The position numbers and the translations under genes are program-made. From positions 10,322-74,321 of IMG/VR virus record IMGVR_UViG_3300047557_002984: a stretch of DNA of 64,000 nt; one strand, 5' to 3'. The notes beneath the pieces are model-generated. The model ran no database searches. It had not been told where the DNA came from and was given only the letters and a program-made list of their open reading frames with translations. Shown here one piece after another: positions 1-64,000 of the stretch (positions within the stretch are counted from its first letter, which is position 1; each line of letters begins with the position of its first letter). This stretch comes from a virus.

Positions 1-256
1 CGTCCACGTTTTCAGCCTGCGCCAGTTTGACCGCTGTAGCAGCCGAAACCGAGGTCAGGTCTTGCCGTCCCACCGCCGTAGCTTGCGTGAAGAACGAGCG
101 GTAAACGTAATCGCCCTTCGTGGTGTTGGAAGTCATCAGAATTGCGCCGTTCGCGCCGTTCGTGATGGCTTCCGTGCTCTGGGTCAAAGTCTCTGTCAGA
201 GCGGTTGCTACCTGCTCGTTATAGACCTTGAAATCACTCGTCAATGAAGTTGCCAT
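1..256 (-). CDS. major capsid protein, N-terminal part (truncated by window edge)
   Basis: Not in ORF track. ATG at 256 opens MATSLTSDFKVYNEQVATALTETLTQSTEAITNGANGAILMTSNTTKGDYVYRSFF..., open to the edge; directly follows the scaffold gene and resembles coat-protein N-termini. Confidence 0.8.
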   Translation of the reverse strand, partial: MATSLTSDFKVYNEQVATALTETLTQSTEAITNGANGAILMTSNTTKGDYVYRSFFTQATAVGRQDLTSVSAATAVKLAQAENVD

Positions 257-312
257 GTGTCCTTCTCCCTATCCGTTATCACCAGACAGGAAGCGTGTTC
301 CTGCCCATCCCT

Positions 313-1131
313 CTACATTGGCAGCTTGTTGTACGCGTCGGCCCCGTGCCGCCGTATGTATTCTGCCTTTTCTTCGTGCGTCATCTTGCTGCGCTTGAAG
401 TTGCCACCACCGCCCGCTGTGCGCGTGCCGGTCGTGGAACCACTACCGCCGTGCTGTTCTGGCGCGTCGTATAAAAAATCAAATTTGCTGCGCAGAAACT
501 CATTTACAAACCGTTCCGGCTTCAGGTCGCTGGGCATCCCGTCTTCGTCCATCGGAACCAGCGTCTTGCCGTCCTCGTTCCATTGGAAGAACTCATCTGC
601 CTCTTTCAGCCACGTTCCCAGGCGCTCTTTCTTCACGCCATTGGAAAGCGCCAGCCCGGTCAGCGTCGTGCGCTTCACGAACGCCTGATGATCGGCTTGC
701 ACTCTGGCAAGCTCCGCTTCGCGCTCTTTCAACGCGGCGGCGTGTGCGTCCTTCAACTTCTTTAATTCGCGGTCGTGGCTCTGCCGCCATTTGGCTTGCA
801 GTTCCTCCACGTTCACGCTCTTGCCATCTGCGCTCTGGCCTTGCGTGCCGCTCGGCGTGGTTGTCGCCTCGCCTTCGCCTTCTGCTTGCTTGGATTGCCA
901 CTCCTGGAATGCGCTCCAAACGTCATCCTCAACGCCTTCAAATCTCTTGGCCGCGTTCTGCGCAGTTTGTAATTTGCCCAGAAGCTCTTGATTCTTCTTT
1001 TTCAAGCCCGCCGCTTTCGCTTCCGCGTAGCGTTCGGGATCAAGCACGAAACCTGCCTCGGTTTCAGCGTAAACACCTTTGAACTCATCCCCGACCTCAT
1101 CAAGGGACGCCACCTGTAACGGAATCGCCAT
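313..1131 (-). CDS. capsid scaffolding protein
   Basis: Charged coiled-coil; C-terminus GGSG...KRSKMTHEEKAEYIRRHGADAYNKLP typical of scaffolds; lies between portal and capsid. Confidence 0.8.
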   Translation of the reverse strand: MAIPLQVASLDEVGDEFKGVYAETEAGFVLDPERYAEAKAAGLKKKNQELLGKLQTAQNAAKRFEGVEDDVWSAFQEWQSKQAEGEGEATTTPSGTQGQSADGKSVNVEELQAKWRQSHDRELKKLKDAHAAALKEREAELARVQADHQAFVKRTTLTGLALSNGVKKERLGTWLKEADEFFQWNEDGKTLVPMDEDGMPSDLKPERFVNEFLRSKFDFLYDAPEQHGGSGSTTGTRTAGGGGNFKRSKMTHEEKAEYIRRHGADAYNKLPM

Positions 1132-1173
1132 TTCCTCTGCCTCGCTTCGGAATGCCCAGCCTTACTGGGGAAT

Positions 1174-1211
1174 AAAAAAAGCGCCGCGACTCCCGAAGGA
1201 ATCACGGCGCT
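1174..1211 (-). terminator. intrinsic terminator in head-gene leader
   Basis: AGCGCCGTGATTCC-TTCG-GGAGTCGCGGCGCT followed by a T run on the minus strand. Confidence 0.7.
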
Positions 1212-1269
1212 CAACTCGTGGGTTTGCCTACAATAGGCAGCCTACTTTTTCAACAAAAGAACCTGACGC

Positions 1270-1329
1270 GTGCGGCGTGCCGGATGTATCTATCCCGGCT
1301 TTGTAGCTCACCCCGAAAGGACGCCGCAC
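1270..1329 (-). ncRNA. putative structured leader RNA (three-way junction)
   Basis: 9-bp closing stem GTGCGGCGT/ACGCCGCAC enclosing two hairpins, downstream of TGgTATAAT (1361-1369). Confidence 0.35.
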
Positions 1330-1361
1330 TTGAAAATGAACATCAGAATCACTCGCGCGGA

Positions 1362-1622
1362 TTATACCATAACCGCACAATTTGCAAGCACAATTTCTAC
1401 GACCGGCACCGGGGCTGTAACTTTTCCCTCTTTTGCCGGATACCAGACCGTCAGGCGATGGCACAGCGGGCAATAGGGCCGCGTGCGGTCGCGGAACTCA
1501 ATTGCTACCGATTGCTCGCCAATCGTGCAGGCGATCAGCAATCGTACCCCGTCCGTCCGGCCTAGCTCTGCGCCGCAATTTCGACACACAAACAAAGAAA
1601 GGCTTTGGTATACTTCCATCAT
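1362..1622 (-). CDS. small zinc-ribbon protein (Mu Com-like late regulator?)
   Basis: CRNCG...CPLCH pairs in about 85 aa; stop codon overlaps the -10 box of the head-gene promoter. Confidence 0.55.
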   Translation of the reverse strand: MMEVYQSLSLFVCRNCGAELGRTDGVRLLIACTIGEQSVAIEFRDRTRPYCPLCHRLTVWYPAKEGKVTAPVPVVEIVLANCAVMV

Positions 1623-1750
1623 GCGAAAACAATTTCTCAACGCGTATAAGGGGCGCAAAATTCAGCCGGAAGCCTGGAAAGCGTTCGCCCTTGACCTCTC
1701 CTTTAATGGCTTCCCCGTCAAAGAAATGAGCCACGATGAACTGCTTGTCA

Positions 1751-3301
1751 TCATTGGCGGGCTTGCATTTCGCGGACTGGCGGAGTTTGCGCCGGAACCA
1801 CAGGCGGAGGGGCTAACCGCCGCTGTTCTTCCTCAATCCGGGTCAGTTCGTCTTCCTCGTCCAGCGTGTCCGCCAGCAAGCCGCCGCGCTTCTCGACGGA
1901 AAGCAAGGTGCGAATAGAGAGCATCTTGTCTACCGCCTGCTGACGCAGCGTGGCCAAGTCTGCCGGGCTGAGAATTAGTTCTTCGCCTGTAATCCCCATC
2001 TCAACTTCACCGCCCGCATCGTCACCCAAGCCGTACCAGAGCGCGGAAAACTGCAAGGCGAGTTCCAGGCAATCCTTCAGGGCTTGCGTGATCTGCGAAA
2101 GGCGCGACGCGCGCTTGCCTGCTCGCAATAACTGCTCCGTCGCGGTCGTAGCGACGGCTGAGCCTTCCAATAAAAGCGACTCAAACCCCATCCGGCGAAT
2201 CTGCTCCTTGTTCTTCGTAAGCTGCCGCTCCATCGCCTGTAGCCCTGTCCCCGCTGGCTCTGCATAGGCCACCATCCCGCCAGCCTCACAATCCAAAATC
2301 GTTGTCTTGCCCCAGGCTTGCTGCGCGGAATCTTCCTCGGCTGGCTTTAGGTTTACTGTGAACGGGATCGGGGATGAGCAGATGTGAAGGTTGCTCTCGT
2401 GGTCGGATTGCTGCACGTAGTCCTTCACGCACAGACGCCCCAAATCGTAGAGGGTCGGCCCGCCGTTCTGGCGCTCGTCGTCAGGATCGGGATTGGCAAT
2501 AAAAGGCGCAACCGGAATGCGGGAGAACTTGCGCGGGTCAAGCTGGCCATTGTCTACCAGCACAGTCTTGGTGGTCTTCTTGCCGGTGAAATCCGCGTCC
2601 CCGTCTTGTTCTTCCCATAGCTCCCACTCTACCGGCCCGGTTACAACGTATTGCCGGTTAGAGATCGCCTCCACGGGCAAGCGCCAGACGCGATAGCGGA
2701 CAACTTCCACCTCGCCAAACGCCCCCTCCGGTACGCTATCCACTTCGCGGAAGACGATCTGCTGAAGCGTCGCCTTGCCATTGATGAACACGTAGCGCGG
2801 GCGCGTGTGAACCTGCGGCCCGGCGTACAGCGTCCAATAGGGGCGCAGGTTTAGCTGTTTGGATTGGGCAGCGTCCAGCGTGCCACGTTGCGCAACCGGC
2901 ACGCTCGGCATATCCACCAACACATAGGCCGCGCCGTAATGGATGCCTTTGCGCAGCAACCGATGATTGAACACGTCCATGTGTGTTCCGGCAAGGTCTA
3001 TGTCCTCCGCGTCGGTCACGATCTGCGCCGGAACGGTTTGCGATAGCTTCACCGGCTTACGCAGCACCGCGCCTACAATCGCGTCCAGCGTTGCGGCGTA
3101 ATCACCATCAAATGTGCTTTGCTCCAGCCGGTCAATATAGGCGGCGTCCGACTCTGCCGGGAATTGCGGCAGCATATCGGTCTTTGCTTCCTGCATTGCA
3201 AATGATCCGCCCAAAAGCGTATCCACGAATTGCCACATCGTGCGCAACCGCCCGCCGTAATCCGCGCTCTGGTAATCTGGTGTGTCTGCCATCCCGTCCA
3301 T
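1751..3301 (-). CDS. portal protein (DUF4055-like)
   Basis: 516 aa right after terminase; LPQFPAESDAAYIDRL, DIDLAGT, YGAAYVLVDMP, RPYW motifs. Confidence 0.85.
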   Translation of the reverse strand: MDGMADTPDYQSADYGGRLRTMWQFVDTLLGGSFAMQEAKTDMLPQFPAESDAAYIDRLEQSTFDGDYAATLDAIVGAVLRKPVKLSQTVPAQIVTDAEDIDLAGTHMDVFNHRLLRKGIHYGAAYVLVDMPSVPVAQRGTLDAAQSKQLNLRPYWTLYAGPQVHTRPRYVFINGKATLQQIVFREVDSVPEGAFGEVEVVRYRVWRLPVEAISNRQYVVTGPVEWELWEEQDGDADFTGKKTTKTVLVDNGQLDPRKFSRIPVAPFIANPDPDDERQNGGPTLYDLGRLCVKDYVQQSDHESNLHICSSPIPFTVNLKPAEEDSAQQAWGKTTILDCEAGGMVAYAEPAGTGLQAMERQLTKNKEQIRRMGFESLLLEGSAVATTATEQLLRAGKRASRLSQITQALKDCLELALQFSALWYGLGDDAGGEVEMGITGEELILSPADLATLRQQAVDKMLSIRTLLSVEKRGGLLADTLDEEDELTRIEEEQRRLAPPPVVPAQTPPVREMQARQ

Positions 3302-3314
3302 CTCCCGTCCCGTC

Positions 3315-4808
3315 CTAAATCCGAAACTCGCGCGCCCGGTATTGCGGAAAATGCTTTTGCATCACGCCATACCGCAAGCAGTCATACGCGTCATCGCCGC
3401 CTTCGCCATTCATATCCGCGTCCACTTTGAGCACGTCTTCAGGATCGCGCGGGTCACAAACCATACGCGTGAGCGTTGAGATCGTGCGCGGGCATCGCTC
3501 CCGTACCAGCTTGAGCCGTGGCGCAATGCCCAACTCTTGATTGCCCAATCGTTCCGCGATTTCCTTTGCCCCTGTGATGCGGTCAATGTTCGCCTTTTCC
3601 AGCGTGATCCCTATGCCCGCACCCGTCTCAGGATCAACCGCGTCTTTGTACTGCTGCGCAATCGTGCGGGCCGTCGCATCCCCCCGCTGCTGGAAACAAT
3701 CGTGCCCGGCAACGATTTGGCGGATGCGATGAAAGGGAATCTTGCATCGCTCTGCCAAGCGCCGGATCGCCCGGCAATGCTGCGGCACTAGCCATTTGTG
3801 CTGTACGTGCTCTGCCAGCATATAAATCACGCCGTCATTGTCGCGCGTAAACAACCCAAATGCGGTGGGGTGCGCAAAGCCGTAGTCCAGCGCCCCCCAG
3901 ATAGGCCAATCTCCCGGCACGTCAAACGGTTCGCACGTATGCAAGCTCTCGTCCCACGATTCAAAATATAAGCCTTCCGCGCCAACCCATTTCCCGTCAC
4001 GCAGCCGCGCCCGCCGAATGCCTGTCAAACTGTTGAGCGTTGCCATCGTGCGTTCGCCTTGTGGCGTCCACACTTGCGCAACCTCATCCCACAGCGAGGG
4101 GTTGTCTTTGTGCGTCGTCTCAAAGAGCCGCAATTCCGGGCGCTTAATGATCCAGTGATCCTCCGCGCCGGGGTTGCAATCGCCAAAAATCAAGGGCGTT
4201 TTCGTTACCGCACCGCGCCCCGTACACCGCGTCAGCAGCGTCTCCCAATCCGACAGGCTCAGTTCTTCGGCCTGGTTCAGGTAAATAAAATCGCGTTCAC
4301 CGGACAGAATCTTTTGCGGGTTATCCATCCCGCCAATCCACAACCGCGATCCGTTCGGGTACTGATACCACTCCGGCTTCTGTCCGCCGTATGGCTGCGC
4401 CGGTGCGTCTCCCATCGCTTCGCGTAAATCCTGAATGCGACGGTATGTGACCAGCACCGTCCCCCAGATCGCCACCTGAAGCTTGCGCGCCAGAATCGCT
4501 TGCGCGCCCGGCGTCTCGCGCAACAGGGAATCCAGACGCCAAACCGTAGCCCAGGTTTTCCCTGTCTCCGCCGGGCCGGACAGCATAAACTCTGCCGTCT
4601 TTGCTGCGCCCGGTTCGCCCACATACGACTGGATCGCAAGGTTTGCACCGCGAAAGATAGGTGCGGAGGGTTGCGCGTCCCGCAACGTCAAAGAACGATT
4701 CGCGTCAGTGTGCAGTCCCTGCGCGATCAGCGATAAGGCCGAATTGATTGAGAGCCGCTTGGAACGCGCGGAGGTCTTCTGTGTCCCTAATTGTAGAGTT
4801 TGCTGCAT
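3315..4808 (-). CDS. terL: terminase large subunit (start uncertain, 4690-4904)
   Basis: Walker A SGPAETGKT; NQAEE, GDCNP; nuclease motifs GALDYGFAHP and GDDAYDCLRY. Confidence 0.92.
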   Translation of the reverse strand: MQQTLQLGTQKTSARSKRLSINSALSLIAQGLHTDANRSLTLRDAQPSAPIFRGANLAIQSYVGEPGAAKTAEFMLSGPAETGKTWATVWRLDSLLRETPGAQAILARKLQVAIWGTVLVTYRRIQDLREAMGDAPAQPYGGQKPEWYQYPNGSRLWIGGMDNPQKILSGERDFIYLNQAEELSLSDWETLLTRCTGRGAVTKTPLIFGDCNPGAEDHWIIKRPELRLFETTHKDNPSLWDEVAQVWTPQGERTMATLNSLTGIRRARLRDGKWVGAEGLYFESWDESLHTCEPFDVPGDWPIWGALDYGFAHPTAFGLFTRDNDGVIYMLAEHVQHKWLVPQHCRAIRRLAERCKIPFHRIRQIVAGHDCFQQRGDATARTIAQQYKDAVDPETGAGIGITLEKANIDRITGAKEIAERLGNQELGIAPRLKLVRERCPRTISTLTRMVCDPRDPEDVLKVDADMNGEGGDDAYDCLRYGVMQKHFPQYRAREFRI

Positions 4809-5376
4809 CAACGATCTTGCCCACCATCGCCAACAATTGCTCAGCCGTGTACACCATTTCAGACTGCACCAGCCGCCGATGCTCACGCTCCTTTGTTCTA
4901 CCAACCTGCTCGGTGACGCGGTAAACCTCCTGCCAACGGAGCGAATCTGCCATACCGCGATTGATCAACGATTCCAGCCGGTTTAAGGCTTCCGTCATTT
5001 GCGCCGCCGCCTCGGCCCGCTCATCGCTCCCCGCTGGTGCTTGCTGTGCGCGTTGTGCCGCCTTGCGGTAATCCTTGAATGCGTCTTGCGCCTGATCCCA
5101 GAGCGGCAACGATTCGCCGGTTTCCAGCAATTCGTGAAGGCGTGCTTGCAGCAACGCAGCGTCGGCGCGAAACTCCATCAACTGCGGGTCTTCCAGACTT
5201 TCGCGGTATTTTTCAGCGAGTCGAGCGGGAATATACTTACTGCGGCGTCCGTGTTGGTACGCGTGATGCGCCGGGCCAATCGGGCGCGTGCCGCCGTGCG
5301 TCCGGCAATATTCGCGCCCATTCATCGCGCTCTTGCCGCAAGGTTCGCCTCGGTTGTTTCTCCCTTTACACTTCAT
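4705..5376 (-). CDS. terS: putative terminase small subunit (N-terminal Cys/HGG zinc motif)
   Basis: MKCKG...PC...CRTHGG...HGRRSKY then helical domain; immediately upstream of terL. Confidence 0.65.
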   Translation of the reverse strand: MKCKGRNNRGEPCGKSAMNGREYCRTHGGTRPIGPAHHAYQHGRRSKYIPARLAEKYRESLEDPQLMEFRADAALLQARLHELLETGESLPLWDQAQDAFKDYRKAAQRAQQAPAGSDERAEAAAQMTEALNRLESLINRGMADSLRWQEVYRVTEQVGRTKEREHRRLVQSEMVYTAEQLLAMVGKIVDAANSTIRDTEDLRAFQAALNQFGLIADRAGTAH

Positions 5377-5450
5377 GGTGAATGACTTATCAAGAAAAGC
5401 GTCGCACCGATACGCCAGATGTTCCCTTTTCAAGCGTTAGTTTTACAGGC

Positions 5451-6716
5451 TTAGCCGTTTAATCGCTCTAGCAACTTGGCGGTCTTACCAGTCTCAGCCT
5501 CCCAGCGAGAGATGATCACATTCACGTATTTCGGCTCTACCTCGACAACGCGGGCTTTGCGGTTCGTGCGCTCGCAGGCAATAAGGGTCGTGCCGGAGCC
5601 GCCGAAGGGTTCAAATACTGTGTCGCCTAGTTCTGAGCTGTAACGAACTGCCCGTTCAACAAGTTCAACGGGCTTCATGGTTGGGTGCTCTTCTGAAACT
5701 CTTGGGCGAGGAATCTCCCACACATCATCTTTGTCTCTACCTGCGGAGTCTGAAAACGAGCTTTTACTTTTTGCGTGCCATCCGTACCAGATAGGCTCAT
5801 AGCGCCGGTGGTACTTACTGCGTCCAAGAACAAACTGATCTTTCACCCAGATCACGGTAGCCGACCAATGGAAGCCTTCAGCGCGAAGACAACTGTCAAG
5901 CGTTGGCCATTCAGATGCACCTAAGACGCAGTAAAGATCGCCCGTAAGATATTGAGCGAGTGGCCGCATAAAACCTTGAAGAAACGCTCGAAAGTCTTCA
6001 GGGGAAAGATCGTCATTTTCCAAGCCCTGTCTTTGCCTGTGCCTTGGATTTGAGTCTTTACCGATTGCTACGTTCCACGGTGGATCAGTAAAACACATCG
6101 TAGCTTTTCCATTTGCCATCACCCGCGCCACGTCTTCAGCCTTCGTGCTATCGCCACACAGCACTCGATGTTCGCCGCATTCCCACAAGTCCCCGTACTG
6201 CACTCGCGCTTGCAATTCTTCGGGTGTTACATCAAAATCGTCTCCACCATTTCCAGGTTTAATATCTTCTACCCGCGCCAAGCTCGCCAGTAATGCCTCA
6301 ATCTCATCTCGCTTATACAGCGAACTTACGTCAATCCCACTCTGCGTGTGTTCAAGCAGTATTTCCACGTCCGGCGAATAACCGACTTCCGACGCGCGAT
6401 TGTCCGCAATAGCCAATTGCCGGGCCTTGTCGCGCTCGGCTCCCTGGCCAAGCAACCGTAAGTCCGTGCGTTGGACGACAACCAATTCGCTGCCATCGGT
6501 TTCAATCACGCGCACGGGTAACTGGTGGTTGATTGCAACCTCCAGCGTCTTGTTGCCAGCAATCACGACCCCCTCGCTATCCGCCAGAATGCTTCGCCCC
6601 GCGCCTAGCTCGGTCAGCGACCAATCAATGACTTGCCGCCCGCGCTCCGTGCCCTTGTTCACATTAGCCGGATCAGCTTTCAGGTCGCCGACGCTTTGGA
6701 TTTTCTTCTTCGCCAC
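5451..6716 (-). CDS. ParB-like domain fused to N4/N6 DNA methyltransferase
   Basis: N-terminal GAGRSIL/IAGNKT/LAIADNR; MTase HRVLCGDST, TDPPWN, HPTMKP, FGGSGT. Confidence 0.88.
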   Translation of the reverse strand: MAKKKIQSVGDLKADPANVNKGTERGRQVIDWSLTELGAGRSILADSEGVVIAGNKTLEVAINHQLPVRVIETDGSELVVVQRTDLRLLGQGAERDKARQLAIADNRASEVGYSPDVEILLEHTQSGIDVSSLYKRDEIEALLASLARVEDIKPGNGGDDFDVTPEELQARVQYGDLWECGEHRVLCGDSTKAEDVARVMANGKATMCFTDPPWNVAIGKDSNPRHRQRQGLENDDLSPEDFRAFLQGFMRPLAQYLTGDLYCVLGASEWPTLDSCLRAEGFHWSATVIWVKDQFVLGRSKYHRRYEPIWYGWHAKSKSSFSDSAGRDKDDVWEIPRPRVSEEHPTMKPVELVERAVRYSSELGDTVFEPFGGSGTTLIACERTNRKARVVEVEPKYVNVIISRWEAETGKTAKLLERLNG

Positions 6717-6768
6717 TACTCACCCTCTCCCATCCACCGCTTGCCCGTGAAGCGCTTCCGCCCGATAA

Positions 6769-6972
6769 CTAAGCAGTTCGCATCTTGACGAACTGATAAT
6801 CATGCCCACCGATAGAAACTGAGCCAGCCGGGTCTGGCTGCCAATCCGAATCCGCGCGGGATGCGCGATCAGCAATGCTGAACAACTCTTGCATCACAAG
6901 GAACAATTGCCTCGCTTCGGCTGGTGTCAGCGTGATCTCTTGATCCTTTAACGTGATCTCAACTTCGTTCAT
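6769..6972 (-). CDS. hypothetical protein
   Basis: RBS-preceded ORF in a coupled minus-strand run. Confidence 0.6.
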   Translation of the reverse strand: MNEVEITLKDQEITLTPAEARQLFLVMQELFSIADRASRADSDWQPDPAGSVSIGGHDYQFVKMRTA

Positions 6973-6980
6973 ACCAACTC

Positions 6981-7199
6981 CTACCTATTGACCACCTCGC
7001 GCCCCGGCACGTTCAGCGCCAGGCTTACCACCCGGTATTCCGGCGTGCGAAACTGTTCGTGCGCGGGCCGGTGCAGCGATTGCAGCCTGACGACCTCGTT
7101 ACGCGCCAAATCCGCATCGTTCCACGCGCTCAGCACGGCAAGCGGCTGGTGCGGGTTGCCCCAATCTTCCACGGTTAGCCAGATGATGCGGTTTGCCAT
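6981..7199 (-). CDS. hypothetical protein
   Basis: Stop/start coupled to upstream neighbour. Confidence 0.6.
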   Translation of the reverse strand: MANRIIWLTVEDWGNPHQPLAVLSAWNDADLARNEVVRLQSLHRPAHEQFRTPEYRVVSLALNVPGREVVNR

Positions 7200-7393
7200 T
7201 ACTCATCCTTAAACCGCGCTTGCAGTTCGATTGCATCCCCAACGCGCACGCCCAACGGCAGCCGCGCAACGGGCAGGCGGCAATCGGCGATCACTTCGCC
7301 CTCGCTGGTCAGGTGCGCTTCCAGCCATTCGGAACCGTCGGCAGGCGATGCCACCGTGATGATTTCGCGGACTGTGAGCGTAATGCCGGTCAT
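7199..7393 (-). CDS. hypothetical protein
   Basis: ATGA/TAATG overlaps with neighbours. Confidence 0.6.
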   Translation of the reverse strand: MTGITLTVREIITVASPADGSEWLEAHLTSEGEVIADCRLPVARLPLGVRVGDAIELQARFKDE

Positions 7394-7779
7394 TGTTTCT
7401 TTGCGTCCGGCGCAGGCTTCACCACCGGCGGGAAGTACAGCCGTCCGTCCTGTGTGGGCACCAGTTTCAATTCGTGCGTGACTTCCGTCGCACCGCCGCG
7501 CAGAAAGGCGAGCAGCATCAGCGAATCACGCTGCCCCTGCAAGGCGCGCAATTCAGCGCTCAGCGCATCCAGCCGCAGGTTGATCATTTGCCAGTCGTTC
7601 GCTTGTTCCTTGGTCAAGTAAACGGGCTGCGGTTGTGGCGTAGCCGTGACCGGCGCGCCCTTATCCTGTGCGATCACAGAGAACGCTTGCGTGAGTACCA
7701 GTGCTAGCAGCAAGGCCGCGCCTGCCAGATATGCGAATGTCCGCCAATGGGCGGAAACGTCTTTCCCGGATTCCATCAC
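7390..7779 (-). CDS. exported or membrane-anchored coiled-coil protein
   Basis: Hydrophobic stretch FAYLAGAALLLALVLTQAFSVIA then coiled coil. Confidence 0.65.
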   Translation of the reverse strand: MMESGKDVSAHWRTFAYLAGAALLLALVLTQAFSVIAQDKGAPVTATPQPQPVYLTKEQANDWQMINLRLDALSAELRALQGQRDSLMLLAFLRGGATEVTHELKLVPTQDGRLYFPPVVKPAPDAKKQ

Positions 7780-7958
7780 TTCATTGCCTCAAGGAATGCC
7801 TGCTGCGTTTCCAGCCCGGAAACGATCAGCAGCAATTCAGCCGTTAGTTGTAACGCCTCATCGCGCGCTTGCTCGCGGTTCGGTGCCTCTGCGCACGCCC
7901 GCAGGCCCGCCATAATCGCGGCGCGCCGTTCTGCCTGTTGAACAAATTCGCTAATCAT
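7776..7958 (-). CDS. hypothetical protein
   Basis: MISEFVQQAERR..., ATGA overlap with next gene. Confidence 0.5.
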   Translation of the reverse strand: MISEFVQQAERRAAIMAGLRACAEAPNREQARDEALQLTAELLLIVSGLETQQAFLEAMK

Positions 7959-8055
7959 ATTTTTCTGTGCGCGGGCAAGTCCCCCGTGTTGCTTGCCCGC
8001 GCGATCCACAAGGGCCGCGATGACCTGGGTGCTAATCCCTCGTGGAAGCTTGCGA

Positions 8056-8283
8056 TTACTTCACCCGCGCTTGCGCGAGCTCAGCCACGCGAATGTATTT
8101 CGTCCGTTCCTCTGCCATCAGGTTTGCCAGCGCGTAAGCTCCTGCCACGTCTCGACGGACGCTCTCATCACCGCGTAAGGCTTTCTCCCACGCGTCGCGC
8201 CCTAACAAGAACATCACGAAAATATCAACGATGTCCGTTGATGGGCCGCCAAGGTTAAAATCATCAGTCGGGTTCTTGTCCAT
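8056..8283 (-). CDS. hypothetical protein
   Basis: MDKNPTDD...AYALANLMAEER, a common small phage helical motif. Confidence 0.5.
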   Translation of the reverse strand: MDKNPTDDFNLGGPSTDIVDIFVMFLLGRDAWEKALRGDESVRRDVAGAYALANLMAEERTKYIRVAELAQARVK

Positions 8284-8377
8284 AAAATCCTTAAACCGGA
8301 AAGCGCCGTGCGTCAGCCCCCGTGCCAATTACAGCGACGCCTTCCGGTATTTTGCCGCAGCCCCATGCGGCAAAGCT

Positions 8378-8758
8378 CTATGCTTGGGGATCGTCCGTGT
8401 CACCGCGTCGGCGTGGTTTCGCGCGCAGGATTGCCCCCCAGATGCCTTGGGCAAATTGCACCACGAATGCGCCCGCGATCACGATCAGCAAGTTATTCAA
8501 AAAGCTAATTTGCGTCTCTAGGCGGATCATTCGATTTTCCAGCAGTGCCACCGCGCGCTGATCAGCCTCCCGCTGCTGCTGCAATGCTTCGCGCGGGTCT
8601 TTCGCCTCCTGCTCCACCATTGTGATGCGTCCGGCTGCTTCTGACGCGCGCACAGATTGCCTATATTGCGCAATCACGGTGCCACCGAAGCCCAGCAGCC
8701 ACAGCAGGCCGAAAGACAGCACAAGCGCCTGTGTTTGTCTTACTTTCCTTGCTCTCAC
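8378..8758 (-). CDS. two-TM membrane protein with coiled coil (holin/antiholin-like)
   Basis: N- and C-terminal hydrophobic helices flanking a coiled coil. Confidence 0.55.
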   Translation of the reverse strand: MRARKVRQTQALVLSFGLLWLLGFGGTVIAQYRQSVRASEAAGRITMVEQEAKDPREALQQQREADQRAVALLENRMIRLETQISFLNNLLIVIAGAFVVQFAQGIWGAILRAKPRRRGDTDDPQA

Positions 8759-8953
8759 CTATCCCCATCCGTTCGTTTGTGGCACCTGTCAAAACCTTGC
8801 CCCTTGCCCGCTCCCCAGCGTTCACCCCGGAGTTTTTGGTAAAACGTCCGAATCCAACACCGAGCCATTAAGAGAGCGGGCAAGAGATTGCAGGCCGCCC
8901 GGCGCGTGCAATAGACAACCTGCCCCGCGCCCGCCAGCGACCATTCCGAGAAC

Positions 8954-9676
8954 TTAGCGCAGTTGTTTTAGCCGAAGCTCAACCACGTTCTGTAATTGCG
9001 TGCTGATGTATTCCTGCACCGCGTTGTATTTCTTGTCGCGCATTTCCCGCAGCAAAAGCGCATCTGCGCCTTTCTGTGCAGCAATGTCCGCCGTGAAGTC
9101 GCTGGCGATGTTTCCCATCGCCGTGATCAGGTTGGCCGTATCCTGTGCGCTACGATACGCCGCCGCACGGCTCGCCTTTTCGCCCGCTTCGTTCAGTTTT
9201 GCTTTGAGTTGCTTGGGTGTAGTGCTTTCCTCTGCCGTTGCAATTGCCAACCGGAAAGCTGAAGCGGTAGAGCGGATAATCAGCAACCAGCCACGGACGC
9301 GCGTTTCTTCCGGGTGCAGCTTCGCAATTGTGGCGTCAATTTGGCCGAGGTAACGGTCAGCTTCCGCGAGCAATTGCGCTTTGCTTTGTGGGTTGATTTC
9401 AACGGTGGCATCAATCTGGCGGGAGAAGTCCTGGCCGATGTCGGATGTGGATTTCAGCGCCTTTAAAACTTCTTCTTTGGTCGGGTTGCTCAGCGTGTTA
9501 GGCGCGTAGGTATTCACCGCCACCACGACGCGCGACGCAGCCAGAATGCCGATCTGGAAATTGTAGCCAGCCGCCGTCAGCGGGCGTTCTGCCTTCTTCC
9601 AATCACAGGCCACAAGGTTCAATGCGAGCGCGGTAATCAATACCAGCGCAAATCCTTTTCTCAGGGTACAGATCAC
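8954..9676 (-). CDS. lipoprotein
   Basis: Signal RKGFALVLITALALNLVAC with lipobox; all-helical body. Confidence 0.7.
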   Translation of the reverse strand: MICTLRKGFALVLITALALNLVACDWKKAERPLTAAGYNFQIGILAASRVVVAVNTYAPNTLSNPTKEEVLKALKSTSDIGQDFSRQIDATVEINPQSKAQLLAEADRYLGQIDATIAKLHPEETRVRGWLLIIRSTASAFRLAIATAEESTTPKQLKAKLNEAGEKASRAAAYRSAQDTANLITAMGNIASDFTADIAAQKGADALLLREMRDKKYNAVQEYISTQLQNVVELRLKQLR

Positions 9677-9687
9677 GGATCACCTCC

Positions 9688-9981
9688 TTACAGTTTGCCA
9701 GTAACGATTGCCTTCACATGCTCAGCCGTAACGCCGTCCGCTGGATTGCTTTGCAACGCCACGCTGATCAACTTGTCCTGCAATTGCGCCTGCGCGTGCG
9801 CCTTAATCCAAATCCAGACCAGCGAACCGACAAAGAAAACAGCCGCCGCAGCTTCAGCGACTAGGAAATCGGTCTGATCCTGTGAAACGACACCCTTCTG
9901 CACCAAGTACGCGGTAATGCCACCCAGCAGAAAGCGCGTAACGCTCAGGGCGATGCTCTTGTAAATTTCCGTTTTATCCAT
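9688..9981 (-). CDS. putative holin (two TM helices)
   Basis: SVTRFLLGGITAYLVQKGVVS and AAVFFVGSLVWIWIKA; purine-rich RBS before ATG 9981. Confidence 0.65.
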   Translation of the reverse strand: MDKTEIYKSIALSVTRFLLGGITAYLVQKGVVSQDQTDFLVAEAAAAVFFVGSLVWIWIKAHAQAQLQDKLISVALQSNPADGVTAEHVKAIVTGKL

Positions 9982-10065
9982 CGTTACTTCTCCCCTTTCT
10001 CCCGCTTGCAACGCCCGCCGTCGTGAGCACATCGGGTCAGCGCAAAAGCAGAATCCGTCCATAAA

Positions 10066-10121
10066 CAAAAAGCGCCACCGAGTAACTTCCGGGACGAATC
10101 CGGGAAGCCCTATGGTGGCGC
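10066..10121 (-). terminator. intrinsic terminator/attenuator before membrane genes
   Basis: GCGCCACC...GGTGGCGC stem with inner hairpin, then TTTTTG. Confidence 0.6.
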
Positions 10122-10150
10122 GTCACTGAATTAAATCAGCCGAAACCTAT

Positions 10151-10357
10151 TTAATTGTCTGCTGCGCGTTCGAGCGATTCAAGCCGCGCAGCTTCCTGCA
10201 ATAATTCGGATAATTGCTGCTCTGCTGCCCCAAGCGTGCGGCGGATGGAGTCAATCAGACGGCGCTGCTTGGCTGCTGACGCACGAATAACATCCGGCGT
10301 GATGTCTTGCCGGGAAATCCCTGCCAGCGACTTTACTAGCTTCGCTTGTTGAGCCAT
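10151..10357 (-). CDS. small coiled-coil leader protein
   Basis: Follows TATAAT near 10382-10387 and AGGTG RBS; precedes the terminator. Confidence 0.6.
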   Translation of the reverse strand: MAQQAKLVKSLAGISRQDITPDVIRASAAKQRRLIDSIRRTLGAAEQQLSELLQEAARLESLERAADN

Positions 10358-10481
10358 ACACCTATTCGGGGCACCGTGTACATTATAGCCCAGCCTGTTA
10401 TTTTTTGTGCAAGAAATATTTAGAACAGTGAGTGGACGCTGGAGCAGAGCGAAAACTTTTTTCGTGTTTTAATAATTTTAC

Positions 10482-10512
10482 ACTTGCACTTTTGCAAGTG
10501 TTGCGATACTAT
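10482..10512 (+). promoter_or_regulatory. sigma70-type promoter P1 with palindromic operator
   Basis: TTGCAC-N17-TACTAT; ACTTGCA-CTTT-TGCAAGT inverted repeat over the -35. Confidence 0.8.
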
Positions 10513-10561
10513 CTGCCTGTCGGTTGGCAATCACGCCAACGACGAACCAAGGAGGTTTCTT

Positions 10562-10777
10562 ATGGCAAACACTGCCGCTCATCAAATCGCTGTTTCCCAC
10601 TTTGGCGCAAAGCGCATTAAAGCTTTGGCTGCTCTTGGCATCGTAATCGTCGGCATTCAAGCATTGCCGGATGCTACTGGCTCGTCTCTCAACTCAGAAA
10701 CGGGGTACTGCCTCGACAACAACGGCGAGCATCAAGTTCGCAGCTATTTGGAAGTGATTGCGCTGGTTAATAGCTAA
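10562..10777 (+). CDS. small early protein
   Basis: AAGGAGG RBS, first gene after P1. Confidence 0.75.
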   Translation: MANTAAHQIAVSHFGAKRIKALAALGIVIVGIQALPDATGSSLNSETGYCLDNNGEHQVRSYLEVIALVNS

Positions 10778-10834
10778 CCAGCGCAATCTAACCACCGTCC
10801 GCGAGCCTGCCCCGCTCGCCTTAATGGAGAGATC

Positions 10835-11038
10835 ATGTCAGTGCAAATCATTAAACCTAAGAGCAACACGCCACAGGCGGAGCAGGTGTTAATTGAAAAC
10901 GGTTTTACGGTCTTGTCGCCGTGGGTAGACGACAACCGATTTGAAAAAGACGGGCAAGTTTACAAGCTTTCACATCCTGTTTGGCAGATTGGCCCGTCGG
11001 GAAATTTCGTTGGCGTGCGAATCGAGAAAGAAGATTGA
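10835..11038 (+). CDS. small early protein
   Basis: GGAG RBS; flanked by 12-bp direct repeats CCCGCTCGCCTT. Confidence 0.7.
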   Translation: MSVQIIKPKSNTPQAEQVLIENGFTVLSPWVDDNRFEKDGQVYKLSHPVWQIGPSGNFVGVRIEKED

Positions 11039-11082
11039 GAACCCGCTCGCCTTCTTTTTTTTCTCGTTTTTAATGATTTCCC

Positions 11083-11113
11083 ACTTGCACTTTTACAAGT
11101 AGAGTGGTACTAT
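11083..11113 (+). promoter_or_regulatory. promoter P2 (copy of P1)
   Basis: TTGCAC-N17-TACTAT; ACTTG-N8-CAAGT; followed by CTGCCTGTCGGT as in P1. Confidence 0.8.
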
Positions 11114-11160
11114 CTGCCTGTCGGTGAGGGAAACGACAACTTTTAACAAGGAGCACGACA

Positions 11161-11355
11161 ATGACTTTCAACCAAATCGCCACGATGAACGAAATCCAAA
11201 TCAGCACCGCGCTGCGCCAAATGACCAGAACTGAACTCATCGCCTTCTGCAAGGCGAACAAAATCGGCGACATCAAAAGACTGGGCGGGCACCTGAACGC
11301 CGCCTTCCTGTGGTGCAAAGAAGTGGCAGCCTACGCCAGCATCACGCTGCGGTAA
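11161..11355 (+). CDS. small early protein
   Basis: AAGGAG RBS after P2. Confidence 0.7.
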   Translation: MTFNQIATMNEIQISTALRQMTRTELIAFCKANKIGDIKRLGGHLNAAFLWCKEVAAYASITLR

Positions 11356-11408
11356 GGCTGAGGCAGTGCCCCGCTAACGACAAGGAACAGACAACGAGGA
11401 GTAAAACG

Positions 11409-11594
11409 ATGCGTTACGACTTCATTCTTACGCGCGACAACACAAAAGACGGTGATCAATGGTTTGGCGAGGTCTACGCCCAACCACAGCAAGATGATGA
11501 TGACGCTGTTCACACTACCGGATTTTGCGCCACATGGATGGACGCGCAAGCTGACTGCAACCAGTGGATTAAAAATCAAGAGGCAACGCAATGA
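11409..11594 (+). CDS. small acidic early protein
   Basis: GAGGAG RBS; MRYDFIL...QQDDDDAV. Confidence 0.7.
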   Translation: MRYDFILTRDNTKDGDQWFGEVYAQPQQDDDDAVHTTGFCATWMDAQADCNQWIKNQEATQ

Positions 11595-11851
11595 ACATCA
11601 GCGCAGCACTAGAACGCCTGCAAGCGCAAGGCGTCGAACTCACGCACCAAGGCTTACGCTACCGCATCATTCTGCTGATTGAAGCTGGCAAGTTAAAAGA
11701 AGAAGAGGTCAAGCTTGGGATGACGCGCAAGGGCCAAGTCCGCTGGGATTTGAGCGAGAAGCACCTTGAAGTGATCGCCGCTTATGAAGCGCCGCCTGCC
11801 GGGCGCGGTGGCGGGCAATCGAAAGCAAAGCGCAAGGCGCGCAAGGAGTAG
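11591..11851 (+). CDS. MerR/excisionase-like HTH protein with basic tail (Aca-like regulator?)
   Basis: MNISAALERL..LTHQGLRYRI..AGKL..RWDLSE; PAGRGG plus Lys/Arg tail. Confidence 0.6.
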   Translation: MNISAALERLQAQGVELTHQGLRYRIILLIEAGKLKEEEVKLGMTRKGQVRWDLSEKHLEVIAAYEAPPAGRGGGQSKAKRKARKE

Positions 11852-11853
11852 CG

Positions 11854-12066
11854 ATGGCCTTCAAAGCGCCACCAATGCCCGCCGCAATCTATCGTCCGGC
11901 ACCCACCACGCCGGATGAGCAATTCCACGCTTACCGCACAGCACTGGCAATGCTCTGGGCGCACGCCGCAACCGCGACCGGCAGCACGCGCGATGAACTG
12001 GAAGATGCCGCCATCATTGCCCAGCGGGCGCTGGATGCGCTGGCGGATGAGCTACTGGCGCGCTAG
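11854..12066 (+). CDS. hypothetical protein
   Basis: AAGGAG RBS; last gene before convergence point. Confidence 0.6.
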   Translation: MAFKAPPMPAAIYRPAPTTPDEQFHAYRTALAMLWAHAATATGSTRDELEDAAIIAQRALDALADELLAR

Positions 12067-12371
12067 GCTGCCTTCCTTACCGGCCCCCGGCTTTTGCGCC
12101 CGTTCCGTTGCGACGCCCGCACCTTTCGCCGCGTCTTCGCCTGCCCGCCTGCCTTCCCCGCCGCCGCCAACCGCGCGCGGTGCTCAACGTAAAATGCACC
12201 CACATCGGCCAACGCCAGCAGGTAGCGCCGCTGCGTCGCGCTCAACGCAAGATCGTCAAACATTAACGGCGCGCCCGGTTCCGCTAAGTAGTTGTGCAAA
12301 TTCCAGGCCGCGAGGGCGGCATCTGCAAGCTGCTCCGGTGTAGGGCGATTACTCCCAGGATTTTGAATATT
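12063..12371 (-). CDS. small basic protein with AGKAGG...NGRK tail (putative DNA binding)
   Basis: AAAGKAGGQAKTRRKVRASQRNGRKSRGP tail; last gene of its operon. Confidence 0.55.
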   Translation of the reverse strand, partial: NIQNPGSNRPTPEQLADAALAAWNLHNYLAEPGAPLMFDDLALSATQRRYLLALADVGAFYVEHRARLAAAGKAGGQAKTRRKVRASQRNGRKSRGPVRKAA

Positions 12372-12567
12372 CATGGTCTTTGTAAATCGTCGGCAATCCG
12401 AACACCACAACGCGCGAAACCTTGTGCGCGCGCAGCTTGGCTAACTCGATGGCGACCCTGGTCTTGCCCGTCCCCATCTCCATGAGCAAACCACCAATGC
12501 GCGACGGCAGCACTTTGGCAACCGCTGCGCGTTGGTGGCTCATCAGGTCTGTGCGGGTGGTGAACAT
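12349..12567 (-). pseudogene. truncated SNF2-family helicase
   Basis: LMSHQRAAV...GLLMEMGTGKT (Q motif plus Walker A), then stops at 72 aa. Confidence 0.75.
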
Positions 12568-12570
12568 TAG

Positions 12571-12969
12571 CTATTGCGCGACATTAACAACAATCGGAGT
12601 TTGCGCGTTGAGTTGCGCGATCTCTGAATCGGAAATTGGTCGGCAATCCGTACGAGACCATGTAGCCATGACGTGGCCCAACAGAATGGAACCAGGGTAT
12701 TCAAGCGTGTGCCATTTGGTGGGGTGCATGATGTCGCCCCGGTTCGGGACGGACTTGAAAATCGGAGAGTATGCGTGCTGCCCTTCCGCGTCTGCTTCGT
12801 TATACGAGCGATCAATGATCACCCCGCATAAAGAATCTGTGAGCTTTGCGTTGAGAACACCCGAAGGCGCATCTGCGAGCGAACAGAGAGAAGCGTATGC
12901 ACTTTGAGGATTGCTGTTGAATCGGGAGGTTCTGACGAACCCCACGAGTTGAAGTTGGATCGTAGACAT
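12571..12969 (-). CDS. hypothetical protein
   Basis: AAGGAG RBS, 132 aa. Confidence 0.7.
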   Translation of the reverse strand: MSTIQLQLVGFVRTSRFNSNPQSAYASLCSLADAPSGVLNAKLTDSLCGVIIDRSYNEADAEGQHAYSPIFKSVPNRGDIMHPTKWHTLEYPGSILLGHVMATWSRTDCRPISDSEIAQLNAQTPIVVNVAQ

Positions 12970-12971
12970 TG

Positions 12972-13493
12972 TTAAAAGTCTCCTTTCGTGTAAGGCGTAC
13001 CATCATGGTCTGCTGGGCTGAACGATTCGCCTGCCACGCCAATCCCGCCCGCCGCGATGCGGAGCAACTTGGCGCAAGTCGCGCACAGCGGATCGTATAC
13101 CGTAACACCCGCAACTTTCCCTTTGCGGAAGGTCGGTTGGCCTTCGATCCGATCACCGCACCGCTCGCAATGGAAAATCTCAGCAGGAGGGGCGGGAATT
13201 TCACCCGACGCTTGCCACGCGGAAACCGCCGATTCAATGGCGGCAACCGCCGCCATACGGATCAGGATGCCGTCGCAGATGGCGTACTCCGCTGGGTTTG
13301 CATTCAGCTTCTTCAACTGCGCAACCATTCCCGACGGAAGATTGCGCGAAATCTCAGTCTTGCCCGCCGCATCCAGCGGGAAGAAGTTGATTCCCTGGCT
13401 TTTCGTGCCATTGCTAATGGTCACGCGATACGTGCGCCCGTCTGCGCTGCCCGTGACCGTGTAGTTGCCGTCTTGGTAGATTGTCGTTTCCAT
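12972..13493 (-). CDS. hypothetical protein with C-terminal zinc finger
   Basis: AAGGAG RBS; CERCG...CATC. Confidence 0.75.
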   Translation of the reverse strand: METTIYQDGNYTVTGSADGRTYRVTISNGTKSQGINFFPLDAAGKTEISRNLPSGMVAQLKKLNANPAEYAICDGILIRMAAVAAIESAVSAWQASGEIPAPPAEIFHCERCGDRIEGQPTFRKGKVAGVTVYDPLCATCAKLLRIAAGGIGVAGESFSPADHDGTPYTKGDF

Positions 13494-13525
13494 TGCGTTT
13501 CTCCTTGATTTCTTAGGGCAAGGGA

Positions 13526-13554
13526 ATACTACCCCAAGCTAGCTTAGGATGCAA
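13526..13554 (-). promoter_or_regulatory. promoter with palindromic operator
   Basis: TTGCAT-N17-TAGTAT; spacer CCTAAGCTAGCTTGGG, with a 14/16 copy at 14222-14237. Confidence 0.7.
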
Positions 13555-13563
13555 GCAAGAAAA

Positions 13564-14208
13564 TCAATCTTCGTCTAAAAATTCCGGCGCGATTCCCTCC
13601 GACACAGCTTCCACCTCCGGCGCAGCCTTCACGCGCGGGCGCAACTCCACGCGCACCGCTTGCAAGCGCCGCTGGCGCGCATCTTCCGCAACCTGCTGGG
13701 CGGCATCAGACACCCGAAATCCGTACTGTTGCGCGAAATCTAGCACCGCCTCATAGCTCTCTGGCGGCACGGCCACGCACGGCTTGTCATATCTCGCGCC
13801 GGGCAGCTTGATCGCGTGCCGGTACATGTCATCGCCGCGCCGATACTCAATGTAAAACCAGCCCGCCCGCGCTCCCTTGATCAGCTTCGTCACCCAGCGC
13901 GTTTGTTCATCCTGGTACTGCCCCGCCGCGATGCGCTCCACATCGTAATCATCCGGCACGGCCACCACGAACCCCTTGCTCAGCAGCTTGTATGCCGCCT
14001 CTATCAACCGATCCGGGAGCGGCCCGTTGCGCAAGGTGATCTGGCGCTCGCGTCGCATTTCCTGCTCGTTCCAGCGCAGGTTTAAGTTGTAGGCAATGTC
14101 GCGCAACACATCGTCGCGTTGCGCGAATTTCAGGCACAGCAAGTCGCCGACCGCGTAAAGCTCGGCAATCGTCTCCGTGCGCGGATTGTCTGGCCGCAAG
14201 GTAATCAT
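13564..14208 (-). CDS. conserved phage hypothetical protein
   Basis: LPGARYDKPCVAVPPESYEAVLDFAQQYGF; apparently leaderless (TAAAAT 6 nt before ATG). Confidence 0.7.
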   Translation of the reverse strand: MITLRPDNPRTETIAELYAVGDLLCLKFAQRDDVLRDIAYNLNLRWNEQEMRRERQITLRNGPLPDRLIEAAYKLLSKGFVVAVPDDYDVERIAAGQYQDEQTRWVTKLIKGARAGWFYIEYRRGDDMYRHAIKLPGARYDKPCVAVPPESYEAVLDFAQQYGFRVSDAAQQVAEDARQRRLQAVRVELRPRVKAAPEVEAVSEGIAPEFLDED

Positions 14209-14422
14209 GGGGCGATTTTACCCTAACCTGGCTTGGGCTGGTAGCAAAAAAAATAATCCCGCGCACTTTTTCTCGCACGCGGGATTGCGCATTTCGTGAG
14301 CCAGCCTTTCGGCACCCACCGCCAGCGCAGGCGAACGCGGCTATGATAGCAGATCGCGCCGCGCGGGCAACTCAGTAAAGCGAACTATCCGCGATGCCAA
14401 ATTCCCGGCGAATATCCGCCAA

Positions 14423-15166
14423 CTAGGCCATCTCTGATCGAAGCCTATTAAGCACGGCTGACACATCGGCTAAAACTTCCTCGTTCGTGAACCGAATAAC
14501 CCGATAACCAACACGCCTTAAATGCTCATCACGCTGGTTGTCGTAACCTTCTCTGCCATTATGAAAAGACCCGTCTATTTCCACGATGATTTTATGATCA
14601 GCGATTAAAAAATCGGCAATGTATCCATATACGGGAATCTGGGGAGCAATCCCTTGTAGCTTTTGCGATTTACAGGCTAACCAAAAACATTCCTCGGCTG
14701 GGGTTAAATTCCGACGCATTCGATTAGCAAACTTCGCCTTTTCAGGCTTGCATTTGCTTTGCATGTCCCGCAATTCCGCAACCTGATCCCTTGATAGCTT
14801 AGCTTGACCATATCCAATTTGAGGAACAGCATCGCCCCTGGTCGTGTAACCGCCCTTATTATTTTCAGTTTCCAAGATGAATGTATATTCCCAGCTAATC
14901 CGATCTCTTTCATTGTCGGCTGATGGCATAAACCGCACTCGCTTTAAATGCTGCTTGCCTTCCAGTTCTTTTAAGACTTTTTGCAGCTTTTCTTTTCCCC
15001 AGCCAGTCTTAACCCTGAGCCAGCTCATGTAAAACTGCCAGTTCTTTGGCAAGACAGACACCATCGCCAAAAGAAAGCGAGCATCTGATGATAGACAGGT
15101 ATCTAGCATCACATCAGACGATACGATGCCAAAACCGTTAGATTTTCTCTCAACCTTACAAATCAT
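14423..15166 (-). CDS. wHTH domain fused to DUF559 (Vsr-like) endonuclease
   Basis: MRRNLTPAE..W, YIADF..IIVEIDGSFH..D..RD..L...GYRVIRFTN; N-terminal LS..AR.LL..LPKNW wHTH; visibly AT-rich. Confidence 0.8.
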   Translation of the reverse strand: MICKVERKSNGFGIVSSDVMLDTCLSSDARFLLAMVSVLPKNWQFYMSWLRVKTGWGKEKLQKVLKELEGKQHLKRVRFMPSADNERDRISWEYTFILETENNKGGYTTRGDAVPQIGYGQAKLSRDQVAELRDMQSKCKPEKAKFANRMRRNLTPAEECFWLACKSQKLQGIAPQIPVYGYIADFLIADHKIIVEIDGSFHNGREGYDNQRDEHLRRVGYRVIRFTNEEVLADVSAVLNRLRSEMA

Positions 15167-15263
15167 TTGTCCTTCTCCTGCGTAAAACATTGAAGAAGGC
15201 TAAAGAGGCAAGAATGGCAGTGGATTTTTGACAAAGCGAGAAAAGGCCGTGTTAGTATCCATC

Positions 15264-15340
15264 CGCTAACAATCTCTCTTTAACCGTGAATTGTTAGCAA
15301 CGGCCCTTGAAGGTAGCAGTTCAAGGGCCATCGCTTTTCC
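15264..15340 (+). ncRNA. putative cis-antisense (C4-like) RNA
   Basis: Two hairpins (9-bp stem; 10-bp stem with GGTAGCAG loop) between face-to-face promoters. Confidence 0.4.
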
Positions 15341-15458
15341 CGCACATTATACCAAAAACTACCGAAAATAGAGCAAGAAAAAGGCCACCCGTAACGAGCG
15401 CACCACTCCCGCTCCAACGATTCACCGCTCTTTTTTTTTTCGTGTTTAATAATTTTCC

Positions 15459-15489
15459 ACTTGCATTTTTACAAGTAAAAGGCTATTAT
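15459..15489 (+). promoter_or_regulatory. promoter P3 (copy of P1/P2)
   Basis: TTGCAT-N17-TATTAT; ACTTG-N8-CAAGT; CTGCCTGTCGGTGAGG. Confidence 0.8.
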
Positions 15490-15541
15490 CTGCCTGTCGG
15501 TGAGGACAACGAAACAACAACCGCTAACAAGGAGCACGACA

Positions 15542-15766
15542 ATGACAGACCTGATGACACGCAAAGCAAACCTCGAAAATCAACTTTCCCAGATCGCAGG
15601 CGTTTCCGTCGAAGTGACCGTGCGCGGGCTGCGCGCCTTCACCTTCAGCTTTGAAACCGTGAACGCGGAAGCGGTCGCCGCTATTGAAAAGTACTTCGGC
15701 GACCTCGCCAAGCTGGAAGTCGAAGTGGACGAAGAATGCGGCACATTCATTTACGCCACGGTCTAA
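15542..15766 (+). CDS. small acidic protein in single-gene moron
   Basis: AAGGAG RBS; own promoter and terminator; opposite strand to neighbours. Confidence 0.75.
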   Translation: MTDLMTRKANLENQLSQIAGVSVEVTVRGLRAFTFSFETVNAEAVAAIEKYFGDLAKLEVEVDEECGTFIYATV

Positions 15767-15785
15767 AACGCCGGGCGTGCAAAAG

Positions 15786-15813
15786 AAAAGGCCACCCGCG
15801 AAGGTGGCCTTTT
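15786..15813. terminator. bidirectional terminator
   Basis: AAAAGGCCACC-cgcgaa-GGTGGCCTTTT between convergent genes. Confidence 0.8.
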
Positions 15814-15816
15814 CTG

Positions 15817-16068
15817 TTAAGCGGCGTCTGAATGAGTGCTCAGCAGTTCCGGCTGACTGAGCAATTTATTGATCGCTCTTGAACACTCCCGGTCAGCATC
15901 CGTAACTAATCCCTGGCCAGTCTTCAAGAATCCCACCAGCCAAGCCTGACGCTGCTCAATTTCACCGGGCCGGGGTTTATATTCTCCGTTTGCAGCTTGT
16001 GCGATCATGCTCAAATGAGCCAGCGCAATCGGCAGATAGTCAGCCTGCGTAAGATTTGCGGTTTCCAA
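15817..16068 (-). CDS. hypothetical protein
   Basis: AAGGAG RBS before TTG. Confidence 0.6.
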   Translation of the reverse strand: METANLTQADYLPIALAHLSMIAQAANGEYKPRPGEIEQRQAWLVGFLKTGQGLVTDADRECSRAINKLLSQPELLSTHSDAA

Positions 16069-16463
16069 TTTGTTTCTCCTTGGCTAGCAAGCCGGATTGC
16101 TCCAAACTTTTCCAATTAAAATATCCCGCCAACGGAAAAGCTGAGTTATCCGCAGACGTGCGATCTGGCTTTCGACTGAGTACCCACAAATACGAAATCC
16201 CATACTCAGTTTCGGCGATGTTATACCCCGGATAGCGGCGAATGAGCCACCCCTTTCTAACACGACTACGCTTCCACTTTGACCGATTGAACGGCTCGAC
16301 AGTCAGTTTTTCCTTATATCGTGTTAAATCAGTCACTTGCGCGACAGGCTGAGCACTCAGTTTGGGCCAAGCTGAGCACTCAGTTTGGGCTACATCAGCC
16401 GCCGCTTGTTGTAGGTCAGCGGCGTCTGAATGAGTGCTCAGCGATTCCGGCTGACTGACCACT
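16040..16463 (-). CDS. hypothetical protein (frame is open up to 17074)
   Basis: C-terminal part is protein-like; upstream part looks like the shadow of small membrane ORFs. Confidence 0.5.
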
Positions 16464-16473
16464 TGCCCCCCAC

Positions 16474-16731
16474 CTAAACCCGCCGCGCCAGCCACGCCCG
16501 CACGGTCAGCTTGGGGCAACTGTCCGGCATCGTCACCCAGCCGCTCAGCACCCAAAGTTCCACCAGAACCACCGCCAGCAGGAAGGCCCGGCACGCCCAC
16601 ACCGTCAAACGATGCCCCCAAAACCTTGTGGAAATTTTCGCCCATCGCTGACGCAGGGGAAGTGTCGCCCGGTGCGGTTTGCGGCGAACCTGGGGCGATT
16701 TCCGCCGCAGCGTTGGCGCTCCCTTCCCCAC
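16474..16731 (-). CDS. small membrane protein
   Basis: Basic N-terminus plus AFLLAVVLVELWVL TM helix. Confidence 0.4.
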   Translation of the reverse strand: MGKGAPTLRRKSPQVRRKPHRATLPLRQRWAKISTRFWGHRLTVWACRAFLLAVVLVELWVLSGWVTMPDSCPKLTVRAWLARRV

Positions 16732-16860
16732 CTAGTAGCCCCCCATTTTTAGCAAGCTGTGGGCGATTTCCCACAGCCGCCAGAGAATCGTCACCATTCG
16801 CATTGCTTTCTTCCTGGGGCACAGGTTGAAAATGATTTTCAAAATTAGCGCGGCCCTGCC

Positions 16861-16965
16861 CTATCGCCCCCACAACGCCAGCGCCAGAAGGCAGAGCAGC
16901 AGGATCGCCACAAAGGCCGTCTGAATCCGCCGCGCTGGTTTCGATGGCGGGAAGTCGGGAAGCAT
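16861..16965 (-). CDS. 34-aa membrane peptide
   Basis: MLPDFPPSKPARRIQTAFVAILLLCLLALALWGR; TAA-ATG coupled; below ORF-track cutoff. Confidence 0.45.
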   Translation of the reverse strand: MLPDFPPSKPARRIQTAFVAILLLCLLALALWGR

Positions 16966-17115
16966 TTAGAGCCTCGCCAGCATCGCCACGATGGCGGCTG
17001 CTACCATTCCCCAGCCCATCAGCCACACCGCCAGCAGGATCAACGCCAGCGGGCGCTTCTTCAGCCGTTGCCACGACGCCCGCACTTCTGCCCGGTTCTG
17101 TTCTCGTCTCGTCAT
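16966..17115 (-). CDS. 49-aa membrane peptide
   Basis: AAGGAG RBS; MTRREQ...PLALILLAVWLMGWGMVAAAIVAMLARL. Confidence 0.55.
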   Translation of the reverse strand: MTRREQNRAEVRASWQRLKKRPLALILLAVWLMGWGMVAAAIVAMLARL

Positions 17116-17178
17116 TCGCTTTCTCCTTGTTTCGCGCCGCCAGCGGGGCGGGGTGAACGCCCGCTGTGACTGACGGCG

Positions 17179-18045
17179 CTAATTTTTTGGGCCGACGGTA
17201 AAGTTTTGGCCGGGCGTGGTCTGGTTGCTCGGTTGCGGTGCTGGCGTGGCGAAACCAAGCGGTTGCGGGCGCTGTGGCGCTTGCGGGACGGGCTGAACTT
17301 CCTCCACGTCCGGCGTCCCGTTGTCGTCCCTGTCTACGTGCGGCTGTGCGGCACGAGCAAAGGCCATCGTGATTGCCAGCACCAGCGCAGCCAGGGAAGG
17401 CAAAAGCGCGTACATGCCGCCGTTGACGTACCAGTCAGGCAGGAAGGTGGACGGCTTTGTTTTTTCCGCCGTCTCCTTCAGAGATTCTTGCCCGCTCTGC
17501 ACAATGGTTTCGCCGATCTCCTTGCCTTGTCCCAAAGCACGCCGGGCGGTGTTGTGCTGCCCAACGCCGTTCAGCTTTTGCGCGACCTCGCCTGACGACG
17601 TAACCGCAGCCGTAACGCCCGCGCTTACAATCGCCGCTTGGCCCTCAGATACGCTTTTGAGCATCTGAACGCGCTCTTTGCTGGATGACTCATACTTCAG
17701 CACGGCCCCGGAATGTACGACCTCTGCAATCAGCAGCAGCCAGGACATCCAGAAGCACCAGTTGACCAGCCGGACAACCGTGGGGTGTGATCTGTGGACA
17801 CGGCGCGCGCCAATATCGTCCACGAACAATTCCCAGCAGGTCAGGATAAGCGCGACAGCGGGCAAGAGCAGAAGACCAGCCTTAGCCAAAAAGCCATAGG
17901 TGCCCTCTCCCATCACGCTTTCAATATGCGACCAAAGCACCGACGTGGTAGCCACGAGTGCCAGCGTGAAAAACGCAAACGTTGCAATCACGCGCTGATT
18001 GCGAAACGTCGTCACGCGATTCGGATTTTCAGATTGATTCACCAT
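17179..18045 (-). CDS. multi-pass membrane protein
   Basis: About four TM helices; DRDDNGTPD acidic loop; Pro/Gln tail. Confidence 0.75.
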   Translation of the reverse strand: MVNQSENPNRVTTFRNQRVIATFAFFTLALVATTSVLWSHIESVMGEGTYGFLAKAGLLLLPAVALILTCWELFVDDIGARRVHRSHPTVVRLVNWCFWMSWLLLIAEVVHSGAVLKYESSSKERVQMLKSVSEGQAAIVSAGVTAAVTSSGEVAQKLNGVGQHNTARRALGQGKEIGETIVQSGQESLKETAEKTKPSTFLPDWYVNGGMYALLPSLAALVLAITMAFARAAQPHVDRDDNGTPDVEEVQPVPQAPQRPQPLGFATPAPQPSNQTTPGQNFTVGPKN

Positions 18046-18113
18046 TCACCTCGAAGTTGAGGCGATGAAGGCGGGCCGTTGCGGAAGATGTTGCGGGTCG
18101 GATACAATGAAAT

Positions 18114-18189
18114 CCGCTGCAAAGCTGCGCTCCATCGCAGTTTATGGCTCCCGATAGCGCCTTGTAATCACTATCGGGAGCCGCAGCGG
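18114..18189 (+). ncRNA. putative C4-like antisense RNA
   Basis: CCGCTGC/GCAGCGG closing stem around two hairpins (one a perfect 12-bp stem), 5 nt after TTGCGG-N18-TACAAT. Confidence 0.45.
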
Positions 18190-18256
18190 TGATGATACAC
18201 CTTTTGCCAAATTCCCGAAAGATGCAAAAGGCCAGCCGAAGCCAGCCTTTCCATTC

Positions 18257-18487
18257 TCACTTTTTCTTTTTCTTCGGTTTCGGCCCTGAACCGGGCCGCG
18301 CCCCGCCGCGCTGTCTCGGTGGCAGGTCGAGCGCAAGGCGCACGATGTTCTGGTTGGTCAGCGCCGCGAAGGCGACATCATCCAGATCGGGCGCGTTTGC
18401 GCGTGCGCGCGGGCAGATGATGTCGCGCCATTCGGCGGCGGTGAAGCGGAGCTTCTCCACGATGATGGATTCTTTTAATGTTCCCAT
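18257..18487 (-). CDS. small DNA-binding protein with RGGARPGSG tail (Aca-like candidate)
   Basis: Beta-alpha-alpha-like N-terminus; RGGARPGSGPKPKKKKK; directly after the ring nuclease. Confidence 0.6.
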   Translation of the reverse strand: MGTLKESIIVEKLRFTAAEWRDIICPRARANAPDLDDVAFAALTNQNIVRLALDLPPRQRGGARPGSGPKPKKKKK

Positions 18488-18491
18488 TTGC

Positions 18492-19013
18492 TTAAATCAC
18501 AGCCACCCGCTCAATCCCCTTGGCGGTAAAGGTAAATTCCTCGCCGCCCGCAACCTGAACCTCTTTCCCTCCATCAGACGCGAAGCCAAGCAAGGGCTCT
18601 TGGCTTAACCTAGTATCAAGCAGGACAGGGCAACCATCTGCAAGATTTCGCGGCATATCTTGCGGCTTCCACCATCGAAGCGAAAACAGGTTGAATGTGA
18701 TGAGCGCGCCAAAGGTAAATCCAATGGCGTGGCACTCTTCTGCTGTTAGAATTTTGCCTTCGGGCGGTCGCCCGTTGAGCTTGAAGACAATCGCCACATC
18801 TCCAAGCCGCTGCTTATATTGAATGCGATTTACCGGAACATCTTGCCCTAGCAACTCAGAGAGAATCTGCGCTGTGGCATCGTGGCCGATGGCCGATGTC
18901 ACCGTGGCGCTTGGCTGATTTACCAGCCACTGCGCTTGTTGCAATGTCAGCGGGGCATAAACGGACGCCCCGTGCGTTGTCAGGATTGACGTGTTCAGTA
19001 ATGCGATGTTCAT
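18492..19013 (-). CDS. acrIII-1: DUF1874/YddF family viral ring nuclease (anti-CRISPR AcrIII-1) with C-terminal extension
   Basis: LLNTSILT, SAIGHDATAQILSELLG, PVNRI, GD.AIVFKLNGRPPEGKILT match the family including the GH motif. Confidence 0.88.
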   Translation of the reverse strand: MNIALLNTSILTTHGASVYAPLTLQQAQWLVNQPSATVTSAIGHDATAQILSELLGQDVPVNRIQYKQRLGDVAIVFKLNGRPPEGKILTAEECHAIGFTFGALITFNLFSLRWWKPQDMPRNLADGCPVLLDTRLSQEPLLGFASDGGKEVQVAGGEEFTFTAKGIERVAVI

Positions 19014-19051
19014 GATTCTCCTTTACTTCGCAGTATTACTTATGGGTTAAG

Positions 19052-19270
19052 TTACGCAGCAGGTGCTTTCTCTAAGCGCCAGACATTTCCGGGCACTTGC
19101 TGTCCGACCATGTCGGCGAGTAAAGCGGTGGCGTACACTACTGCTTCTTTTTGCCATTTACCACTAATGTTTAGAAATTCGCCTGTTTGAATGTTAACAA
19201 CGCAAAAGCCCTGCTTTTGCGTTTCTGGCACGTTCGTTAATGCGCCCCGACTCAGTTCGTCGTGATACAT
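19052..19270 (-). CDS. small protein upstream of AcrIII-1
   Basis: AAGGAG RBS; first gene after promoter. Confidence 0.7.
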   Translation of the reverse strand: MYHDELSRGALTNVPETQKQGFCVVNIQTGEFLNISGKWQKEAVVYATALLADMVGQQVPGNVWRLEKAPAA

Positions 19271-19341
19271 ACATTTCTCCTTGTTTTTTTACTGCGTCCT
19301 TGTTTCTCTCCGGCGACCCCATGCCGCCTTCGATGGTTTGC

Positions 19342-19369
19342 ATTATATTCAAAGTCGAACTTGAATCAA
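19342..19369 (-). promoter_or_regulatory. acr-operon promoter with inverted repeat
   Basis: TTGATT-N16-TATAAT; ATTCAA-N8-TTGAAT at 19347-19366. Confidence 0.75.
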
Positions 19370-19388
19370 GGGAAAAATGCGATTGCGC

Positions 19389-19422
19389 AAAAAAAAAAGA
19401 GCCAGCCCGAAGACTGGCCCTT
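19389..19422 (-). terminator. terminator after dnaN
   Basis: GGGCCAGTC-TTCG-GGCTGGCTC followed by a long T run. Confidence 0.8.
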
Positions 19423-19443
19423 GCACACCACCGCGCACCATCA

Positions 19444-20535
19444 TCACACCCGCATCGGCATCACCACTTGCCGCTGGCTCGGTTGCGCCCCTGCATCCGG
19501 CGCGCACAATTCAACCCGTGATCTCGCATCTTTCATCCGCAGAACCACATCGCCAGGGAAGCAGCCGAGCGCATCCAGAAAATATGTGGAATTGACCGCC
19601 AGCGCAATGTCCGGCCCAACATAAGCAACCGGCATTTCATCTGCACACTCGCCCGCGTCACTGGCTGCACTGATCGCTACGCGCCCATCGCTGAAATCCA
19701 GCTTGACCGTGCGGCTGCGTTCATCTGCCATCAGGCCCGCGCGGCGAATTGCAGCGGCAAGGTCTGCGGCGGCCATTGTGGCGTGGTGGTTGTTGTCTTT
19801 CGGCAAGACCAGTTCATAGTTCGGGAATTGCCCCGACAGCAACCGCGAGACAAGCAGGCGCTCTCCGGCGCGCACGAATAGCTGATTCTCGCTCACGGCA
19901 AGCTCAACGTTGCCGCCAATTAGGCGCTGCATTTCGCTCAACGCCTTGCGCGGGATGAGTACATCTAGCTTCGCATCGCCCGCACCCGGCAGCGGTTCTT
20001 CCGTGAACGCCAACCGGTGCCCATCGGTGGCCACCAAGCGCAGCACGCCGCCTGCGATTTCCATCTTGGCCCCGTTGAGCGTATAGCGGCTTTCTTCCAG
20101 CGTAATGGCAAACGCCACGCGCTCAATTTGCCGCGCCAATTGCGAACCTGGGATTGGCAAAAACTCGCCCGCCGGTTTGGCCACATCGGGGAAGTTCTCA
20201 GCAGCGAGGCTCAGCAGCTTAAACCGACTGCGGCCATACGTAACTTGGATGTGTTCGCCCGGATCGCCGCTAAACGTGATCTCTCCATCTGGCGCGTTCC
20301 TCACGACCTCACTGAGTTTCTTCGCGCTCAGGCAGCACGCGCCAGACACGTCCACGGCTGCCGCGCATAATGTTTGCAGCGTCACGTCCAGGTCGGTGCC
20401 GGTGATGCGTAACCATCCATCTTTCGCATCCAACAGCACGTTGGACAGAATTGGGATCGTGGGTTTGCGCTCCGTCACCCCTACCACAAGGGCAAGCTCT
20501 GCGAACAGAGCGGCTTTGCTAATGTTGAATTTCAA
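19444..20535 (-). CDS. dnaN: DNA polymerase III beta sliding clamp
   Basis: TIPILSNVLL, GTDLD, ESRYTLNG, VATDGHRL, GQFPNYE, VVMPMR; AAGGAGG before TTG. Confidence 0.95.
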   Translation of the reverse strand: MKFNISKAALFAELALVVGVTERKPTIPILSNVLLDAKDGWLRITGTDLDVTLQTLCAAAVDVSGACCLSAKKLSEVVRNAPDGEITFSGDPGEHIQVTYGRSRFKLLSLAAENFPDVAKPAGEFLPIPGSQLARQIERVAFAITLEESRYTLNGAKMEIAGGVLRLVATDGHRLAFTEEPLPGAGDAKLDVLIPRKALSEMQRLIGGNVELAVSENQLFVRAGERLLVSRLLSGQFPNYELVLPKDNNHHATMAAADLAAAIRRAGLMADERSRTVKLDFSDGRVAISAASDAGECADEMPVAYVGPDIALAVNSTYFLDALGCFPGDVVLRMKDARSRVELCAPDAGAQPSQRQVVMPMRV

Positions 20536-20699
20536 TCCGCCTCCTTCAGTGCCGCATCTGCAAATTGCATGCGGCAATCGCTACACGTTAATCGGTGCGT
20601 TTCCAGCCAGACTTGCCACGCGAGCGTGTTCGGTTTTGGCCAGATACGCGTTGAATTGCACCAGGGGCACGCGAAATAAAAGTTTTCAGGATTGGCCAT
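20532..20699 (-). CDS. 55-aa zinc-ribbon protein
   Basis: MANPENFYFACPWCNS...CSDC; coupled to dnaN; below track cutoff. Confidence 0.55.
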   Translation of the reverse strand: MANPENFYFACPWCNSTRIWPKPNTLAWQVWLETHRLTCSDCRMQFADAALKEAD

Positions 20700-20940
20700 T
20701 ACTTACCAGCCTTTGACACCGTTTACACATCGCCACGCCCGCGCGTTCTGCCGTCGCCACGCTTGCGCCCTTGGCCCGCCGTCGCACGCCGCACAGCATT
20801 TGCCGCTTGGCCGCATCCGCGCACCAGTGCGCTTTGCTGTGGTCATTGCCACGGTGCCGGGTGGCGTAATACCACCAGCACCAGCCGACGGCGCACGGGG
20901 CAAGCGGGGCAACAGGGAATAGCTCAAGCTGTGGCGTCAT
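20686..20940 (-). CDS. small His/Cys protein
   Basis: KAH...LCG...CKRC. Confidence 0.55.
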   Translation of the reverse strand: MTPQLELFPVAPLAPCAVGWCWWYYATRHRGNDHSKAHWCADAAKRQMLCGVRRRAKGASVATAERAGVAMCKRCQRLVSNGQS

Positions 20941-21352
20941 TAAACTCTCGCTCTTTCCAGCCGCCGCCCTCTTTCTTGGGCAATCGCTGAATTGCCACAA
21001 AGCGGAACGGGAACAAGGTGGCCGCGACTTTGATCTTGATCAACGCATCTTCTTGCCAGAAGCCTTTGACCTCTCTGCACTCGATCTCACCACTCGCCAA
21101 CTGCACCACGAAATCGGGCGTGTAGCGGCAGTCATCCGCCAACTTGAGCGTGAGCCGCTCAAACCAATAATCCGCGATCTCACCCGCCAGCTTAAGCGGC
21201 TCCAAGACCTCACGCGCATACGCCGCTTCTAACCCGTTCATCTGTCCGGGCGTGTGTCGTCCTCGGCTTGCGCGGGCAACTGGACGCCTGCCGTTTTGTC
21301 GGAATTGCTTATAGTTGATTCTTGCGGTTTCTTGATTCTCCATATGCTCCAA
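20924..21352 (-). CDS. PD-(D/E)XK endonuclease (DUF1064-like)
   Basis: MNGLEAAY, YTPDF, EVKGFW. Confidence 0.8.
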   Translation of the reverse strand: MEHMENQETARINYKQFRQNGRRPVARASRGRHTPGQMNGLEAAYAREVLEPLKLAGEIADYWFERLTLKLADDCRYTPDFVVQLASGEIECREVKGFWQEDALIKIKVAATLFPFRFVAIQRLPKKEGGGWKEREFNDATA

Positions 21353-21543
21353 ACCTCCTGCTTACCTTCAATCCGATGCGAAAGCTTGTATTGCCCTCGC
21401 TCTAGTTTTAGCTTGCTGATTTTCGCGTCAGCGGCTTCCCGCGTCAGTCCTTCGTGCTGGCGCGTCCATCCCAATTCCACCCACGCGGCAAGCATCAATT
21501 CGCCGCGCGTTGGGCCTTCAAATTTCAAGTGCTGCGCTCTCAT
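21238..21543 (-). CDS. hypothetical protein
   Basis: GGAGG RBS, ATGA overlap. Confidence 0.45.
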   Translation of the reverse strand: MRAQHLKFEGPTRGELMLAAWVELGWTRQHEGLTREAADAKISKLKLERGQYKLSHRIEGKQEVWSIWRIKKPQESTISNSDKTAGVQLPAQAEDDTRPDR

Positions 21544-22166
21544 TGCTGGCTGCCTCCATTCCATCGCGGCCAAGTCACACCAATGCGCTGCGCGAAGTCT
21601 TCCGCTTGCACCGGGCCAACAAAGCTCAGGCTTTGCACGTTGAATCGATCCCGCAACGCCAGCTTGACCGCTTCCGTGGTAGCCGTCGGTTCAAGCTGCA
21701 ATTTCGCCAGCAACTCCGGGTTGTGCTGGATTTGGCATTGTCCGAAAAGATGCTGCCAGTATGCGCCGTGCGGGCCGCGCTCTTTTTTGGCTTTTTCCGC
21801 CAATGCGCCATCGCCCTCCATCAGGATTTCCAAGCGCAACGCCCGGTCGTCGTAGCCGATCAGCTTGGCCGCGTTGAAGATTTCCGTTTCCGGCACATCA
21901 AACTTCACCTTGGCGCGCTCACGCGTGAAGACCAAGCTTGAGTTGATTTGCGCCAGGGCTGCACCAAATTCCGCAACGGGCTCCGCAGTATCCGCCGCAA
22001 CGTAAAAACGCAGCCTGAGCCGTTTTTGCTTCAGCGCGAGCAGTGCCATCGCCGCGCCTCGGTCGGCATTGGTTGGCTTTGACCAGATTTCGATGCGCGC
22101 CGCATCGCCAAATTGTAACGCGTGCGCGGTCGGGGCAACCTCTGCCCAGAAAATCACGGATGTCAT
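21540..22166 (-). CDS. hypothetical protein
   Basis: AAGGAGG RBS, 208 aa. Confidence 0.75.
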   Translation of the reverse strand: MTSVIFWAEVAPTAHALQFGDAARIEIWSKPTNADRGAAMALLALKQKRLRLRFYVAADTAEPVAEFGAALAQINSSLVFTRERAKVKFDVPETEIFNAAKLIGYDDRALRLEILMEGDGALAEKAKKERGPHGAYWQHLFGQCQIQHNPELLAKLQLEPTATTEAVKLALRDRFNVQSLSFVGPVQAEDFAQRIGVTWPRWNGGSQQ

Positions 22167-23201
22167 TTACGCCGCCTCCTTCAGTCTCGGCATTTCGTTC
22201 CATTCGACGCCATCAAGCAGGCGGCCAGCGGCCTTCTTGCCGACGCGGTACATCACTTGGCCAAGGATATTTTCGTATTTGCTGTAGGTGCCTTCGTGGA
22301 ACTTCCACGTTCCGTTTTCATCAAAGATGCCGCGCTTGTAGTCGCTATCGTAATAACTCAGGATCGGCTCTCGCTTCATTACCGGATGCTCAGCCGGAAC
22401 CCATTCCCCGTTTTGCTTGAAGAAAAACGGCACACCCGCCGCTTGGCACTGATCGCGTAAACTTCGCGCCCAATCCGGGTGCATTGGACGCGCGCCGGGG
22501 CCAGACTCGCCGCCAACGATCACCCAATCAACGCGAGACGTATTTGCGCCTTCGGGATAGTTTTCATTTGCAGGCTTCCACCCGTGGAGCACGTCCCATC
22601 GCTCAGGCCCAACTTTGGTTAAATTTACCGGCCCTAGCAGCGGCTCGCACGACAAGAAGCGAACACGCGCCGGAACCTTCAGCAAGTCAGGAATGCGCTT
22701 GTCGACCTGCTCTTGGTTCTCCACGGTTGTGCCGAGCCACACATTCTCCGGCGGCTCACCCCAGCCATCCCACGTCGGCGGGTACAACCTTTTCAAGTTC
22801 TCAGGCCGCTTTGTCAGCAGGAGCCAGTCCAAATGCGGCGTGTCATCGATCAGGCGAAAAAGCCTCTGACGTGGCGAGCGGAGTTCGGGTCGATCCTCAA
22901 ACACGTCGGCCAGAGATGCGCAAAACACGCGCCGACGCTCGCCCGCCTTGGCTGCCGCCTGATTCCACGCGAGGGGTTGCCGCCAACCACGCTCACTAGC
23001 AACCTGCCTCTCCGCATTCGCGCCCCAGAGTTCACGCCCCACAGCGCGCGCAATGCGCACGGGTGGCTGATGCTCGGCATAACAATGAGCACAAGCCGCC
23101 GATACCTTGGCGCAACCAATCCACGGATTAAAAGTGTAGCCAGGCACCCAAGTTCCATCTGGTTGTTGATATGAAGTCCATTCAATTTTTGTTAATCCCA
23201 T
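22167..23201 (-). CDS. phage Gp37/Gp68 (DUF5131) family protein
   Basis: TKIEW, FNPWIGCAKVSAACAHCYA, VFCASLADVF, LLTKRP, NVWLGT, FLSCEPLL, WVIVGGESG, PFFFKQ. Confidence 0.92.
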   Translation of the reverse strand: MGLTKIEWTSYQQPDGTWVPGYTFNPWIGCAKVSAACAHCYAEHQPPVRIARAVGRELWGANAERQVASERGWRQPLAWNQAAAKAGERRRVFCASLADVFEDRPELRSPRQRLFRLIDDTPHLDWLLLTKRPENLKRLYPPTWDGWGEPPENVWLGTTVENQEQVDKRIPDLLKVPARVRFLSCEPLLGPVNLTKVGPERWDVLHGWKPANENYPEGANTSRVDWVIVGGESGPGARPMHPDWARSLRDQCQAAGVPFFFKQNGEWVPAEHPVMKREPILSYYDSDYKRGIFDENGTWKFHEGTYSKYENILGQVMYRVGKKAAGRLLDGVEWNEMPRLKEAA

Positions 23202-23745
23202 GTCACCGCTCCTATGTTATAATTTCGTGGTACGAATTAACCTTCAGCTAGCACGTAAATCTTTATGGCTCAAACAAAGGGGGAGGCCATCCGCTTTCAA
23301 AGGACGATCTCACACAATAGAAGCCAAGCTTCAGATGAGCGCAGCGGCAAAATTGAGGGGATCGAATCGCACCGGCAAGCCTCACACTGCCGAAACGAAA
23401 GCGCGATTGAGTCAGATCACGCGAGAGCGTGGCGCAAGAGGCGAGAACCACTACGCCTATAAACACGGCCAACACCAACGCAATCTGAGCGAGCGTCGAA
23501 CAATTGAATACGCCAACTGGCGCGCCGCCGTTTTTAGCCGAGACTCTTACACCTGCCAGCATTGCGGCGACAGCAAGGGCGGCAACCTGAATGCACATCA
23601 CATAAAAACTTTTGCTGATTTCCCAGAGCTTCGCTACGAACTTAGCAACGGCATTACGCTTTGCCAGGACTGCCATGAGAAAGTTCATCTGAAGCCAATT
23701 CCCAAAGCGAAGTGTCGTCGAAAAAAACACGCGCTGCCTACTTGA
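23200..23745 (+). CDS. NUMOD3-type HNH homing endonuclease (start uncertain)
   Basis: GRSHT/GKPHTAETK repeats; WRAAVFSRDSYTCQHC, AHHIK, NGITLCQDCH. Confidence 0.85.
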   Translation: MSPLLCYNFVVRINLQLARKSLWLKQRGRPSAFKGRSHTIEAKLQMSAAAKLRGSNRTGKPHTAETKARLSQITRERGARGENHYAYKHGQHQRNLSERRTIEYANWRAAVFSRDSYTCQHCGDSKGGNLNAHHIKTFADFPELRYELSNGITLCQDCHEKVHLKPIPKAKCRRKKHALPT

Positions 23746-23784
23746 CGTGTGATGCGCCCACTCGATTTTTGTATTTTCGCCCAT
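23746..23784 (-). pseudogene. orphaned N-terminus of a Gp37/Gp68 gene
   Basis: GGAGG RBS plus MGENTKIEWAHHT, abutting the HNH stop codon. Confidence 0.7.
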
Positions 23785-23986
23785 CTCACTTCCTCCAAAA
23801 TTCAATTTTTCCGCCGTGGCGCATTCGTAAGATTCGCAATCCGGCCTGCGATTGCCCGACGTGCGCACGCCGGTTGCTCTTCCCAAGAGAACTGATTTAT
23901 AGAGTGGCTCAGTCTAGGCGAGTAAGTGATTGCCAGATTTTGATTTCTCTATATACAGTCCAAAGAACATCACGGCGGGTAAATCC

Positions 23987-24889
23987 CTAAAACTCCTGAC
24001 AGGCGCGCATAATCGCCCGCCCGATAACTTCCGCAACTTGCGGCACGATGGCGTTGCCGAGCGCCTTCAAAGAGGCCACTCGATGCCGTCGAGCCAGTCG
24101 CTCGGAAAGCCCTGCAGCTGACTCACCCACCGGTAATTTAACAATGCGCGGCTGCTCCCATTCGTATTGAGGCTGTCCGGGTCGGGCTGGCCATTGATAA
24201 CCACCGAAGCCGGAAGACAAGGCGACTTCCGCGCCTGCGCTGCGGGTTCCGTTCCGCTGTCTTTCCAGTCTCGCGTTGAGGGCGTCGGCCACAGCCGCGC
24301 AATTTGCGTTTCCAGATTCGGAAACCTGTTTGCCGCGTTCGCTATCGCATCGTCGGTTATTCCCGCTGCCATCGCGGAGCAATTTCGCGGAGTAGCCCAC
24401 GAAGAAAATTCGCTCTCTTCGCTGCGATGCGCCAACGTCTTCAGCAGCCAACTCGACGGGGAACAATTCGTAACCTCTAGCCGCAAACTCACGCGCAATC
24501 CATTCGCTGAATTGCATTCCTTCAACGCAAAGTGAAGTGATTCCGCCAGGATTCTCCGCCAACACCCACACGGGTTTGACTTCAGACACCAAGCGCAGAA
24601 AGTCAGGCCAGAGCCAGCGATGATCGGCGGCCCCTTTTCGCTTTCCGGCGACGCTGGCGGGCTGGCAGGGAACCCCGCCGCAAAGAAGGTCAACTGTTCC
24701 GCAGTGCTGGGCGACTTGAGCGCCCGTGAGCGTTTTGACATCATTCCACCTCCAAACATCTGGCCAATGCTTTGCTAATACTTTCTGGCAAAATGGCTCA
24801 ATTTCCACCTGGCCAACGCAACGCATTCCCGCGCGCTCAAGGCCAAGATCGAAGCCACCCACCCCCGCAAAGAGAGATAAAAACCTCAT
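23987..24889 (-). CDS. DNA (cytosine-5) methyltransferase, alpha chain
   Basis: LFAGVGG, GGVPCQ, ENP, QRRERIF, LKALGNAIVP; no motif IX. Confidence 0.9.
   Translation of the reverse strand: MRFLSLFAGVGGFDLGLERAGMRCVGQVEIEPFCQKVLAKHWPDVWRWNDVKTLTGAQVAQHCGTVDLLCGGVPCQPASVAGKRKGAADHRWLWPDFLRLVSEVKPVWVLAENPGGITSLCVEGMQFSEWIAREFAARGYELFPVELAAEDVGASQRRERIFFVGYSAKLLRDGSGNNRRCDSERGKQVSESGNANCAAVADALNARLERQRNGTRSAGAEVALSSGFGGYQWPARPGQPQYEWEQPRIVKLPVGESAAGLSERLARRHRVASLKALGNAIVPQVAEVIGRAIMRACQEF
24067..24744 (-). CDS. nested alternative-frame beta chain of the C5 methyltransferase
   Basis: Internal GGAGGT RBS; WATP/WPTP repeats; LNYRWVSQLQGFPSDW is motif IX-like. Confidence 0.75.
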   Translation of the reverse strand: MMSKRSRALKSPSTAEQLTFFAAGFPASPPASPESEKGPPIIAGSGLTFCAWCLKSNPCGCWRRILAESLHFALKECNSANGLRVSLRLEVTNCSPSSWLLKTLAHRSEESEFSSWATPRNCSAMAAGITDDAIANAANRFPNLETQIARLWPTPSTRDWKDSGTEPAAQARKSPCLPASVVINGQPDPDSLNTNGSSRALLNYRWVSQLQGFPSDWLDGIEWPL

Positions 24890-24893
24890 ACGC

Positions 24894-25163
24894 CTAAAAC
24901 TCCGGTTGCCAGAACGTGCGCTCAACCGCGCGGCTGTCCGTGCCGCCATCGCCCGCGCTGGTGAATGCCGCTTGCTGCGCTTCGGTCAATTGCCGATTAC
25001 TGGTGCGCTTTTGGCCCTTCTTGGCTGCCAGCGTCGCCAGCGTGCGCGGCTGCTTGCCCATCCGTTTGCGCATCATTGTCGTGAAATTGCGCGTTTCGCG
25101 GATCGTGGCATCGAAGGCCACGAGCACAGGATCATTGCTTAAATCAAGTTTCTTTCTTGCCAT
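24894..25163 (-). CDS. hypothetical basic protein
   Basis: GGAGG RBS. Confidence 0.6.
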   Translation of the reverse strand: MARKKLDLSNDPVLVAFDATIRETRNFTTMMRKRMGKQPRTLATLAAKKGQKRTSNRQLTEAQQAAFTSAGDGGTDSRAVERTFWQPEF

Positions 25164-25165
25164 CG

Positions 25166-25783
25166 TTATCTTGCCTCCCGTGCGGGCGTTGGCCCGCTTT
25201 GCGTGTTGTATCGCCCCGTCACAGTGTAATCGTTCAACGGCGGCGCAGCCATTCGCACCAGTTGCATTTGCATCACGCGCTGACCTGCTTCCAGCTTGAT
25301 CGGCCACGGCGCAACGTTTTGAAATTCAAACGTCCACTGCGCGCCTTCGGGCGTGGCCAGCCCAAAGCCCGGATCGCCCAACCCCGCGTGCAAGTGCTCC
25401 AGTCCTCTGCGGCCCGTGCTGCTCTTGCTATAGAGCAGGGCAGTGACATCGCGCGGGATGCGGACAAATTCAAGCGAATGGCAAAGCACGAACTCACCCG
25501 GTAGCAGGTAGTAAGTGCTAAATTCCCGCGCATCTTCCCAAAGATCATCCGGGCCAAGCGACCACCTATTGCCTACATCGTGCCCCTCTGTTTCCAGTTG
25601 AAACCGCGCCACACTCAGCCGCTCCGGTGTGTAAACCTCTCCCCACCAGCGACGCGGGCGGCGGATCAGATTGCCCAGGCGCAAATCAATGCTGGCCGGA
25701 TTGATCAGCGCGGGATCGTATGGCGTCACAAGCGGCGCGTCCCCTTCGCACAGTGCTTTGATTTGTTCGTCGTTCAGGATCAA
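25166..25783 (-). CDS. dcd: dCTP deaminase (trimeric dUTPase fold)
   Basis: INPASIDLRLG, PGEFVL, KSSTGRRGL, AG..DPGF, TFEF.N, GRY..Q. Confidence 0.88.
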   Translation of the reverse strand: MILNDEQIKALCEGDAPLVTPYDPALINPASIDLRLGNLIRRPRRWWGEVYTPERLSVARFQLETEGHDVGNRWSLGPDDLWEDAREFSTYYLLPGEFVLCHSLEFVRIPRDVTALLYSKSSTGRRGLEHLHAGLGDPGFGLATPEGAQWTFEFQNVAPWPIKLEAGQRVMQMQLVRMAAPPLNDYTVTGRYNTQSGPTPAREAR

Positions 25784-25795
25784 GCGTGTTCTCCC

Positions 25796-26107
25796 CTATG
25801 CGGCCTTAGCCTTGCTGCTCATCAATTGCCGCCATTGGTTCAGGTACGCGGTGATGCGCTGGCGGTAAGCGTCGCACGCGTCAAATGTCCCCACGATGTC
25901 ACCGCAAGCCGCGACGCGCTCAATCAGCGCCTCCGCGTCGTGCCAGCGTTCGCCGCTGATTGAGAATCCCGACGGCAACGCATCCCACGATCCAAGTTCA
26001 CCCACAAACGCGCTGATCTCTGCGCACGCGTGGCGAAAGCTCGATTGCACAACCTCACGGCAAAACGCTATTGCTTGCTCTTGCGTTAAAACTCGCGTTC
26101 CTGGCAT
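25796..26107 (-). CDS. hypothetical protein
   Basis: In operon between primase-helicase and dcd. Confidence 0.65.
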   Translation of the reverse strand: MPGTRVLTQEQAIAFCREVVQSSFRHACAEISAFVGELGSWDALPSGFSISGERWHDAEALIERVAACGDIVGTFDACDAYRQRITAYLNQWRQLMSSKAKAA

Positions 26108-26109
26108 TG

Positions 26110-28020
26110 CTAAAACTCCGGTGTAAATGCGTACTCATGCCCCTCTTGTAAAAATGGCACGAACACTTGCACAGCCTGTCCACGGCTGAGCATTTGCTTG
26201 CTGTCGGGGTCAAACCAAAACGGCATGAAGGGCAATTCGCCCTCGCCTTCGCGTTGTTTCTGCACCACCCACGCCCCATCCGCGCCGTCGAGCGCGCCTT
26301 GTTCTTCGCGCGTCAGCGGCTCGCCAATTGACACTTTGGCCTGTGCCCGTTCGCGCGCCTTGTTGCGCCAAATCGCCAGCACGTTATCCGCCTGATCCGT
26401 GATCCCGCCCGAACCTTTCACGCCGTTGTTATCCGGCGGATTTTCTTCGGTGCCGTCCTTGCGTCCGTGCGCCACCAGCAAAACGTGCGCGTTGAACTGC
26501 TTGGCAAAATTCGCGGCGCGGTCAGCAAACGCGTCCTGTCCGTCTAAGTCGTCGCCGCGAATGCCGCACTTCATCAGCGAATCAATCACAAAAAACGTCA
26601 CGCCGTAGCGTCGCCACGCGTACTCGAAGACCTCGAAAATCTTATCCGCCGTCACGCGCCCAACGTGATCAAACAGCCACAGCCGGTCGAAGTACCACGT
26701 CATCACCTGTCGGATGTACTCCCGCGAGGGCAGGCGCTGCGCGGTCAATTGCCGCACGGCGCGCTTGAGCAACACCGGCGCTTTCATTTCCAGCGAGGCG
26801 ATCAACCCGCGCTCTCCGTGTGCAAGCGCGGAGTTCATGATCAGGTTGATTGCCTCCGTCTTGCCGTGGCCGCGATAGCCCGTCACGATGGTCATTTCGC
26901 CCAGGCGAAAGCGAAACTTGTCACCAAAGCCCGCCAGCGGCACAGCAACGCCTGTGTGTGTTCCTTCGTCGGGGTAAAACTGCTCAATGACTTGATCCGT
27001 AAAGGCAACCGCGCTGCGGAGTTCGTCTGGATCGCACGAATCGGACTCTTCAATCAGCGCGCGCATTTGCTCAGCCGACATGCCCGCGCGAAGGCAATCG
27101 TTCACGTCCTTGTGCCCATCCGGCATTTCCGGCACAACGCGGCACCGATGACGCCCCAATCGCTCAATTAAATCCGCCACCGCTTCACGGCCCGGCGCAT
27201 CCTGATCAAAGTTCAGATAAATCACCTCGAACCGCTGCAACTGCTCCCACTCGCTTGCAATCCAGCGGTGTTTGCTGTCCTTGCCCGCGCCAAACGGTGT
27301 CGCCACGGCGGGAATGCCGTACTGATGCCACGTCATCGCGTTGATCTCGCCTTCCACGATCACCACCGCGCGCGCGTTGGCGGGGAACGCTTGCCAGCCA
27401 AACAGGATCGGCTCACAGCCTGCCTCTGCGTCAATCAGCTTTTTGCCGTCAGGCCGTTCCGTGCCCAGGTACTTCACAAACTTCAACTCGCCAGACGCCG
27501 CCGCTTTGAACGGGAACACCACCGCCGGGCAGGAATGCCGCCCGCTTTTGGCGGCAAAGCTATGTTCCGTTTGCGCGCCAACTTGAAACGCCTTGATCGT
27601 TTCCGCGCTTAGCCCGCGCTCGCGTGTCAGGTAATCCAGCACGGCGTTGCGCGGCATCGTTAGGTTTTTCACTTGCGGCTTGCGGTACTCAACCGGCGTC
27701 TCCGCAAATTTTGAGGCCCGCTGCAATTGCGGTTCGTGAATCCCTAGGAAGTTTTTCGCCCACGTCAGCGCTTCGTTCAGCGCCACCCCACGCACGGCGC
27801 AGTACAAATCCAGCAGGTCGCCGCTTTTACCGGCGGCGAAGTCTGCCCACAGGCCCGCCTTTTCGCCCGAAAGATGCACTTTCAGGCTTTGGCCCGGTTC
27901 GCCCGCCGTTGAGCCAACGCACCACTCTTGGCCGACGCGCTTTCCGTTAGGGAACAGCGCGCGCGCGACCGATTCGGCGCGCGCGGCAAGCTGTGTTTTG
28001 ATCTGTCCGGCGTCAATCAT
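26110..28020 (-). CDS. TOPRIM primase-SF4 helicase fusion (T7 gp4/Twinkle-like)
   Basis: IVEGEIN, FDQDAPG, KDVND; GYRGHGKT, SLEM, VIDSL, LVAH, KGSGGITDQAD, KQR. Confidence 0.92.
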   Translation of the reverse strand: MIDAGQIKTQLAARAESVARALFPNGKRVGQEWCVGSTAGEPGQSLKVHLSGEKAGLWADFAAGKSGDLLDLYCAVRGVALNEALTWAKNFLGIHEPQLQRASKFAETPVEYRKPQVKNLTMPRNAVLDYLTRERGLSAETIKAFQVGAQTEHSFAAKSGRHSCPAVVFPFKAAASGELKFVKYLGTERPDGKKLIDAEAGCEPILFGWQAFPANARAVVIVEGEINAMTWHQYGIPAVATPFGAGKDSKHRWIASEWEQLQRFEVIYLNFDQDAPGREAVADLIERLGRHRCRVVPEMPDGHKDVNDCLRAGMSAEQMRALIEESDSCDPDELRSAVAFTDQVIEQFYPDEGTHTGVAVPLAGFGDKFRFRLGEMTIVTGYRGHGKTEAINLIMNSALAHGERGLIASLEMKAPVLLKRAVRQLTAQRLPSREYIRQVMTWYFDRLWLFDHVGRVTADKIFEVFEYAWRRYGVTFFVIDSLMKCGIRGDDLDGQDAFADRAANFAKQFNAHVLLVAHGRKDGTEENPPDNNGVKGSGGITDQADNVLAIWRNKARERAQAKVSIGEPLTREEQGALDGADGAWVVQKQREGEGELPFMPFWFDPDSKQMLSRGQAVQVFVPFLQEGHEYAFTPEF

Positions 28021-28023
28021 CGG

Positions 28024-29034
28024 TTAAGCCACCAGCCCTTGTTGTTTTGCCTTCTGGTAATTTTCCATCGTCCAGCGGCGCTGCTCGCCAAGGCTCATTT
28101 GCTCCCAATTCGCTGGTTTGGGCGGCATCGGGATCACAACGGCCCCTTCCGGCACAGGAAAGCATCCGCCGATACGTGTCGGGGGTTGAGGTTGGCCAGC
28201 AAGCGAGACGTGGAACAGGTCTTTAAACGCCCACGGGCTAAGCGCCTTCGTCGGGTAGCGGGCAGCCAGCCACGAAGGAAAGGCCCGCACGTCGGCGGCT
28301 GTTGCCTTCAGCGAGAGCGCAAATTCCGCGAGTTCGCGCATCGTGCTAAAGTTCGTTGCGTGGCCAGGAAAAACATCCTCCAACGCTGTGCCCAACTCTC
28401 CGTGCGGGGCAGCCGTAGGCGGGGGGCTGGTTTTCCCCCTGGTTTTCCCCCTGGTTTTCTTCTGGTTTTCTTCTGGTTTTTGTGTGTCTGTTGAACAGAC
28501 CACCTCCGGTCTGTTGGACTGACTACCTCCGGTCTGTTGAACAGACCATCTCTGGTCTGTTGGACTGACTACCCCTGGTCTGTTCAACAGACTACCCCTG
28601 GTCTGTTCAACAGACTGGCTCTGGCGGGCAGATTCTGTTTGCCGGATGGCTCTCTCGGCTTTTTGTCCGGCGCGCGCTTGCAGGATGTCCAGGCGGACAT
28701 TGTTGGAGTCCATTTCCAATTCGTAGCACGCCCCGTCGTTGGATAGGTTGTTCTCGTCCGCCTTGACCAGCAAGCCGACCTCGACCAAATACGCCAACCC
28801 GTGAATGACGGTTGAGCGCCCCAAGCCCGTGCCGTGGTCGCGGATTTCGCCATTGGCCCCGCGTGCGCCGTTGCAGAACTGCGACAGGCTGATGCGATCC
28901 CGCTGCTTATGAAAGCCCATAATGCGACGCACGGCATACAGCAACAGAGCTAGCTCCGTGCCGGTCAGCAAGTGCATAACCTCATCCACGTAGAAATTCG
29001 GCACCTGAAACGTATTCGGATGAATCTTTGACAA
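28024..29034 (-). CDS. replication initiator (lambda O-like N-terminal domain)
   Basis: FQVPN..VD..M..LTGTE..LL...RRIMGFHK..DRISLSQF; contains iterons; AGGAG before TTG 29034. Confidence 0.88.
   Translation of the reverse strand: MSKIHPNTFQVPNFYVDEVMHLLTGTELALLLYAVRRIMGFHKQRDRISLSQFCNGARGANGEIRDHGTGLGRSTVIHGLAYLVEVGLLVKADENNLSNDGACYELEMDSNNVRLDILQARAGQKAERAIRQTESARQSQSVEQTRGSLLNRPGVVSPTDQRWSVQQTGGSQSNRPEVVCSTDTQKPEENQKKTRGKTRGKTSPPPTAAPHGELGTALEDVFPGHATNFSTMRELAEFALSLKATAADVRAFPSWLAARYPTKALSPWAFKDLFHVSLAGQPQPPTRIGGCFPVPEGAVVIPMPPKPANWEQMSLGEQRRWTMENYQKAKQQGLVA
28427..28615. repeat. replication origin: six iterons plus CTGGTTTT repeats
   Basis: GTCTGTTSRACWGAC at 28486, 28509, 28532, 28555, 28578, 28601 (23-bp period); five CTGGTTTT units at 28427-28480. 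Confidence 0.85.
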
Positions 29035-29265
29035 AACGCACCTCTCCTGATACGCCAGCGAATCTGGCGCTCGCAATGCCTGCCCGGCTCAGGGCAGGCG
29101 AGAACTAAGGAAACGAGATTGCGCCGGTGAGGGCGCTAGGTCTGAGGCGGGCGCGTGGGCACCGTTCGTCCGTCCAGGCCGTCGCCGCGCGTGGATTGGG
29201 GCGGTGCGCGCGACGCTCGCGTTAGCTTCGGGGGCTGACGCGTGGGTTAGGGTTGATCGTTAGGG

Positions 29266-30183
29266 CTAAGTGATTGCGCCATCATTGGCGGTCAGGATTC
29301 CGTAGCCTTTGCAATGTCGGCAGACTTTCACGCCACCATCGAGCGCCTTCATTCTTTCCTCGACATAAGTATCAAGCTTCGCCTTAAGCGCGAAATAGTT
29401 TTCAGCTTCAAGCTGCGGCAAATCGCCCATCTTTAATTCGATCAGGCTGCGCTGAATTGAACGCAGAGGACTTACTGTGACCTTGCCACGTCCGCCACTT
29501 CTGCCGGTTTTACCCGCAACGCTTTCTTGATGCTCCACGGGCAATAACTGCTTCACGTAAAACGAGTAGTCCGGCGTGTAGGAAACTTCAACGCTGTCGC
29601 CTTGTTGAGCGATGCGTTCTTTGAGTTTTTTCGTGACATACCGAAACGCTTCTTTGCTGCTTACGGCGCACGGGTATTTGTAGTAACTGACCGGATGAAA
29701 ATCGAGCGCGTAGGGAAATTTTGAAATCACCTCAAAGGCAAGTGTGATCGGTTCACAGTCCTCGTCTACGATGTCAACGGTCACGTCTTCCAGCCTTAGA
29801 TCGTGACTCGGTACAACGCGGCGCACCATCTGGTAAAGGCCGAAAATCTCATCATTCTTGCGCTCATCGTCGTCATCGTATACAAAGAAATCTAACTCCA
29901 CGGTCGGAGAAAGATGCGAGAGCGAGCTAAACTCCGGCTTCAGTTCGTAATGGGAAGGCTCGGTTGTTTGAGGCTTCTGAATACTGACCACCTGGGGCGC
30001 TCCACCAAGTTGCGCCGCATCTGCGAAATACCATTGCGAATTACCGGGGCATTGATTCACGGGCACCCCGTTGATTTTCAGGATGTCGCCGTATTCCACC
30101 CGCAACGGCAGGTACGGGCTGGGCTGGAAGTAGTATCTGCCGTCTTTTTTAATGGCTAGCATTTTATTTTTCATATTGCCCAT
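29266..30183 (-). CDS. hypothetical protein with C-terminal CxxCxGxG
   Basis: 305-aa ORF ending CRHCKGYG. Confidence 0.75.
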   Translation of the reverse strand: MGNMKNKMLAIKKDGRYYFQPSPYLPLRVEYGDILKINGVPVNQCPGNSQWYFADAAQLGGAPQVVSIQKPQTTEPSHYELKPEFSSLSHLSPTVELDFFVYDDDDERKNDEIFGLYQMVRRVVPSHDLRLEDVTVDIVDEDCEPITLAFEVISKFPYALDFHPVSYYKYPCAVSSKEAFRYVTKKLKERIAQQGDSVEVSYTPDYSFYVKQLLPVEHQESVAGKTGRSGGRGKVTVSPLRSIQRSLIELKMGDLPQLEAENYFALKAKLDTYVEERMKALDGGVKVCRHCKGYGILTANDGAIT

Positions 30184-30580
30184 CCTTCCACGCCGCTAGC
30201 ACGCACGCCATTGTGCGCGCCTCGGCTTCGGTTTCCATCAGCGGACTAACCGCGCCTAAATCGCGGCTCTGATCCACCATAAGGGCAAACCCAAAACGAT
30301 CTTTCTCCACAGTCAGCTTGTTCCAGCCGCGTTCGGCCATTGATTCATACGCGAAAGCGGCAGATGTAAGGCGCGTTGATGGTTCAAACCACCAGTGACG
30401 GCCTTCGTCTACCACCGTCCACGAATCGTACTCAGCCAGGTATTCCACATCCTGCATGCACAACCGCGCACAGGCTGCGTCCAAGTCCTTGCCGCGAAGG
30501 TCAAGAATGTCGCCTTCCATCAGCGCAAGGAAATCCTCGCGGGTGCGTTCGTGTGGTGCTTTTTGAATTGCTTGGCTCAT
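30164..30580 (-). CDS. phage ABA-sandwich-like protein
   Basis: GKDLDAACA...FEPST..AA...TEAEARTMACVLA. Confidence 0.55.
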   Translation of the reverse strand: MSQAIQKAPHERTREDFLALMEGDILDLRGKDLDAACARLCMQDVEYLAEYDSWTVVDEGRHWWFEPSTRLTSAAFAYESMAERGWNKLTVEKDRFGFALMVDQSRDLGAVSPLMETEAEARTMACVLAAWKDGQYEK

Positions 30581-30670
30581 CGCGCCTTCCCGTGTTTGGT
30601 AGGTAGTAGAGGCGGGAAGACTGCCCTGAAACGGCGAACCCGCGACCAGCTACATTTGACCATTCGTGTT

Positions 30671-30773
30671 TGCGAGACAACGATTAGTGAAGTGCGCGCT
30701 GATCGCGGGATTGCTCTTTTACAGGAAGAAACTCGCGGGGTCAAATTAGCACCCACTCTCTCGTTGTCTCGCA
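30671..30773 (-). ncRNA. promoter-proximal long hairpin RNA
   Basis: Perfect 13-bp inverted repeat TGCGAGACAACGA/TCGTTGTCTCGCA a few nt downstream of TTGCAA-N17-TATAGT. Confidence 0.45.
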
Positions 30774-30946
30774 TTTCTGACTATACGCTTTCCGCTCCCA
30801 TTTTGCAACAACAAAAAACGCGCGAACCCCTGATTTTACAGGGCCGCGCGCGATTTTCGCTTACACACAACCGCTCTGCCAGCGCGGATTGCGCCAGTCG
30901 TTTTTCCGCGTAATTTTTGCGGGGGATTCCATGTTTTGCGGTAATC

Positions 30947-31378
30947 CTATAACCGAAACTGAGCCATTCGTTCGCCTTCTTCCGCCGCCGTGGCTTTGCT
31001 CGCTTCTTGCAAGCGTTCGGGGATCACCATATCAAGCCACCAATGAGGGTAATTCGGGTCAGCGTATAGCTCCCAGGCGCAAAGCACTTTATTGCGCCCT
31101 GTGCCGTTCAGGCTTTCCAGCCAATTCTCAACGGTCACGCCCATCCACTTTTTGCCGATGTTGAAACCGTTGTCCGGCTTTATGTCCATGTCGTCACCTA
31201 GCGTGCGCTTGACTAAGCCCGCGCCATACGTTTCAACAAGGAACATTGACAGGGCCGCGCGCTCCGAGAAATCGCACACGAAGCCTGTTTCAACGGTTGT
31301 CCGCGCAAAGTATCGGTACAGTTCCGACATGCGCAGCCAGTTTTTTGTGGGTCGTGTTGGTAGTTTGATTTCGCTCAT
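30947..31378 (-). CDS. hypothetical protein
   Basis: MSEIKLPTRP..., ATGA coupled. Confidence 0.65.
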   Translation of the reverse strand: MSEIKLPTRPTKNWLRMSELYRYFARTTVETGFVCDFSERAALSMFLVETYGAGLVKRTLGDDMDIKPDNGFNIGKKWMGVTVENWLESLNGTGRNKVLCAWELYADPNYPHWWLDMVIPERLQEASKATAAEEGERMAQFRL

Positions 31379-31560
31379 GGCCAGTAATCTGCTCCCGCAC
31401 CGAATCGCGGCAACTCTACCGCGTGCGGGCGTTCGGCAAACATTGCTTCTCGATAATCCAGCGCTTCCGACGTGATCTGCCATTCGGCGAACGTGGGCGG
31501 GTGCGCGACAATCGGCGGCTGCTCGGCGGCGGTGATGTAAGGCTCTGTGGATGGTGTCAT
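31375..31560 (-). CDS. hypothetical protein
   Basis: MTPSTEPY..., ATGA coupled. Confidence 0.45.
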   Translation of the reverse strand: MTPSTEPYITAAEQPPIVAHPPTFAEWQITSEALDYREAMFAERPHAVELPRFGAGADYWP

Positions 31561-31887
31561 TGGCAAAGACTTTCCCAGCCTGTTACAGCATAAAGAATCG
31601 GCCAGCGATGAAACGGCGCGACATCTGAAGCGAAACAAGCGTGATGCTCGCCATCCGTTGCTTCTTTTCCGTCGCGGTAAATTACAAGCACGGGGACATT
31701 CCCCGTCAGTGCGCCATTTTCCCGCCATTGCAATGAAGGAGCGCCGCCCTGTAGGGGCAAGCGACGCCCCCCGGCCCTCGGCAGTGAAGCACTGCGAGCG
31801 GTTGAGCGAGCGGGCGGAATGGAGACGTGCCAGGGCTTCCGGTGTCTTCCGACCGCCCCGACCCGTTCTCGGCTTCGCCGGATGGCG

Positions 31888-32202
31888 CTATTCATCCGGC
31901 CACTCGCCCCTCTCTTTCAAGGCAGCAGTTACGTCAAAGCCTGCTGCTGGTGTGATGGCAAATCCGGGGGGATTCGGTTTCTTTTTGTGAGCGTTAAGGC
32001 TCATTGCCATATTTTGCGCAAACTCAATCACGGCTGGATTGCTATTTGCGGCGGCGCTATTCGTAATCCAATCTACTGCCCAGGAAAGGGCGTTGTTGTA
32101 TCCCAATCGCTCTCCCTCTAAGAGGGTGCGAACTGTTTGAATTGCTGCTCTTTGAAGAGCTATCTCGCCATCAAGAAGTTCTTTTTCACTTTTGCTTTTC
32201 AT
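31888..32202 (-). CDS. hypothetical protein
   Basis: 104-aa helical ORF. Confidence 0.6.
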   Translation of the reverse strand: MKSKSEKELLDGEIALQRAAIQTVRTLLEGERLGYNNALSWAVDWITNSAAANSNPAVIEFAQNMAMSLNAHKKKPNPPGFAITPAAGFDVTAALKERGEWPDE

Positions 32203-32265
32203 AAGTAATCAATATCCAGAACGGATGAAAACCGGAAATCTTTTCGCCAATAGCCCATTCGGATG

Positions 32266-32457
32266 TCACCCGAAGGGGCGGGCATAGTAGAAACGAGCGA
32301 CGCACCAGAGAAGCAGGAGCGAGTCACGCAGGCGGGCGGGACTCCGAACCGCGAGCACCGGCCACAGCAGCGCGGTCGGCGCATCGTGTAGACAGACATA
32401 CACACCGCCAGCGACGATTAGGTACAGCACGAATAACACAGACAAGAAATCTTTCAT
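32266..32457 (-). CDS. small membrane protein
   Basis: N-terminal TM helix. Confidence 0.4.
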   Translation of the reverse strand: MKDFLSVLFVLYLIVAGGVYVCLHDAPTALLWPVLAVRSPARLRDSLLLLWCVARFYYARPFG

Positions 32458-32724
32458 TGCGTAGCTAAAAATTGCCCGGCAGCGTAACTACCGGGCCAAA
32501 AGGTTGTAACAACATAGGCTCCGCGCCTATCCCTCGCCGCGTGGCGAAGATCGTTTGCGCATTGCTGCGCAGAAATTACGGCTGGCGGGAGTACAACCAC
32601 CAGCCGACTGCCCGCTCCCCCGTCTCTCCTTTGCGGGCAATATCAAACTCTTGGTGCAGCGGCAGGGGAGCTTGATAAGCCCTGCCGCTGCTATCGCCCG
32701 CATACAAGGAATTGCGGGCAATCT

Positions 32725-32813
32725 TTTTGCGCGCCTTCGGGAATCGAACCCGCTGCCCGTCTGATTGGTCGCTAAACCTCTCTAGGCGTCCTTATGGGGC
32801 GCAGCGCGCAAAA
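32725..32813 (-). ncRNA. degenerate tRNA-like element
   Basis: CGGG-TTCGATT-CCCG T-arm and 10-bp closing stem, but no canonical anticodon loop or CCA. Confidence 0.3.
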
Positions 32814-33311
32814 TCATAAATGTAAAGACCGGGCGGGGCGGTGCGCCGCTATGGCCTAGATGTAGGCACTGGCGCTGGTGTCATTCCGCCCCGGTAGTCG
32901 CTACTTAGAGTCGCGCGCGCCGCGCCGGTGACTCGTTGCGCCCCGCTGGGGCTGCACTCGTTTCAACCGGCGCAAGAATTTTTCGACTCTTTGCACGCAG
33001 GTTCCTGTTTCCGCGAGCGCCATCGCTCTCCGCAGGCGTAACTTCCGGGCCTCTCGCCCGTAGAGGATTGCCAGCCTGTTGCGATTGCTCGCCATTCACC
33101 TCAAACAATCACAGTTGCGCGGCTGGCAAATTGGTGGCTACGATTGGCGATTGGCTTCCGCGAACCGCCTGCGCGTCGCAACGCACACCGTAGCCATAAT
33201 TGAAAAGACCTTGTAAAAAAAAACGGGCGCGCGTTTCCACGCGCCCAAGCTCCCACTTCCAATCATTCAAGGAGATTCGCCACGATGCCCGGCGACCGGC
33301 TACCCGATGCG

Positions 33312-33995
33312 CTATGCAGGCAGCGCAAAATAATCTTTAGCAAATCGTTGCAACACCGGATGCGGAGGCATTCCCTGACGCAAGTGATGAATGGCTTGGC
33401 CGACAATGTAACGCCCCATCCGTTCGCGCGTGTTGAACGATTCCGCCGGTTCGCCGACGAGATCACTTTCGCGGTATCCGGCACTAATCAATAGCGTGGC
33501 CAGCCATTCCTTCCCGCCGCGACGCAAGCCGGTAGCCTTGTTCCAGTCAATGTCTACATCGTCAGCATCTTCCACGAAGGAGTTGAGCCAGCCAATCACC
33601 ACGTCTAATCGTGTCAGCGGTGCAATGTCCGCTTCCTGTAACGCAAGCAGACCGGGCAAGCCACGAATGGCAGCAGTCACAGCGTCTTGCCGTTTGGCCA
33701 GTTCGAGTGCGCGGCGTCCAGCGTATGCCTTGCCCGCCGCCGACGCTCGCCAAGCCTTTCTTTCGGCTTCCATCGCGGCCATATAGCGCGCTTCAATCGC
33801 TTTGGCGTTGTCCTCTTGCGGGCGAACGCGCATGAGGATGTCGTTGAACTTAAAAACGACTTCCGCATTGTTTCGCCGCGCCAGTTGCAACGCTTGCCTT
33901 GCAGCGAAGCCGATGCTGTCACCGGCACATAGCTCCATCTTTAACATTCGCTTTGGTTGATTGCGCTTGGCGCGTTTATGAGCCGTCTTTAGCAT
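33312..33995 (-). CDS. hypothetical protein
   Basis: AAGGAG RBS, 227 aa. Confidence 0.75.
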   Translation of the reverse strand: MLKTAHKRAKRNQPKRMLKMELCAGDSIGFAARQALQLARRNNAEVVFKFNDILMRVRPQEDNAKAIEARYMAAMEAERKAWRASAAGKAYAGRRALELAKRQDAVTAAIRGLPGLLALQEADIAPLTRLDVVIGWLNSFVEDADDVDIDWNKATGLRRGGKEWLATLLISAGYRESDLVGEPAESFNTRERMGRYIVGQAIHHLRQGMPPHPVLQRFAKDYFALPA

Positions 33996-34173
33996 CGTCT
34001 TTCTCCTTACTCATTCCCCAGCAGCACGCACATCACCAGCGCTTGCCGGATGCTGCGTGTCCGCTGTTCGTGGCGCGCACGGCGGGCAACGCGCCAGTGA
34101 TCATATGCTGTGCGCAGGATAGCCAAACCGCCGACCACGCCCAACACGCCGCAGGTGATTAGGATTGCTGTGA

Positions 34174-34431
34174 TCATTGCAGCGCTCCTTCCAGTTCAGC
34201 CTTTTCAGCTTTCAGCCTTTCAATGCTGCCTGCGACCCAGATTTTCATTTCAAACTTCGGACATTTGCGGTCGTCACTGGAAGGGCCGGATTTGCGACCG
34301 CTAGGCAACAATGTTTCTTGCGGACAACGGGAAGTCATCCACAGATTGCAACTACCGCATCTTGTTTGCAGCTTCAGTATCTCGTTAGGGATTTCACGGA
34401 GTCGCTTGATTATCATGTGCTTGTCGCTCAT
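34174..34431 (-). CDS. small Cys-containing protein
   Basis: CGSC...C...C; GAGG RBS. Confidence 0.55.
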   Translation of the reverse strand: MSDKHMIIKRLREIPNEILKLQTRCGSCNLWMTSRCPQETLLPSGRKSGPSSDDRKCPKFEMKIWVAGSIERLKAEKAELEGALQ

Positions 34432-34483
34432 CGCATTTCCTCGAAAGGGCGCGGCCCCCAGTGTGCTCATTTTGCCGCGCCCT

Positions 34484-34735
34484 TTATTTGCCCGCCGCGC
34501 AGCGGGCAAGCTCACGCTTCGGTGCTCGTTTTCGTGTGGGTACTGTTTGCGCCTCGCTTAGAAACGCTTGCAGCACCGCGACGGGGAAGAGCACGCGCCG
34601 ATTGATCCGCGCCGGTTTGATTTTTCCGGCGCGCACTAGGTTTCGCACTGTCCCCTGGCTTACGCGCAAAAACTGCGCCGTCTCCGGGTACGTCAGGGGC
34701 GGCAGCAGATACGGTAAAGATTCGGATCGCATCAA
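34484..34735 (-). CDS. excisionase-family HTH (HTH_17) protein
   Basis: LTYPETAQFLRVSQGTVRNLVRAGKIKPARINRRVLF. Confidence 0.8.
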   Translation of the reverse strand: MMRSESLPYLLPPLTYPETAQFLRVSQGTVRNLVRAGKIKPARINRRVLFPVAVLQAFLSEAQTVPTRKRAPKRELARCAAGK

Positions 34736-34892
34736 AATTGCCCTCCCGCAGCGCGTTCACCAAAAATTGAAAATATTCGCGCCGCGACCGAATCATCGGA
34801 CGTGACGCCTGAATCTGTCCGTCCACCCAGGCAAGTTGCGCGGGTGTCAGGTGCAACAAGAATGTTTTTTCATCTCGTAAACTCACAATCAT
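34512..34892 (-). CDS. putative ribbon-helix-helix regulator
   Basis: KTFLLHLTPAQLAWVD...SRREYFQFLV pattern; first gene after the leftward promoter. Confidence 0.5.
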   Translation of the reverse strand: MIVSLRDEKTFLLHLTPAQLAWVDGQIQASRPMIRSRREYFQFLVNALREGNFDAIRIFTVSAAAPDVPGDGAVFARKPGDSAKPSARRKNQTGADQSARALPRRGAASVSKRGANSTHTKTSTEA

Positions 34893-35219
34893 CTTATACT
34901 GCGAAATCTAGTATTGCGTCAATATATAAAATCACAAGTCTCATAGAAAAATCAGTAATTGCGCAACGGATTCCGTTTGGTGTATTTACTCTGTCGTTTC
35001 CTCAGTGCAGATTAATGCCCCAAAGATATTCCATAAGCTAGTAATCCTGCCTTAGTTCCTTACCGCGCGCGGTAGGGAATGCCCCTCGTGTGCCCGCTCT
35101 CCGATCTTCCCTGCTTTGACCGTATCCGAGCGCAGAATTGCCTCTTCTTCGTGGATCACAAAAAATCACAGTGGTTGTTATTTTTTTATATTGACTCTAT
35201 ATCGGCCTTGTTGTATTCT
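34893..35219. promoter_or_regulatory. divergent early promoter region
   Basis: Minus TTGACG-N18-TATAAG (34922-34893); plus TTGACT-N17-TATTCT (35191-35219); AT-rich; gene polarity switches here. Confidence 0.75.
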
Positions 35220-35362
35220 CCTTTTCGTAGTCGAGAGCGCGGGGACGGCGACGGTGAACCTGTTGACCCGTACCCAATCGGCGAGGCTTAGCCCAATCCC
35301 CACACCCGCGCAGACTACAGGTGAAAGGTGCCCCGGATTCTTGCGGTTAAAGAGGTGGCCTT

Positions 35363-35857
35363 ATGCGGACGATGCAACAGTTGGAAGACGATCTTTTGAT
35401 TCAGGAAGCGCAACGGTTCACGAAGCTGGCCAAGAGTGCGATTGACGCACTCAACGCGGACGATGCTTACCAATTCGCCAGAAAAGCGGCGGCGCTCTGG
35501 CAGCAGGTCAACACGGTTCGCCTCGCGGTGAACGCGCTGGACGCGCTGGACGCGGCGAAAGTGGAAGCGACGCAGGCGGACGCCCGCGAGATCGTGATCG
35601 AAGCGACGTCGCGCGGTTATCGCACGCGCTTCCCGTTCAAGCCCAGCGATAGCGCGATTCGCGGTTTCCATCAGGCTGGGATGGCTTGGCAGGGGTCGCA
35701 ACGCGACGTTTACTGGACGATTCCAGCAGGCAAGCTGGAATTGGCGCAAGACATCATCCGCTACTGGTGGGAGGAAGACCGGGGCGACAAACAGAACCGC
35801 CACAATTGCGCGCCTTACGTGGTGCGCGTGGCAGTGGAAGAAAGAAAGGCGGCGTAA
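35363..35857 (+). CDS. early hypothetical protein
   Basis: GAGGTG RBS; first rightward gene. Confidence 0.75.
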   Translation: MRTMQQLEDDLLIQEAQRFTKLAKSAIDALNADDAYQFARKAAALWQQVNTVRLAVNALDALDAAKVEATQADAREIVIEATSRGYRTRFPFKPSDSAIRGFHQAGMAWQGSQRDVYWTIPAGKLELAQDIIRYWWEEDRGDKQNRHNCAPYVVRVAVEERKAA

Positions 35858-36135
35858 TGAATTTTATTGAGCTGTATTTTGACGCGCCGGAGCCAGAAAC
35901 CTCCGTACCGCTAAATGTACAAGGCTTCGCGCCGCTACTGCCTAATTGTCCTGTATGCGGGGAAGAAATGATGCCATGGGGTAAGCGCAATTGGCGCAGG
36001 CGCGGAGAGGCTTCTTACGTATGCAGGGCCACTCACGAGAGAGCGGACAAGCTTTGGCGGGAAAGCGACCTGACTGAAGTGGAAGCTGCCGTAAAGACGG
36101 CAAAGCAAAAAAGTGACGACGAGTGCCCATTTTAG
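35857..36135 (+). CDS. zinc-ribbon protein
   Basis: CPVCG...YVC; TAATG coupling. Confidence 0.6.
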   Translation: MNFIELYFDAPEPETSVPLNVQGFAPLLPNCPVCGEEMMPWGKRNWRRRGEASYVCRATHERADKLWRESDLTEVEAAVKTAKQKSDDECPF

Positions 36136-36167
36136 CCTGGCTCATCAAACTTGGTAAGGAGATTGAT

Positions 36168-36491
36168 ATGAACGCGAAGCAACCAACACCGGAACCTTGG
36201 GCGGTGAATCCGATCAATCCCACCTTCGTGAATGGCCCGCCCGGCTTCAATCACGATTCGGATGGCGATTGGGCAATTTGCCAAACGTTCGGGCCTGACG
36301 CGGAGGCGAATGCTGTGCTGATCGCCGCGTCGCGCGACATGTTGGCGGCGCTGGAAATGGTCAGCGATGAGCTCCACCACCGCGCCAGCGGTAATGATGG
36401 GGAAAGTCGCTATGAATGCGCCGGAGCGGGACACTGCCCGAAATGTACTGTAGACGCTGCAATCGCAAAAGCCAAAGGAGAAACATGCTAA
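36168..36491 (+). CDS. conserved phage protein (TPxPW...ANAxLIAA family)
   Basis: TPEPW, EANAVLIAASRDMLAAL, AAIAKAKG. Confidence 0.75.
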   Translation: MNAKQPTPEPWAVNPINPTFVNGPPGFNHDSDGDWAICQTFGPDAEANAVLIAASRDMLAALEMVSDELHHRASGNDGESRYECAGAGHCPKCTVDAAIAKAKGETC

Positions 36492-36730
36492 CCACACGCA
36501 CACCACGCACGCAATTTGGCTGGGTGGCCACGGATGAAGTGACCGGCGCATATCTGCTGCCGCTCACGTATTGGCAAGGCGCGCAGCCACCCCGCTACCT
36601 GCTGGCGCTGCCGGTAGACGGCGACGTAATGAACCACGACGCGCGACGCTACGCCACGATCAGCGCACCAACGCTGGAAAGCGCGATGCGGGCGGCGGAT
36701 GGCGTAGTGAAGAAGTGGAGGACGCAATGA
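36485..36730 (+). CDS. hypothetical protein
   Basis: AAGGAG RBS. Confidence 0.6.
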   Translation: MLTTRTPRTQFGWVATDEVTGAYLLPLTYWQGAQPPRYLLALPVDGDVMNHDARRYATISAPTLESAMRAADGVVKKWRTQ

Positions 36731-37089
36731 GCATTGTTTTGAACCCAACAGATCACCCGGCGGGCACGGAGTTCATCCATGCAAGGGAAGGCCAGATGGT
36801 TAGCGACGCAATTACGCGCTGGTCAGAGGGCGGACGGCTGCAAATCAGATCAAAAGGGTCGCTCTATTGGTTTTTTCCCGCAGGTGTGGAAGTGCTGGAA
36901 ATCCTGCCCCCATCGCCAACGCCAAGCACGTCAGTGGACTTCGCGGAGCTTGTTGATGCGTGCCGGTCGCTGGACGCGGAGCTTCTCGACGAGTACGACA
37001 GCGAGGCGGTCAACGCGGCGCTCCATCGCATCCGCGCCATTGTGGGCAGATGCGTCAAGATGCCCCAGGAAGGTGGCACCAATGAGTAA
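36727..37089 (+). CDS. hypothetical protein
   Basis: GGAGG RBS, ATGA overlap. Confidence 0.65.
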   Translation: MSIVLNPTDHPAGTEFIHAREGQMVSDAITRWSEGGRLQIRSKGSLYWFFPAGVEVLEILPPSPTPSTSVDFAELVDACRSLDAELLDEYDSEAVNAALHRIRAIVGRCVKMPQEGGTNE

Positions 37090-37477
37090 GGAAAAAGACT
37101 TGCTCGCGGAAATCGAGCTCCAAGAGGCAGTAATCGCGGAGGCAACCGAGCGCCTGGAAGCGCTGCGCGTGGAGGTTTACGCATTGCAACTTGTAGCCCG
37201 TCACAACAAGAAGCCAACGGCTGCGATGTTGGACGTGCTGGCCAAACTCGCGGCGGGCGATGCTGTGTGTCGTTTCGTTGGCACTCGGAACTGGAAGTCG
37301 TATTACAGGCTTCTTAGTACAGATGATCGCGTACCAACGTCCGCTATAGACGGACTGAGAGAGCGCGAATGTATCCAATGGCGAACCGAAGAGCGCGCCA
37401 GCCAAGTCGCCCGCATCACAGACCACGGGCGCGCAGTGCTTGCCAAGCACCAGAAAGGTGGCGGCGATGCCCAATGA
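37082..37477 (+). CDS. hypothetical protein (wHTH-like C-terminus)
   Basis: L.ERE.I...ARITDHGRAVL. Confidence 0.65.
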   Translation: MSKEKDLLAEIELQEAVIAEATERLEALRVEVYALQLVARHNKKPTAAMLDVLAKLAAGDAVCRFVGTRNWKSYYRLLSTDDRVPTSAIDGLRERECIQWRTEERASQVARITDHGRAVLAKHQKGGGDAQ

Positions 37478-37823
37478 GTTTTACATCGTCAACTCCGCCA
37501 CCGGGCGCATCGTGGACGGCTTCCCGTCGTTCGCGGAAGCGGAGCGCGAATGCGCGTGGTGGTGCGAGCAGCGCCAGCAGATGTACGTCGTGCGGGAACT
37601 GCCCGCACTGAGCTTCCACGAAATGCTGGCGCACAACCGCCGCATGATGGTCGCTCACACTCACAAGTGCCTTAATCCTAACTGTAACATCGTCTTCACC
37701 TGTGACAGCTATATATGCCGCTCCCTAGAGCAGGCCACAGGCGTGGCGTCATCCAATAGAAGGGCAACCTGCGATGAATGCTTAAGGTTTGGCCCACGAA
37801 CGGCGCTTCGCCGTCACCACTAA
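37467..37823 (+). CDS. hypothetical Cys-rich protein
   Basis: Coupled ORF with CLNPNC and CDEC. Confidence 0.55.
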   Translation: MPNEFYIVNSATGRIVDGFPSFAEAERECAWWCEQRQQMYVVRELPALSFHEMLAHNRRMMVAHTHKCLNPNCNIVFTCDSYICRSLEQATGVASSNRRATCDECLRFGPRTALRRHH

Positions 37824-38001
37824 GTCGGCGGAGTCGCTTTTAACAGTGCCCTTAACCCACCGACCCCCAAGGTGGTGGATATGTCAGATCAACCAATGAG
37901 CGAGCGCCGCGCGGAAATGCTGAGAGCGGCGCTGGCAATGAAAGACCAGTTTTGGATTGAGATTTTTGCAGGCGTGGACAGCGAAAGCGAGGAATCCCCC
38001 A

Positions 38002-38187
38002 ATGAGTAAAGCCAAATTGATCAAGCTGGGCACGCAAGAGAAGCCGCTTGACCAGCGCATCGTGAAACCGCAACCCGCGCAGCGGATCACGGCGGCAACG
38101 GTGGCGCAGTGGGTGAAAGAGCGCGAGGGCCAAGCAATCAAGGCGCGCACGGCCTGGAATGCGCTGTTTGTGGAGGTGCAGAAATGA
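38002..38187 (+). CDS. hypothetical protein
   Basis: Coupled small ORF. Confidence 0.55.
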   Translation: MSKAKLIKLGTQEKPLDQRIVKPQPAQRITAATVAQWVKEREGQAIKARTAWNALFVEVQK

Positions 38188-38336
38188 GCACCACGAGCAG
38201 CGACGCGCTGAAACCGGCGCAGACTCACGCAGAGCGCCGGAAGGCGGAATACGAAGCCAAGCGCGCGGCAGATCGCCAAGCGCAACTCGAAAGAAACGCG
38301 GAAATCCGCGCGCAGTGGAAAGGGGCAGACCAATGA
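38184..38336 (+). CDS. hypothetical protein
   Basis: GGAGG RBS, ATGA overlaps. Confidence 0.55.
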   Translation: MSTTSSDALKPAQTHAERRKAEYEAKRAADRQAQLERNAEIRAQWKGADQ

Positions 38337-38608
38337 TCAAACGGATTATCCGCTGGGAAGCAGGCGGGATTAAATTCGCCCGTGGCTACATCTTTGGCAA
38401 TTACGGCTGGTCGGTCGCTGACTACGCCAAGCTGGTCAAGCAGGCGAAGCAAGACTTTCCCGGTCTAACCGATGACAACATCGAACCGGGCAAGGTAGTC
38501 AAGTCCACCTACATGAACAAGTTCAAGGTGGTTTCGTTCCCGCTGGAACCAACGCAGGCACACCCAGACTACGAAGTCTGCGATAAGTGGGACTTTGAAC
38601 TCGCATAA
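38333..38608 (+). CDS. hypothetical protein
   Basis: ATGA overlap; protein-like composition. Confidence 0.65.
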   Translation: MIKRIIRWEAGGIKFARGYIFGNYGWSVADYAKLVKQAKQDFPGLTDDNIEPGKVVKSTYMNKFKVVSFPLEPTQAHPDYEVCDKWDFELA

Positions 38609-38621
38609 CGGAGGCCGACCA

Positions 38622-38825
38622 ATGAAAGCCGCAACCATACGTCGCATTGATCGCTACGTAAGTCTTTACCGCAACCTGCGCGCTCGTGTGGATGCGCTGT
38701 GCGCCAGTGCGCAAGAGGTTGCTTGGCGCAATCTCGGCAAACTGTTTCTCGCGTTGGTGCGCACCTTCGGCAACGGGCCGGACGCAGCCAGCGCGGCAAT
38801 GTGGATGCTAGGCGTCAGTAGATGA
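38622..38825 (+). CDS. hypothetical protein
   Basis: GGAGG RBS. Confidence 0.55.
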   Translation: MKAATIRRIDRYVSLYRNLRARVDALCASAQEVAWRNLGKLFLALVRTFGNGPDAASAAMWMLGVSR

Positions 38826-38839
38826 AGGAGGGAAAGACG

Positions 38840-39016
38840 ATGACACCGACTCAACACGAATTTCCGGCAGCGCATCCCGCGCGGCGGATGCTGCGCTTGG
38901 CGGCAATGCAGCGCGCCAGGCTGATCAATACCGCCCAATGCGCCGAGCGCACCGCGCGGTACGAGCAAGCGATTGAGTCATTGAAGGCGCAGGCCAACAT
39001 AGCAAAGGCGGCATAG
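38840..39016 (+). CDS. hypothetical protein
   Basis: AGGAGG upstream. Confidence 0.5.
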   Translation: MTPTQHEFPAAHPARRMLRLAAMQRARLINTAQCAERTARYEQAIESLKAQANIAKAA

Positions 39017-39230
39017 ATGCAACCACCGAACACACAAGGCCGCTTCCTCGGCGTCGTGCTGGCATTCGTCGCCCTCGTTGCGCTGTGCGCTCTTGCCGCG
39101 TGGCGAGGCCATCAAGACGGAATTCAAGGGGCCATCCAGCGCCCATCGCAACACACCATCGGGCGCTAACCGGCGCGGGGCTGAAATGAGGCGGCCCCGC
39201 GCACTCAATAAACCAAGAAAGGAAAATGCA

Positions 39231-39434
39231 ATGTCATCATCATCTGGAAACACTGGCGGCATCGGGCTGGCTGGCGCGTTTGGGCTGCTATTCATCGGAT
39301 TGAAACTTGGCGGCGTGATCGCGTGGTCTTGGCTGTGGGTGCTGTCCCCGTTCTGGATTCCGCTGGCGATCTCCGCTGTGATTCTTTTGGTCGCGGGCGT
39401 CATTGCGATTGTTGGAGCATTGGCGCGCGGCTAG
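39231..39434 (+). CDS. conserved small phage membrane protein
   Basis: GGIG...LFIGLKLGGVIAWSWLWVLSPFWIP. Confidence 0.8.
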   Translation: MSSSSGNTGGIGLAGAFGLLFIGLKLGGVIAWSWLWVLSPFWIPLAISAVILLVAGVIAIVGALARG

Positions 39435-39584
39435 AAATTTATCGCTGATCCTGAAAGGAGGTGAACCGGCACAGAAAGACTGTTAGTTGATCGCAAGCTG
39501 AAACAACCGGGCGGCTGGCAACGGTCGCCCGAAGAAAGAACACACTCCACCCGCTAGGAGTAGGTAGCGGGAGACAAGGGAAGT

Positions 39585-39992
39585 ATGAGCGAGCAAGTAA
39601 AGCAAGTAACGGAACGCCCCGCATATGGGCGTCCAATTCAGGAAATCGTTGCAGATTTGGCGGCTGAAATTCCAGCCAAGATGCTGGCAACCAAGACTCT
39701 CAAAGGCAAAGAGATCACCTATCTTCCGTGGTATCGCGCCGCGCGAATGCTGGATTACTACGCGCCTGGATGGCAGTACGAAATCCGCGACATTAAGCCT
39801 GTTGGTGCGCAATGCGTGATCATCGTTCGCCTTTCCATTCCGGCAGCGGAAGGAACTTTTTACCGTGAAGCCACGGGGATCGAAGAAGAGAATGTTTCAG
39901 GATACGGCGACCCGACATCTAACGCCGAATCAATGGCGTTGCGCCGTGCCGCTGCGAAGTTCGGCTTAGGCCGTTACCTGTACGAGAAATAA
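39585..39992 (+). CDS. Rad52/Rad22 (Sak-like) single-strand annealing protein
   Basis: ITYLPW, APGW, REATG, YGDPTSNAESMALRRAAAKFGLGRYLY; next to ssb. Confidence 0.88.
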   Translation: MSEQVKQVTERPAYGRPIQEIVADLAAEIPAKMLATKTLKGKEITYLPWYRAARMLDYYAPGWQYEIRDIKPVGAQCVIIVRLSIPAAEGTFYREATGIEEENVSGYGDPTSNAESMALRRAAAKFGLGRYLYEK

Positions 39993-40001
39993 GGAGGAAC
40001 C

Positions 40002-40460
40002 ATGGCTTCATTCAACAAGATCGTAATTGTGGGCTATCTGGGCCGCGATCCTGAAATCCGCTACACGCCGCAAGGGATGGCGGTTTGCAGCTTCAGCATT
40101 GCGACCACCGAACGCCGGAAAGATAAGTCTGGCGAGTTTCAGGATCAGACAACGTGGTTTCGCGTTACGTGTTGGGGGAAACAGGCAGAGTTCGTCAATG
40201 AACGCCTGCAAAAAGGCAATCAGGTGTACGTGGAAGGCCGGTTGACGCAATCGGAATACACGGACAAGGACGGCAACACCCGCACATCACTAGAGGTCAA
40301 TGCCTCCGACGTGCAACTGCTGGAACGCGCGCAGAAGGCCGATGACGAAGGCCAACCGAACGCCCGGAACGCGGCAGCAATGACCGCGCAGCGACCGGCG
40401 CAAGCGGCACGGCCAACAGGCAAATTCAGCGGAGCGGATGAGAGTGATATCCCGTTCTGA
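40002..40460 (+). CDS. ssb: single-stranded DNA-binding protein
   Basis: NKIVIVGYLGRDPE, TTWFRV, KG.QVYVEGRL, DIPF tail. Confidence 0.96.
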   Translation: MASFNKIVIVGYLGRDPEIRYTPQGMAVCSFSIATTERRKDKSGEFQDQTTWFRVTCWGKQAEFVNERLQKGNQVYVEGRLTQSEYTDKDGNTRTSLEVNASDVQLLERAQKADDEGQPNARNAAAMTAQRPAQAARPTGKFSGADESDIPF

Positions 40461-40522
40461 TCGCACCACGACAAACGCGCGGCGGCACGCCCCCGCCGTC
40501 GCGCACAAAGGAGGGAGCCACA

Positions 40523-40759
40523 ATGCCACAGCCCACGCTAACTGACGCCATCAATGCCGTGCTTGCCATTGCGCAACGCGAAAGCCCGCGCGCACGGATC
40601 ATCTTGCACCAACTAGCGGCGGCACTGAACAACCCCGCCCGCTTGTCTGCGCTGGCCAGCCTGTGCGCCAACGCGAGCGCAGTGCAGGTGCAGATTGGCG
40701 AGGTCAATGCGGCGGAAACCGGAGACGATTGGCCGACGGGAAAACATTGGAGCGCGTAA
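40523..40759 (+). CDS. hypothetical protein
   Basis: GGAG RBS. Confidence 0.6.
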   Translation: MPQPTLTDAINAVLAIAQRESPRARIILHQLAAALNNPARLSALASLCANASAVQVQIGEVNAAETGDDWPTGKHWSA

Positions 40760-41052
40760 TGGACACCTTAGACACCGCCGCCAACCTTGCCGCCGTGGAA
40801 CGCGCCGTTGCGGGCGTGCGCTGGCATCAAGACGATTCGCCCTTGGAATACATCAAAGCGAAGGGCGGCAAAATCATGATGTTCAAGGTAGGGCTAGCGG
40901 CGGATGAGTATGTTGACAAGTACCGCTGCCGGATGGCGGTGGTGTGGCCAGATAATCGAGGCGCGGCGCAGACATACGGCGACACTGTGCAAGATGCGGT
41001 TATGGTCGCCTTGATTAAACTGGCAATCTTTCACGGATGGAGATCCGACTAA
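40759..41052 (+). CDS. hypothetical protein
   Basis: TAATG coupling. Confidence 0.6.
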   Translation: MDTLDTAANLAAVERAVAGVRWHQDDSPLEYIKAKGGKIMMFKVGLAADEYVDKYRCRMAVVWPDNRGAAQTYGDTVQDAVMVALIKLAIFHGWRSD

Positions 41053-41155
41053 TGCGCCGCCTGACATTCGCCATTCTATTCGCGCTCGCCTTACTGCTGG
41101 CCAGCTACGGCGGCTGCCAGTTTGGCGCGCACGTCGCAACGGAAAGGGAAGAACG

Positions 41156-41578
41156 ATGACCAACGAAACACGCGAGCGAGATATTTACTTGGCAAAGGCG
41201 ATGGGCTGGCGGTACGTGCCGCCGGGGCCGGAGACGGCAGAAATGTATGGTGAGGGCGTCCACTGCCTGCGCGATCCTGAGGGGCGATTCTGGCCCTGGC
41301 CGTCGCCTTGGGCGAAAACTGAGGATGAGACGTGGACGCACTTAGCCCCTGATTTTCACGAATGGGAAAGCGCGAAGGCGAAGCTGCTCCGCTGGTTGGC
41401 GGCGGATGAGGCGCGGTTCGAGGCGTTCTATAACGAGATAGACGCGGTCTACGACGAAACTGACTGCGAGAACCAATTTAGCGTTGTAAGTTGGTCGCGC
41501 TTCCTGCTCACGCTAACCCCGGCGCAGGTCGCAGAGGCAGCGGAGAAGGCGCTGCGAGGGATGGAGGGAAAAAGCTAA
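41156..41578 (+). CDS. ABA-sandwich-like hypothetical protein
   Basis: DIYLAKAMGW...PDF...TPAQVAEAA. Confidence 0.65.
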   Translation: MTNETRERDIYLAKAMGWRYVPPGPETAEMYGEGVHCLRDPEGRFWPWPSPWAKTEDETWTHLAPDFHEWESAKAKLLRWLAADEARFEAFYNEIDAVYDETDCENQFSVVSWSRFLLTLTPAQVAEAAEKALRGMEGKS

Positions 41579-41823
41579 TGAACATCACGCCTGAGCAAAT
41601 CCGCTATGGGCGTGGATTCACTTTTCATCTCAAACTGGAAGTGCTGGTTGAGCAGTGCTTGACCTGCTTTGAAACACAATGGAGCGCGCCGACATTCGAT
41701 TGCCGGTGGCATCGCTTCGAGAAACGTTTTATGCAGACGGCTGACGCCGAAGCGCCGACGCTGGAAAACGCGTTGCGCAAGCTGGAAGCGGTCAGCGCGA
41801 TGGAGCAAAGGAGGGCTGCGTGA
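41578..41823 (+). CDS. hypothetical protein
   Basis: GGAGG RBS, TAATG coupling. Confidence 0.6.
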   Translation: MNITPEQIRYGRGFTFHLKLEVLVEQCLTCFETQWSAPTFDCRWHRFEKRFMQTADAEAPTLENALRKLEAVSAMEQRRAA

Positions 41824-42188
41824 GCTATAACATAGACACTTGGAAAACGAAAAAACTGATTGATTTGAAGATTCCGCTCAGTGCTTTCTATAAGCACCCA
41901 CGCGCGGACTGGCATCCAGAAATTAAGAAAAAGGATGGTAAAACTTTCGTGCTTGTTTGCGGGTGCGATCAAGAAATTCTTGGCGAGGTTGAGGACGGGA
42001 TTTTGTCCGTAGTGGTAGTAAACATGGCGGGCGAAGGATCGGGCACTTTTTACAAATGGATACTTGAGCCTGCTTTGTCGGAATCCACCGGAGAGCTTGA
42101 GGCCGTGCTAGTCTGGGAAGGCGGTGATTCTATTTCCAGGCTTACCGTAAAAGACGGTAAGGTTGAAAACAAGGAAATTGACCTGTAA
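41820..42188 (+). CDS. hypothetical protein
   Basis: GGAGG RBS, GTGA overlap. Confidence 0.7.
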   Translation: MSYNIDTWKTKKLIDLKIPLSAFYKHPRADWHPEIKKKDGKTFVLVCGCDQEILGEVEDGILSVVVVNMAGEGSGTFYKWILEPALSESTGELEAVLVWEGGDSISRLTVKDGKVENKEIDL

Positions 42189-42201
42189 GGAGGGCAGCAT
42201 A

Positions 42202-42450
42202 ATGATTACCAGCAAAGTCATCAGTGCATCATTGAGCGAAGGCGACAGGGTAATTCTTGGCCACGTTAAACGAGTCACCGACGGCCTCGCTTTTCCTGTT
42301 GATTGCTCGCACTGCAAGGATGCCGGAACAGAGAACCCCGTCATTGACTCAATCACGGAACTGGGCGGCATTGATTTGAATACGAATTTACCTATTTGTC
42401 AGGGCTGCGCCGAAGCCGAGGCCGACGAAGCCGAGTATATTCACTGGTAG
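42202..42450 (+). CDS. zinc-binding hypothetical protein
   Basis: CSHC...CQGC; AAGGAGG RBS. Confidence 0.65.
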   Translation: MITSKVISASLSEGDRVILGHVKRVTDGLAFPVDCSHCKDAGTENPVIDSITELGGIDLNTNLPICQGCAEAEADEAEYIHW

Positions 42451-42452
42451 TT

Positions 42453-43346
42453 ATGAAAAACCAAGCCCTTGCCATAGTTCAATTGCCTGCGCTCGCACAG
42501 CGCTTTACGTCTGCCACGTCTGATGACGATCTGGTAGATAGCTGGATACGCGTTAAAGGCTCAAGAAGCACGCACACGCGCGACGCCTACGGAAAGATCG
42601 CTGCTGATTTCCTAACGTTTGCTGGCTGCCCGCTGTCACAGGTCACAATTGATCGGCTGCAAGATTACGCGGACTCGTTAAAGGAATATTCCGCCGCGAC
42701 GCAACGCCAGCGCATCTTTGCCGTCAAGAGCTTGCTGAGCTATGGGCAAAAAACCGGCTATTTGCAATTCAACGTTGGCGCGGCACTGCAAGCGCCCGCC
42801 GCGAAAAATGAACTGGCGCAGCGCTTCCTGAGCGAAACAGACATCTTCAAGTTGATCGAGTCCGAGACAAATACGCGAAATCGTTTGTTGCTTCGATTGC
42901 TGTACGTGAGCGGCGCGCGCATTAGCGAGGCGCTGGCGCTGCGCTGGTCTGATCTGACGCCGCGCGAAAACGGCGGACAGGTGACGATCTTTGGCAAAGG
43001 CAGCAAAACCCGGCAAGTCTTAATTCCGGGTAAGTTGTGGGATGACCTGCAATTGGTGCGCGGGGAAGACGACGCGCCGGTGTTTACGTCGCCACGTTCA
43101 GACGGCAAGCCGTTGTGCCGCAAGTCTGGCTGGTACATCGTCAAGCAAGCGGTCAAGCGTGCCGGGATTAACTGGAAGGCATCTTGCCAGTGGTTGCGGC
43201 ACGCACACGCGACGCACGCATTAAAGCGCCACGCGGACATTAAGCTTGTCAGCGCGACGCTGGGGCATTCAAACGTTTCGGTTACAAACGTCTACTTAGA
43301 CGCGCAACCGGGCGAAAGCTCGTCAACATTTTTAATGGGAGTGTAA
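42453..43346 (+). CDS. tyrosine recombinase (XerC/D-like, no arm-binding domain)
   Basis: SGARISE, GKGSK.R, QWLRHAHAT, LGHS...T..Y. Confidence 0.92.
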   Translation: MKNQALAIVQLPALAQRFTSATSDDDLVDSWIRVKGSRSTHTRDAYGKIAADFLTFAGCPLSQVTIDRLQDYADSLKEYSAATQRQRIFAVKSLLSYGQKTGYLQFNVGAALQAPAAKNELAQRFLSETDIFKLIESETNTRNRLLLRLLYVSGARISEALALRWSDLTPRENGGQVTIFGKGSKTRQVLIPGKLWDDLQLVRGEDDAPVFTSPRSDGKPLCRKSGWYIVKQAVKRAGINWKASCQWLRHAHATHALKRHADIKLVSATLGHSNVSVTNVYLDAQPGESSSTFLMGV

Positions 43347-43347
43347 A

Positions 43348-43581
43348 ATGGTTCGGTATTTTTGCGATCAATGCAGTCTGGAAATAAAAGAGTCAGAGAC
43401 GAGGGAAAGAAACCCTCTTCACCGCCTGACAGTAACAATTGGAAAGGGCGATAAGACGTTGACTGTTGAGGTCGTTGAATCCAAAGACGGCGTTGCCAAT
43501 GCTGGTCATTTTTGCCGCTATTGCGTAATTGACGCAATAAACAAATTGGATGATAGACCGCGCGAGTTGAGACATAACTAG
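43348..43581 (+). CDS. zinc-binding hypothetical protein
   Basis: CDQC...CRYC. Confidence 0.65.
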   Translation: MVRYFCDQCSLEIKESETRERNPLHRLTVTIGKGDKTLTVEVVESKDGVANAGHFCRYCVIDAINKLDDRPRELRHN

Positions 43582-43604
43582 ACTTATGGAGACACGGAGA
43601 CGGT

Positions 43605-43916
43605 ATGAAACTTGAACTTCTCACCCCCGATGAACTCACGCCCGATGAGGTTGCATCGCTTAGCGAGCAAGGCGTTGGCATGGATGACTGGGATTACCTA
43701 ATCCTTGCGCCATTGGATGCCGTATCGGTTAGAACAACGCGACGCGATGACTGGAATTGGGAGACAGGGCGCGAAGAGTCGCGTGATGTAGAGGAAATCT
43801 GCCCCAATGAATACCTTCTTGAGCGTCTGCTTGTCGGCTGCTGCGCAAATGTTTGGTATCAGGCACGCTTGCGCAGCGATGACAAGCGCGCCATAGGGGT
43901 GGCGTACCACGCTTGA
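43605..43916 (+). CDS. acidic hypothetical protein
   Basis: GGAG RBS; ends GVAYHA. Confidence 0.7.
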   Translation: MKLELLTPDELTPDEVASLSEQGVGMDDWDYLILAPLDAVSVRTTRRDDWNWETGREESRDVEEICPNEYLLERLLVGCCANVWYQARLRSDDKRAIGVAYHA

Positions 43917-43962
43917 TTGAGCCGGGACAACCTGGGAGCATTTTTTAGATGGACGTTAAATT

Positions 43963-44181
43963 ATGGCCAACAAGTACAAGCACTTTTCCCACGCTGCCCA
44001 ACGTGAGCGCCGGAAGTGGCAAGCTTGCTTGCGGAAGCGCGCATACGAGGAAGCCGCGCACCAATCCGGGCAGGTACATTACCGGTGCTCGTACTGCGGC
44101 AAATGGCATCGCAGCGGACAACTGACCACGCTTATTGCAACAATCCGGCGTGCGCTAACCAGCGGGAGAAAATGGACATGA
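43963..44181 (+). CDS. small zinc-finger protein
   Basis: C..K..Y...YRCSYCGKWH. Confidence 0.6.
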   Translation: MANKYKHFSHAAQRERRKWQACLRKRAYEEAAHQSGQVHYRCSYCGKWHRSGQLTTLIATIRRALTSGRKWT

Positions 44182-44381
44182 ACCAGGATACACACCAAAA
44201 CTTAGACGAATCCTTAGCGGCTGCCTGCAAAGAGTGGCTAAAAGGCTGTACGTGCGCGCCTGCGGATGCGCCGCAACAGTGCGCGGAGTGTACCAACGCG
44301 TTTCTGGAATCGCTGGTGCATCGCGCGCAACAATTAGGACTGCCTGTTGGAGAGAATGCAATCAATGGCACACCTCGCTAA
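44178..44381 (+). CDS. small Cys protein
   Basis: EWLKGCTC...CAECT. Confidence 0.55.
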   Translation: MNQDTHQNLDESLAAACKEWLKGCTCAPADAPQQCAECTNAFLESLVHRAQQLGLPVGENAINGTPR

Positions 44382-44814
44382 GTACACATGCGAACGCTGC
44401 GGCGGAACCGGCCAGCAGGAAGCCGGGACGCCTTGCCCACTGGGTTGGGGATACTCTGATCGAGCGGGAACGTGCGACCGCTGCAAAGGGCTTAGAATAC
44501 TGGGCAACGTCACGGTGGCGCAAGACGTGCCGCTGGTTGAGGAAATCAACTGGCTAGCGGAAGACGCGTTCTGCGCTGCCTATCGTATCGGCACGGCGGA
44601 AAAGTACCCTGAAATTTTCGCCACCAAAAACGATGACACGTTGATCTTGCGCGACAGCGCGGGCAAGCTGAGCAGTATCACGTTTGCCTGCGCGAAAGGC
44701 TTAATTGCGGAAACGGCGCGGTACGGCGTGCGCGTGGTCGCATTCAAGCAGGTCGTTGACTTGCAGGAAGCGCGCCCCGTGTGGCGATGTCCGCAGGAAG
44801 GAGATAAGCAATGA
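44365..44814 (+). CDS. protein with DnaJ-like CxxCxGxG repeats
   Basis: CERCGGTG, CDRCKG. Confidence 0.65.
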   Translation: MAHLAKYTCERCGGTGQQEAGTPCPLGWGYSDRAGTCDRCKGLRILGNVTVAQDVPLVEEINWLAEDAFCAAYRIGTAEKYPEIFATKNDDTLILRDSAGKLSSITFACAKGLIAETARYGVRVVAFKQVVDLQEARPVWRCPQEGDKQ

Positions 44815-45047
44815 CACCACACAACCGCTTTATGCTGTACGTCCTCGGCTCTGCCCTTTGCGGAACCGTGGCAATTAGCATCTGCCTGGAATCACCGGCA
44901 ATGCTTTTCGGATTGTTGCTTGGCTGGGTATCGCTAAGCATCGCGTTGCGCCCGTACATTGCAGAGCAATTCCTTATTCAATCACGTCAAGCAAATGCTC
45001 AATCGTCTGATCCTCCGCCTCATCCGCCAACAGGCGCACCGCAATAA
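44811..45047 (+). CDS. two-TM membrane protein
   Basis: Two hydrophobic helices; GGAG RBS. Confidence 0.55.
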   Translation: MTPHNRFMLYVLGSALCGTVAISICLESPAMLFGLLLGWVSLSIALRPYIAEQFLIQSRQANAQSSDPPPHPPTGAPQ

Positions 45048-45432
45048 ATAGCCGCTGCGCCTGCTCCCGAAAATACGCCACCTGCTCATCGGTGCCGCCG
45101 GGGTGAAAGGTGTTGAATGCCTGCGCCGTAGCCGCGCCGATCCCGTGTACCAGCAAATGCAACAATTCGTGCCGGATCGTATCGCGCGTGTCCTCGGTTG
45201 CGCGCGTGGATTCCAGCAACCACATCTGCGCTTTGCGGTACTGCTGGCAAGGCGAAATCTGCGCCACGGTTTCCATCACCCCGCCGTCATCGTTGGCTGA
45301 CATCTGCGCAGCGCTGAGCGTGTCCACGGTGATTGTCCACAGGTCAAGCTTTAGCCGCTTGACTTCTTGCCGGATGAGTTTGCGCACGCTCTCAGGGATG
45401 GACGGGGCAAAACGCAACTTGGCACGCGGCAT
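44974..45432 (-). CDS. putative zinc metallopeptidase (HExxH)
   Basis: TIRHELLHL with downstream Glu. Confidence 0.65.
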   Translation of the reverse strand: MPRAKLRFAPSIPESVRKLIRQEVKRLKLDLWTITVDTLSAAQMSANDDGGVMETVAQISPCQQYRKAQMWLLESTRATEDTRDTIRHELLHLLVHGIGAATAQAFNTFHPGGTDEQVAYFREQAQRLFIAVRLLADEAEDQTIEHLLDVIE

Positions 45433-45438
45433 ATTTCC

Positions 45439-46848
45439 CTACCCTTCCACGACAATGGGCGCGGCAATCGTGGCACCGCGCGCAGCATCCAGCAATTGAA
45501 AGTTCTGTGTCGGCGTTTCCGGCGAAGCGCCGATTGATTGCGCGTATGCGTTGTAACCGATAAGTGATGAGTTGGCCTGGAAGCGATACCAGGGCGCAAA
45601 CGGAAGCCGCGTGTGGTAGTGCCCAATGCTGTGCATATACACTCTGCGCTGCTGGTCAATGCGGGCGATATACTTCAACAAGGGCACGGTCATCCCGCCA
45701 ACGCCGCCCTTGTAATAGGTGTCATCACCGTGATGGAAGGCCAGCGGGTAGCCGTAGCAGTCCACGTAATTCAAGTAACCATTAACGACGCGCATTTCGA
45801 TCACATCATCGCCTTGATAGTGCGCCTCAAGCTCTTTGTAGAGCATCCATTCGTAGCTATTGCGGTAGCCGGTGGAAATCCTGCGCTTCTTGGTGGTGCG
45901 CCCGTGATTGCCAAAAGATGTCGGCACGATGATGCGCTTAAACTCGCCATCCTCTTTGAGCATCTTCAGCCCGCCCATGATCAGTTGCTTGGCAAGCAAG
46001 GATTCTTCCGTTGGGCTGAGATAGTTTGATTCTTCCAGTTCGTCGTGAATGTAGCCGGTGATCAGATCGCCACCTAGCCACAAGATGAGCGTGTCAATTT
46101 GCACGTCCTGGCGCTCTTTGCGCACCAGTTTTAGCCCGTTTTGAAAGAATCGCTTGGCCCGCGCGGTGGCGATGTCGGGGTTGTATTCGTTCAGGTAGTT
46201 GATCGTGGACGGCTCTACGCGCTCGCCAACGTGCCAATCGGAAGCCTGCCAGATTGCCGTGGCCTGCCCACCGTTTACGCTTAAGTCGGCTTCGATTTTG
46301 ACCGGGCTAACGGACTCTTGCACGGAGAGCAATGCGGATTGCCGCGCCTCGCTTTCCTCAAGCTGGCGCAGCGTTTCATCGTACCGCCGCTTGGTTTCCT
46401 TTAACTGCGTTTCTAATTGAATCCGCTGCCGGTCGGTGGCCACCACATCGGCAACCGTTGGCTCTGGCGCGCTTTCCAGCCAGTAGCGCCCGCCATCTTC
46501 CCGCAATTGGCCGCTGCCGCGCAGTTCGTCTACGCGATCCAATGCCGCGCCGCGTGTGCAGCCCAGCACGGTGGCCAGTTCGTCCAGTGTGCGTGGTGTC
46601 TTGAGTGCGCTATGTAGCGCGTCTGTGGAAGGCGGTGCGAACGCGCTCGGCATCGTCGGCGCGGGCAGATCATCCGGGCGTGGCAGGCGCAAATACCGGC
46701 ACACGCTGTCGCGGTGAACGCCAACGGCGCGTGCAATGGCTGACCGTGACGGCTTAGCATCCCCAGCGGCGACGCGCCGGTCGTGCTCAGCCCAGATCGC
46801 TTTGATTTTTTGCGGGGAAAGCGAAACCCCGACCTTATGAATGCTCAA
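45439..46848 (-). CDS. HTH/coiled-coil fused calcineurin-like metallophosphoesterase
   Basis: SDWH, GGDLI, GNHGR, HHGD, GHYH; N-terminal SRSAIARAVGVHRDSVCRYL HTH. Confidence 0.85.
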   Translation of the reverse strand: MSIHKVGVSLSPQKIKAIWAEHDRRVAAGDAKPSRSAIARAVGVHRDSVCRYLRLPRPDDLPAPTMPSAFAPPSTDALHSALKTPRTLDELATVLGCTRGAALDRVDELRGSGQLREDGGRYWLESAPEPTVADVVATDRQRIQLETQLKETKRRYDETLRQLEESEARQSALLSVQESVSPVKIEADLSVNGGQATAIWQASDWHVGERVEPSTINYLNEYNPDIATARAKRFFQNGLKLVRKERQDVQIDTLILWLGGDLITGYIHDELEESNYLSPTEESLLAKQLIMGGLKMLKEDGEFKRIIVPTSFGNHGRTTKKRRISTGYRNSYEWMLYKELEAHYQGDDVIEMRVVNGYLNYVDCYGYPLAFHHGDDTYYKGGVGGMTVPLLKYIARIDQQRRVYMHSIGHYHTRLPFAPWYRFQANSSLIGYNAYAQSIGASPETPTQNFQLLDAARGATIAAPIVVEG

Positions 46849-46939
46849 ACTCCCAACCCTTCGGGCACCATTCCGATAGTGTTCGGCCTGTGAGGAATGC
46901 GCTGCTGGCGCGTTGCCAGCCCCAAGCCTGCGCGAGCTT

Positions 46940-47320
46940 CTATTTATTGCATGGATTTTCAGGCAACGCTTCCATTGCCTGATCCCAACTGTCCGCTTCT
47001 TTCATCCGGTGAATGATTGGGGTCTGAGGTTGCATTTGGCGTTTGTGACAGCACCATTTGGCAACGCCCCAAACCGGATCGGTGGCGTGTGCGCGGTATA
47101 TTGGCTCAATGTCTGCCATTCCAAACAGTTCGGCGTCAGCCAACCCCCAAGCAAAAATGTCGCTACAGAACACAAAGAGGCACACTTGATAGCCATCTCC
47201 TACGGGAACCGAATTGGCAAAGATTCTCCCGTCACGAAGAAGCACGGCTAATGCGATCTCTTCATCGAAAAACTCTTCTCCGTCCACCGTAGTTATAACT
47301 TGCGCGCTTAATTCATCCAT
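46940..47320 (-). CDS. hypothetical protein
   Basis: Protein-like ORF (CSDIFAWG..DAE). Confidence 0.7.
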   Translation of the reverse strand: MDELSAQVITTVDGEEFFDEEIALAVLLRDGRIFANSVPVGDGYQVCLFVFCSDIFAWGLADAELFGMADIEPIYRAHATDPVWGVAKWCCHKRQMQPQTPIIHRMKEADSWDQAMEALPENPCNK

Positions 47321-47399
47321 AAACAAGAAAAACGCCCGCCGCCGTCCGACGCATCCCAGAATCAGCCAACGGCGGGCCTGTTAGCGTGTCGGGTGAGGA

Positions 47400-47597
47400 T
47401 CACTCACCCCGTTGCCCTAAATTCGCCACCACAACACCCCTCACCGGCTGCCGTGGTGGTGCTTCAGTCAGTTGAGGTAAATCGTAAAAATCTTGACAGC
47501 ATCGCAAGGTGACGGTCTGCGCGGAAATGACAACATCCGTCGCGTTCGCCACCACGGACGAACCGAGCAAGAGAAGTGTGAGAAGAAATGCTTTCAT
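47400..47597 (-). CDS. short or truncated secreted protein
   Basis: Signal peptide MKAFLLTLLLLGSSVVANA. Confidence 0.45.
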   Translation of the reverse strand: MKAFLLTLLLLGSSVVANATDVVISAQTVTLRCCQDFYDLPQLTEAPPRQPVRGVVVANLGQRGE

Positions 47598-47677
47598 AGA
47601 AATTTGGCGACCGCCCGTAACGCGCACCGACCCCCGTCTTTGCGCGATTGCTGCCCTACAGCCGGGCGGTCATAGCG

Positions 47678-48073
47678 TTAGGGTTTGGTCGGCTTTTCCT
47701 GAGCTTCAAAATCCGCGTCCGCTTGCACGCTGGCAGCGGTCAATCGGTTTGCACGAAGACGCTCTTTTGCTGCCGTGGCAATATTATTCTCAAAGATCGC
47801 ACCCAATTGTGCGCTGACAATGGCCAAGTCGTAGATAATTTCGCCTTTGGCGTTTTTCTTACAAGTGCCGTCAACTTCTTTTTCGCAAAGGTCAATACGT
47901 CCACGGCTTTCCACGTAAGGAGCAAGGTATGCAGCGAGTTTCCGATCTGCGGCTTGTTGCGTATCTGCCGCAAATCGCTGCGTAAAGCGAAAGGTTGCTG
48001 TTTGTTGTTGCGCCCCGATCAATGTCGAGGCGAGAACGAGAACGAGAATGGTCAAAAAGAAAAGTCGTTTCAT
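47678..48073 (-). CDS. secreted protein
   Basis: Signal MKRLFFLTILVLVLASTLIGA-Q; GAGG RBS. Confidence 0.7.
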   Translation of the reverse strand: MKRLFFLTILVLVLASTLIGAQQQTATFRFTQRFAADTQQAADRKLAAYLAPYVESRGRIDLCEKEVDGTCKKNAKGEIIYDLAIVSAQLGAIFENNIATAAKERLRANRLTAASVQADADFEAQEKPTKP

Positions 48074-48079
48074 AAATCC

Positions 48080-51067
48080 TCAATTACAAAGATATACGCG
48101 CCAGCGCGTTGAAGTTGTGTCATAGCGAGCGATGGCACATTTGCCCGCCGTTAAAGTCAAATCAGCACCCGTGGACGTGGTAAACCGATTCGCGGCAGTA
48201 CTGCTTGCGTTTTCGTTTTGCAAGACAATGTCGTTGCTTCCGACGTTCCAGATTTCCATGATCTGGCCATCTATGTTGCCCTGTGACATTCCCGTCACAT
48301 TGCGCGACGCATCGCTTGACCATCGCTGAAACCAACCAGTACCAGGAGCATAGTTGTTTCGATCAGCAGTAATCTGCGCAGGAGTACGCGCAGGGGTAGA
48401 GAACGTAGCAGGCGTGGTGCCTGAACCATTTCCCGCAAGTTGCAGAATGTTCACACCGCCACGCCGCAGCCAGTTGTCTTGGGAAAGATTGTCAATTCCT
48501 AGCTGGCTCAAACTGAAACCGTTTGAATTGACTATGCCGCGTTGCGTGCCGCTAGTAACAATGCCCAAGACTCCCGCGCCTATTGAGTAAATGCCGTCAG
48601 TTGCGGAACCAATTGCTAACGCAGGAGCGCCTGCGGCTCCCGCTTGCGTGATAAAGACCTGCCCGGCAGTACCAGTACCGATTCCCGCGCCGCCCGTTAG
48701 AACAATATTGCCGCCATTCGCATTTCCGCTTGTATTTCGCGCGGCTGCCCCACTGGTGATCGTAATGGCCCCGCCTGCGGCTGCACCTGTATTACTACCA
48801 GCCGTGGCGGCGCTTGCTGTAAGGTTGAACGGCGTTCCGGCTGTCGCGTTTGTAGCAGCAGCAGGAGCATTTGCGGTCAAACTGACAGCGTTTCCAGCAG
48901 TGTTGTTAGCAATGGTGATGTACTGCGTCGCGCTCGTTGTCGGCGAAAAGGCAAGCATTGGGTTGCCGTTTGCGTCGTCTAACTCCGTGGTGATGCGCGG
49001 TGATGTGGCGCGCAAATTACCTGATCCAGCGGTGACATTCGTACCATCAGATGTAAAGCCGGAAATTTCGCCATAGACGCCCGCGTTATTGTAAGGGATA
49101 CGGGTATTGGTGCCGCTGGTAATCGTTGTGGTGCCCACGGTGATGCCGCCACCGCCACCACCGCAGCCCGTGCAACTGGTCACGGTCAGCGCGCCCGCCA
49201 CGTCCAGCTTGGCAACCGTTGTGCCCGCCGCATTCTGAAAATCAAAGTAATTGCCGGTGGGTGATGTATCCGTATTCCGCTTGATCAACAGGCCCGTGAT
49301 GTTGTTCGCGCCCAGCGTGGCCGAAATCTGCCCGCCGCTGGTTGGTGCCGCTACACCAAGGCCGAGATTACCAAACCGCGTGTTGCTCGTGGTGGCGATG
49401 TCCTGCGGCAAGCTCAATGTGACCGCGCCAGTGGCTGCGCTGGCCGTGACCTGGTTCGCGGTGCCCGTGATCGAATTGACCACGTTCGTTAAACTCGCTC
49501 CGCTCCCCGTGGGCGCAAGGTAATCCGTGCCTGCTACCGCCGATGAGAATCCGCCGCTCCCGTTGCCCTTCAGGATTGCGCTGCCGGAAGTCGCGGGCGC
49601 ATAATCCGTGCCGCTCACAGCCGCGCTCACGGTGCCGCTACCGTTGGCTTTCAGGATGCCGTTGACCGTACCCGCGCCGCCATAGCTTGAACCAATCACC
49701 GCGCCATTCCATGTGCCCGTGGTGATCGTGCCCAGCGTCGTGATTGTGTTTTGGCCTGTGTAGGTGCTGGCAATCGTGAGCGTTGGATTGCCGCTTACGC
49801 CATCGCCATTCGTGACCGTGATCTTATCTGTCGTGCCCGTGATGGTGCGCGCCGCGCCTGTGCCCGCGCCTGTGCGCGCCCAAAGGCCGCTTGTCGAGTT
49901 CCCAGCGAGCGCGGTCAGATCGGAATCCAGGTCTTGCTTGTTGCCAAGCTGCGTCTGGATGGCCGACGTGACGCCTGACACATAGCCCAATTCAGTGGAC
50001 GTGACCGAGGACGCCGTAAGCACGCCTGACGCATCTGTAACCGCCGCGCGTGACGCCGTGAGCGCCGCCAGCTTGGAAAGCGCAATCGCCGCAGATGCGG
50101 ATAGCTCGGTATTCGTAATGCCGGACAGGCGCGCCAGTGGGAGCGTGCCGCTGCTCAGGTCTGACGCGCTGCGTGTGGTAATGTCCCCAAGGCTGGATGT
50201 CGTCTTATCAATCTGCGCCCAAGTGTAATCATTCGTGGCCGCAACGACTGCGCCGGTTCGCCCGAATACGGACGAAACCGCACCCCCACCGCCGCCCGTG
50301 CCGTTCGCCTTGGCCGTCACGCGCCCATAGGCATCAATCGTCAAATCGCAATTCGTACAGGTTCCCGCGCTCACGCCGGATGTCGCCAAATCTAACGCGC
50401 CGCTGGCAAAGTCGAACCGCGCGGAGGGCGTAATGTTTTCCGGTGCGCCCGTGCTAGCCGTGGTGCGCCCTAAGAGCACGCCAGAGCTAAGCGTCAGCCC
50501 GCTGGTCGTGATCGCGCCCGGCGCAACGTAATCCGTCCCCGCAGATGCTGTGGCCGGTGTGGATGTGCCGCTGCTAACCGTGTGCTTGAGCAGGCCGCTG
50601 GTCAGTGAGCCCAGGCTGAACTCCGCGCTCAGGCCAGATTCCGCCGTGCGCGTGATGAAGGTGGCGCTCGATGGCGCGTACCCGGTCGCGGTCAGCGTGC
50701 GCAGTGCGTCCGCCTCGCTTAGTAATTCGTGCAGATTGGCCGTGCTGCTGGCGGGAATGTAGAGGCGAATGCCGGAGCGGAAATCGTACCGCCCCAGGAT
50801 CATATTAGCCCGGATTGTAGTGATAGATCGCTGCGGTACGGTGAAAGAAACAGCACCCGTGCTAGCGTCAGATGTTACCGTCTGAGCTACTGTCTGAATA
50901 ACTGCGCCATCAACTTCAACTTGCACAATCTGAAGCGTGCAAGAGGTGCAAGGCACGTTCGTGGTTTTCAGGAGAACGCCTGACACTGTGCAGGAGCTAA
51001 CCGTTTGTGCGCGAGCGGATAAGGTGAGCAGCGCGAAAAGCGCGAGTAGAAAAGAAAGGCGACGCAT
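48080..51067 (-). CDS. fibre/adhesin-like Gly/Thr/Ser/Ala-rich protein with Sec signal peptide
   Basis: MRRLSFLLALFALLTLSARA-Q; fibre modules VSSVFGRTGAV, KQDLDSDLTALAG, ITVTNGDGVSGNPT, AGTDY repeats. Confidence 0.8.
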   Translation of the reverse strand: MRRLSFLLALFALLTLSARAQTVSSCTVSGVLLKTTNVPCTSCTLQIVQVEVDGAVIQTVAQTVTSDASTGAVSFTVPQRSITTIRANMILGRYDFRSGIRLYIPASSTANLHELLSEADALRTLTATGYAPSSATFITRTAESGLSAEFSLGSLTSGLLKHTVSSGTSTPATASAGTDYVAPGAITTSGLTLSSGVLLGRTTASTGAPENITPSARFDFASGALDLATSGVSAGTCTNCDLTIDAYGRVTAKANGTGGGGGAVSSVFGRTGAVVAATNDYTWAQIDKTTSSLGDITTRSASDLSSGTLPLARLSGITNTELSASAAIALSKLAALTASRAAVTDASGVLTASSVTSTELGYVSGVTSAIQTQLGNKQDLDSDLTALAGNSTSGLWARTGAGTGAARTITGTTDKITVTNGDGVSGNPTLTIASTYTGQNTITTLGTITTGTWNGAVIGSSYGGAGTVNGILKANGSGTVSAAVSGTDYAPATSGSAILKGNGSGGFSSAVAGTDYLAPTGSGASLTNVVNSITGTANQVTASAATGAVTLSLPQDIATTSNTRFGNLGLGVAAPTSGGQISATLGANNITGLLIKRNTDTSPTGNYFDFQNAAGTTVAKLDVAGALTVTSCTGCGGGGGGITVGTTTITSGTNTRIPYNNAGVYGEISGFTSDGTNVTAGSGNLRATSPRITTELDDANGNPMLAFSPTTSATQYITIANNTAGNAVSLTANAPAAATNATAGTPFNLTASAATAGSNTGAAAGGAITITSGAAARNTSGNANGGNIVLTGGAGIGTGTAGQVFITQAGAAGAPALAIGSATDGIYSIGAGVLGIVTSGTQRGIVNSNGFSLSQLGIDNLSQDNWLRRGGVNILQLAGNGSGTTPATFSTPARTPAQITADRNNYAPGTGWFQRWSSDASRNVTGMSQGNIDGQIMEIWNVGSNDIVLQNENASSTAANRFTTSTGADLTLTAGKCAIARYDTTSTRWRVYLCN

Positions 51068-51152
51068 CCCGGAATCCTCGAAATTCCAGGATGAACGCTG
51101 TGGCTCAGCGTGCGGAGTATAACAAAAAATCACAGGAATGGTGATTTTTCTC

Positions 51153-51182
51153 TTGCGGAACTAGGCGCGCTTGCGGTACTAT
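51153..51182 (+). promoter_or_regulatory. promoter P4 with tandem direct repeat
   Basis: TTGCGG-N18-TACTAT; CTTGCGGWACTA twice at 18-bp period; leader resembles that of P1. Confidence 0.7.
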
Positions 51183-51230
51183 GCGCTTGTCAGTTGGCAA
51201 GCACGCCAGCGACGAACCGGAGGAAAAGTA

Positions 51231-51509
51231 ATGGCCAGCTTTTGCACTTACTGTCAAAAAGATTTCACCGAAGGCGAGAAACCTGTGCGCGCCAATCGGG
51301 GCGCACTAGGAAAATGGGCGCACGCTGGTTGTAAGCCTGTCAGCGGCAGTCATACGGCGGCTGGTTGGCGCGTCGCAGTCAGCGAATCCACAAACCGCAA
51401 CGTTCCCGTCGGTCTCACCAAGCAGTTCGTGAATGAGTGCAAAGCGCGCGCGTATGCGGCTGGCCTTGAAGCCTTTGGCGGTGTTACATGTACCGTCTCG
51501 GAAATTTAA
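51231..51509 (+). CDS. small zinc-binding early protein
   Basis: GGAGG RBS; CTYC...HAGC. Confidence 0.7.
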   Translation: MASFCTYCQKDFTEGEKPVRANRGALGKWAHAGCKPVSGSHTAAGWRVAVSESTNRNVPVGLTKQFVNECKARAYAAGLEAFGGVTCTVSEI

Positions 51510-51552
51510 TCACCCCCCGCGAGCCTGCCCCGCTCGCTCACAGGAGCACGAC

Positions 51553-51891
51553 ATGACCAACAAGCAACTGAAAGACATCATTGAAATGACGAGCTACGAA
51601 ACCCGCTCCTACAGCGGGCGCGGCATGTATGGCAAAGAATGCCTCGCCTTCACTGCCGACGCTGGGACATCGAGCTTCGTCGTCGCGGCGGATTTGATGG
51701 AAGCGGCACTTTACGCGGGCGAAGATTTCATTGAGTCAGTTTTGGCAGCAATGCGGGGCATCCGAACGGACAGCCTGGGACGTGGCACGGTGTTCTACTT
51801 TCCAGGCGTGCCCGCTGACGGGCTTCGCTTTGAGGAAGCGGAAGACGAAGGCGACGCACCGGGCGAAGGCAACCCGGCACAGTGGCGGTAA
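51553..51891 (+). CDS. conserved acidic phage protein
   Basis: RSYSGRGMYGKECL...DSLGRG..YFP. Confidence 0.8.
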   Translation: MTNKQLKDIIEMTSYETRSYSGRGMYGKECLAFTADAGTSSFVVAADLMEAALYAGEDFIESVLAAMRGIRTDSLGRGTVFYFPGVPADGLRFEEAEDEGDAPGEGNPAQWR

Positions 51892-51902
51892 GGAGGGGCG
51901 CT

Positions 51903-52289
51903 ATGACCGAGCAACAAACCAAGGAGCTTTTCAATATCCACATCGTCACGAACGACGCCCGCACCATCTTTGCCAGCGGTCGCGACTTCTTGGAAGCGTT
52001 CGAGAAAGGCGCAACCATCGAAGGCGCATTTCTGGTCACAGCGTACTGGTTTCACCGTGAAATTCCTGCATGGATCGCCGCGCTTGACCAGCTTTACGTT
52101 GAGTACGAGTTTCACCATGGCCAGCGTGTTGACCTCGCCATCAAGTATCTGCGCGCACAGGGCGTGCAATGCCCAGAGTTCACCGATTACCTGCTGCGCC
52201 AGTCTCGTTACGGGACTGCGCCAGCGGGGAGCGTCAGCGATGTGGTATTAGGAGCGTTCCACCGCTCGCTGGATTGGAGCAATGAATGA
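51903..52289 (+). CDS. hypothetical protein
   Basis: AAGGAGG RBS. Confidence 0.7.
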   Translation: MTEQQTKELFNIHIVTNDARTIFASGRDFLEAFEKGATIEGAFLVTAYWFHREIPAWIAALDQLYVEYEFHHGQRVDLAIKYLRAQGVQCPEFTDYLLRQSRYGTAPAGSVSDVVLGAFHRSLDWSNE

Positions 52290-52543
52290 CAGATCAAGGC
52301 TTAATTGGCAAAACTGTCTATTGGGTAAGCGTTGGCCACATCTCGCGCGGTGTGGTCAGGGATAGCCGTGAGGTTATCTGGCCTAACGACACGCTCACGA
52401 TTGAGCATGTGGACGGATACAAGCAAACTATCGGCGCGTCACGCGTCCACTGCGATCCGCTTGATGCCGCCAGAGAAGCGCGGGAATGCGCGGAGGCGCT
52501 GCTGGATGCAGCGAATCAGTTGGAAAAGGAGGCAAGCGAATGA
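52286..52543 (+). CDS. cassette gene 1
   Basis: Ends EASE within the junction repeat. Confidence 0.7.
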   Translation: MTDQGLIGKTVYWVSVGHISRGVVRDSREVIWPNDTLTIEHVDGYKQTIGASRVHCDPLDAAREARECAEALLDAANQLEKEASE

Positions 52544-52920
52544 ACCCAGACCACAACGCCCTAAACCACTTTCTTGCAGCAGCAATGGGCGAGGATGAAT
52601 TTCTGCCGCGATGCTTCGCGGAACGCCACGCCATCAACGGCGATGGCGATTGTTTGGATTGCGGCATTGACGCGCACGAATCGCCGCAAGTGCCGCCGGA
52701 TTATGCCGGGAATCAAGCGGAAAGCAGACGCTTGCTGGCGTGGATCAACCGGCAATACGGCGGGGTAAGGTTGCGGTTTATGAAACACTTATGCGACCTG
52801 TGCGAATTGCACGCCCCGCTATCGCTCTTAGAGGTGCTAACGCTGATGGCTGAAGTGCCACTGCTCGCGATTGCGCAGGCAGCGGAGTTGACGATTAAAG
52901 AGAAGGAGGCAAGCAAATGA
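52540..52920 (+). CDS. cassette gene 2 (ABA-sandwich-like with Cys insert)
   Basis: ALNHFLAAAMG...PPDYAGN; starts MN, ends EASK. Confidence 0.7.
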   Translation: MNPDHNALNHFLAAAMGEDEFLPRCFAERHAINGDGDCLDCGIDAHESPQVPPDYAGNQAESRRLLAWINRQYGGVRLRFMKHLCDLCELHAPLSLLEVLTLMAEVPLLAIAQAAELTIKEKEASK

Positions 52921-53111
52921 ACCTGATTAAGCTTATCAAGCAATGCTTATGCGATCACAACTGGATCGCGCGAATTAAGGAAAGCAAAGAGAAATGGCAA
53001 CCCGATACGCACTGGCGCGTAATCGCCGCTGAGTATCGCTGCCCAAAATGCGGGAAAACGCGCCCAATGGACGAAGAAGAGGCGCAACTACTCGCGGAGG
53101 CAAGCAAATGA
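52917..53111 (+). CDS. cassette gene 3 (zinc ribbon)
   Basis: CDHNW...CPKCGK. Confidence 0.7.
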   Translation: MNLIKLIKQCLCDHNWIARIKESKEKWQPDTHWRVIAAEYRCPKCGKTRPMDEEEAQLLAEASK

Positions 53112-53479
53112 ACGAATTTACCCAAGAAGAAAAAGCCAAACTGCCCAAGTGGGCGCTGCAAAAGATTGAAATGCTTGAATCTGAACGCCAGGCCGCAGTC
53201 ACAGCGCTGCGACGGTACACTGACGAGCAAACGGGAAGCCCGTTCCGCGTGACTGAATTAGAGTGCATCGGCGAACAAGTCGGGCCGACATTCATCACGC
53301 GATACATTCAAGCCTACAAAATGGAAATCGCTTGGAAGGGCGTAGAGCTTACTGTTATCACTAAGGATGATGGCATCTTCCTATCTTGGGTGGCAGAAAA
53401 TCAGAGCGTGCGCAATTTCGTAGGCTTAGTGCCCCTCGCGTTCCAACAGGCCACATTGCGCGCGGAGGCAAGCGAATGA
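53108..53479 (+). CDS. cassette gene 4
   Basis: KLPKWA motif; starts MN, ends EASE. Confidence 0.72.
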   Translation: MNEFTQEEKAKLPKWALQKIEMLESERQAAVTALRRYTDEQTGSPFRVTELECIGEQVGPTFITRYIQAYKMEIAWKGVELTVITKDDGIFLSWVAENQSVRNFVGLVPLAFQQATLRAEASE

Positions 53480-53742
53480 ACCAATGGCAACCAATGAGCA
53501 CTGCGCCGAAGGACGGCACGAAAATTCTAGGCTGGCGGAAGGATTGCGGCGTTCTCTTGATTCGTTGGGATTGTGCCGCATCGTTCCTAACCGCTGACGA
53601 ACGGCGGCATATGGACGAAGATTACCTATCCGCGATGGATTGGTTTTGCGCCGATTTCATCACCGGCGCGCGTCTTGAGGGCGTAGACGTGCTAACGCAT
53701 TGGATGCCGCTACCGGAGCCACCACAGGAGGCAAGCGAATGA
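53476..53742 (+). CDS. cassette gene 5, DUF551 family
   Basis: WQPMSTAPKDGT...THWMPLPEPP. Confidence 0.85.
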   Translation: MNQWQPMSTAPKDGTKILGWRKDCGVLLIRWDCAASFLTADERRHMDEDYLSAMDWFCADFITGARLEGVDVLTHWMPLPEPPQEASE

Positions 53743-53924
53743 ACCCAGAATCCGCTTACGAGTGCGTCGCGTGTCCCAACGTCTTTGGAGACTTCGAGGA
53801 AGCTGCCCACTGCTGCGGGTATGGCTACTATGACGTGTTCCTGTGCGGCGAGTGCGGCACAAGCTATTTCACCGAATATGAGGCAGAGGCGTGCTGCCAG
53901 GAGGAAGAAGATGATTCGCTTTGA
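53739..53924 (+). CDS. cassette gene 6, acidic double Cys-finger
   Basis: Two CxxC-x12-CC units. Confidence 0.65.
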   Translation: MNPESAYECVACPNVFGDFEEAAHCCGYGYYDVFLCGECGTSYFTEYEAEACCQEEEDDSL

Positions 53925-54096
53925 ATATGAATGCGCGGGCGAAGGCTGCGGCTTTGCGTCCGACGATATGCAAGAGGCGCTGGATCACTGCAATGCGGGC
54001 GCGGACACACTTTACATCTGCGCAAATTGCGGTAAACGGCACGGATGGGAAATCAATGCGCAAGCGTGCTGCCAAGAGGGAGAAAACGAACAATGA
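53911..54096 (+). CDS. acidic double Cys-finger paralogue
   Basis: YECAGEGC...HC, CANCG...ACCQE. Confidence 0.6.
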   Translation: MIRFEYECAGEGCGFASDDMQEALDHCNAGADTLYICANCGKRHGWEINAQACCQEGENEQ

Positions 54097-54359
54097 GCAC
54101 TAACCGGATTGCTATAAACTACTACGCGCGACTTGCTAGTGAGGCGCAAGAGGAACTCGCCCGGCTTCAGTCCGGCATTGCCGCGCTCCGCGAGCAGTGG
54201 CAAGCCCGGCAGAATGCGTGGCTGACTGAGTTTGACGAGGAAATGCAAAAGGCTGGACGCGCAGAACGTTCCCTTATTCTAGCCGGTCAGCGGTACGCGA
54301 TGGCTTGCGTCCTTGAGGAACTCGACGCGCTCTTTCCCGTGGAGGCGTCCCACCAATGA
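54093..54359 (+). CDS. coiled-coil hypothetical protein
   Basis: ATGA overlaps; ends EASHQ. Confidence 0.65.
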   Translation: MSTNRIAINYYARLASEAQEELARLQSGIAALREQWQARQNAWLTEFDEEMQKAGRAERSLILAGQRYAMACVLEELDALFPVEASHQ

Positions 54360-54667
54360 CCACCTTTATCACGGTGCCCGCCGCCGCGCAGCAGTCCGGG
54401 CTGAGCGAAAAGTACATCCGCAAGCTGTGCCACGATGGCACGCTCCGCGCATCGTGCGTACAGGAAGCGCGCGGCCCGGTCTGGCAGATCGAGCGCGCCT
54501 CGTGGGAAGCGTATCTTGCGGCGCGTGACGGCTGGCTTGGGGATGTGGCGAAGGTGCTGGCGGGCAAGGCTCACACGGCAGCAGAAATTACCACCGCGAT
54601 CCGGCACGCGCTAGACACGCACGGGCTGGAAGTGCGGCGGACGATACGGAAACCAAAGACGGGTTAA
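54356..54667 (+). CDS. HTH_17/MerR-like DNA-binding protein
   Basis: ITVPAAAQQSGLSEKYIRKLCHDGTLRA...WQI. Confidence 0.8.
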   Translation: MTTFITVPAAAQQSGLSEKYIRKLCHDGTLRASCVQEARGPVWQIERASWEAYLAARDGWLGDVAKVLAGKAHTAAEITTAIRHALDTHGLEVRRTIRKPKTG

Positions 54668-54677
54668 GGAAATAAAG

Positions 54678-55427
54678 CTACTCCCCGCCAGCAATCCACA
54701 GTGACGCCTCATTGCTGATGCGCCCATCGGCCCACACGCGCACGCGCAGCTTGCCGCATACGCCAGCAGGCAGCATAAAGGTGAGCGTGTGGTTGCCGGG
54801 CGCGATCAGGTTGCCGCGCGATACGGTTGCTGCAATCCAGCGGTCATCCAGTAATACCCAAACGTGGCGCGCATTGCGCCAGCCCGTGCCCCATAATTGC
54901 ACGCCGGTTTCGCCGATGTTGGCGGGTGGCTGGCAATTCGTCTTTAACTCTGGAGTGCAGAGAATGCGCGGCCAATAGCCATCCCAGGCAATGCCCTGCG
55001 CGCTTTCAAACTCCGTGAACAGTCCCGGCGATGTGTTGGCGATCACTGCCCAGCCACACCACGCCGCACCATCTGCGCGGGACACTTCCACACGCCGCCA
55101 GCCCCAATCCACAGCGGGCACAATCACCTGAATTTGCCGCGCGGAGAGATACCGCAGCCGCGCCGGTTCGCCACCGATCAGCACGCGCACGCCCGCCAGA
55201 GACGCGGGCGGGTTGGTGTAATTGCCCGCGATGCCTTCCCCGTCCGTGAAGCCTTCGCCTTCGATTACCGCAACGCAATCCGCCGCGAGCACGCCGGAAC
55301 CACTCGCAATGTTGCGGATTTGTAACGGTCGCGAGGCAGCATTGGCCGCCAATGTGGCGCACGCAGCAAACGCCAGCGCCAAAATAAAGAGCAGCATCCA
55401 GCCTGTGCGGCGCTGTACTTCGTTCAT
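54678..55427 (-). CDS. secreted protein, TIGR03437 (Solibacter C-terminal domain)-like
   Basis: Signal peptide; PASLAGVRVLIGG..ARL.YLS..QI...VP, SPGLFT, LWGTG.R, DG..SN. Confidence 0.7.
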   Translation of the reverse strand: MNEVQRRTGWMLLFILALAFAACATLAANAASRPLQIRNIASGSGVLAADCVAVIEGEGFTDGEGIAGNYTNPPASLAGVRVLIGGEPARLRYLSARQIQVIVPAVDWGWRRVEVSRADGAAWCGWAVIANTSPGLFTEFESAQGIAWDGYWPRILCTPELKTNCQPPANIGETGVQLWGTGWRNARHVWVLLDDRWIAATVSRGNLIAPGNHTLTFMLPAGVCGKLRVRVWADGRISNEASLWIAGGE

Positions 55428-55486
55428 GATCTTCACCCTCACCTTCACCTGTCACCAAACAACTTTCTAGGGCACGTTGTTAAACG

Positions 55487-57034
55487 TTACGCTTCCACTA
55501 CGCGGAAAGAGTAATCCACGCCACAGCCGCCCGCCGTGGCTTGTGCTTTAATATCAGAGTCAAAATAAAAAACGTGCCGCACGCTGCGGAACGGGCTATC
55601 CCAGATAAAGGGCAGCTTCCCGTATTGGTTCTGCCAGAACGTGCGCACGGTGCCGTATTCGCTCACGGTGCGGTTGCGGAAGTCCCATTCGTGCGCCTGA
55701 TACGTTTCTTCATCGGCATCTTTGATGCGGAAACTGACCGTGCGATCCTCTGCCCGGCTGACCAACAATGTCCGCTTATCTTCCCAATTGAGTGGCGTGT
55801 TCGGGTTATACGAGAAATGATTCAGCACGCGAATTTCCTGACTGACGGTGTATGTCCCATTGGTAGCCGTAATCTTCGCCGTCAGGCCCGCCTGATTCGG
55901 TGCCGTCCACGTCACAGAGGAACCGGATGACGAACTGAGCGTGCCGATGGTTGCCGTCCAGTTGATCGTGCCGGTCATGTTTGTCGTCAGAGTTAGCACT
56001 TCACCGAGCTTGGCTGCATCCACGCTGAGGCTTGACGGATTGGTCACGGTCATTACGGCGGGAATCGTGATTGTGATGCGCGCGTCTTGCGTGGTGGAGT
56101 AGGTGGCCTTCACCACCGTGGTGCCGGGCGCACTGGGGGCCGTGAAATAATCGTTCGTGAAGGAACCGGAACCGCTCACCACAGCCCACGTCACCAGCTT
56201 CTTTTGCGCGCGGTCGTAATTCGTGCGGAACCGTACCACCTCGCTGGGCTGAAGCGTGAGCGCAATCGGGCCATCAATGGAAAGCGGCTCAATGACCGGC
56301 ACAGCGGTTGCGGTTTGCAGAGACAAGCCTTCAATCGCGCAGCTTAGCGCGTACACGCCCGGTTTTACTCCTGCGGTATAAAGCACCTTCCAGACATCCG
56401 TTGAATCGTCCAGCGTGCCGCCTGACACTGACCACGTATTTTCTTGCGCCGTGTCCAGCTGTGAATCAGCATCTAAATCCCAAACTCCCGTGAACGCGGG
56501 AACCGTAATTTTAGGCGTCCCGCTTGCCATCGTGCCAACAAAGTCCACAGAGGCGCGGATCGGGTACGCGGTCGCGGTCGTGGGCGTGTATTCAACGGCA
56601 ATTTGCCCGTTAATGTACATTCGCAGCATATGACCCGCCGCTTCAAAGTAATACTCGTCTGCTGCCACAACTGTGTGCGATACGGTTGCCAGCGTTACGC
56701 CGTCCTGATCCTTCACCACCGTGCTGGTCGGGCTGATGTAAGCAAACAAGCCGTTGGAACTCACGCCAAAGAGGCGCAGTTGCACTTCGCCACCGCTGCC
56801 GGGGAGCATATGACTGCTAAACGTCCATGTGACGCCCGCAATGCCCGCGTGAACGCGTTGCACAATGTTGGCGTGACAGTCTCCGCTGCTGGTGCGCGAC
56901 AAGGAGTGGTCGCTTTGTACGGTCACGTTTGTTAGCAGATCCCAAAGAACAGGCGGCGGCTGTGTGCGCACCCGGAAATAAACCTGATCCTCCGGGTATA
57001 AGTTGATGCTTTGCGGAAAAATTTCATATGCCAT
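55487..57034 (-). CDS. tail protein with Ig-like repeats and distal-tail-like C-terminus
   Basis: VTW.V.SG.G...FTAP repeats; C-terminal TFW....GK.PFIW.SP resembles gpM/Dit proteins. Confidence 0.7.
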   Translation of the reverse strand: MAYEIFPQSINLYPEDQVYFRVRTQPPPVLWDLLTNVTVQSDHSLSRTSSGDCHANIVQRVHAGIAGVTWTFSSHMLPGSGGEVQLRLFGVSSNGLFAYISPTSTVVKDQDGVTLATVSHTVVAADEYYFEAAGHMLRMYINGQIAVEYTPTTATAYPIRASVDFVGTMASGTPKITVPAFTGVWDLDADSQLDTAQENTWSVSGGTLDDSTDVWKVLYTAGVKPGVYALSCAIEGLSLQTATAVPVIEPLSIDGPIALTLQPSEVVRFRTNYDRAQKKLVTWAVVSGSGSFTNDYFTAPSAPGTTVVKATYSTTQDARITITIPAVMTVTNPSSLSVDAAKLGEVLTLTTNMTGTINWTATIGTLSSSSGSSVTWTAPNQAGLTAKITATNGTYTVSQEIRVLNHFSYNPNTPLNWEDKRTLLVSRAEDRTVSFRIKDADEETYQAHEWDFRNRTVSEYGTVRTFWQNQYGKLPFIWDSPFRSVRHVFYFDSDIKAQATAGGCGVDYSFRVVEA

Positions 57035-58417
57035 TTACGGTGTCACCTCTGGCTGCACGGGGAAATGATCGTCGTCCGAATAAATTACGCCTTCGCCGGT
57101 AATCGCCTGCACGGTGAACTCGCACTCATCGGCGCTTTTTTCCGCACTCAGCAACGTCGCTTCCAGTACAAGGCAACGCTGGTACTGCCAATCGGGAATT
57201 GAGTGCGAAACCGTGACAAAATCGCCCGGCATTACGTGGAGCGCGGCCCCGGTGGCGCGAAACGTTGCCACCTGCGGGTAATCGCATTCAAGGCGAAGCT
57301 GCCGCGCCAGCAGGCGTTGCGCTTGCGAGCGGTACATATTCGGGAATGCCCGCTCTGATGCGATTTTGCCGACTTTTTGAATCAGCGCCGTGTTTTGCGC
57401 GGTTGTGCTGGTTTCCGTCAGGTAGGGATCGTCAAGGTCGCGGAACTTCGCCGTGACGTAGTTGATGCGCTCCCGTGTGTCGCGCGGGGAGACTTGAAAT
57501 GTGCCGGTGACGATGTTTGATTCGCTGAAGTGGTGCGTAAAGTCGGTGTCTGTGGGCAGACGGAATGTGATGCGCTCCCCGTCATCCTGCCACCACGTTG
57601 CACAGGTCGCGCAGATCGCATCCAGCGCGTCGGCTAGCGTGACCTCGCCCGTGAAAGCAACGTGGCATTCAAAGCGCGGAATCGTGCGCGTGGTGGTGCC
57701 ATCATTCCAGGAAATCGTTTCGGCGCAGTATTCGCGCAGTTCCAGGTATTTGTCCCAATTGACGCGCGCCTTCAGCTTGGCCAGCACGGTTGTTTCATCG
57801 TTCGGGTAGCGCGCCTCATAGTAGCGGCGGATCGCATCCACGGCGATGTCTGCCGGATTCGCGCTGTACACGCGGCTGCTTGAGGGCGTGCCGCTCACAT
57901 CGTAGGTGTACACCTTCTTGCATTTTGCGCGCCAGCGGATTTTGTCAGGCCGATCCTCCGTGCTCTTGGACTCCGGCAACAAGACCGCCAGATATGCGGT
58001 GCCGCTGTATGCCAGCCCGGAGCTAAGGAATGAGTCTACCGGCTGCGTCGGGTCAGTGGTCGAGGTTGAGATCGTGCCGGGGTAAAAGTGATAGCCCGGC
58101 GTCGTCGCGTCCGGGGATGAACTGATCGTGTCTCCGGCATACCAGCACGTAACAACCGAATCCCACACGCCTTCGCCACCCGCCACAACCAGCTTGCTTG
58201 ACGGTGGCGGCCCCGCGTCGTACTTGTGAACGATGAGGAAGCCACCCACCAGGTGTTCACCATAGGCGTCCGCCAGCAATCCGCCTTCCGCTTCCGCGAC
58301 GAACTGCGTTAGCGATGATTCTTCCGCATCGCTGACCGTGCTGCCGGACGTGCCGCCCGCGTTTGGCGTGGTCGTGTAGCCGCTTGAGATTTCGTCAAGA
58401 TTGAACATTCCCGGCAT
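57035..58417 (-). CDS. tail tip/central hub protein (gpJ/Phage-tail_3-like)
   Basis: YSGTAY, YSANPA...D, RFEC, N..TAKFRD, PGDFVTV. Confidence 0.8.
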   Translation of the reverse strand: MPGMFNLDEISSGYTTTPNAGGTSGSTVSDAEESSLTQFVAEAEGGLLADAYGEHLVGGFLIVHKYDAGPPPSSKLVVAGGEGVWDSVVTCWYAGDTISSSPDATTPGYHFYPGTISTSTTDPTQPVDSFLSSGLAYSGTAYLAVLLPESKSTEDRPDKIRWRAKCKKVYTYDVSGTPSSSRVYSANPADIAVDAIRRYYEARYPNDETTVLAKLKARVNWDKYLELREYCAETISWNDGTTTRTIPRFECHVAFTGEVTLADALDAICATCATWWQDDGERITFRLPTDTDFTHHFSESNIVTGTFQVSPRDTRERINYVTAKFRDLDDPYLTETSTTAQNTALIQKVGKIASERAFPNMYRSQAQRLLARQLRLECDYPQVATFRATGAALHVMPGDFVTVSHSIPDWQYQRCLVLEATLLSAEKSADECEFTVQAITGEGVIYSDDDHFPVQPEVTP

Positions 58418-59458
58418 TTATGCGGCCCCCTCTGAGAGCGCCGCAAAGAGCGGCAATTCCGTTGTGTGTTTGGTTGCTGGCACGGCGCGGCGGGCGCGTG
58501 CTGTGGCAATATCCGCAACTGGTGCGGCGGTGCTGATTGCGGCCAAGCGGGCTAGGCGCTTTTGGGCTAGCTCGACGTAATCAATGTTTAATTCAATCAG
58601 AACCGCGTTTCTGCGGTTCTCGATGGCTACTTGTGCCGTCGTGCCACTGCCGCCGAACGGATCAAGTACCGTGCCGCCTTCGGGACAGCCCGCAAGAATG
58701 CACGGCTTAATCAGGTCGGGCGGGAACGTGGCAAAATGGGCTTCCTTATAGGGCTTCGGTGCGACTGTCCAGACGGAGCGGCGGTTGCGCCCGTTAGGAT
58801 GATTACCAAAGCCAGACGCGCCTGGTGCGTAGGCATTATTCAGCCATGCCGTGCCATGCCTTTTTATTGCCTTTAGAGTCGGGTCAAAAGGTCTGTTTTG
58901 TGCAGGTTCCCTCACAGCATCCGCATCGTAAAAATACTTCGGCGACTTGCTCAGCAAGAAAATCTGCTCGTGCGCTTTCGTCGGCCTGTCCTTCACGCTT
59001 TCCGGCATCGGGTTGGGCTTGTGCCAGATAATTTCGGAGCGCAAGTACCAGCCGTCCGCACGCAGGGCAAAGGCGAGCATCCAGGGAATGCCCAGCAAAT
59101 CCTTTTGCTTTACTCCTTCACCGCGCTTCGGTTTTAGCCCGGCTATCCTGACGGCTGGCCCGCCTTCATTTGCATTACTTCCGCCACTGTTGGCATTCCC
59201 CGCATAGCTGTCCCCAATGTTCACCCATAGCGTGCCATCGTCTTTCAATACGCGCCGCACTTCGCGGAAGACTTCGACCAGCCGTGCAATGTACGCTTCC
59301 GGTGTTTCTTCTAGGCCAATCTGCCCGTCAACACCATAATCGCGCAGGCCGTAATAAGGCGGTGATGTGACGCAGCAATGAATGGATTGCGATGGCATTG
59401 CACGCATCACTTCTAACGCGTCTCCGTGCTCTATCCTGAATCGTTCCACCGTCACCAT
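58418..59458 (-). CDS. N4-cytosine/N6-adenine DNA methyltransferase
   Basis: VTSPPYYGLRDY, IIWHKPNPMPES, HFATFP, DPFGGSGTT. Confidence 0.92.
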   Translation of the reverse strand: MVTVERFRIEHGDALEVMRAMPSQSIHCCVTSPPYYGLRDYGVDGQIGLEETPEAYIARLVEVFREVRRVLKDDGTLWVNIGDSYAGNANSGGSNANEGGPAVRIAGLKPKRGEGVKQKDLLGIPWMLAFALRADGWYLRSEIIWHKPNPMPESVKDRPTKAHEQIFLLSKSPKYFYDADAVREPAQNRPFDPTLKAIKRHGTAWLNNAYAPGASGFGNHPNGRNRRSVWTVAPKPYKEAHFATFPPDLIKPCILAGCPEGGTVLDPFGGSGTTAQVAIENRRNAVLIELNIDYVELAQKRLARLAAISTAAPVADIATARARRAVPATKHTTELPLFAALSEGAA

Positions 59459-59463
59459 CCCCC

Positions 59464-62400
59464 TTACGCTGACACACGCACGGCTGAAAACTTCGGTTTC
59501 AGCCCACTAGAGTTGTATGTGTCCTTCGTGCTCCCGCGTTCGTGGTAAACCGCGACTTCCACGTAATCCCCCGCGCTCAGATTCACCATCCCCGACACAT
59601 TGAAAGACGGATATTGCGTTGTCACGTTTGGCAACACGTAATCCACACCCGCCACAACGTCCGTGCGGTTTTTGTAAATCCGCGTCAAGATGCGAAACTG
59701 CGCGCCCCCCAGGTCATCCCAGGGAACCGTGGCAGTCACAACGTACTTGCCCGCCGTCGTAGCCGTGATGCGGGAGTTATTCGTTACCGTGTCGTGCATC
59801 GTGTCTGTGTCGGCAATCTCGGTGGCGAAATCAATATAGGTCAGCGTGGAATTGCTGATGCTTTGCGTGCCAGACGCTTCCACTTCGCAATACGGCACAT
59901 TGCCGCCCAACTCGTACTCCGTCCCGGCGTCGTTCTTGTAGTACAGCCCCGACGTTGACCCTTTCGCCTTCGGGTAAATGACCAATGTGTCCGCGCTGGG
60001 CGTGCTTGGTGCGGATCGCTCTTTCAGGTTGAGCGAGCCGGAGAAGAAGCCGTCTGTCCAGCGGTTATCGCTGCCCCCGAACTGGTAGGTATTTGTTGCC
60101 TCAGGGATCAGGCCAACAGCCCGCAGCGAGAACACGCCCGTCCCGTTATGCAAAAACAGCGTGTCGTGATTCGTGGTCGTACCGATTTGCAGGTACGAAC
60201 CGCCAAGTAACTGAAAGCGCCCGCTGACCGTGCCATCCGAAAACGCATATTGCGGATTACTGCCCGCCGTGATCGTCAGGTTTTGCGCGGCGTACGTGGT
60301 GGCACCGTTCCCCATCACGATCCCGGTGCCGAAATAGCCGTTGCGGAATTGCTTCGACGAACTGCCCGCGTCAATCGCATTGTCTGTGCCGGGTAGCAGG
60401 CTGGTATTGATCGCCACGCTCGCCAGATTAGAAAGCGCCGTGTTGGCCCCGCTGCCACCGCCGGAGCTATTTCCACCGCCAAAGGTCAGATAGTTGGTGC
60501 CATCCGAATAAACCAGCAGCGAACCGTAATTTGTGTTAATCGTGGCCGAGGCCGCGCCGTCAATCGTCGAACCACCGCCCGCGTTCACTGTGATATTGTG
60601 CGTTGCCGCGATGCCTGATCCATCCTTCACCACCACCCATTCACCAGGCCGCAAATAGCCCCCGTACATCAGCGTGACCGTGACGCCTGCGCCGGAGTGC
60701 CGCATATCCACCAAGCGCGTTCCCTGGCTCTCCACGGTGTAGGTTGCGGTCGGTGCCACGCGGTTCATCACATCCAAGCGGCGCAAGGGCACGCTCTTAT
60801 CTGTCGCAAGCGACGTGTCCCAATAGGTTGTGCAGCCGTTGTACGTGCCAAACTGACCGGCGGGCGCAATGCAGATCAGCGGCGGATTGCCTTCGGACTC
60901 GATAGGCTCCCCGTTCGCGTATGCCGTCCCGGCGCTGTCCGCGTCTGCAAAAATCGTCTGCGGGTCAAGCATGCCGGGCGAACAATTGGCAATCGTGGCC
61001 GTGCGGAACCGAATCGGGCGCACACCGTTTGCCCCTTTAACGAAATTATTCGCACCAAGCAGGTTGATCACCGAACCGCTGCCGCGCACCTCAATCCCCG
61101 TGGCCTGAAATGCCTCGAAATTGCAATTCAGGAAGCTGACATAGGCCACCGAATTGGACGCGTCGCCATAGGTCGTGTCCTGGCCGACAATCACGCACAC
61201 CGATCCCGAACCTGACGGGTCAATGCCGTTGCATCCCTCCATCAAGATGGTGCGCGTCTGACCGCGCCGGAACCGGTAGGCAATCGGGTTGCTTGAGGTC
61301 GTATCGTGCGCGTAACAGTTCAGCAGGTGAACGCACGGGCCGTTGGTGTCAATGTCAAACGCGGGAACCCCGGACGTTGCCGCTAGATTCCAGTTGGTTG
61401 CGTGAACGTCGGCAATGCGCACGTTGAACGCCGAACCGCTGCCCGTGTCGAAATACACCGCGCGCCCGCCTGTGTTCGTGATGCGCACGTTGCTGATCAT
61501 CACGTTGAACGGCTCATTGCCGCTCGAATGAATGTAGATTCCGTGGTTTGCGCTCGTACCGCTCCCGCCATAGCCTTCCAGCGAAAGGTTCTCAATTTGC
61601 ACGGTATGGCTGACTGTGGACGTGCAATCAATATCAATGACTGCTTTGTTAGAAACGCGAGATTTCAAGATCGTGCGGCCCGGCCCGTCACCAAAGATGC
61701 GGATGCTGTTGAGGTTATTCCAATCTAGTTCATCCAGCATGTAGGTGCCCGCAGGCAGATACAGCGGACGCCCCTGGCTATTAGCTGCCGTGAGCGCATT
61801 CGCAATGGCGGTTGTATCGTTTGCGCTGCCATTGGCGAGCGCGCCAAACTGTGCGCTTTTCGCGTTGATGGAGCCGACATTGCCGAGGATGTTCACCTCT
61901 GTCTGCTCGTCCGTCGCATTGTTCGTAATGGCAACTGATCCGGCAGTCAGTGCCAGGAACGGTTGCATCGCATAGCTGGTGTTTGTTGTGCCGTCGGTCG
62001 TTTTAATGAGTTGGTTGTTTGACGGCGTAGGCAATGCGGCAGCGCCCGCCACAGAGGCCGCTGATTCGATGTACACAAACCCGCCAAACCTCGCGCGTTT
62101 CAACGGTGAACCGTGCCGCCCGTGGCACCCGCCGCTGTCATCCAGCAGGCCATTGCAGGTCAGTTCCGCGCCGGAATGGCCGCACTCTTTACCGCGAAAA
62201 CGCCCCAACTCCTGCCACGCGCAATTCCGCCGGACAGGGTGATATGCACCCACCTTTGTCCCGGCATAGCCTTCGCTGACCAGTTCCAGGCGCACAACGT
62301 TTTCCAGAATTTGCACGCCCGCAACAACGCCCGTCAGCAAGATTTTGTGAATCTTCGCACCGCTGCTTTTCTCCGTCCACAGACGCCCAAAACGCGCTTC

Positions 62401-62697
62401 TGCGCCATAGAGCGCATCTGCCAATTCCAGGAACGACACGCCCAACACCGTGTCCACGTTCTGCAAGTCCACCGTCACGCGGTCGCTGGCACGCGTCAGG
62501 CTGGTGCGCACATTGCCGGTTTCCCGCAATTGCCGGTCATACGTCACCCCATCAATTTCCAGCTTGGCCGTAGCGAAGTAGTAATTTTGGTTCGCGGTGA
62601 TCTCTGAGGGGATGCGCAGTTCCAACGTGGAATGCGTCGCAATGCCAACATTGCGTGCGAGTAGGTTGCTCAGCCCTCGTGGAAATGTGCGCGCCAT
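59464..62697 (-). CDS. minor tail protein (gpL/BR0599-like Cys domain) fused to beta-helix tailspike
   Basis: NCAW..ECG..TC..C..RFGGF, then FGALANGSANDTTAI...LYLPAGTY pectate-lyase-like start; C1q-like C-terminus. Confidence 0.8.
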   Translation of the reverse strand: MARTFPRGLSNLLARNVGIATHSTLELRIPSEITANQNYYFATAKLEIDGVTYDRQLRETGNVRTSLTRASDRVTVDLQNVDTVLGVSFLELADALYGAEARFGRLWTEKSSGAKIHKILLTGVVAGVQILENVVRLELVSEGYAGTKVGAYHPVRRNCAWQELGRFRGKECGHSGAELTCNGLLDDSGGCHGRHGSPLKRARFGGFVYIESAASVAGAAALPTPSNNQLIKTTDGTTNTSYAMQPFLALTAGSVAITNNATDEQTEVNILGNVGSINAKSAQFGALANGSANDTTAIANALTAANSQGRPLYLPAGTYMLDELDWNNLNSIRIFGDGPGRTILKSRVSNKAVIDIDCTSTVSHTVQIENLSLEGYGGSGTSANHGIYIHSSGNEPFNVMISNVRITNTGGRAVYFDTGSGSAFNVRIADVHATNWNLAATSGVPAFDIDTNGPCVHLLNCYAHDTTSSNPIAYRFRRGQTRTILMEGCNGIDPSGSGSVCVIVGQDTTYGDASNSVAYVSFLNCNFEAFQATGIEVRGSGSVINLLGANNFVKGANGVRPIRFRTATIANCSPGMLDPQTIFADADSAGTAYANGEPIESEGNPPLICIAPAGQFGTYNGCTTYWDTSLATDKSVPLRRLDVMNRVAPTATYTVESQGTRLVDMRHSGAGVTVTLMYGGYLRPGEWVVVKDGSGIAATHNITVNAGGGSTIDGAASATINTNYGSLLVYSDGTNYLTFGGGNSSGGGSGANTALSNLASVAINTSLLPGTDNAIDAGSSSKQFRNGYFGTGIVMGNGATTYAAQNLTITAGSNPQYAFSDGTVSGRFQLLGGSYLQIGTTTNHDTLFLHNGTGVFSLRAVGLIPEATNTYQFGGSDNRWTDGFFSGSLNLKERSAPSTPSADTLVIYPKAKGSTSGLYYKNDAGTEYELGGNVPYCEVEASGTQSISNSTLTYIDFATEIADTDTMHDTVTNNSRITATTAGKYVVTATVPWDDLGGAQFRILTRIYKNRTDVVAGVDYVLPNVTTQYPSFNVSGMVNLSAGDYVEVAVYHERGSTKDTYNSSGLKPKFSAVRVSA

Positions 62698-64000
62698 TAG
62701 CTCACCTCACGATTGCGGCGCGCTTCCTGGTTGGCGCGGATAATCACACGGCGTCCGTCATCAGTGGACGCAGCCACGTCCAGCAATTTGCTTGCCGTAT
62801 CGCTGCCCACCGTCCACAACGGCCCTTGCAGGTTGATCACGATGGGCGCGCCTTCTGCCGCGCGTCGTCCGGTTGTGACCAACCCACCCAGCGCGAACGC
62901 CTGCCCGCCGTCCGGCGTCGGTGCGCCGCCTCCTGGCACGCCTGCCCGCGCAAACACATCACTCCCCGCCATTGCGGCGATTGCTTGTTGATGCCGCACC
63001 GTTAAGACCATTTCGCCCGGTGAGAGCCACGAGAGCACGGTGTCACGGCCCGGCGTGGGCGTGCCCGGTACGATGCCGCCAAAGGCAAACTCTGGCACCA
63101 ACCGCGCCGCCGTTTTCGCACGCGTGGCTTGTTTTTGCACTTCAGGGATGACCTCTTTCTCAAAGAGCGCTTGCAAGTCGCGCGTTTGGTTCTTCAACCG
63201 GCTTTCACGCACGGATTTTGTTTTCAGCGTGCCAATTTGTTGCTTGAACACGTCCAGAATGTCGCGGTTGAATAACTCCCGCGCCTGGGAGACTGTCACC
63301 TGTATCTGGTCGGTTTCGACCTGCTTGCGCAGATCACGGATGCCGTCAATGGCTTGCTGCAAGAAATCGCCGGATGATCTTTCATCGCGGCGGCGTTGCC
63401 GTGCGCGGCCTAACAGGAAGATTGCCGGAAGCGCAGCGGCAGCGGCAATCGCTGTGATCGGATTGCTAAACAGAGGGGCAAGGAAACCAAGAGATGACAG
63501 CGCTCCCCCCGTCCCGATAATTGCAGGAGCAGCCGTAAGGCCAACGCCTAACAACCCGCCTGCGATGCCACCTAAGACGGACGTAAGACGATCTGTGCCC
63601 AATCCCGCGCCAAGTGAAGCGCCAAGCAACGGCAATGCACCAGCAAGCGCACCGCCGCCGCTCCCTTTAGGCAATCCGAAACCGATCCCCTTGAACAGAC
63701 CTGAGAAGTTTTGCCCTAGCAGACCTAAGAACCCTTTAGAGCCTCCCCCGGAAAGAGAAATGGCGGTCTGGATTCCTTGTGATGTTGTAGACACAGGACT
63801 GGGCAAAATCGGCAAGTCTATGCCGGACGCTGAGCGCGGCGCGCTGATCGCGGAAAATCCCTGCGAAAGAATGTTTCCGATTCCGGCTGTCGCTAGGGAA
63901 AGCGGATTCGCCGACGATGCAGCACCGCCACCGCGCCCGCCTCTGAAAATATTGGCAATCTGGCTAAAGAAGCCGCCGCCGCCACCACCTCCCCCTGTGC
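62697..64000 (-). CDS. tail tape measure protein, C-terminal part (truncated)
   Basis: Frame open to the window edge; Gly/Ala/Leu-rich; FAFGG.VPG...D.V..WLSPGEMVL. Confidence 0.85.
   Translation of the reverse strand, partial: TGGGGGGGGFFSQIANIFRGGRGGGAASSANPLSLATAGIGNILSQGFSAISAPRSASGIDLPILPSPVSTTSQGIQTAISLSGGGSKGFLGLLGQNFSGLFKGIGFGLPKGSGGGALAGALPLLGASLGAGLGTDRLTSVLGGIAGGLLGVGLTAAPAIIGTGGALSSLGFLAPLFSNPITAIAAAAALPAIFLLGRARQRRRDERSSGDFLQQAIDGIRDLRKQVETDQIQVTVSQARELFNRDILDVFKQQIGTLKTKSVRESRLKNQTRDLQALFEKEVIPEVQKQATRAKTAARLVPEFAFGGIVPGTPTPGRDTVLSWLSPGEMVLTVRHQQAIAAMAGSDVFARAGVPGGGAPTPDGGQAFALGGLVTTGRRAAEGAPIVINLQGPLWTVGSDTASKLLDVAASTDDGRRVIIRANQEARRNREVS

Follow-up and report, generated by a model that had tools for sequence, protein, structure and literature searches.

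Does a short operon of an uncultured phage encode an anti-CRISPR protein together with its own repressor and, if so, through which element would this repressor act? The question is raised by a locus in a window of 64,000 nt from the IMG/VR record IMGVR_UViG_3300047557_002984, an uncultured freshwater/wastewater tailed phage that carries the cassette inside its replication module. Type III CRISPR systems produce cyclic tetra-adenylate (cA4) as a signal upon sensing phage RNA, and in acr-aca loci variable acr genes are located upstream of a conserved aca gene. The original prediction had described an insulated operon, in which a ring nuclease of the AcrIII-1 type is accompanied by a new anti-defence candidate (orf72) and by a new Aca-type repressor (orf76).

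An insulated operon downstream of dnaN

On the minus strand, the order is the dnaN terminator, a promoter, a leader, orf72, a 173-aa DUF1874 gene, orf76 and a second terminator:

19444-20577: dnaN (sliding clamp), the upstream neighbour of the operon
19397-19422, minus strand: intrinsic terminator ending dnaN, left insulator (11-bp stem, 4-nt UUCG loop, 10-T run)
19342-19369, minus strand: sigma-70-like promoter TTGATT-16-TATAAT (10 of 12 consensus positions)
19347-19352 and 19361-19366: perfect inverted repeat ATTCAA-N8-TTGAAT with 6-bp arms, across the promoter spacer
19303-19337, minus strand: core of the transcript leader, about +1 to +33 (about 31 nt), left border of the cargo swap
19052-19270, minus strand: orf72, a small ORFan of 72 aa, first cargo gene
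18492-19013, minus strand: DUF1874 gene, 173 aa
18257-18487, minus strand: orf76, last gene, 76 aa with a basic RGGARPGSGPKPKKKKK tail
18226-18251, minus strand: terminator-like stem-loop after orf76, right insulator, with UUUUGCAUCUUU next

All of the elements of the original prediction were found in place on the minus strand, and the term insulated operon is justified by terminators on both sides and a promoter of its own. The upstream terminator folds with -20.6 kcal/mol (z -3.7; none of 200 shuffled sequences was equally good) and is conserved in the related loci L003 and L004, while the stem-loop behind orf76 is weaker than the upstream terminator (-19.6 kcal/mol, z -1.7) and is identical in L003, L004 and a further related locus, L002. 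The promoter scan by itself was not significant, with 2 sites versus 1.1 expected in the region; it is the position of the site, between a terminator and a ribosome-binding site with its ORF, that fits a real promoter. Compared with metagenome relatives, all three genes are under purifying selection, with pN/pS values of 0.12 for orf72 (comparison sequence: L002), 0.18 for the DUF1874 gene and 0.25 for orf76. Contigs from RNA libraries span the operon, although evidence of transcription or of its start and end points cannot be drawn from contigs. A blastn search with the operon DNA gave no match among cultured phages, the nearest of which have a portal identity below 31% and hosts among various Proteobacteria.

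The 173-aa protein belongs to the AcrIII-1 family

The central gene encodes two parts, the second of which is assigned from the predicted structure:

18690-19013, minus strand: AcrIII-1/Crn2 domain (DUF1874, PF08960), residues 1-108, according to Pfam, fold and residues
18495-18689, minus strand: C-terminal extension, residues about 109-173, predicted five-stranded small beta-barrel of the SH3/Tudor/Sm type

Sequence, predicted fold and active-site residues concur in the AcrIII-1 assignment, which is thereby supported. Pfam gave the DUF1874 match on which the original prediction depended (PF08960, residues 3-100, 88.5 bits versus a cut-off of 26; 89.7 bits in the genome search). With VIA-align, the model of the protein (pLDDT 91.8) matched AFV3-109 (2j6c) with a Z score of 15.4 and an rmsd of 2.8 over 104 aligned residues, Csx1-Crn2 with Z 14.8 for 8y7f and Z 14.5-14.8 over 108 residues for 8y7f/8y7g, and STIV B116 (2j85) with Z 14.3, and Foldseek retrieved SIRV1 gp29 with cA4 (6scf) at a probability of 1.0. 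In a sequence alignment that included SIRV1 gp29, AFV3-109, STIV B116 and Csx1-Crn2, the residues H44, T47, R63 and R82 align with H47, T50, R66 and R85 of SIRV1 gp29, where H47 is the general acid and T50, R66 and R85 are the cA4 contacts (bioRxiv 10.1101/778746). Across 41 relatives H44, R63 and R82 are invariant, and with T47 included the conservation is complete or reaches at least 90%. From this we conclude that the 173-aa protein is securely a member of the AcrIII-1/Crn2 family.

The protein shares the Pfam family, the fold and the dimer-type core with SIRV1 gp29, STIV B116, AFV3-109, YddF of ICEBs1 from B. subtilis and the protein of phage THSA-485A; it likewise keeps the catalytic His and the Arg/Thr contacts to cA4, and its gene is likewise located on a mobile element. 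In contrast to typical members of about 105-115 aa, however, it comprises 173 aa, is predicted to carry the extra C-terminal small beta-barrel and has a promoter-terminator operon of its own, which also contains a candidate regulator. The same ring-nuclease fold is found in Crn2, as known from the Csx1-Crn2 fusion of Marinitoga (PDB 8y7f, 8y7g), but there the protein belongs to the host, is self-limiting and is fused to a CARF effector, whereas here a phage protein is fused to an unrelated small barrel. This barrel, which is modelled with confidence and gave generic small-barrel matches only (Z 4-5.3), is common to only 6 of the 651 relatives (P0011-P0016). The extension has no match in Pfam or PHROG, and a scan of IMG/VR with the long form of the DUF1874 protein returned only one gene, of the short form, in an unrelated phage (L007). 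The barrel-bearing long form would represent a new domain architecture for the AcrIII-1 family.

Anti-CRISPR role of the nuclease

Judged from its family, the nuclease dimer would cleave cA4, and upon loss of cA4 the cA4-dependent effectors would stay off, which would amount to an anti-CRISPR effect in the host of the phage. It is disputed whether AcrIII-1 homologues act as true anti-CRISPRs in native infection, and the matter hinges on the timing and mode of expression. The homologue SIRV2 gp37 shows no Acr action in infection of the native system, which can be ascribed to its middle/late expression (bioRxiv 10.1101/2023.01.10.523387; PMC11065993), and AcrIII-1 genes in archaeal viruses have a low association with early promoters (PMC11065993). 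These reports, together with the extra C-terminal domain, would be in line with a protein that is a cA4 nuclease by fold but has its main role here outside of anti-CRISPR activity, for instance in binding a host protein via the barrel, in analogy to SIRV2 gp37, which inhibits a host lysine methyltransferase, or in clearing cA4 from another source. We consider such a role quite improbable, since all active-site and cA4-contact residues are retained, the gene belongs to an insulated operon with a host-type promoter of its own and is not part of a late operon, and cleavage of cA4 or a block of cA4 immunity is known for homologues from the bacterial side, namely YddF and the protein of phage THSA-485A (bioRxiv 10.1101/778746). 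An AcrIII-1 homologue of a bacterial virus in an operon with a host-type promoter and a candidate feedback regulator shows the arrangement that would be expected for a true early anti-defence gene.

Exchange of cargo genes between conserved borders

Related metagenome loci differ in the genes located between leader and orf76. In L003 and L004, dnaN is present with the terminator, promoter and leader behind it, as are orf76 and the membrane-protein gene downstream, and one 151-aa ORFan replaces both orf72 and the DUF1874 gene. This 151-aa protein had no PDB or phage match, and IMG/VR scans with it and with dnaN returned nothing. L002, in which the upstream backbone is different and without dnaN, has a different promoter followed by a leader that is homologous, then an additional small ORF, orf72, the DUF1874 gene and an identical orf76. 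In addition, contigs from three runs of two studies end precisely where the cassette has its borders (19303-19307, 19013/19017 and 19335-19346), and contigs provide three additional different continuations past the leader.

Going by these comparisons of sequence, the locus is an acr-aca-like cassette slot for exchangeable accessory genes with a presumed function in anti-defence. As in the acr-aca loci known from Pseudomonas phages and other phages, the genomic position is fixed, and the genes that vary are framed by a promoter region and by a small gene in last position, both of which are conserved. Unlike in those loci, conservation among the non-coding elements concerns the transcript leader and not a promoter repeat; moreover, DUF1874 is the sole known Acr among the cargo, and the candidate regulator does not belong to the HTH proteins.

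Promoter repeat and transcript leader

According to the original prediction, orf76 is an Aca protein that represses its own operon via ATTCAA-N8-TTGAAT between the -35 and -10 elements. The repeat does span the spacer, with its right arm adjoining the -10 element, and is modestly unlikely to occur there by chance, since such a repeat is found in only about 2.6-2.8% of the 28-nt windows of the sequence; ATTCAA-N8-TTGAAT itself has a single occurrence in the window. L003 and L004, which keep the promoter except for a change of TATAAT to TATAGT, also contain the repeat with both arms retained and one spacer base changed, and the repeat bound by Aca14 likewise overlaps the -10 element (PMC13551039). 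However, the arms comprise just 6 bp, and L002, whose orf76 is identical, lacks the repeat throughout the 590 nt on the upstream side, also when 3 mismatches are tolerated. In other contigs, which share the leader, unrelated sequence replaces the -35 element and the spacer (contig ends at 19335-19337 and 19346), and TACACG-N11-CGTGTA or CTGCA-N2-TGCAG is found at the place of the repeat, while the predicted-strand residues EKLRF of orf76 are invariant in the close family. With the repeat missing in front of an identical protein and other repeats elsewhere, this operator is not supported, and autorepression of orf76 through the spacer repeat appears improbable.

The only non-coding block that is retained across all variants is the leader core, which contains a 6-bp hairpin (GGCGGC-AUGGG-GUCGCC, 19312-19328). 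It is identical in L003 and L004, and a homologous leader is located behind the different promoter of L002 (score 30 versus 16 ± 2.3 for shuffled sequences, with a maximum of 25). Contigs from X15, X16 and X11 have only about 19303/19307 to 19335/19337 in common and differ on both sides of it. The leader is present in a single copy in the 74-kb record; an IMG/VR scan with the exact core gave no match, and Rfam yielded nothing near the gathering score. According to recent evidence, Aca proteins act on 5' UTR elements too (PMC13551039), and a conserved leader between variable promoters and variable cargo, an unusual arrangement, would fit such an action. Taking conservation as the sole basis, orf76 more probably targets the leader, be it the RNA or the DNA just past the start site, than the spacer repeat; with equal right, the leader could serve to stabilise the mRNA by its hairpin or be a mere recombination flank.

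Family and predicted fold of orf76

The family of orf76 is small, with 16 representatives among 1.84 billion sequences and 7 close relatives, in which the tail is invariant. This tail is basic and rich in Gly, Pro and Lys (RGGARPG...KKKK). orf76 has no sequence match in Pfam, PHROG or the PDB (the latter tried with the single protein and with a profile), no tblastn match in cultured phages and no Foldseek match with E <5; the best VIA-align Z score was 2.5, and Atlas scores were at most 0.78. One family member gave a weak match to a NikA-like (RHH, ribbon-helix-helix) Pfam model (E 0.028). One contig match, L008, falls within a gene for malate dehydrogenase and was rejected as a false positive.

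The monomer is modelled as all-helical (pLDDT 72), with residues 3-12 helical, no helix past residue 52 and a pLDDT of about 51-53 for the last 20 residues. As a homodimer, orf76 scored 0.49 versus 0.02 for the best control and thus passed the controls. Among proteins solved as one-chain pairs, 20 of 30 attained this mark, compared with 1 of 23 among those known as single chains, although these counts are only roughly valid owing to the use of an own alignment as input. The homodimer runs agreed in at least 94% of the contacts, with a partner pLDDT of at least 69, and the predicted contacts comprise 8-15, 9-14, 10-13, 13-13, 49-49 and 53-53. By our reading of this contact list, the antiparallel residues 8-16 and the self-packing helix 45-58 of the predicted dimer look like an RHH arrangement, although the monomer model has a helix at residues 3-12 and neither an RHH model nor an RHH chain gave a match. 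orf76 would most likely form an RHH-like dimer with a basic tail of the minor-groove type.

A precedent for such a protein is Aca14 (WP_005725436.1), which is an Aca of the RHH type and represses an operon with the ring nuclease csx20 and a repeat at the -10 element (PMC13551039, NAR 2026). Compared by description only with Aca14, whose founder stems from Pasteurella multocida, orf76 would likewise be a small, non-HTH, dimeric regulator and is last in a cA4 ring-nuclease operon, and an inverted repeat is located at the -10 element in both. However, orf76 matches no Pfam RHH model, its tail is predicted to be disordered and basic whereas Aca14 is described with a long helical extension, and the partner nuclease is DUF1874 here and Csx20 there.

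Regulator of the cassette or protein of the phage backbone

The prediction of orf76 as an Aca-type regulator finds indirect support in its conservation as the last gene, in the swapped cargo and in the predicted RHH-like homodimer, but fell short in the proposed operator. The gene comes after the DUF1874 gene within one operon and is followed by a terminator, it is conserved while the upstream cargo varies (L002, L003, L004 and contigs), and the element conserved together with it is the leader core instead of an operator repeat in the promoter. An Aca role of orf76 is plausible, with a chance that we put slightly below even, and would probably not be exerted via the proposed repeat.

The main alternative is that orf76 encodes a conserved DNA-binding protein of the phage backbone, which might for example assist packaging, replication or recombination or serve as a late regulator, and that the cargo slot is merely located upstream of it, as in an ordinary moron hot spot without a dedicated autoregulator. 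This alternative draws on the wider family: IMG/VR scans with the close family gave no match, and those with the wider family gave one locus each, of which L009 carries the distant relative directly before the terminase small subunit and L006 carries it beside an integrase. The phages of these distant relatives have no DUF1874 gene, no orf76 homologue was seen to adjoin another known acr gene (the neighbours being ORFans, an integrase and a terminase), and among the neighbours in L003, L004, L006 and L009 no Pfam or PHROG family was found besides the one terminase small subunit. A backbone protein would also agree with a promoter repeat that is not co-conserved with orf76, and the same phage backbone flanks the slot in L003 and L004, so that plain synteny may explain the conservation there. 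In L002, however, the upstream backbone differs, and yet leader, cargo and orf76 remain together. Moreover, orf76 is always last, just before the terminator, and it abuts or overlaps the preceding cargo, with its start 4 nt past the DUF1874 stop in the window and an overlap of 25 nt in L003; the L006 relative, too, ends a run of seven ORFans. On balance, we regard a backbone function of orf76, like a slot that is only a hot spot, as rather unlikely, but as an alternative to be taken seriously.

The best explanation overall, to which we assign somewhat more than an even chance and which builds on the observed gene order, nuclease family membership, cargo swapping, leader conservation and purifying selection, is an exchangeable cassette slot with AcrIII-1 as cargo and orf76 as an Aca-type repressor. 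Such an operon would consist of a host-type promoter, a hairpin leader of about 31 nt at the transcript start, variable cargo and orf76 in the last position, and the RHH-like dimer would bind DNA and act as an Aca-type feedback repressor of the cassette. If orf76 is a regulator, it would be a new bait, and one without an HTH, for the discovery of anti-defence genes in phages from the environment, and the variable slot would supply several candidates for such genes.

A more far-reaching version, which we consider doubtful, is that leader and orf76 form a portable 'expression bracket', with orf76 as the founder of a new Aca family (RHH-like core, AT-hook-like tail) that acts on leader DNA or RNA, with orf72, the 151-aa ORFan and the cargos at the contig ends as new anti-defence genes, and with the barrel-bearing AcrIII-1 as a functionally extended form. 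In that case, phages would swap promoters and cargo around a fixed pair of regulator and target.

The first cargo gene

The proposal that orf72 is a new anti-defence gene is one of guilt by association only, with neither a family nor a fold lead, and the gene is separable from DUF1874. orf72 has just two relatives and gave no lead in Pfam, PHROG or the PDB, where sequence matches had E values of 0.24 or worse; its Atlas score of 0.87 refers to unnamed viral clusters only. In other contigs (ends at 19013/19017), a different sequence precedes the DUF1874 gene; in L002 the orf72 stop overlaps the DUF1874 start.

Organization of the operon

All elements described in the original prediction, i.e. 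a terminator, a promoter, an inverted repeat and three genes, were found on the minus strand of the window, the genes following the promoter in the order orf72, 173-aa gene and orf76:

19444-20577, dnaN, upstream of the operon, ending in a strong intrinsic terminator
19422-19397, minus strand, intrinsic terminator after dnaN (z -3.7)
19369-19342, minus strand, promoter TTGATT-16-TATAAT
spanning the promoter spacer, inverted repeat ATTCAA-N8-TTGAAT, perfect but short
19052-19270, minus strand, orf72
18492-19013, minus strand, 173-aa DUF1874 gene
18257-18487, minus strand, orf76
18226-18251, minus strand, terminator-like stem-loop after orf76

The three genes are genuine coding genes, with pN/pS ratios against metagenome relatives of 0.12 (orf72), 0.18 (173-aa gene) and 0.25 (orf76). 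Since repeats of the ATTCAA-N8-TTGAAT kind occur in about 2.6-2.8% of the 28-nt windows of the same sequence, the promoter repeat is suggestive at most. Two relatives of the conserved ORFan encoded by orf72 were found, with no lead to a family or a fold; the stop codon of orf72 overlaps the DUF1874 start in the related metagenome locus L002, and the DUF1874 gene occurs without orf72 in other contigs. As an anti-defence gene, which it was originally proposed to be, orf72 is a candidate by position only.

Downstream of the operon, a 288-aa protein (17179-18045, minus strand) with several hydrophobic segments and no assigned family is conserved in another related locus, L004. The gap separating the orf76 terminator from the four-TM gene downstream contains a very stable 14-bp hairpin (18142-18182, minus strand; GGCUCCCGAUAGUG...CGCUAUCGGGAGCC; -27.4 kcal/mol, z -6.0), which none of 200 shuffles equalled in stability, which is also present in L002 and whose area has no match in Rfam.

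Exchange of promoter and cargo around a conserved leader

The metagenome contigs L003 and L004 have dnaN, the terminator, the promoter and the leader (the start of the predicted transcript) in common with the window, as well as a homologue of orf76 with 86% identity and the four-TM gene after it. Between leader and orf76, however, a single 151-aa ORFan, for which no family, PDB or phage match was found, replaces orf72 and the DUF1874 gene. L002 carries orf72, the DUF1874 gene and an orf76 identical to that of the window behind a different upstream region, in which orf72 is preceded (140-441) by a promoter close to consensus (TTGACA-17-TATAGT), a leader homologous to that of the window (local score 30; shuffles 16±2.3, maximum 25), an extra 69-80-aa ORFan and a hairpin. 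The L002 leader also has a hairpin at the position matching that in the window.

When contigs of four runs were compared with the window, the points at which they depart from its sequence clustered at module borders. At 19303-19307 there are three different continuations, two of which bear a fresh RBS and ATG; at 19013/19017 a hairpin and an RBS, not orf72, stand ahead of the DUF1874 gene; at 19335-19337 and 19346 the -35 element and the spacer are substituted. Some contigs have only the segment from about 19303/19307 to 19335/19337 in common with the window, in essence the initial 31-33 nt of the predicted transcript. From these borders and the short common segment we conclude that the leader core and orf76 are conserved, and that the promoter can be exchanged as well as the cargo. 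The 74-kb record contains a single copy of the leader and of orf76, and the conserved leader between variable promoters and variable cargo is a new arrangement.

orf76 as a candidate regulator

Seven close relatives of orf76 (72-89% identical in the alignment) share an invariant EKLRF segment and an invariant QRGGARP...GPKP.KK tail. Searching 1.84 billion representatives with a profile returned 16 proteins only (E up to 0.001), 11 of which are small and follow a common pattern of a short N-terminal strand-like segment (KITNLxFT), a helix, LTPQNVLRLALG and RxRGGARxGxG. Pfam, PHROGs and the PDB sequences gave no match for orf76; among its relatives, one gave a weak NikA-like (RHH) match (E 0.028). 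The monomer model is all-helical (pLDDT 72). The homodimer prediction passes its controls (0.49 versus 0.02 for the best control), the benchmark mark being reached by 20 of 30 proteins whose solved structures pair two copies of one chain and by 1 of 23 proteins solved as single chains, counts that are only rough for orf76 because our own alignment served as input. At least 94% of the contacts agree between runs, with a partner pLDDT of at least 69, and the lowest-error contacts (8-15, 9-14, 10-13 and 13-13, also 49-49 and 53-53) indicate an antiparallel pairing of two N-terminal segments above a helical core. These predicted contacts suggest that orf76 dimerizes in a ribbon-helix-helix-like manner and bears a flexible basic tail. 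The orf76 proteins are a new family of candidate regulators, their sequences being without detectable relation to any known DNA-binding family.

Two more distant relatives of orf76 lie in other settings. In the complete 35-kb phage L006, which has terminal repeats, the relative closes a series of eight small genes on one strand (2495-5102), of which the first seven are ORFans without a Pfam or PHROG family, and it faces a tyrosine integrase. In the provirus L009 (3995-7368), the neighbourhood is very different from that in the window: an 88-aa relative lies directly upstream of a terminase small subunit (phrog_6299), which is followed by a 619-aa ORF, the putative large subunit. Neither record contains a DUF1874 gene, and no known Acr was found among the neighbours of the placed orf76 homologues, with families assigned by general rather than Acr-specific libraries. 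Classic acr-aca loci consist of a conserved regulator downstream of variable cargo, and the operon of the window resembles them in its variable cargo upstream of a conserved last gene. The Aca-type function originally assigned to orf76 is plausible, albeit tentative and slightly short of an even chance, but probably not through the proposed repeat.

That repeat, ATTCAA-N8-TTGAAT, is present in L003 and L004 and was not found in L002 with 3 mismatches allowed, despite an identical orf76 protein. According to the consensus of the departing contig ends, the replaced promoters of the runs X15 and X16 carry TACACG-N11-CGTGTA abutting the -10 element, with constant arms and a varying spacer, and that of run X11 carries CTGCA-N2-TGCAG at the same place. 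At least three promoter sequences other than that of the window precede the same leader, each having a short inverted repeat of its own at the -10 element, and it looks as if promoter-operator modules were exchanged as well as cargo. The repeats vary, whereas the strand with which orf76 is predicted to read DNA does not change across the close family; orf76 is therefore unlikely to read them, and a role with other phage or host regulators is more probable. The proposed operator is thus not supported, being absent from L002 and replaced by other repeats in X15, X16 and X11. Should orf76 regulate the cassette, a better candidate target would be the leader core conserved along with it, either as DNA just past the start site or as RNA, which would fit the binding of Aca1 and Aca2 to 5' UTR elements as well (PMC13551039). 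An RHH-type Aca that represses a ring-nuclease operon (csx20), Aca14, was described in 2026 (PMC13551039).

A long-form ring nuclease

The 173-aa protein matches PF08960 (DUF1874, STIV B116-like) with 88.5 bits against a cut-off of 26 and can be aligned with AFV3-109, STIV B116, SIRV1 gp29 and the Crn2 part of Csx1-Crn2. Its residues H44, T47, R63 and R82, which show little or no variation in an alignment of 41 relatives, correspond to gp29 H47, T50, R66 and R85, the general acid and cA4 contacts of the original description (bioRxiv 10.1101/778746). The AlphaFold model built on this alignment has a pLDDT of 91.8, and residues 1-108 match solved family members (Z 14.3-15.4; Foldseek probability 1.0). 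The predicted AcrIII-1/DUF1874 identity is therefore secure at the family level, and from this membership we infer activity on cA4.

The model confidently folds residues ~109-173 into a small five-stranded barrel with generic SH3/Tudor/Sm-type matches only (Z 4-5.3) and no family in Pfam or PHROG. Of the 651 relatives found, only six, which are 52-92% identical, have this extension, the remaining ones comprising about 105-115 aa, and the combination of nuclease and C-terminal small barrel is a domain architecture new to the family. AcrIII-1 homologues in bacteriophages and ICEs were already established (bioRxiv 10.1101/778746); new here are the long-form nuclease and the presence of a separate host-type promoter for an AcrIII-1 gene, the latter bearing on the dispute over anti-CRISPR action of these enzymes in native infections (bioRxiv 10.1101/2023.01.10.523387; PMC11065993).

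Between the DUF1874 genes of the window (18492-19013) and L002 (814-1335), all 14 differences fall within the first 210 nt and the remainder is identical; orf76 is identical too, and divergence is much greater in orf72 (pS 0.56). This distribution suggests a recombination breakpoint within the nuclease gene.

Phage and setting

The window belongs to a 74-kb IMG/VR virus record with an estimated completeness of 74%, and it is present in freshwater and wastewater metagenomes of ten studies. Minus-strand genes at about 300-31,500 encode scaffold, portal, terminase, DNA methyltransferases, dCTP deaminase, primase/helicase, replication initiator and sliding clamp. The nearest cultured phages have less than 31% portal identity and various Proteobacteria as hosts. 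A ParB-domain DNA methyltransferase (5451-6716), a C5-type DNA methyltransferase (23987-24949) and the dCTP deaminase (25166-25783), all on the minus strand, possibly provide further counter-defence or DNA-modification functions.

Follow-up and report, generated by a model that had tools for sequence, protein, structure and literature searches.

A repeated stop-Shine-Dalgarno-start junction as a probable linker for whole-gene shuffling in a phage accessory operon

An operon of small accessory genes in the virus record IMGVR_UViG_3300047557_002984 carries the same 18-nt sequence, GGAGGCAAGCRAATGAAC, at five of its gene junctions. This 18-mer probably represents a portable translational-coupling linker, recombination between the copies of which would shuffle whole genes without leaving a scar. 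The reading is based on the window (the 64,000-nt stretch of the record that was analysed) and on its relatives, in which whole genes have been lost, swapped and re-paired exactly at the junction, so that the latter would act as a natural scarless linker.

The linker repeat and its operon

The five copies of the 18-mer are exact and lie on the + strand only (Table 1). The chance expectation for such copies is 0.15, and none of 100 shuffled sequences reached five. Further copies with up to three mismatches were sought and none was found, and the rest of the 74.3-kb virus record contains no additional copy. Each copy comprises the final codons of the upstream gene including the stop TGA, a ribosome site (GGAGG), and ATG-AAC, with which the following gene starts; the proteins encoded upstream end in EASE or EASK, and those downstream start with MN. 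At each of the five copies the stop and start codons overlap as ATGA and the Shine-Dalgarno sequence lies inside the upstream ORF, as is also the case at most other junctions of the operon. Both the placement of the copies exactly at gene boundaries and this anatomy had been described in the first-pass annotation, and positions, strand and overlaps were confirmed at all five junctions. The joined genes display no similarity to each other, again as described there, with the exception of the paralogue pair g6/g7 further downstream. The edges of the repeat are sharp, save that copies 1 and 5 have 24 nt in common. Regarding the A/G allele at position 11, only four cases were informative for a relation to the left or the right gene, and no significant relation was found. 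A promoter and terminator scan detected no promoter-like sites in 50900-54900 and no terminators at the repeats.

Table 1. Coordinates of the operon, its junction repeats and the candidate recombination genes
Feature	Position	Strand	Remarks
Rad52/Rad22-family single-strand annealing protein	39585..39992	+	candidate catalyst; PF04098, 30.1 bits, cut-off 20.3; Erf-like phrog
SSB	40002..40460	+	adjoins the annealase
Tyrosine integrase	42396..43346	+	unlikely driver; matches general phage integrase families; 9 kb from the array
Operon leader or promoter-proximal segment	51172..51224	+	repeat of it at 10494-10554; adjoins arrays in relatives
g-1	51553..51891	+	112 aa; first conserved gene of the operon; in most relatives
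g0	51903..52289	+	128 aa; no family
g1	52286..52543	+	85 aa; C-terminal LEKEASE
Linker copy 1 (GGAGGCAAGCGAATGAAC)	52528..52545	+	junction g1/g2; exact copy
g2	52540..52920	+	126 aa; cassette missing in L144, L100 and several run contigs
Linker copy 2	52905..52922	+	junction g2/g3; A allele at position 11; left edge of the L125 100% block
g3	52917..53111	+	64 aa; zinc-ribbon-like; 100% identity in L125 despite differing neighbours
Linker copy 3	53096..53113	+	junction g3/g4; A allele; right edge of the L125 100% block; fused with copy 1 in L144
g4	53108..53479	+	123 aa; weak DUF7239
Linker copy 4	53464..53481	+	junction g4/g5; exact copy
g5	53476..53742	+	88 aa; DUF551
Linker copy 5	53727..53744	+	junction g5/g6; exact copy
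g6 and g7	53739..54096	+	Cys-rich tandem paralogues (phrog_32948); one g6/g7 hybrid in relatives
g8 and g9	54093..54667	+	88 aa and 103 aa (g9 HTH_17-like); operon end
Second linker type (GGAGGCGTCCCACCAATGACC)	54341..54361	+	junction g8/g9

The conservation of the repeat extends beyond what a ribosome-binding site needs, as had been claimed. In total, 10 gene starts of the genome have GGAGG at the 7-nt spacing from ATG that is found in the linker; over the 10 positions formed by the spacer and the second codon, the five linker copies agree at 9-10, versus 0-5 for all other pairs. Since other GGAGG starts in the genome are followed by unrelated spacers and second codons, translation does not demand the linker sequence. 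Moreover, as read from the sequence, the spacer adds no pairing to the usual 16S tail. Conservation exceeding the Shine-Dalgarno core could also be expected if the spacer and second codon were bound by some phage or host factor, be it a small RNA or a translational repressor or activator, through which the five genes are co-regulated, with recombination as a side effect. A precedent exists in the start-associated sequences (SAS) of mycobacteriophages, for which the authors suggest a bound factor (PMC3203893). Nevertheless, no antisense or complementary match to the 18-mer was found across the whole virus record, and the operon proteins yielded no match to an RNA-binding family, so that such co-regulation, although compatible with a role as linker, appears improbable as the explanation of the repeat.

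The first-pass annotation had additionally listed degenerate relatives of the repeat at 54341 and 11580. The former is real, and represents a second linker type (GGAGGC..CCCACCAATGA, with the protein tail EA(S/A)HQ) that recurs at other junctions of relatives, among them g5 to g9 in L146 and run contigs, and X3 to g5 in L125. Compared with the 18-mer, the site at 11580 shows four mismatches; it does not lie at a gene-gene overlap, and no relation to the linker could be shown.

Re-pairing of cassettes among relatives

The comparison set consisted of 11 related metagenome contigs and of contigs from four sequencing runs. Where the run contigs left the stretch uncovered, no absence was counted. 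Relatives were sought by exact 18-mer search, which makes the linker look more conserved than it is; in linker copies not ascertained in this way, 11 of 180 positions differ. In IMG/VR, the 18-mer search returned 17 single matches, all unrelated to the phage, and no close relative; searches with g2, g4 and g9 gave no matches, and g-1 and the primase matched distant phages only. A tail protein search yielded one relative, L023, at 49% identity, which has no array. In a distant relative, a single gene occupies the site of the array, versus about 12. Finally, 111 single matches were obtained in a scan of species genomes, none of them related, and that scan revealed no host or prophage copy.

Contig comparison shows that cassettes have repeatedly been re-associated at the repeat among these relatives. 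The 12 arrays comprise 28 linker junctions with 20 distinct left-to-right gene pairings. Thus, g3 is followed by g4, x3, g5 or g6, and x5 by g3, g4 or g5, and the new pairings nearly always have an intact linker. The clearest loss is found in L144, where the end of copy 1 is joined straight to the start of copy 3, g2 and g3 being gone and one copy kept; the g1 block ends with the very 18 nt with which the g4 block begins, and the flanks are otherwise collinear. The same g1-repeat-g4 joint is present in L100 and in contigs of three runs. Three additional joints come from run contigs, namely g2 to g5, g5 to g9, and g0 to g4 through the repeat. Some arrangements recur across independent projects, such as g3-R-x3-R'-X3 (R, repeat) in L125 and L089, and g5 to g9 in L146 and three runs, although a single event may lie behind arrangements that are identical between data sets.

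One recent cassette-sized exchange is likewise evident from the alignment of L125 with the window, where identity is 100% over the 209 nt of 52905-53113, which correspond exactly to repeat, g3 and repeat, whereas the other blocks of this contig are 84-86% identical (Fisher p about 1e-12 for the contrast). In L125, g3 is flanked by X1 and x3, neither of which is related to g2 or g4. A shift of identity across the repeat was also observed in L144, L146, L156 and L168. The first-pass annotation had held that the repeat would be a translational signal only if relatives kept an identical series of genes, homologues never swapped at the repeat and neither deletion nor circle products turned up. Relatives clearly do not keep one and the same series of genes, and homologues re-pair at the repeat. 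The proposal that exchange from one repeat to another brings in, removes or replaces entire genes and leaves the coupling junction in place is consequently supported by these arrays.

It could be argued that the variant arrangements are assembly chimeras formed at the repeat, given that all relatives are metagenome contigs and that copies 1 and 5 have as many as 24 nt in common. Assembler word sizes exceed repeats of 18-24 nt, and the same arrangements were found again in independent projects, which together make chimeric assembly exceedingly unlikely. In addition, the variants diverge from the window by 3-22% along their whole length, which identifies them as separate lineages.

A more serious alternative is that the repeat is only a strong signal for translation initiation and coupling, conserved for expression and travelling along while random illegitimate recombination and selection for intact genes do the shuffling. 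The canonical GGAGG, the 7-nt spacing, the ATGA overlap and the A-rich second codon all fit this possibility. So does the existence of other types of junction, since, besides the second linker type, the homologues of g4 (14 clusters) include tails such as EVIK, ETIK and ..LR. Furthermore, many rearrangements in the same arrays fall outside the linker (g3-X3 and g4-x8 fusions, a g3-g9 remnant, g6/g7 hybrids), some of these joints having just GGAGGC in common with it, and junctions that are hybrids between linker types, as well as crossovers in coding sequence, are common. Accordingly, events based on microhomology or illegitimate recombination, with subsequent selection, must act here too. Homology-block ends provide evidence on both sides. 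On one hand, block ends at other gene starts reach 3.3 times their sequence share; on the other hand, 88 of 253 block ends fall in linker windows that make up 5.4% of the array, with about 3.0 per linker junction versus 1.3 at other gene starts. Block ends also match the repeat edges to the base, left ends peaking at its first base and right ends at its last. Random joins would not recreate the linker at nearly all new pairings, nor is its spacer demanded by translation, to judge from the other GGAGG starts of the genome, or explained by extra 16S pairing. For these reasons, a purely translational signal seems a rather unlikely account, and recombination through the linker is preferred.

A candidate route for exchange

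The linker would supply the last codons of one ORF (EAS-E/K and TGA), GGAGG, a fixed 7-nt spacer and the ATG-AAC of the next ORF, and a crossover anywhere in the 18 nt would preserve the two frames, the ribosome site and the overlap of stop and start. As the linker is the sole sequence common to otherwise unrelated neighbouring genes, homology-dependent recombination from copy to copy would move whole genes, which may be lost, restored or re-paired with no scar. The multiplicity of the linker would require no selection for evolvability, because a cassette gained via linkers ends up flanked by two of them. We infer that crossovers take place inside the repeat by short homology, that the joined genes are translationally coupled, and which enzymes may act.

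The window contains a single tyrosine recombinase, and the first-pass annotation had considered an integron-like mechanism with this enzyme as a possible driver. The repeat would in that case be the core site of a site-specific system in which the recombinase excises and inserts cassettes, and the promoterless cassettes read from a single upstream leader are indeed reminiscent of integrons. Neither the mechanism nor the driver was supported by the analysis. The 18-mer is asymmetric, and inverted repeats or hairpins were sought beside the copies without finding any associated with them. Cassette order is collinear with one master order in 12 of 12 arrays, and not capture-ordered, crossovers outside the repeat and hybrid junctions are common, and the recombinase, which looks like an ordinary phage integrase, is encoded at a distance. 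A site-specific system is thus highly improbable. Collinear order, an asymmetric hairpin-free repeat and outside fusions point instead to short-homology recombination, plausibly via a Rad52-like annealase, or to slippage.

The Rad52-family protein that had been proposed as the other possible driver is encoded in the window together with an SSB. It has been reported that Rad52-like phage recombinases drive relaxed recombination and mosaicism (PMC3945230). The likely routes would be single-strand annealing or strand exchange by this protein and the SSB, replication slippage, or recombination by the host in a co-infection. For recombination to be efficient, 18 nt are few, the minimum homology of Red-beta being quoted as ~30 bp.

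A broader version of the linker model is that exchange between linkers releases single-gene circles or fragments that re-enter the linkers of co-infecting relatives, which would constitute an evolved recombinase-independent cassette system and a general architecture in which linker words would be specific to phage lineages. An analogous array exists in L318, an unrelated high-GC phage, where a different linker, GGAGGTGCCGAAGTGA, occurs three times at consecutive gene junctions. Similar arrays were screened for with 15-mers; an IMG/VR scan with the L318 linker found no relatives of L318. This extension is tentative, and we consider it doubtful.

Relation to known systems and meaning

The closest known systems are the PeSL cassettes of T4-type phages in function and the mycobacteriophage SAS in position, and both precedents named in the first-pass annotation are apt. 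In PeSL (promoter-early stem-loop) cassettes (Arbiol et al. 2010, PMC2839356; PMC4122927), small non-essential ORFs are separated by copies of a short regulatory motif, just as the five copies lie between accessory ORFs here, and the breakpoints of indels and replacements between close relatives sit in the motif, which serves as the "linker" of modular evolution, some crossovers having been mapped to the interval from the Shine-Dalgarno sequence to the -10 box. Unlike the present repeat, the PeSL is intergenic, with a sigma-70 promoter and a terminator hairpin that render cassettes transcriptionally autonomous; here, 18 nt within overlapping coding sequence, without promoter or hairpin, keep the translational and not the transcriptional context. 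Mini-circles have been shown for PeSL cassettes, while the present arrays are known from contigs.

The SAS of Cluster K mycobacteriophages, according to Pope et al. 2011 (PMC3203893), are likewise asymmetric repeats in a single orientation, in which a Shine-Dalgarno core precedes the start codon by a few bases (3-7 bp for SAS). They also show conservation beyond 16S pairing, precede genes of different families and at times span the upstream stop. They differ in being another sequence of 13 bp (GGGATAGGAGCCC) with 11-19 copies, which are dispersed through the non-structural genome half and in about half of the cases have an extended inverted-repeat element (17-bp extensions); the linker has none. 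By contrast, the five copies described here are clustered, include the start and second codon, and come with comparative evidence of exchange; the available part of the SAS report mentions no gene-shuffling role (PMC3203893).

With integrons, the array has in common promoterless single-gene cassettes in a row, one upstream promoter and a content that varies among relatives, but it lacks attC hairpins, an adjacent IntI/attI/Pc platform and capture-order insertion; it is collinear, and exchange looks homology-driven. Deletion between short direct repeats via slipped mispairing or single-strand annealing is familiar from T7, T4 and bacterial studies. The form found in L144 and L100 corresponds to such a deletion, its endpoints lying in two direct repeats of which one copy is kept, although replacement and gain occur here besides loss. 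Because the repeats are functional junctions, the deletion products are intact operons.

The modular theory of phage evolution, with its linker or boundary sequences, reportedly goes back to Susskind and Botstein in 1978. Like the inter-unit sequences of this theory, which are short and conserved and allow homologous reassortment among co-infecting relatives, the repeat would join exchangeable units. The theory deals with large functional modules and has few clear sequence examples (its linker sequences are discussed in PMC2839356), whereas in the present operon one small gene makes up the unit, and the limits of the linker are known to the single base.

It has long been asked how phages can acquire and discard their many small ORFan genes while leaving the neighbouring ones intact. 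The two standard answers are conserved linkers or random joins followed by selection, and linker examples at the sequence level are rare. The array offers a base-resolved natural case in which the probable linker is the translational-coupling junction itself and the outcomes are recorded in dozens of environmental variants, which makes the choice between the two answers testable. Common C-terminal tails combined with a fixed junction word provide an annotation signature for such arrays, and their arrangement suggests a design for scarless, frame-safe operon assembly. Should the less likely recombinase-independent cassette system prove true, it would be a translation-level counterpart of integrons for phage accessory operons.

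Linker copies and the operon that carries them

The 18-nt junction word GGAGGCAAGCRAATGAAC, here called the linker, is present in five exact copies, each at an ATGA stop/start overlap where two successive small ORFs meet, as the first-pass annotation had described; the proteins upstream end in EASE or EASK and those downstream begin with MN. The chance expectation that this annotation had called for is 0.15 copies, five were reached in no shuffle, and no additional copies at up to three mismatches were found in the window. The flanks of the copies are unrelated to one another, save 24 nt common to copies 1 and 5. As to the two degenerate relatives that had been proposed, the one at 54341 belongs to a second type of linker, seen again in related phages, while that at 11580 has four mismatches and is not counted.

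It had also been claimed that the repeat is conserved beyond what a ribosome-binding site needs, and this holds. Strong GGAGG sites precede ORFs of at least 40 codons 37 times in the phage genome, with differing spacers; among the ten of them with 7-nt spacing, the five linkers agree at 9-10 of 10 spacer and second-codon positions, versus 0-5 for all other pairs. The linker spacer is not demanded by translation alone. In relatives, 11 of 180 positions are changed in the non-ascertained linker copies, and recombination within linkers would automatically spread and homogenise them. A bound regulatory factor, as has been proposed for the start-associated sequences (SAS) of mycobacteriophages (PMC3203893), is possible by analogy.

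The phage record (74.3 kb, 57% GC) carries the array genes, typical small phage accessory genes, as a single + strand operon at about 51.2-54.7 kb between minus-strand tail genes. This site lies between the genes for a 256-aa secreted-type protein and a tail fibre, and in L023, a distant relative whose adjacent tail protein is 49% identical, it holds one opposite-strand gene where the window has about 12, which makes it a point of variable insertion within the tail module. The array of one relative (L125) has the same tail-fibre context; those of several others (L144, L100, L154, L184, compared with window 36740-37463 and 40556-41565) adjoin homologues of non-tail window genes, so the whole operon occurs in at least two genomic contexts. 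Several small-gene operons, the linker operon included, have in common repeated leader/promoter-like segments and a hairpin segment of the form GCGAGC...GCTCGC; the leader segment of the linker operon also adjoins the arrays of L184 and L174.

Coordinates of the linkers, joints and other features (window positions unless a contig handle is given)
Feature	Position	Description	Found in
Linker copies 1-5	52528, 52905, 53096, 53464, 53727 (+)	g1|g2, g2|g3, g3|g4, g4|g5, g5|g6	
Second linker type	54341-54361 (+)	g8|g9	
g3		zinc-ribbon-like	
g4		weak DUF7239 match	
g5		DUF551	
g6 + g7	53739-54096	Cys-rich tandem paralogues, 36% identity	
g9		HTH_17-like	
Joint	52545>53115	g1|linker|g4	three runs
Joint, with 52545>53115	52279>52526	g0|linker|g4	two runs
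Joint	52910>53475	g2-g5 via GGAGGC + 8 other letters + ATGAAC	three runs
Joint	53733>54365	g5-g9 via second linker type	three runs, L146
Joint	53854>54066	g6/g7 hybrid	run contigs, L125, L131
g6/g7 hybrid genes	L125:4078-4257, L131:1052-1156	single gene, g6-like start and g7-like end	
Fusion gene	L156:790-1080	g3-X3, in frame	
Fusion gene	L100:1371-1538	g4-x8, in frame	
Stub	L184:1999-2205	ten-codon g3 stub ending in TAG, joined to last 40 codons of g9	
Mini-ORF	L174:830-914	28 codons, start of Z + ..LRAEASE tail	
Operon site	51134-54677	about 12 opposite-strand genes	
Operon site in L023	L023:12943-13378	one 91-codon gene	
Genes with homologues beside relatives' arrays	36779-37477, 40663-41052, 41156-41578		L144, L100, L154, L184
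Leader-like segments	10452-10535, 11053-11136, 15429-15512		
Leader-like segments	10494-10554, 51172-51224		
Leader-like segments	10785-10819, 51503-51537		
Tandem units	28486-28623	six 23-nt GTCTGTTGAACAGACCACCTCCG-like units directly upstream of primase/helicase gene block; look like replication-origin iterons	
GGAGGTGCCGAAGTGA array	L318:9127-9692	three consecutive gene junctions	
Degenerate GGAGGTGCCGAAGTGA copies	L318:7054, about 9865		

Re-pairing of genes at the linker

Relatives, all of them metagenome contigs, were sought by scanning for the 18-mer (>120 matches); eleven proved related by BLAST against the phage (77-100% identity in shared parts; eight accession series by name). In twelve arrays curated gene by gene, with linker junctions counted at 0-2 mismatches, 28 such junctions join genes in 20 different left>right combinations: downstream of g3 comes g4, x3, g5 or g6, and downstream of x5 comes g3, g4 or g5; the upstream neighbour is g3, g1 or x5 for g4, and g5, g4, Z, w or a g3-X3 fusion for g6. 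In L144, the same 18 nt close a block matching the window up to 52545 and open one matching from 53096, without g2 and g3, which we read as a clean repeat-to-repeat product; L100 has the same joint. L125 matches 52905-53113 at 100% over 209 nt, exactly linker, g3 and linker, against 84-86% in its other shared blocks (p about 1e-12), and the genes it has on both sides of g3 bear no relation to g2 and g4, a pattern that points to the recent exchange of a single cassette. A shift in identity across the linker is likewise seen in L144, L146, L156 and L168. The idea that whole genes are added, dropped or swapped at the repeat is supported by these relatives. Cassette order is collinear in all arrays (g-1/x5/Z, g0, g1, g2 or X1, g3, g4 or x3-X3, g5, g6, g7 or x8, g8, g9).

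All-against-all array alignment left 253 block ends once those due to contig ends were set aside. Of these, 88 lie inside linker windows, which cover 5.4% of the sequence; the commonest position of left ends is the repeat's first base, and that of right ends its last base, with about 3.0 ends per linker junction versus 1.3 at other gene starts. These counts are descriptive, since events are non-independent and contigs were ascertained by the 18-mer.

Twenty public runs listed, from twelve studies and mostly freshwater, wastewater, sludge or bioreactor metagenomes, contain the stretch in part or whole, and this DNA may derive from three of them. Contigs of four runs (four studies) were aligned to 50900-54900 and yielded the joints tabulated above. 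Chimeric assembly is an unlikely source of the variant joints, as the repeats (18-24 nt) are shorter than assembler word sizes and the variants belong to diverged lineages. Where one arrangement occurs in several data sets, it may go back to a single inherited event.

The tails of g4 homologues (EASE, EASK, EVIK, ETIK, EEASK, ..LR) vary, which shows that the family also uses other junction words. Some of these homologues (P0004, P0005, P0012) have AEVIK or AETIK as their last residues in place of AEASE/K; judged from these protein tails only, back-translation would be compatible with a GGAGGTGATCAAATGA-type junction fully complementary to the anti-Shine-Dalgarno sequence.

Comparison with known systems

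The two precedents suggested initially are apt within limits. Shuffling of promoter-early stem-loop (PeSL) cassettes in T4-type phages is closest in function (PMC2839356), but the linker is not a PeSL, because it has neither promoter nor terminator hairpin. Cluster K SAS are similar in position (PMC3203893) and differ in sequence, copy distribution and extensions. When 2.18 Mb of other loci were screened for a Shine-Dalgarno-plus-start 15-mer present at least three times, with the window as positive control, one comparable case was found, in an unrelated high-GC phage (L318, IMGVR_UViG_3300037458_000547). There, GGAGGTGCCGAAGTGA joins genes with EVPK upstream tails through a GTGA stop/start overlap, and in two of the three exact copies the repeat extends to 27 nt; we regard it as an analogous array built on another linker word. 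A scan of IMG/VR brought up no close relative of L318.

Events outside the linker and possible routes of recombination

The stub, fusion and mini-ORF forms of L184, L156, L100 and L174 are decay products. Moreover, X1 and g3 have a 30-nt tail in common, and some junctions resemble hybrids of the two linker types. The g6/g7 hybrid genes are consistent with unequal crossover between paralogues or with duplication in the window's lineage. Such frequent events outside the linker mean that the region is recombination-prone at any short homology.

The integron-like, site-specific mechanism originally favored is not borne out: the repeat is asymmetric, no accompanying inverted repeat or hairpin was found at the linker, all arrays follow one master order, and non-linker events are frequent. 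The collinear order is the pattern expected when collinear genomes undergo unequal and equal crossovers, not that of one-site capture. At other loci the phage has genes for a Rad52/Rad22-family annealase with an adjoining SSB, as well as for an exonuclease and a tyrosine integrase. The annealase with SSB is a plausible candidate catalyst, because Rad52-like recombinases of phages are responsible for relaxed recombination and mosaicism (PMC3945230); slippage or host functions could serve equally well. Rates may be low, since 18 nt is short. The linker is the longest homology common to unrelated neighbours, and the one at which recombination would leave every gene intact. In terms of classical modular theory, the present repeat matches the 'linker', at single-gene scale.
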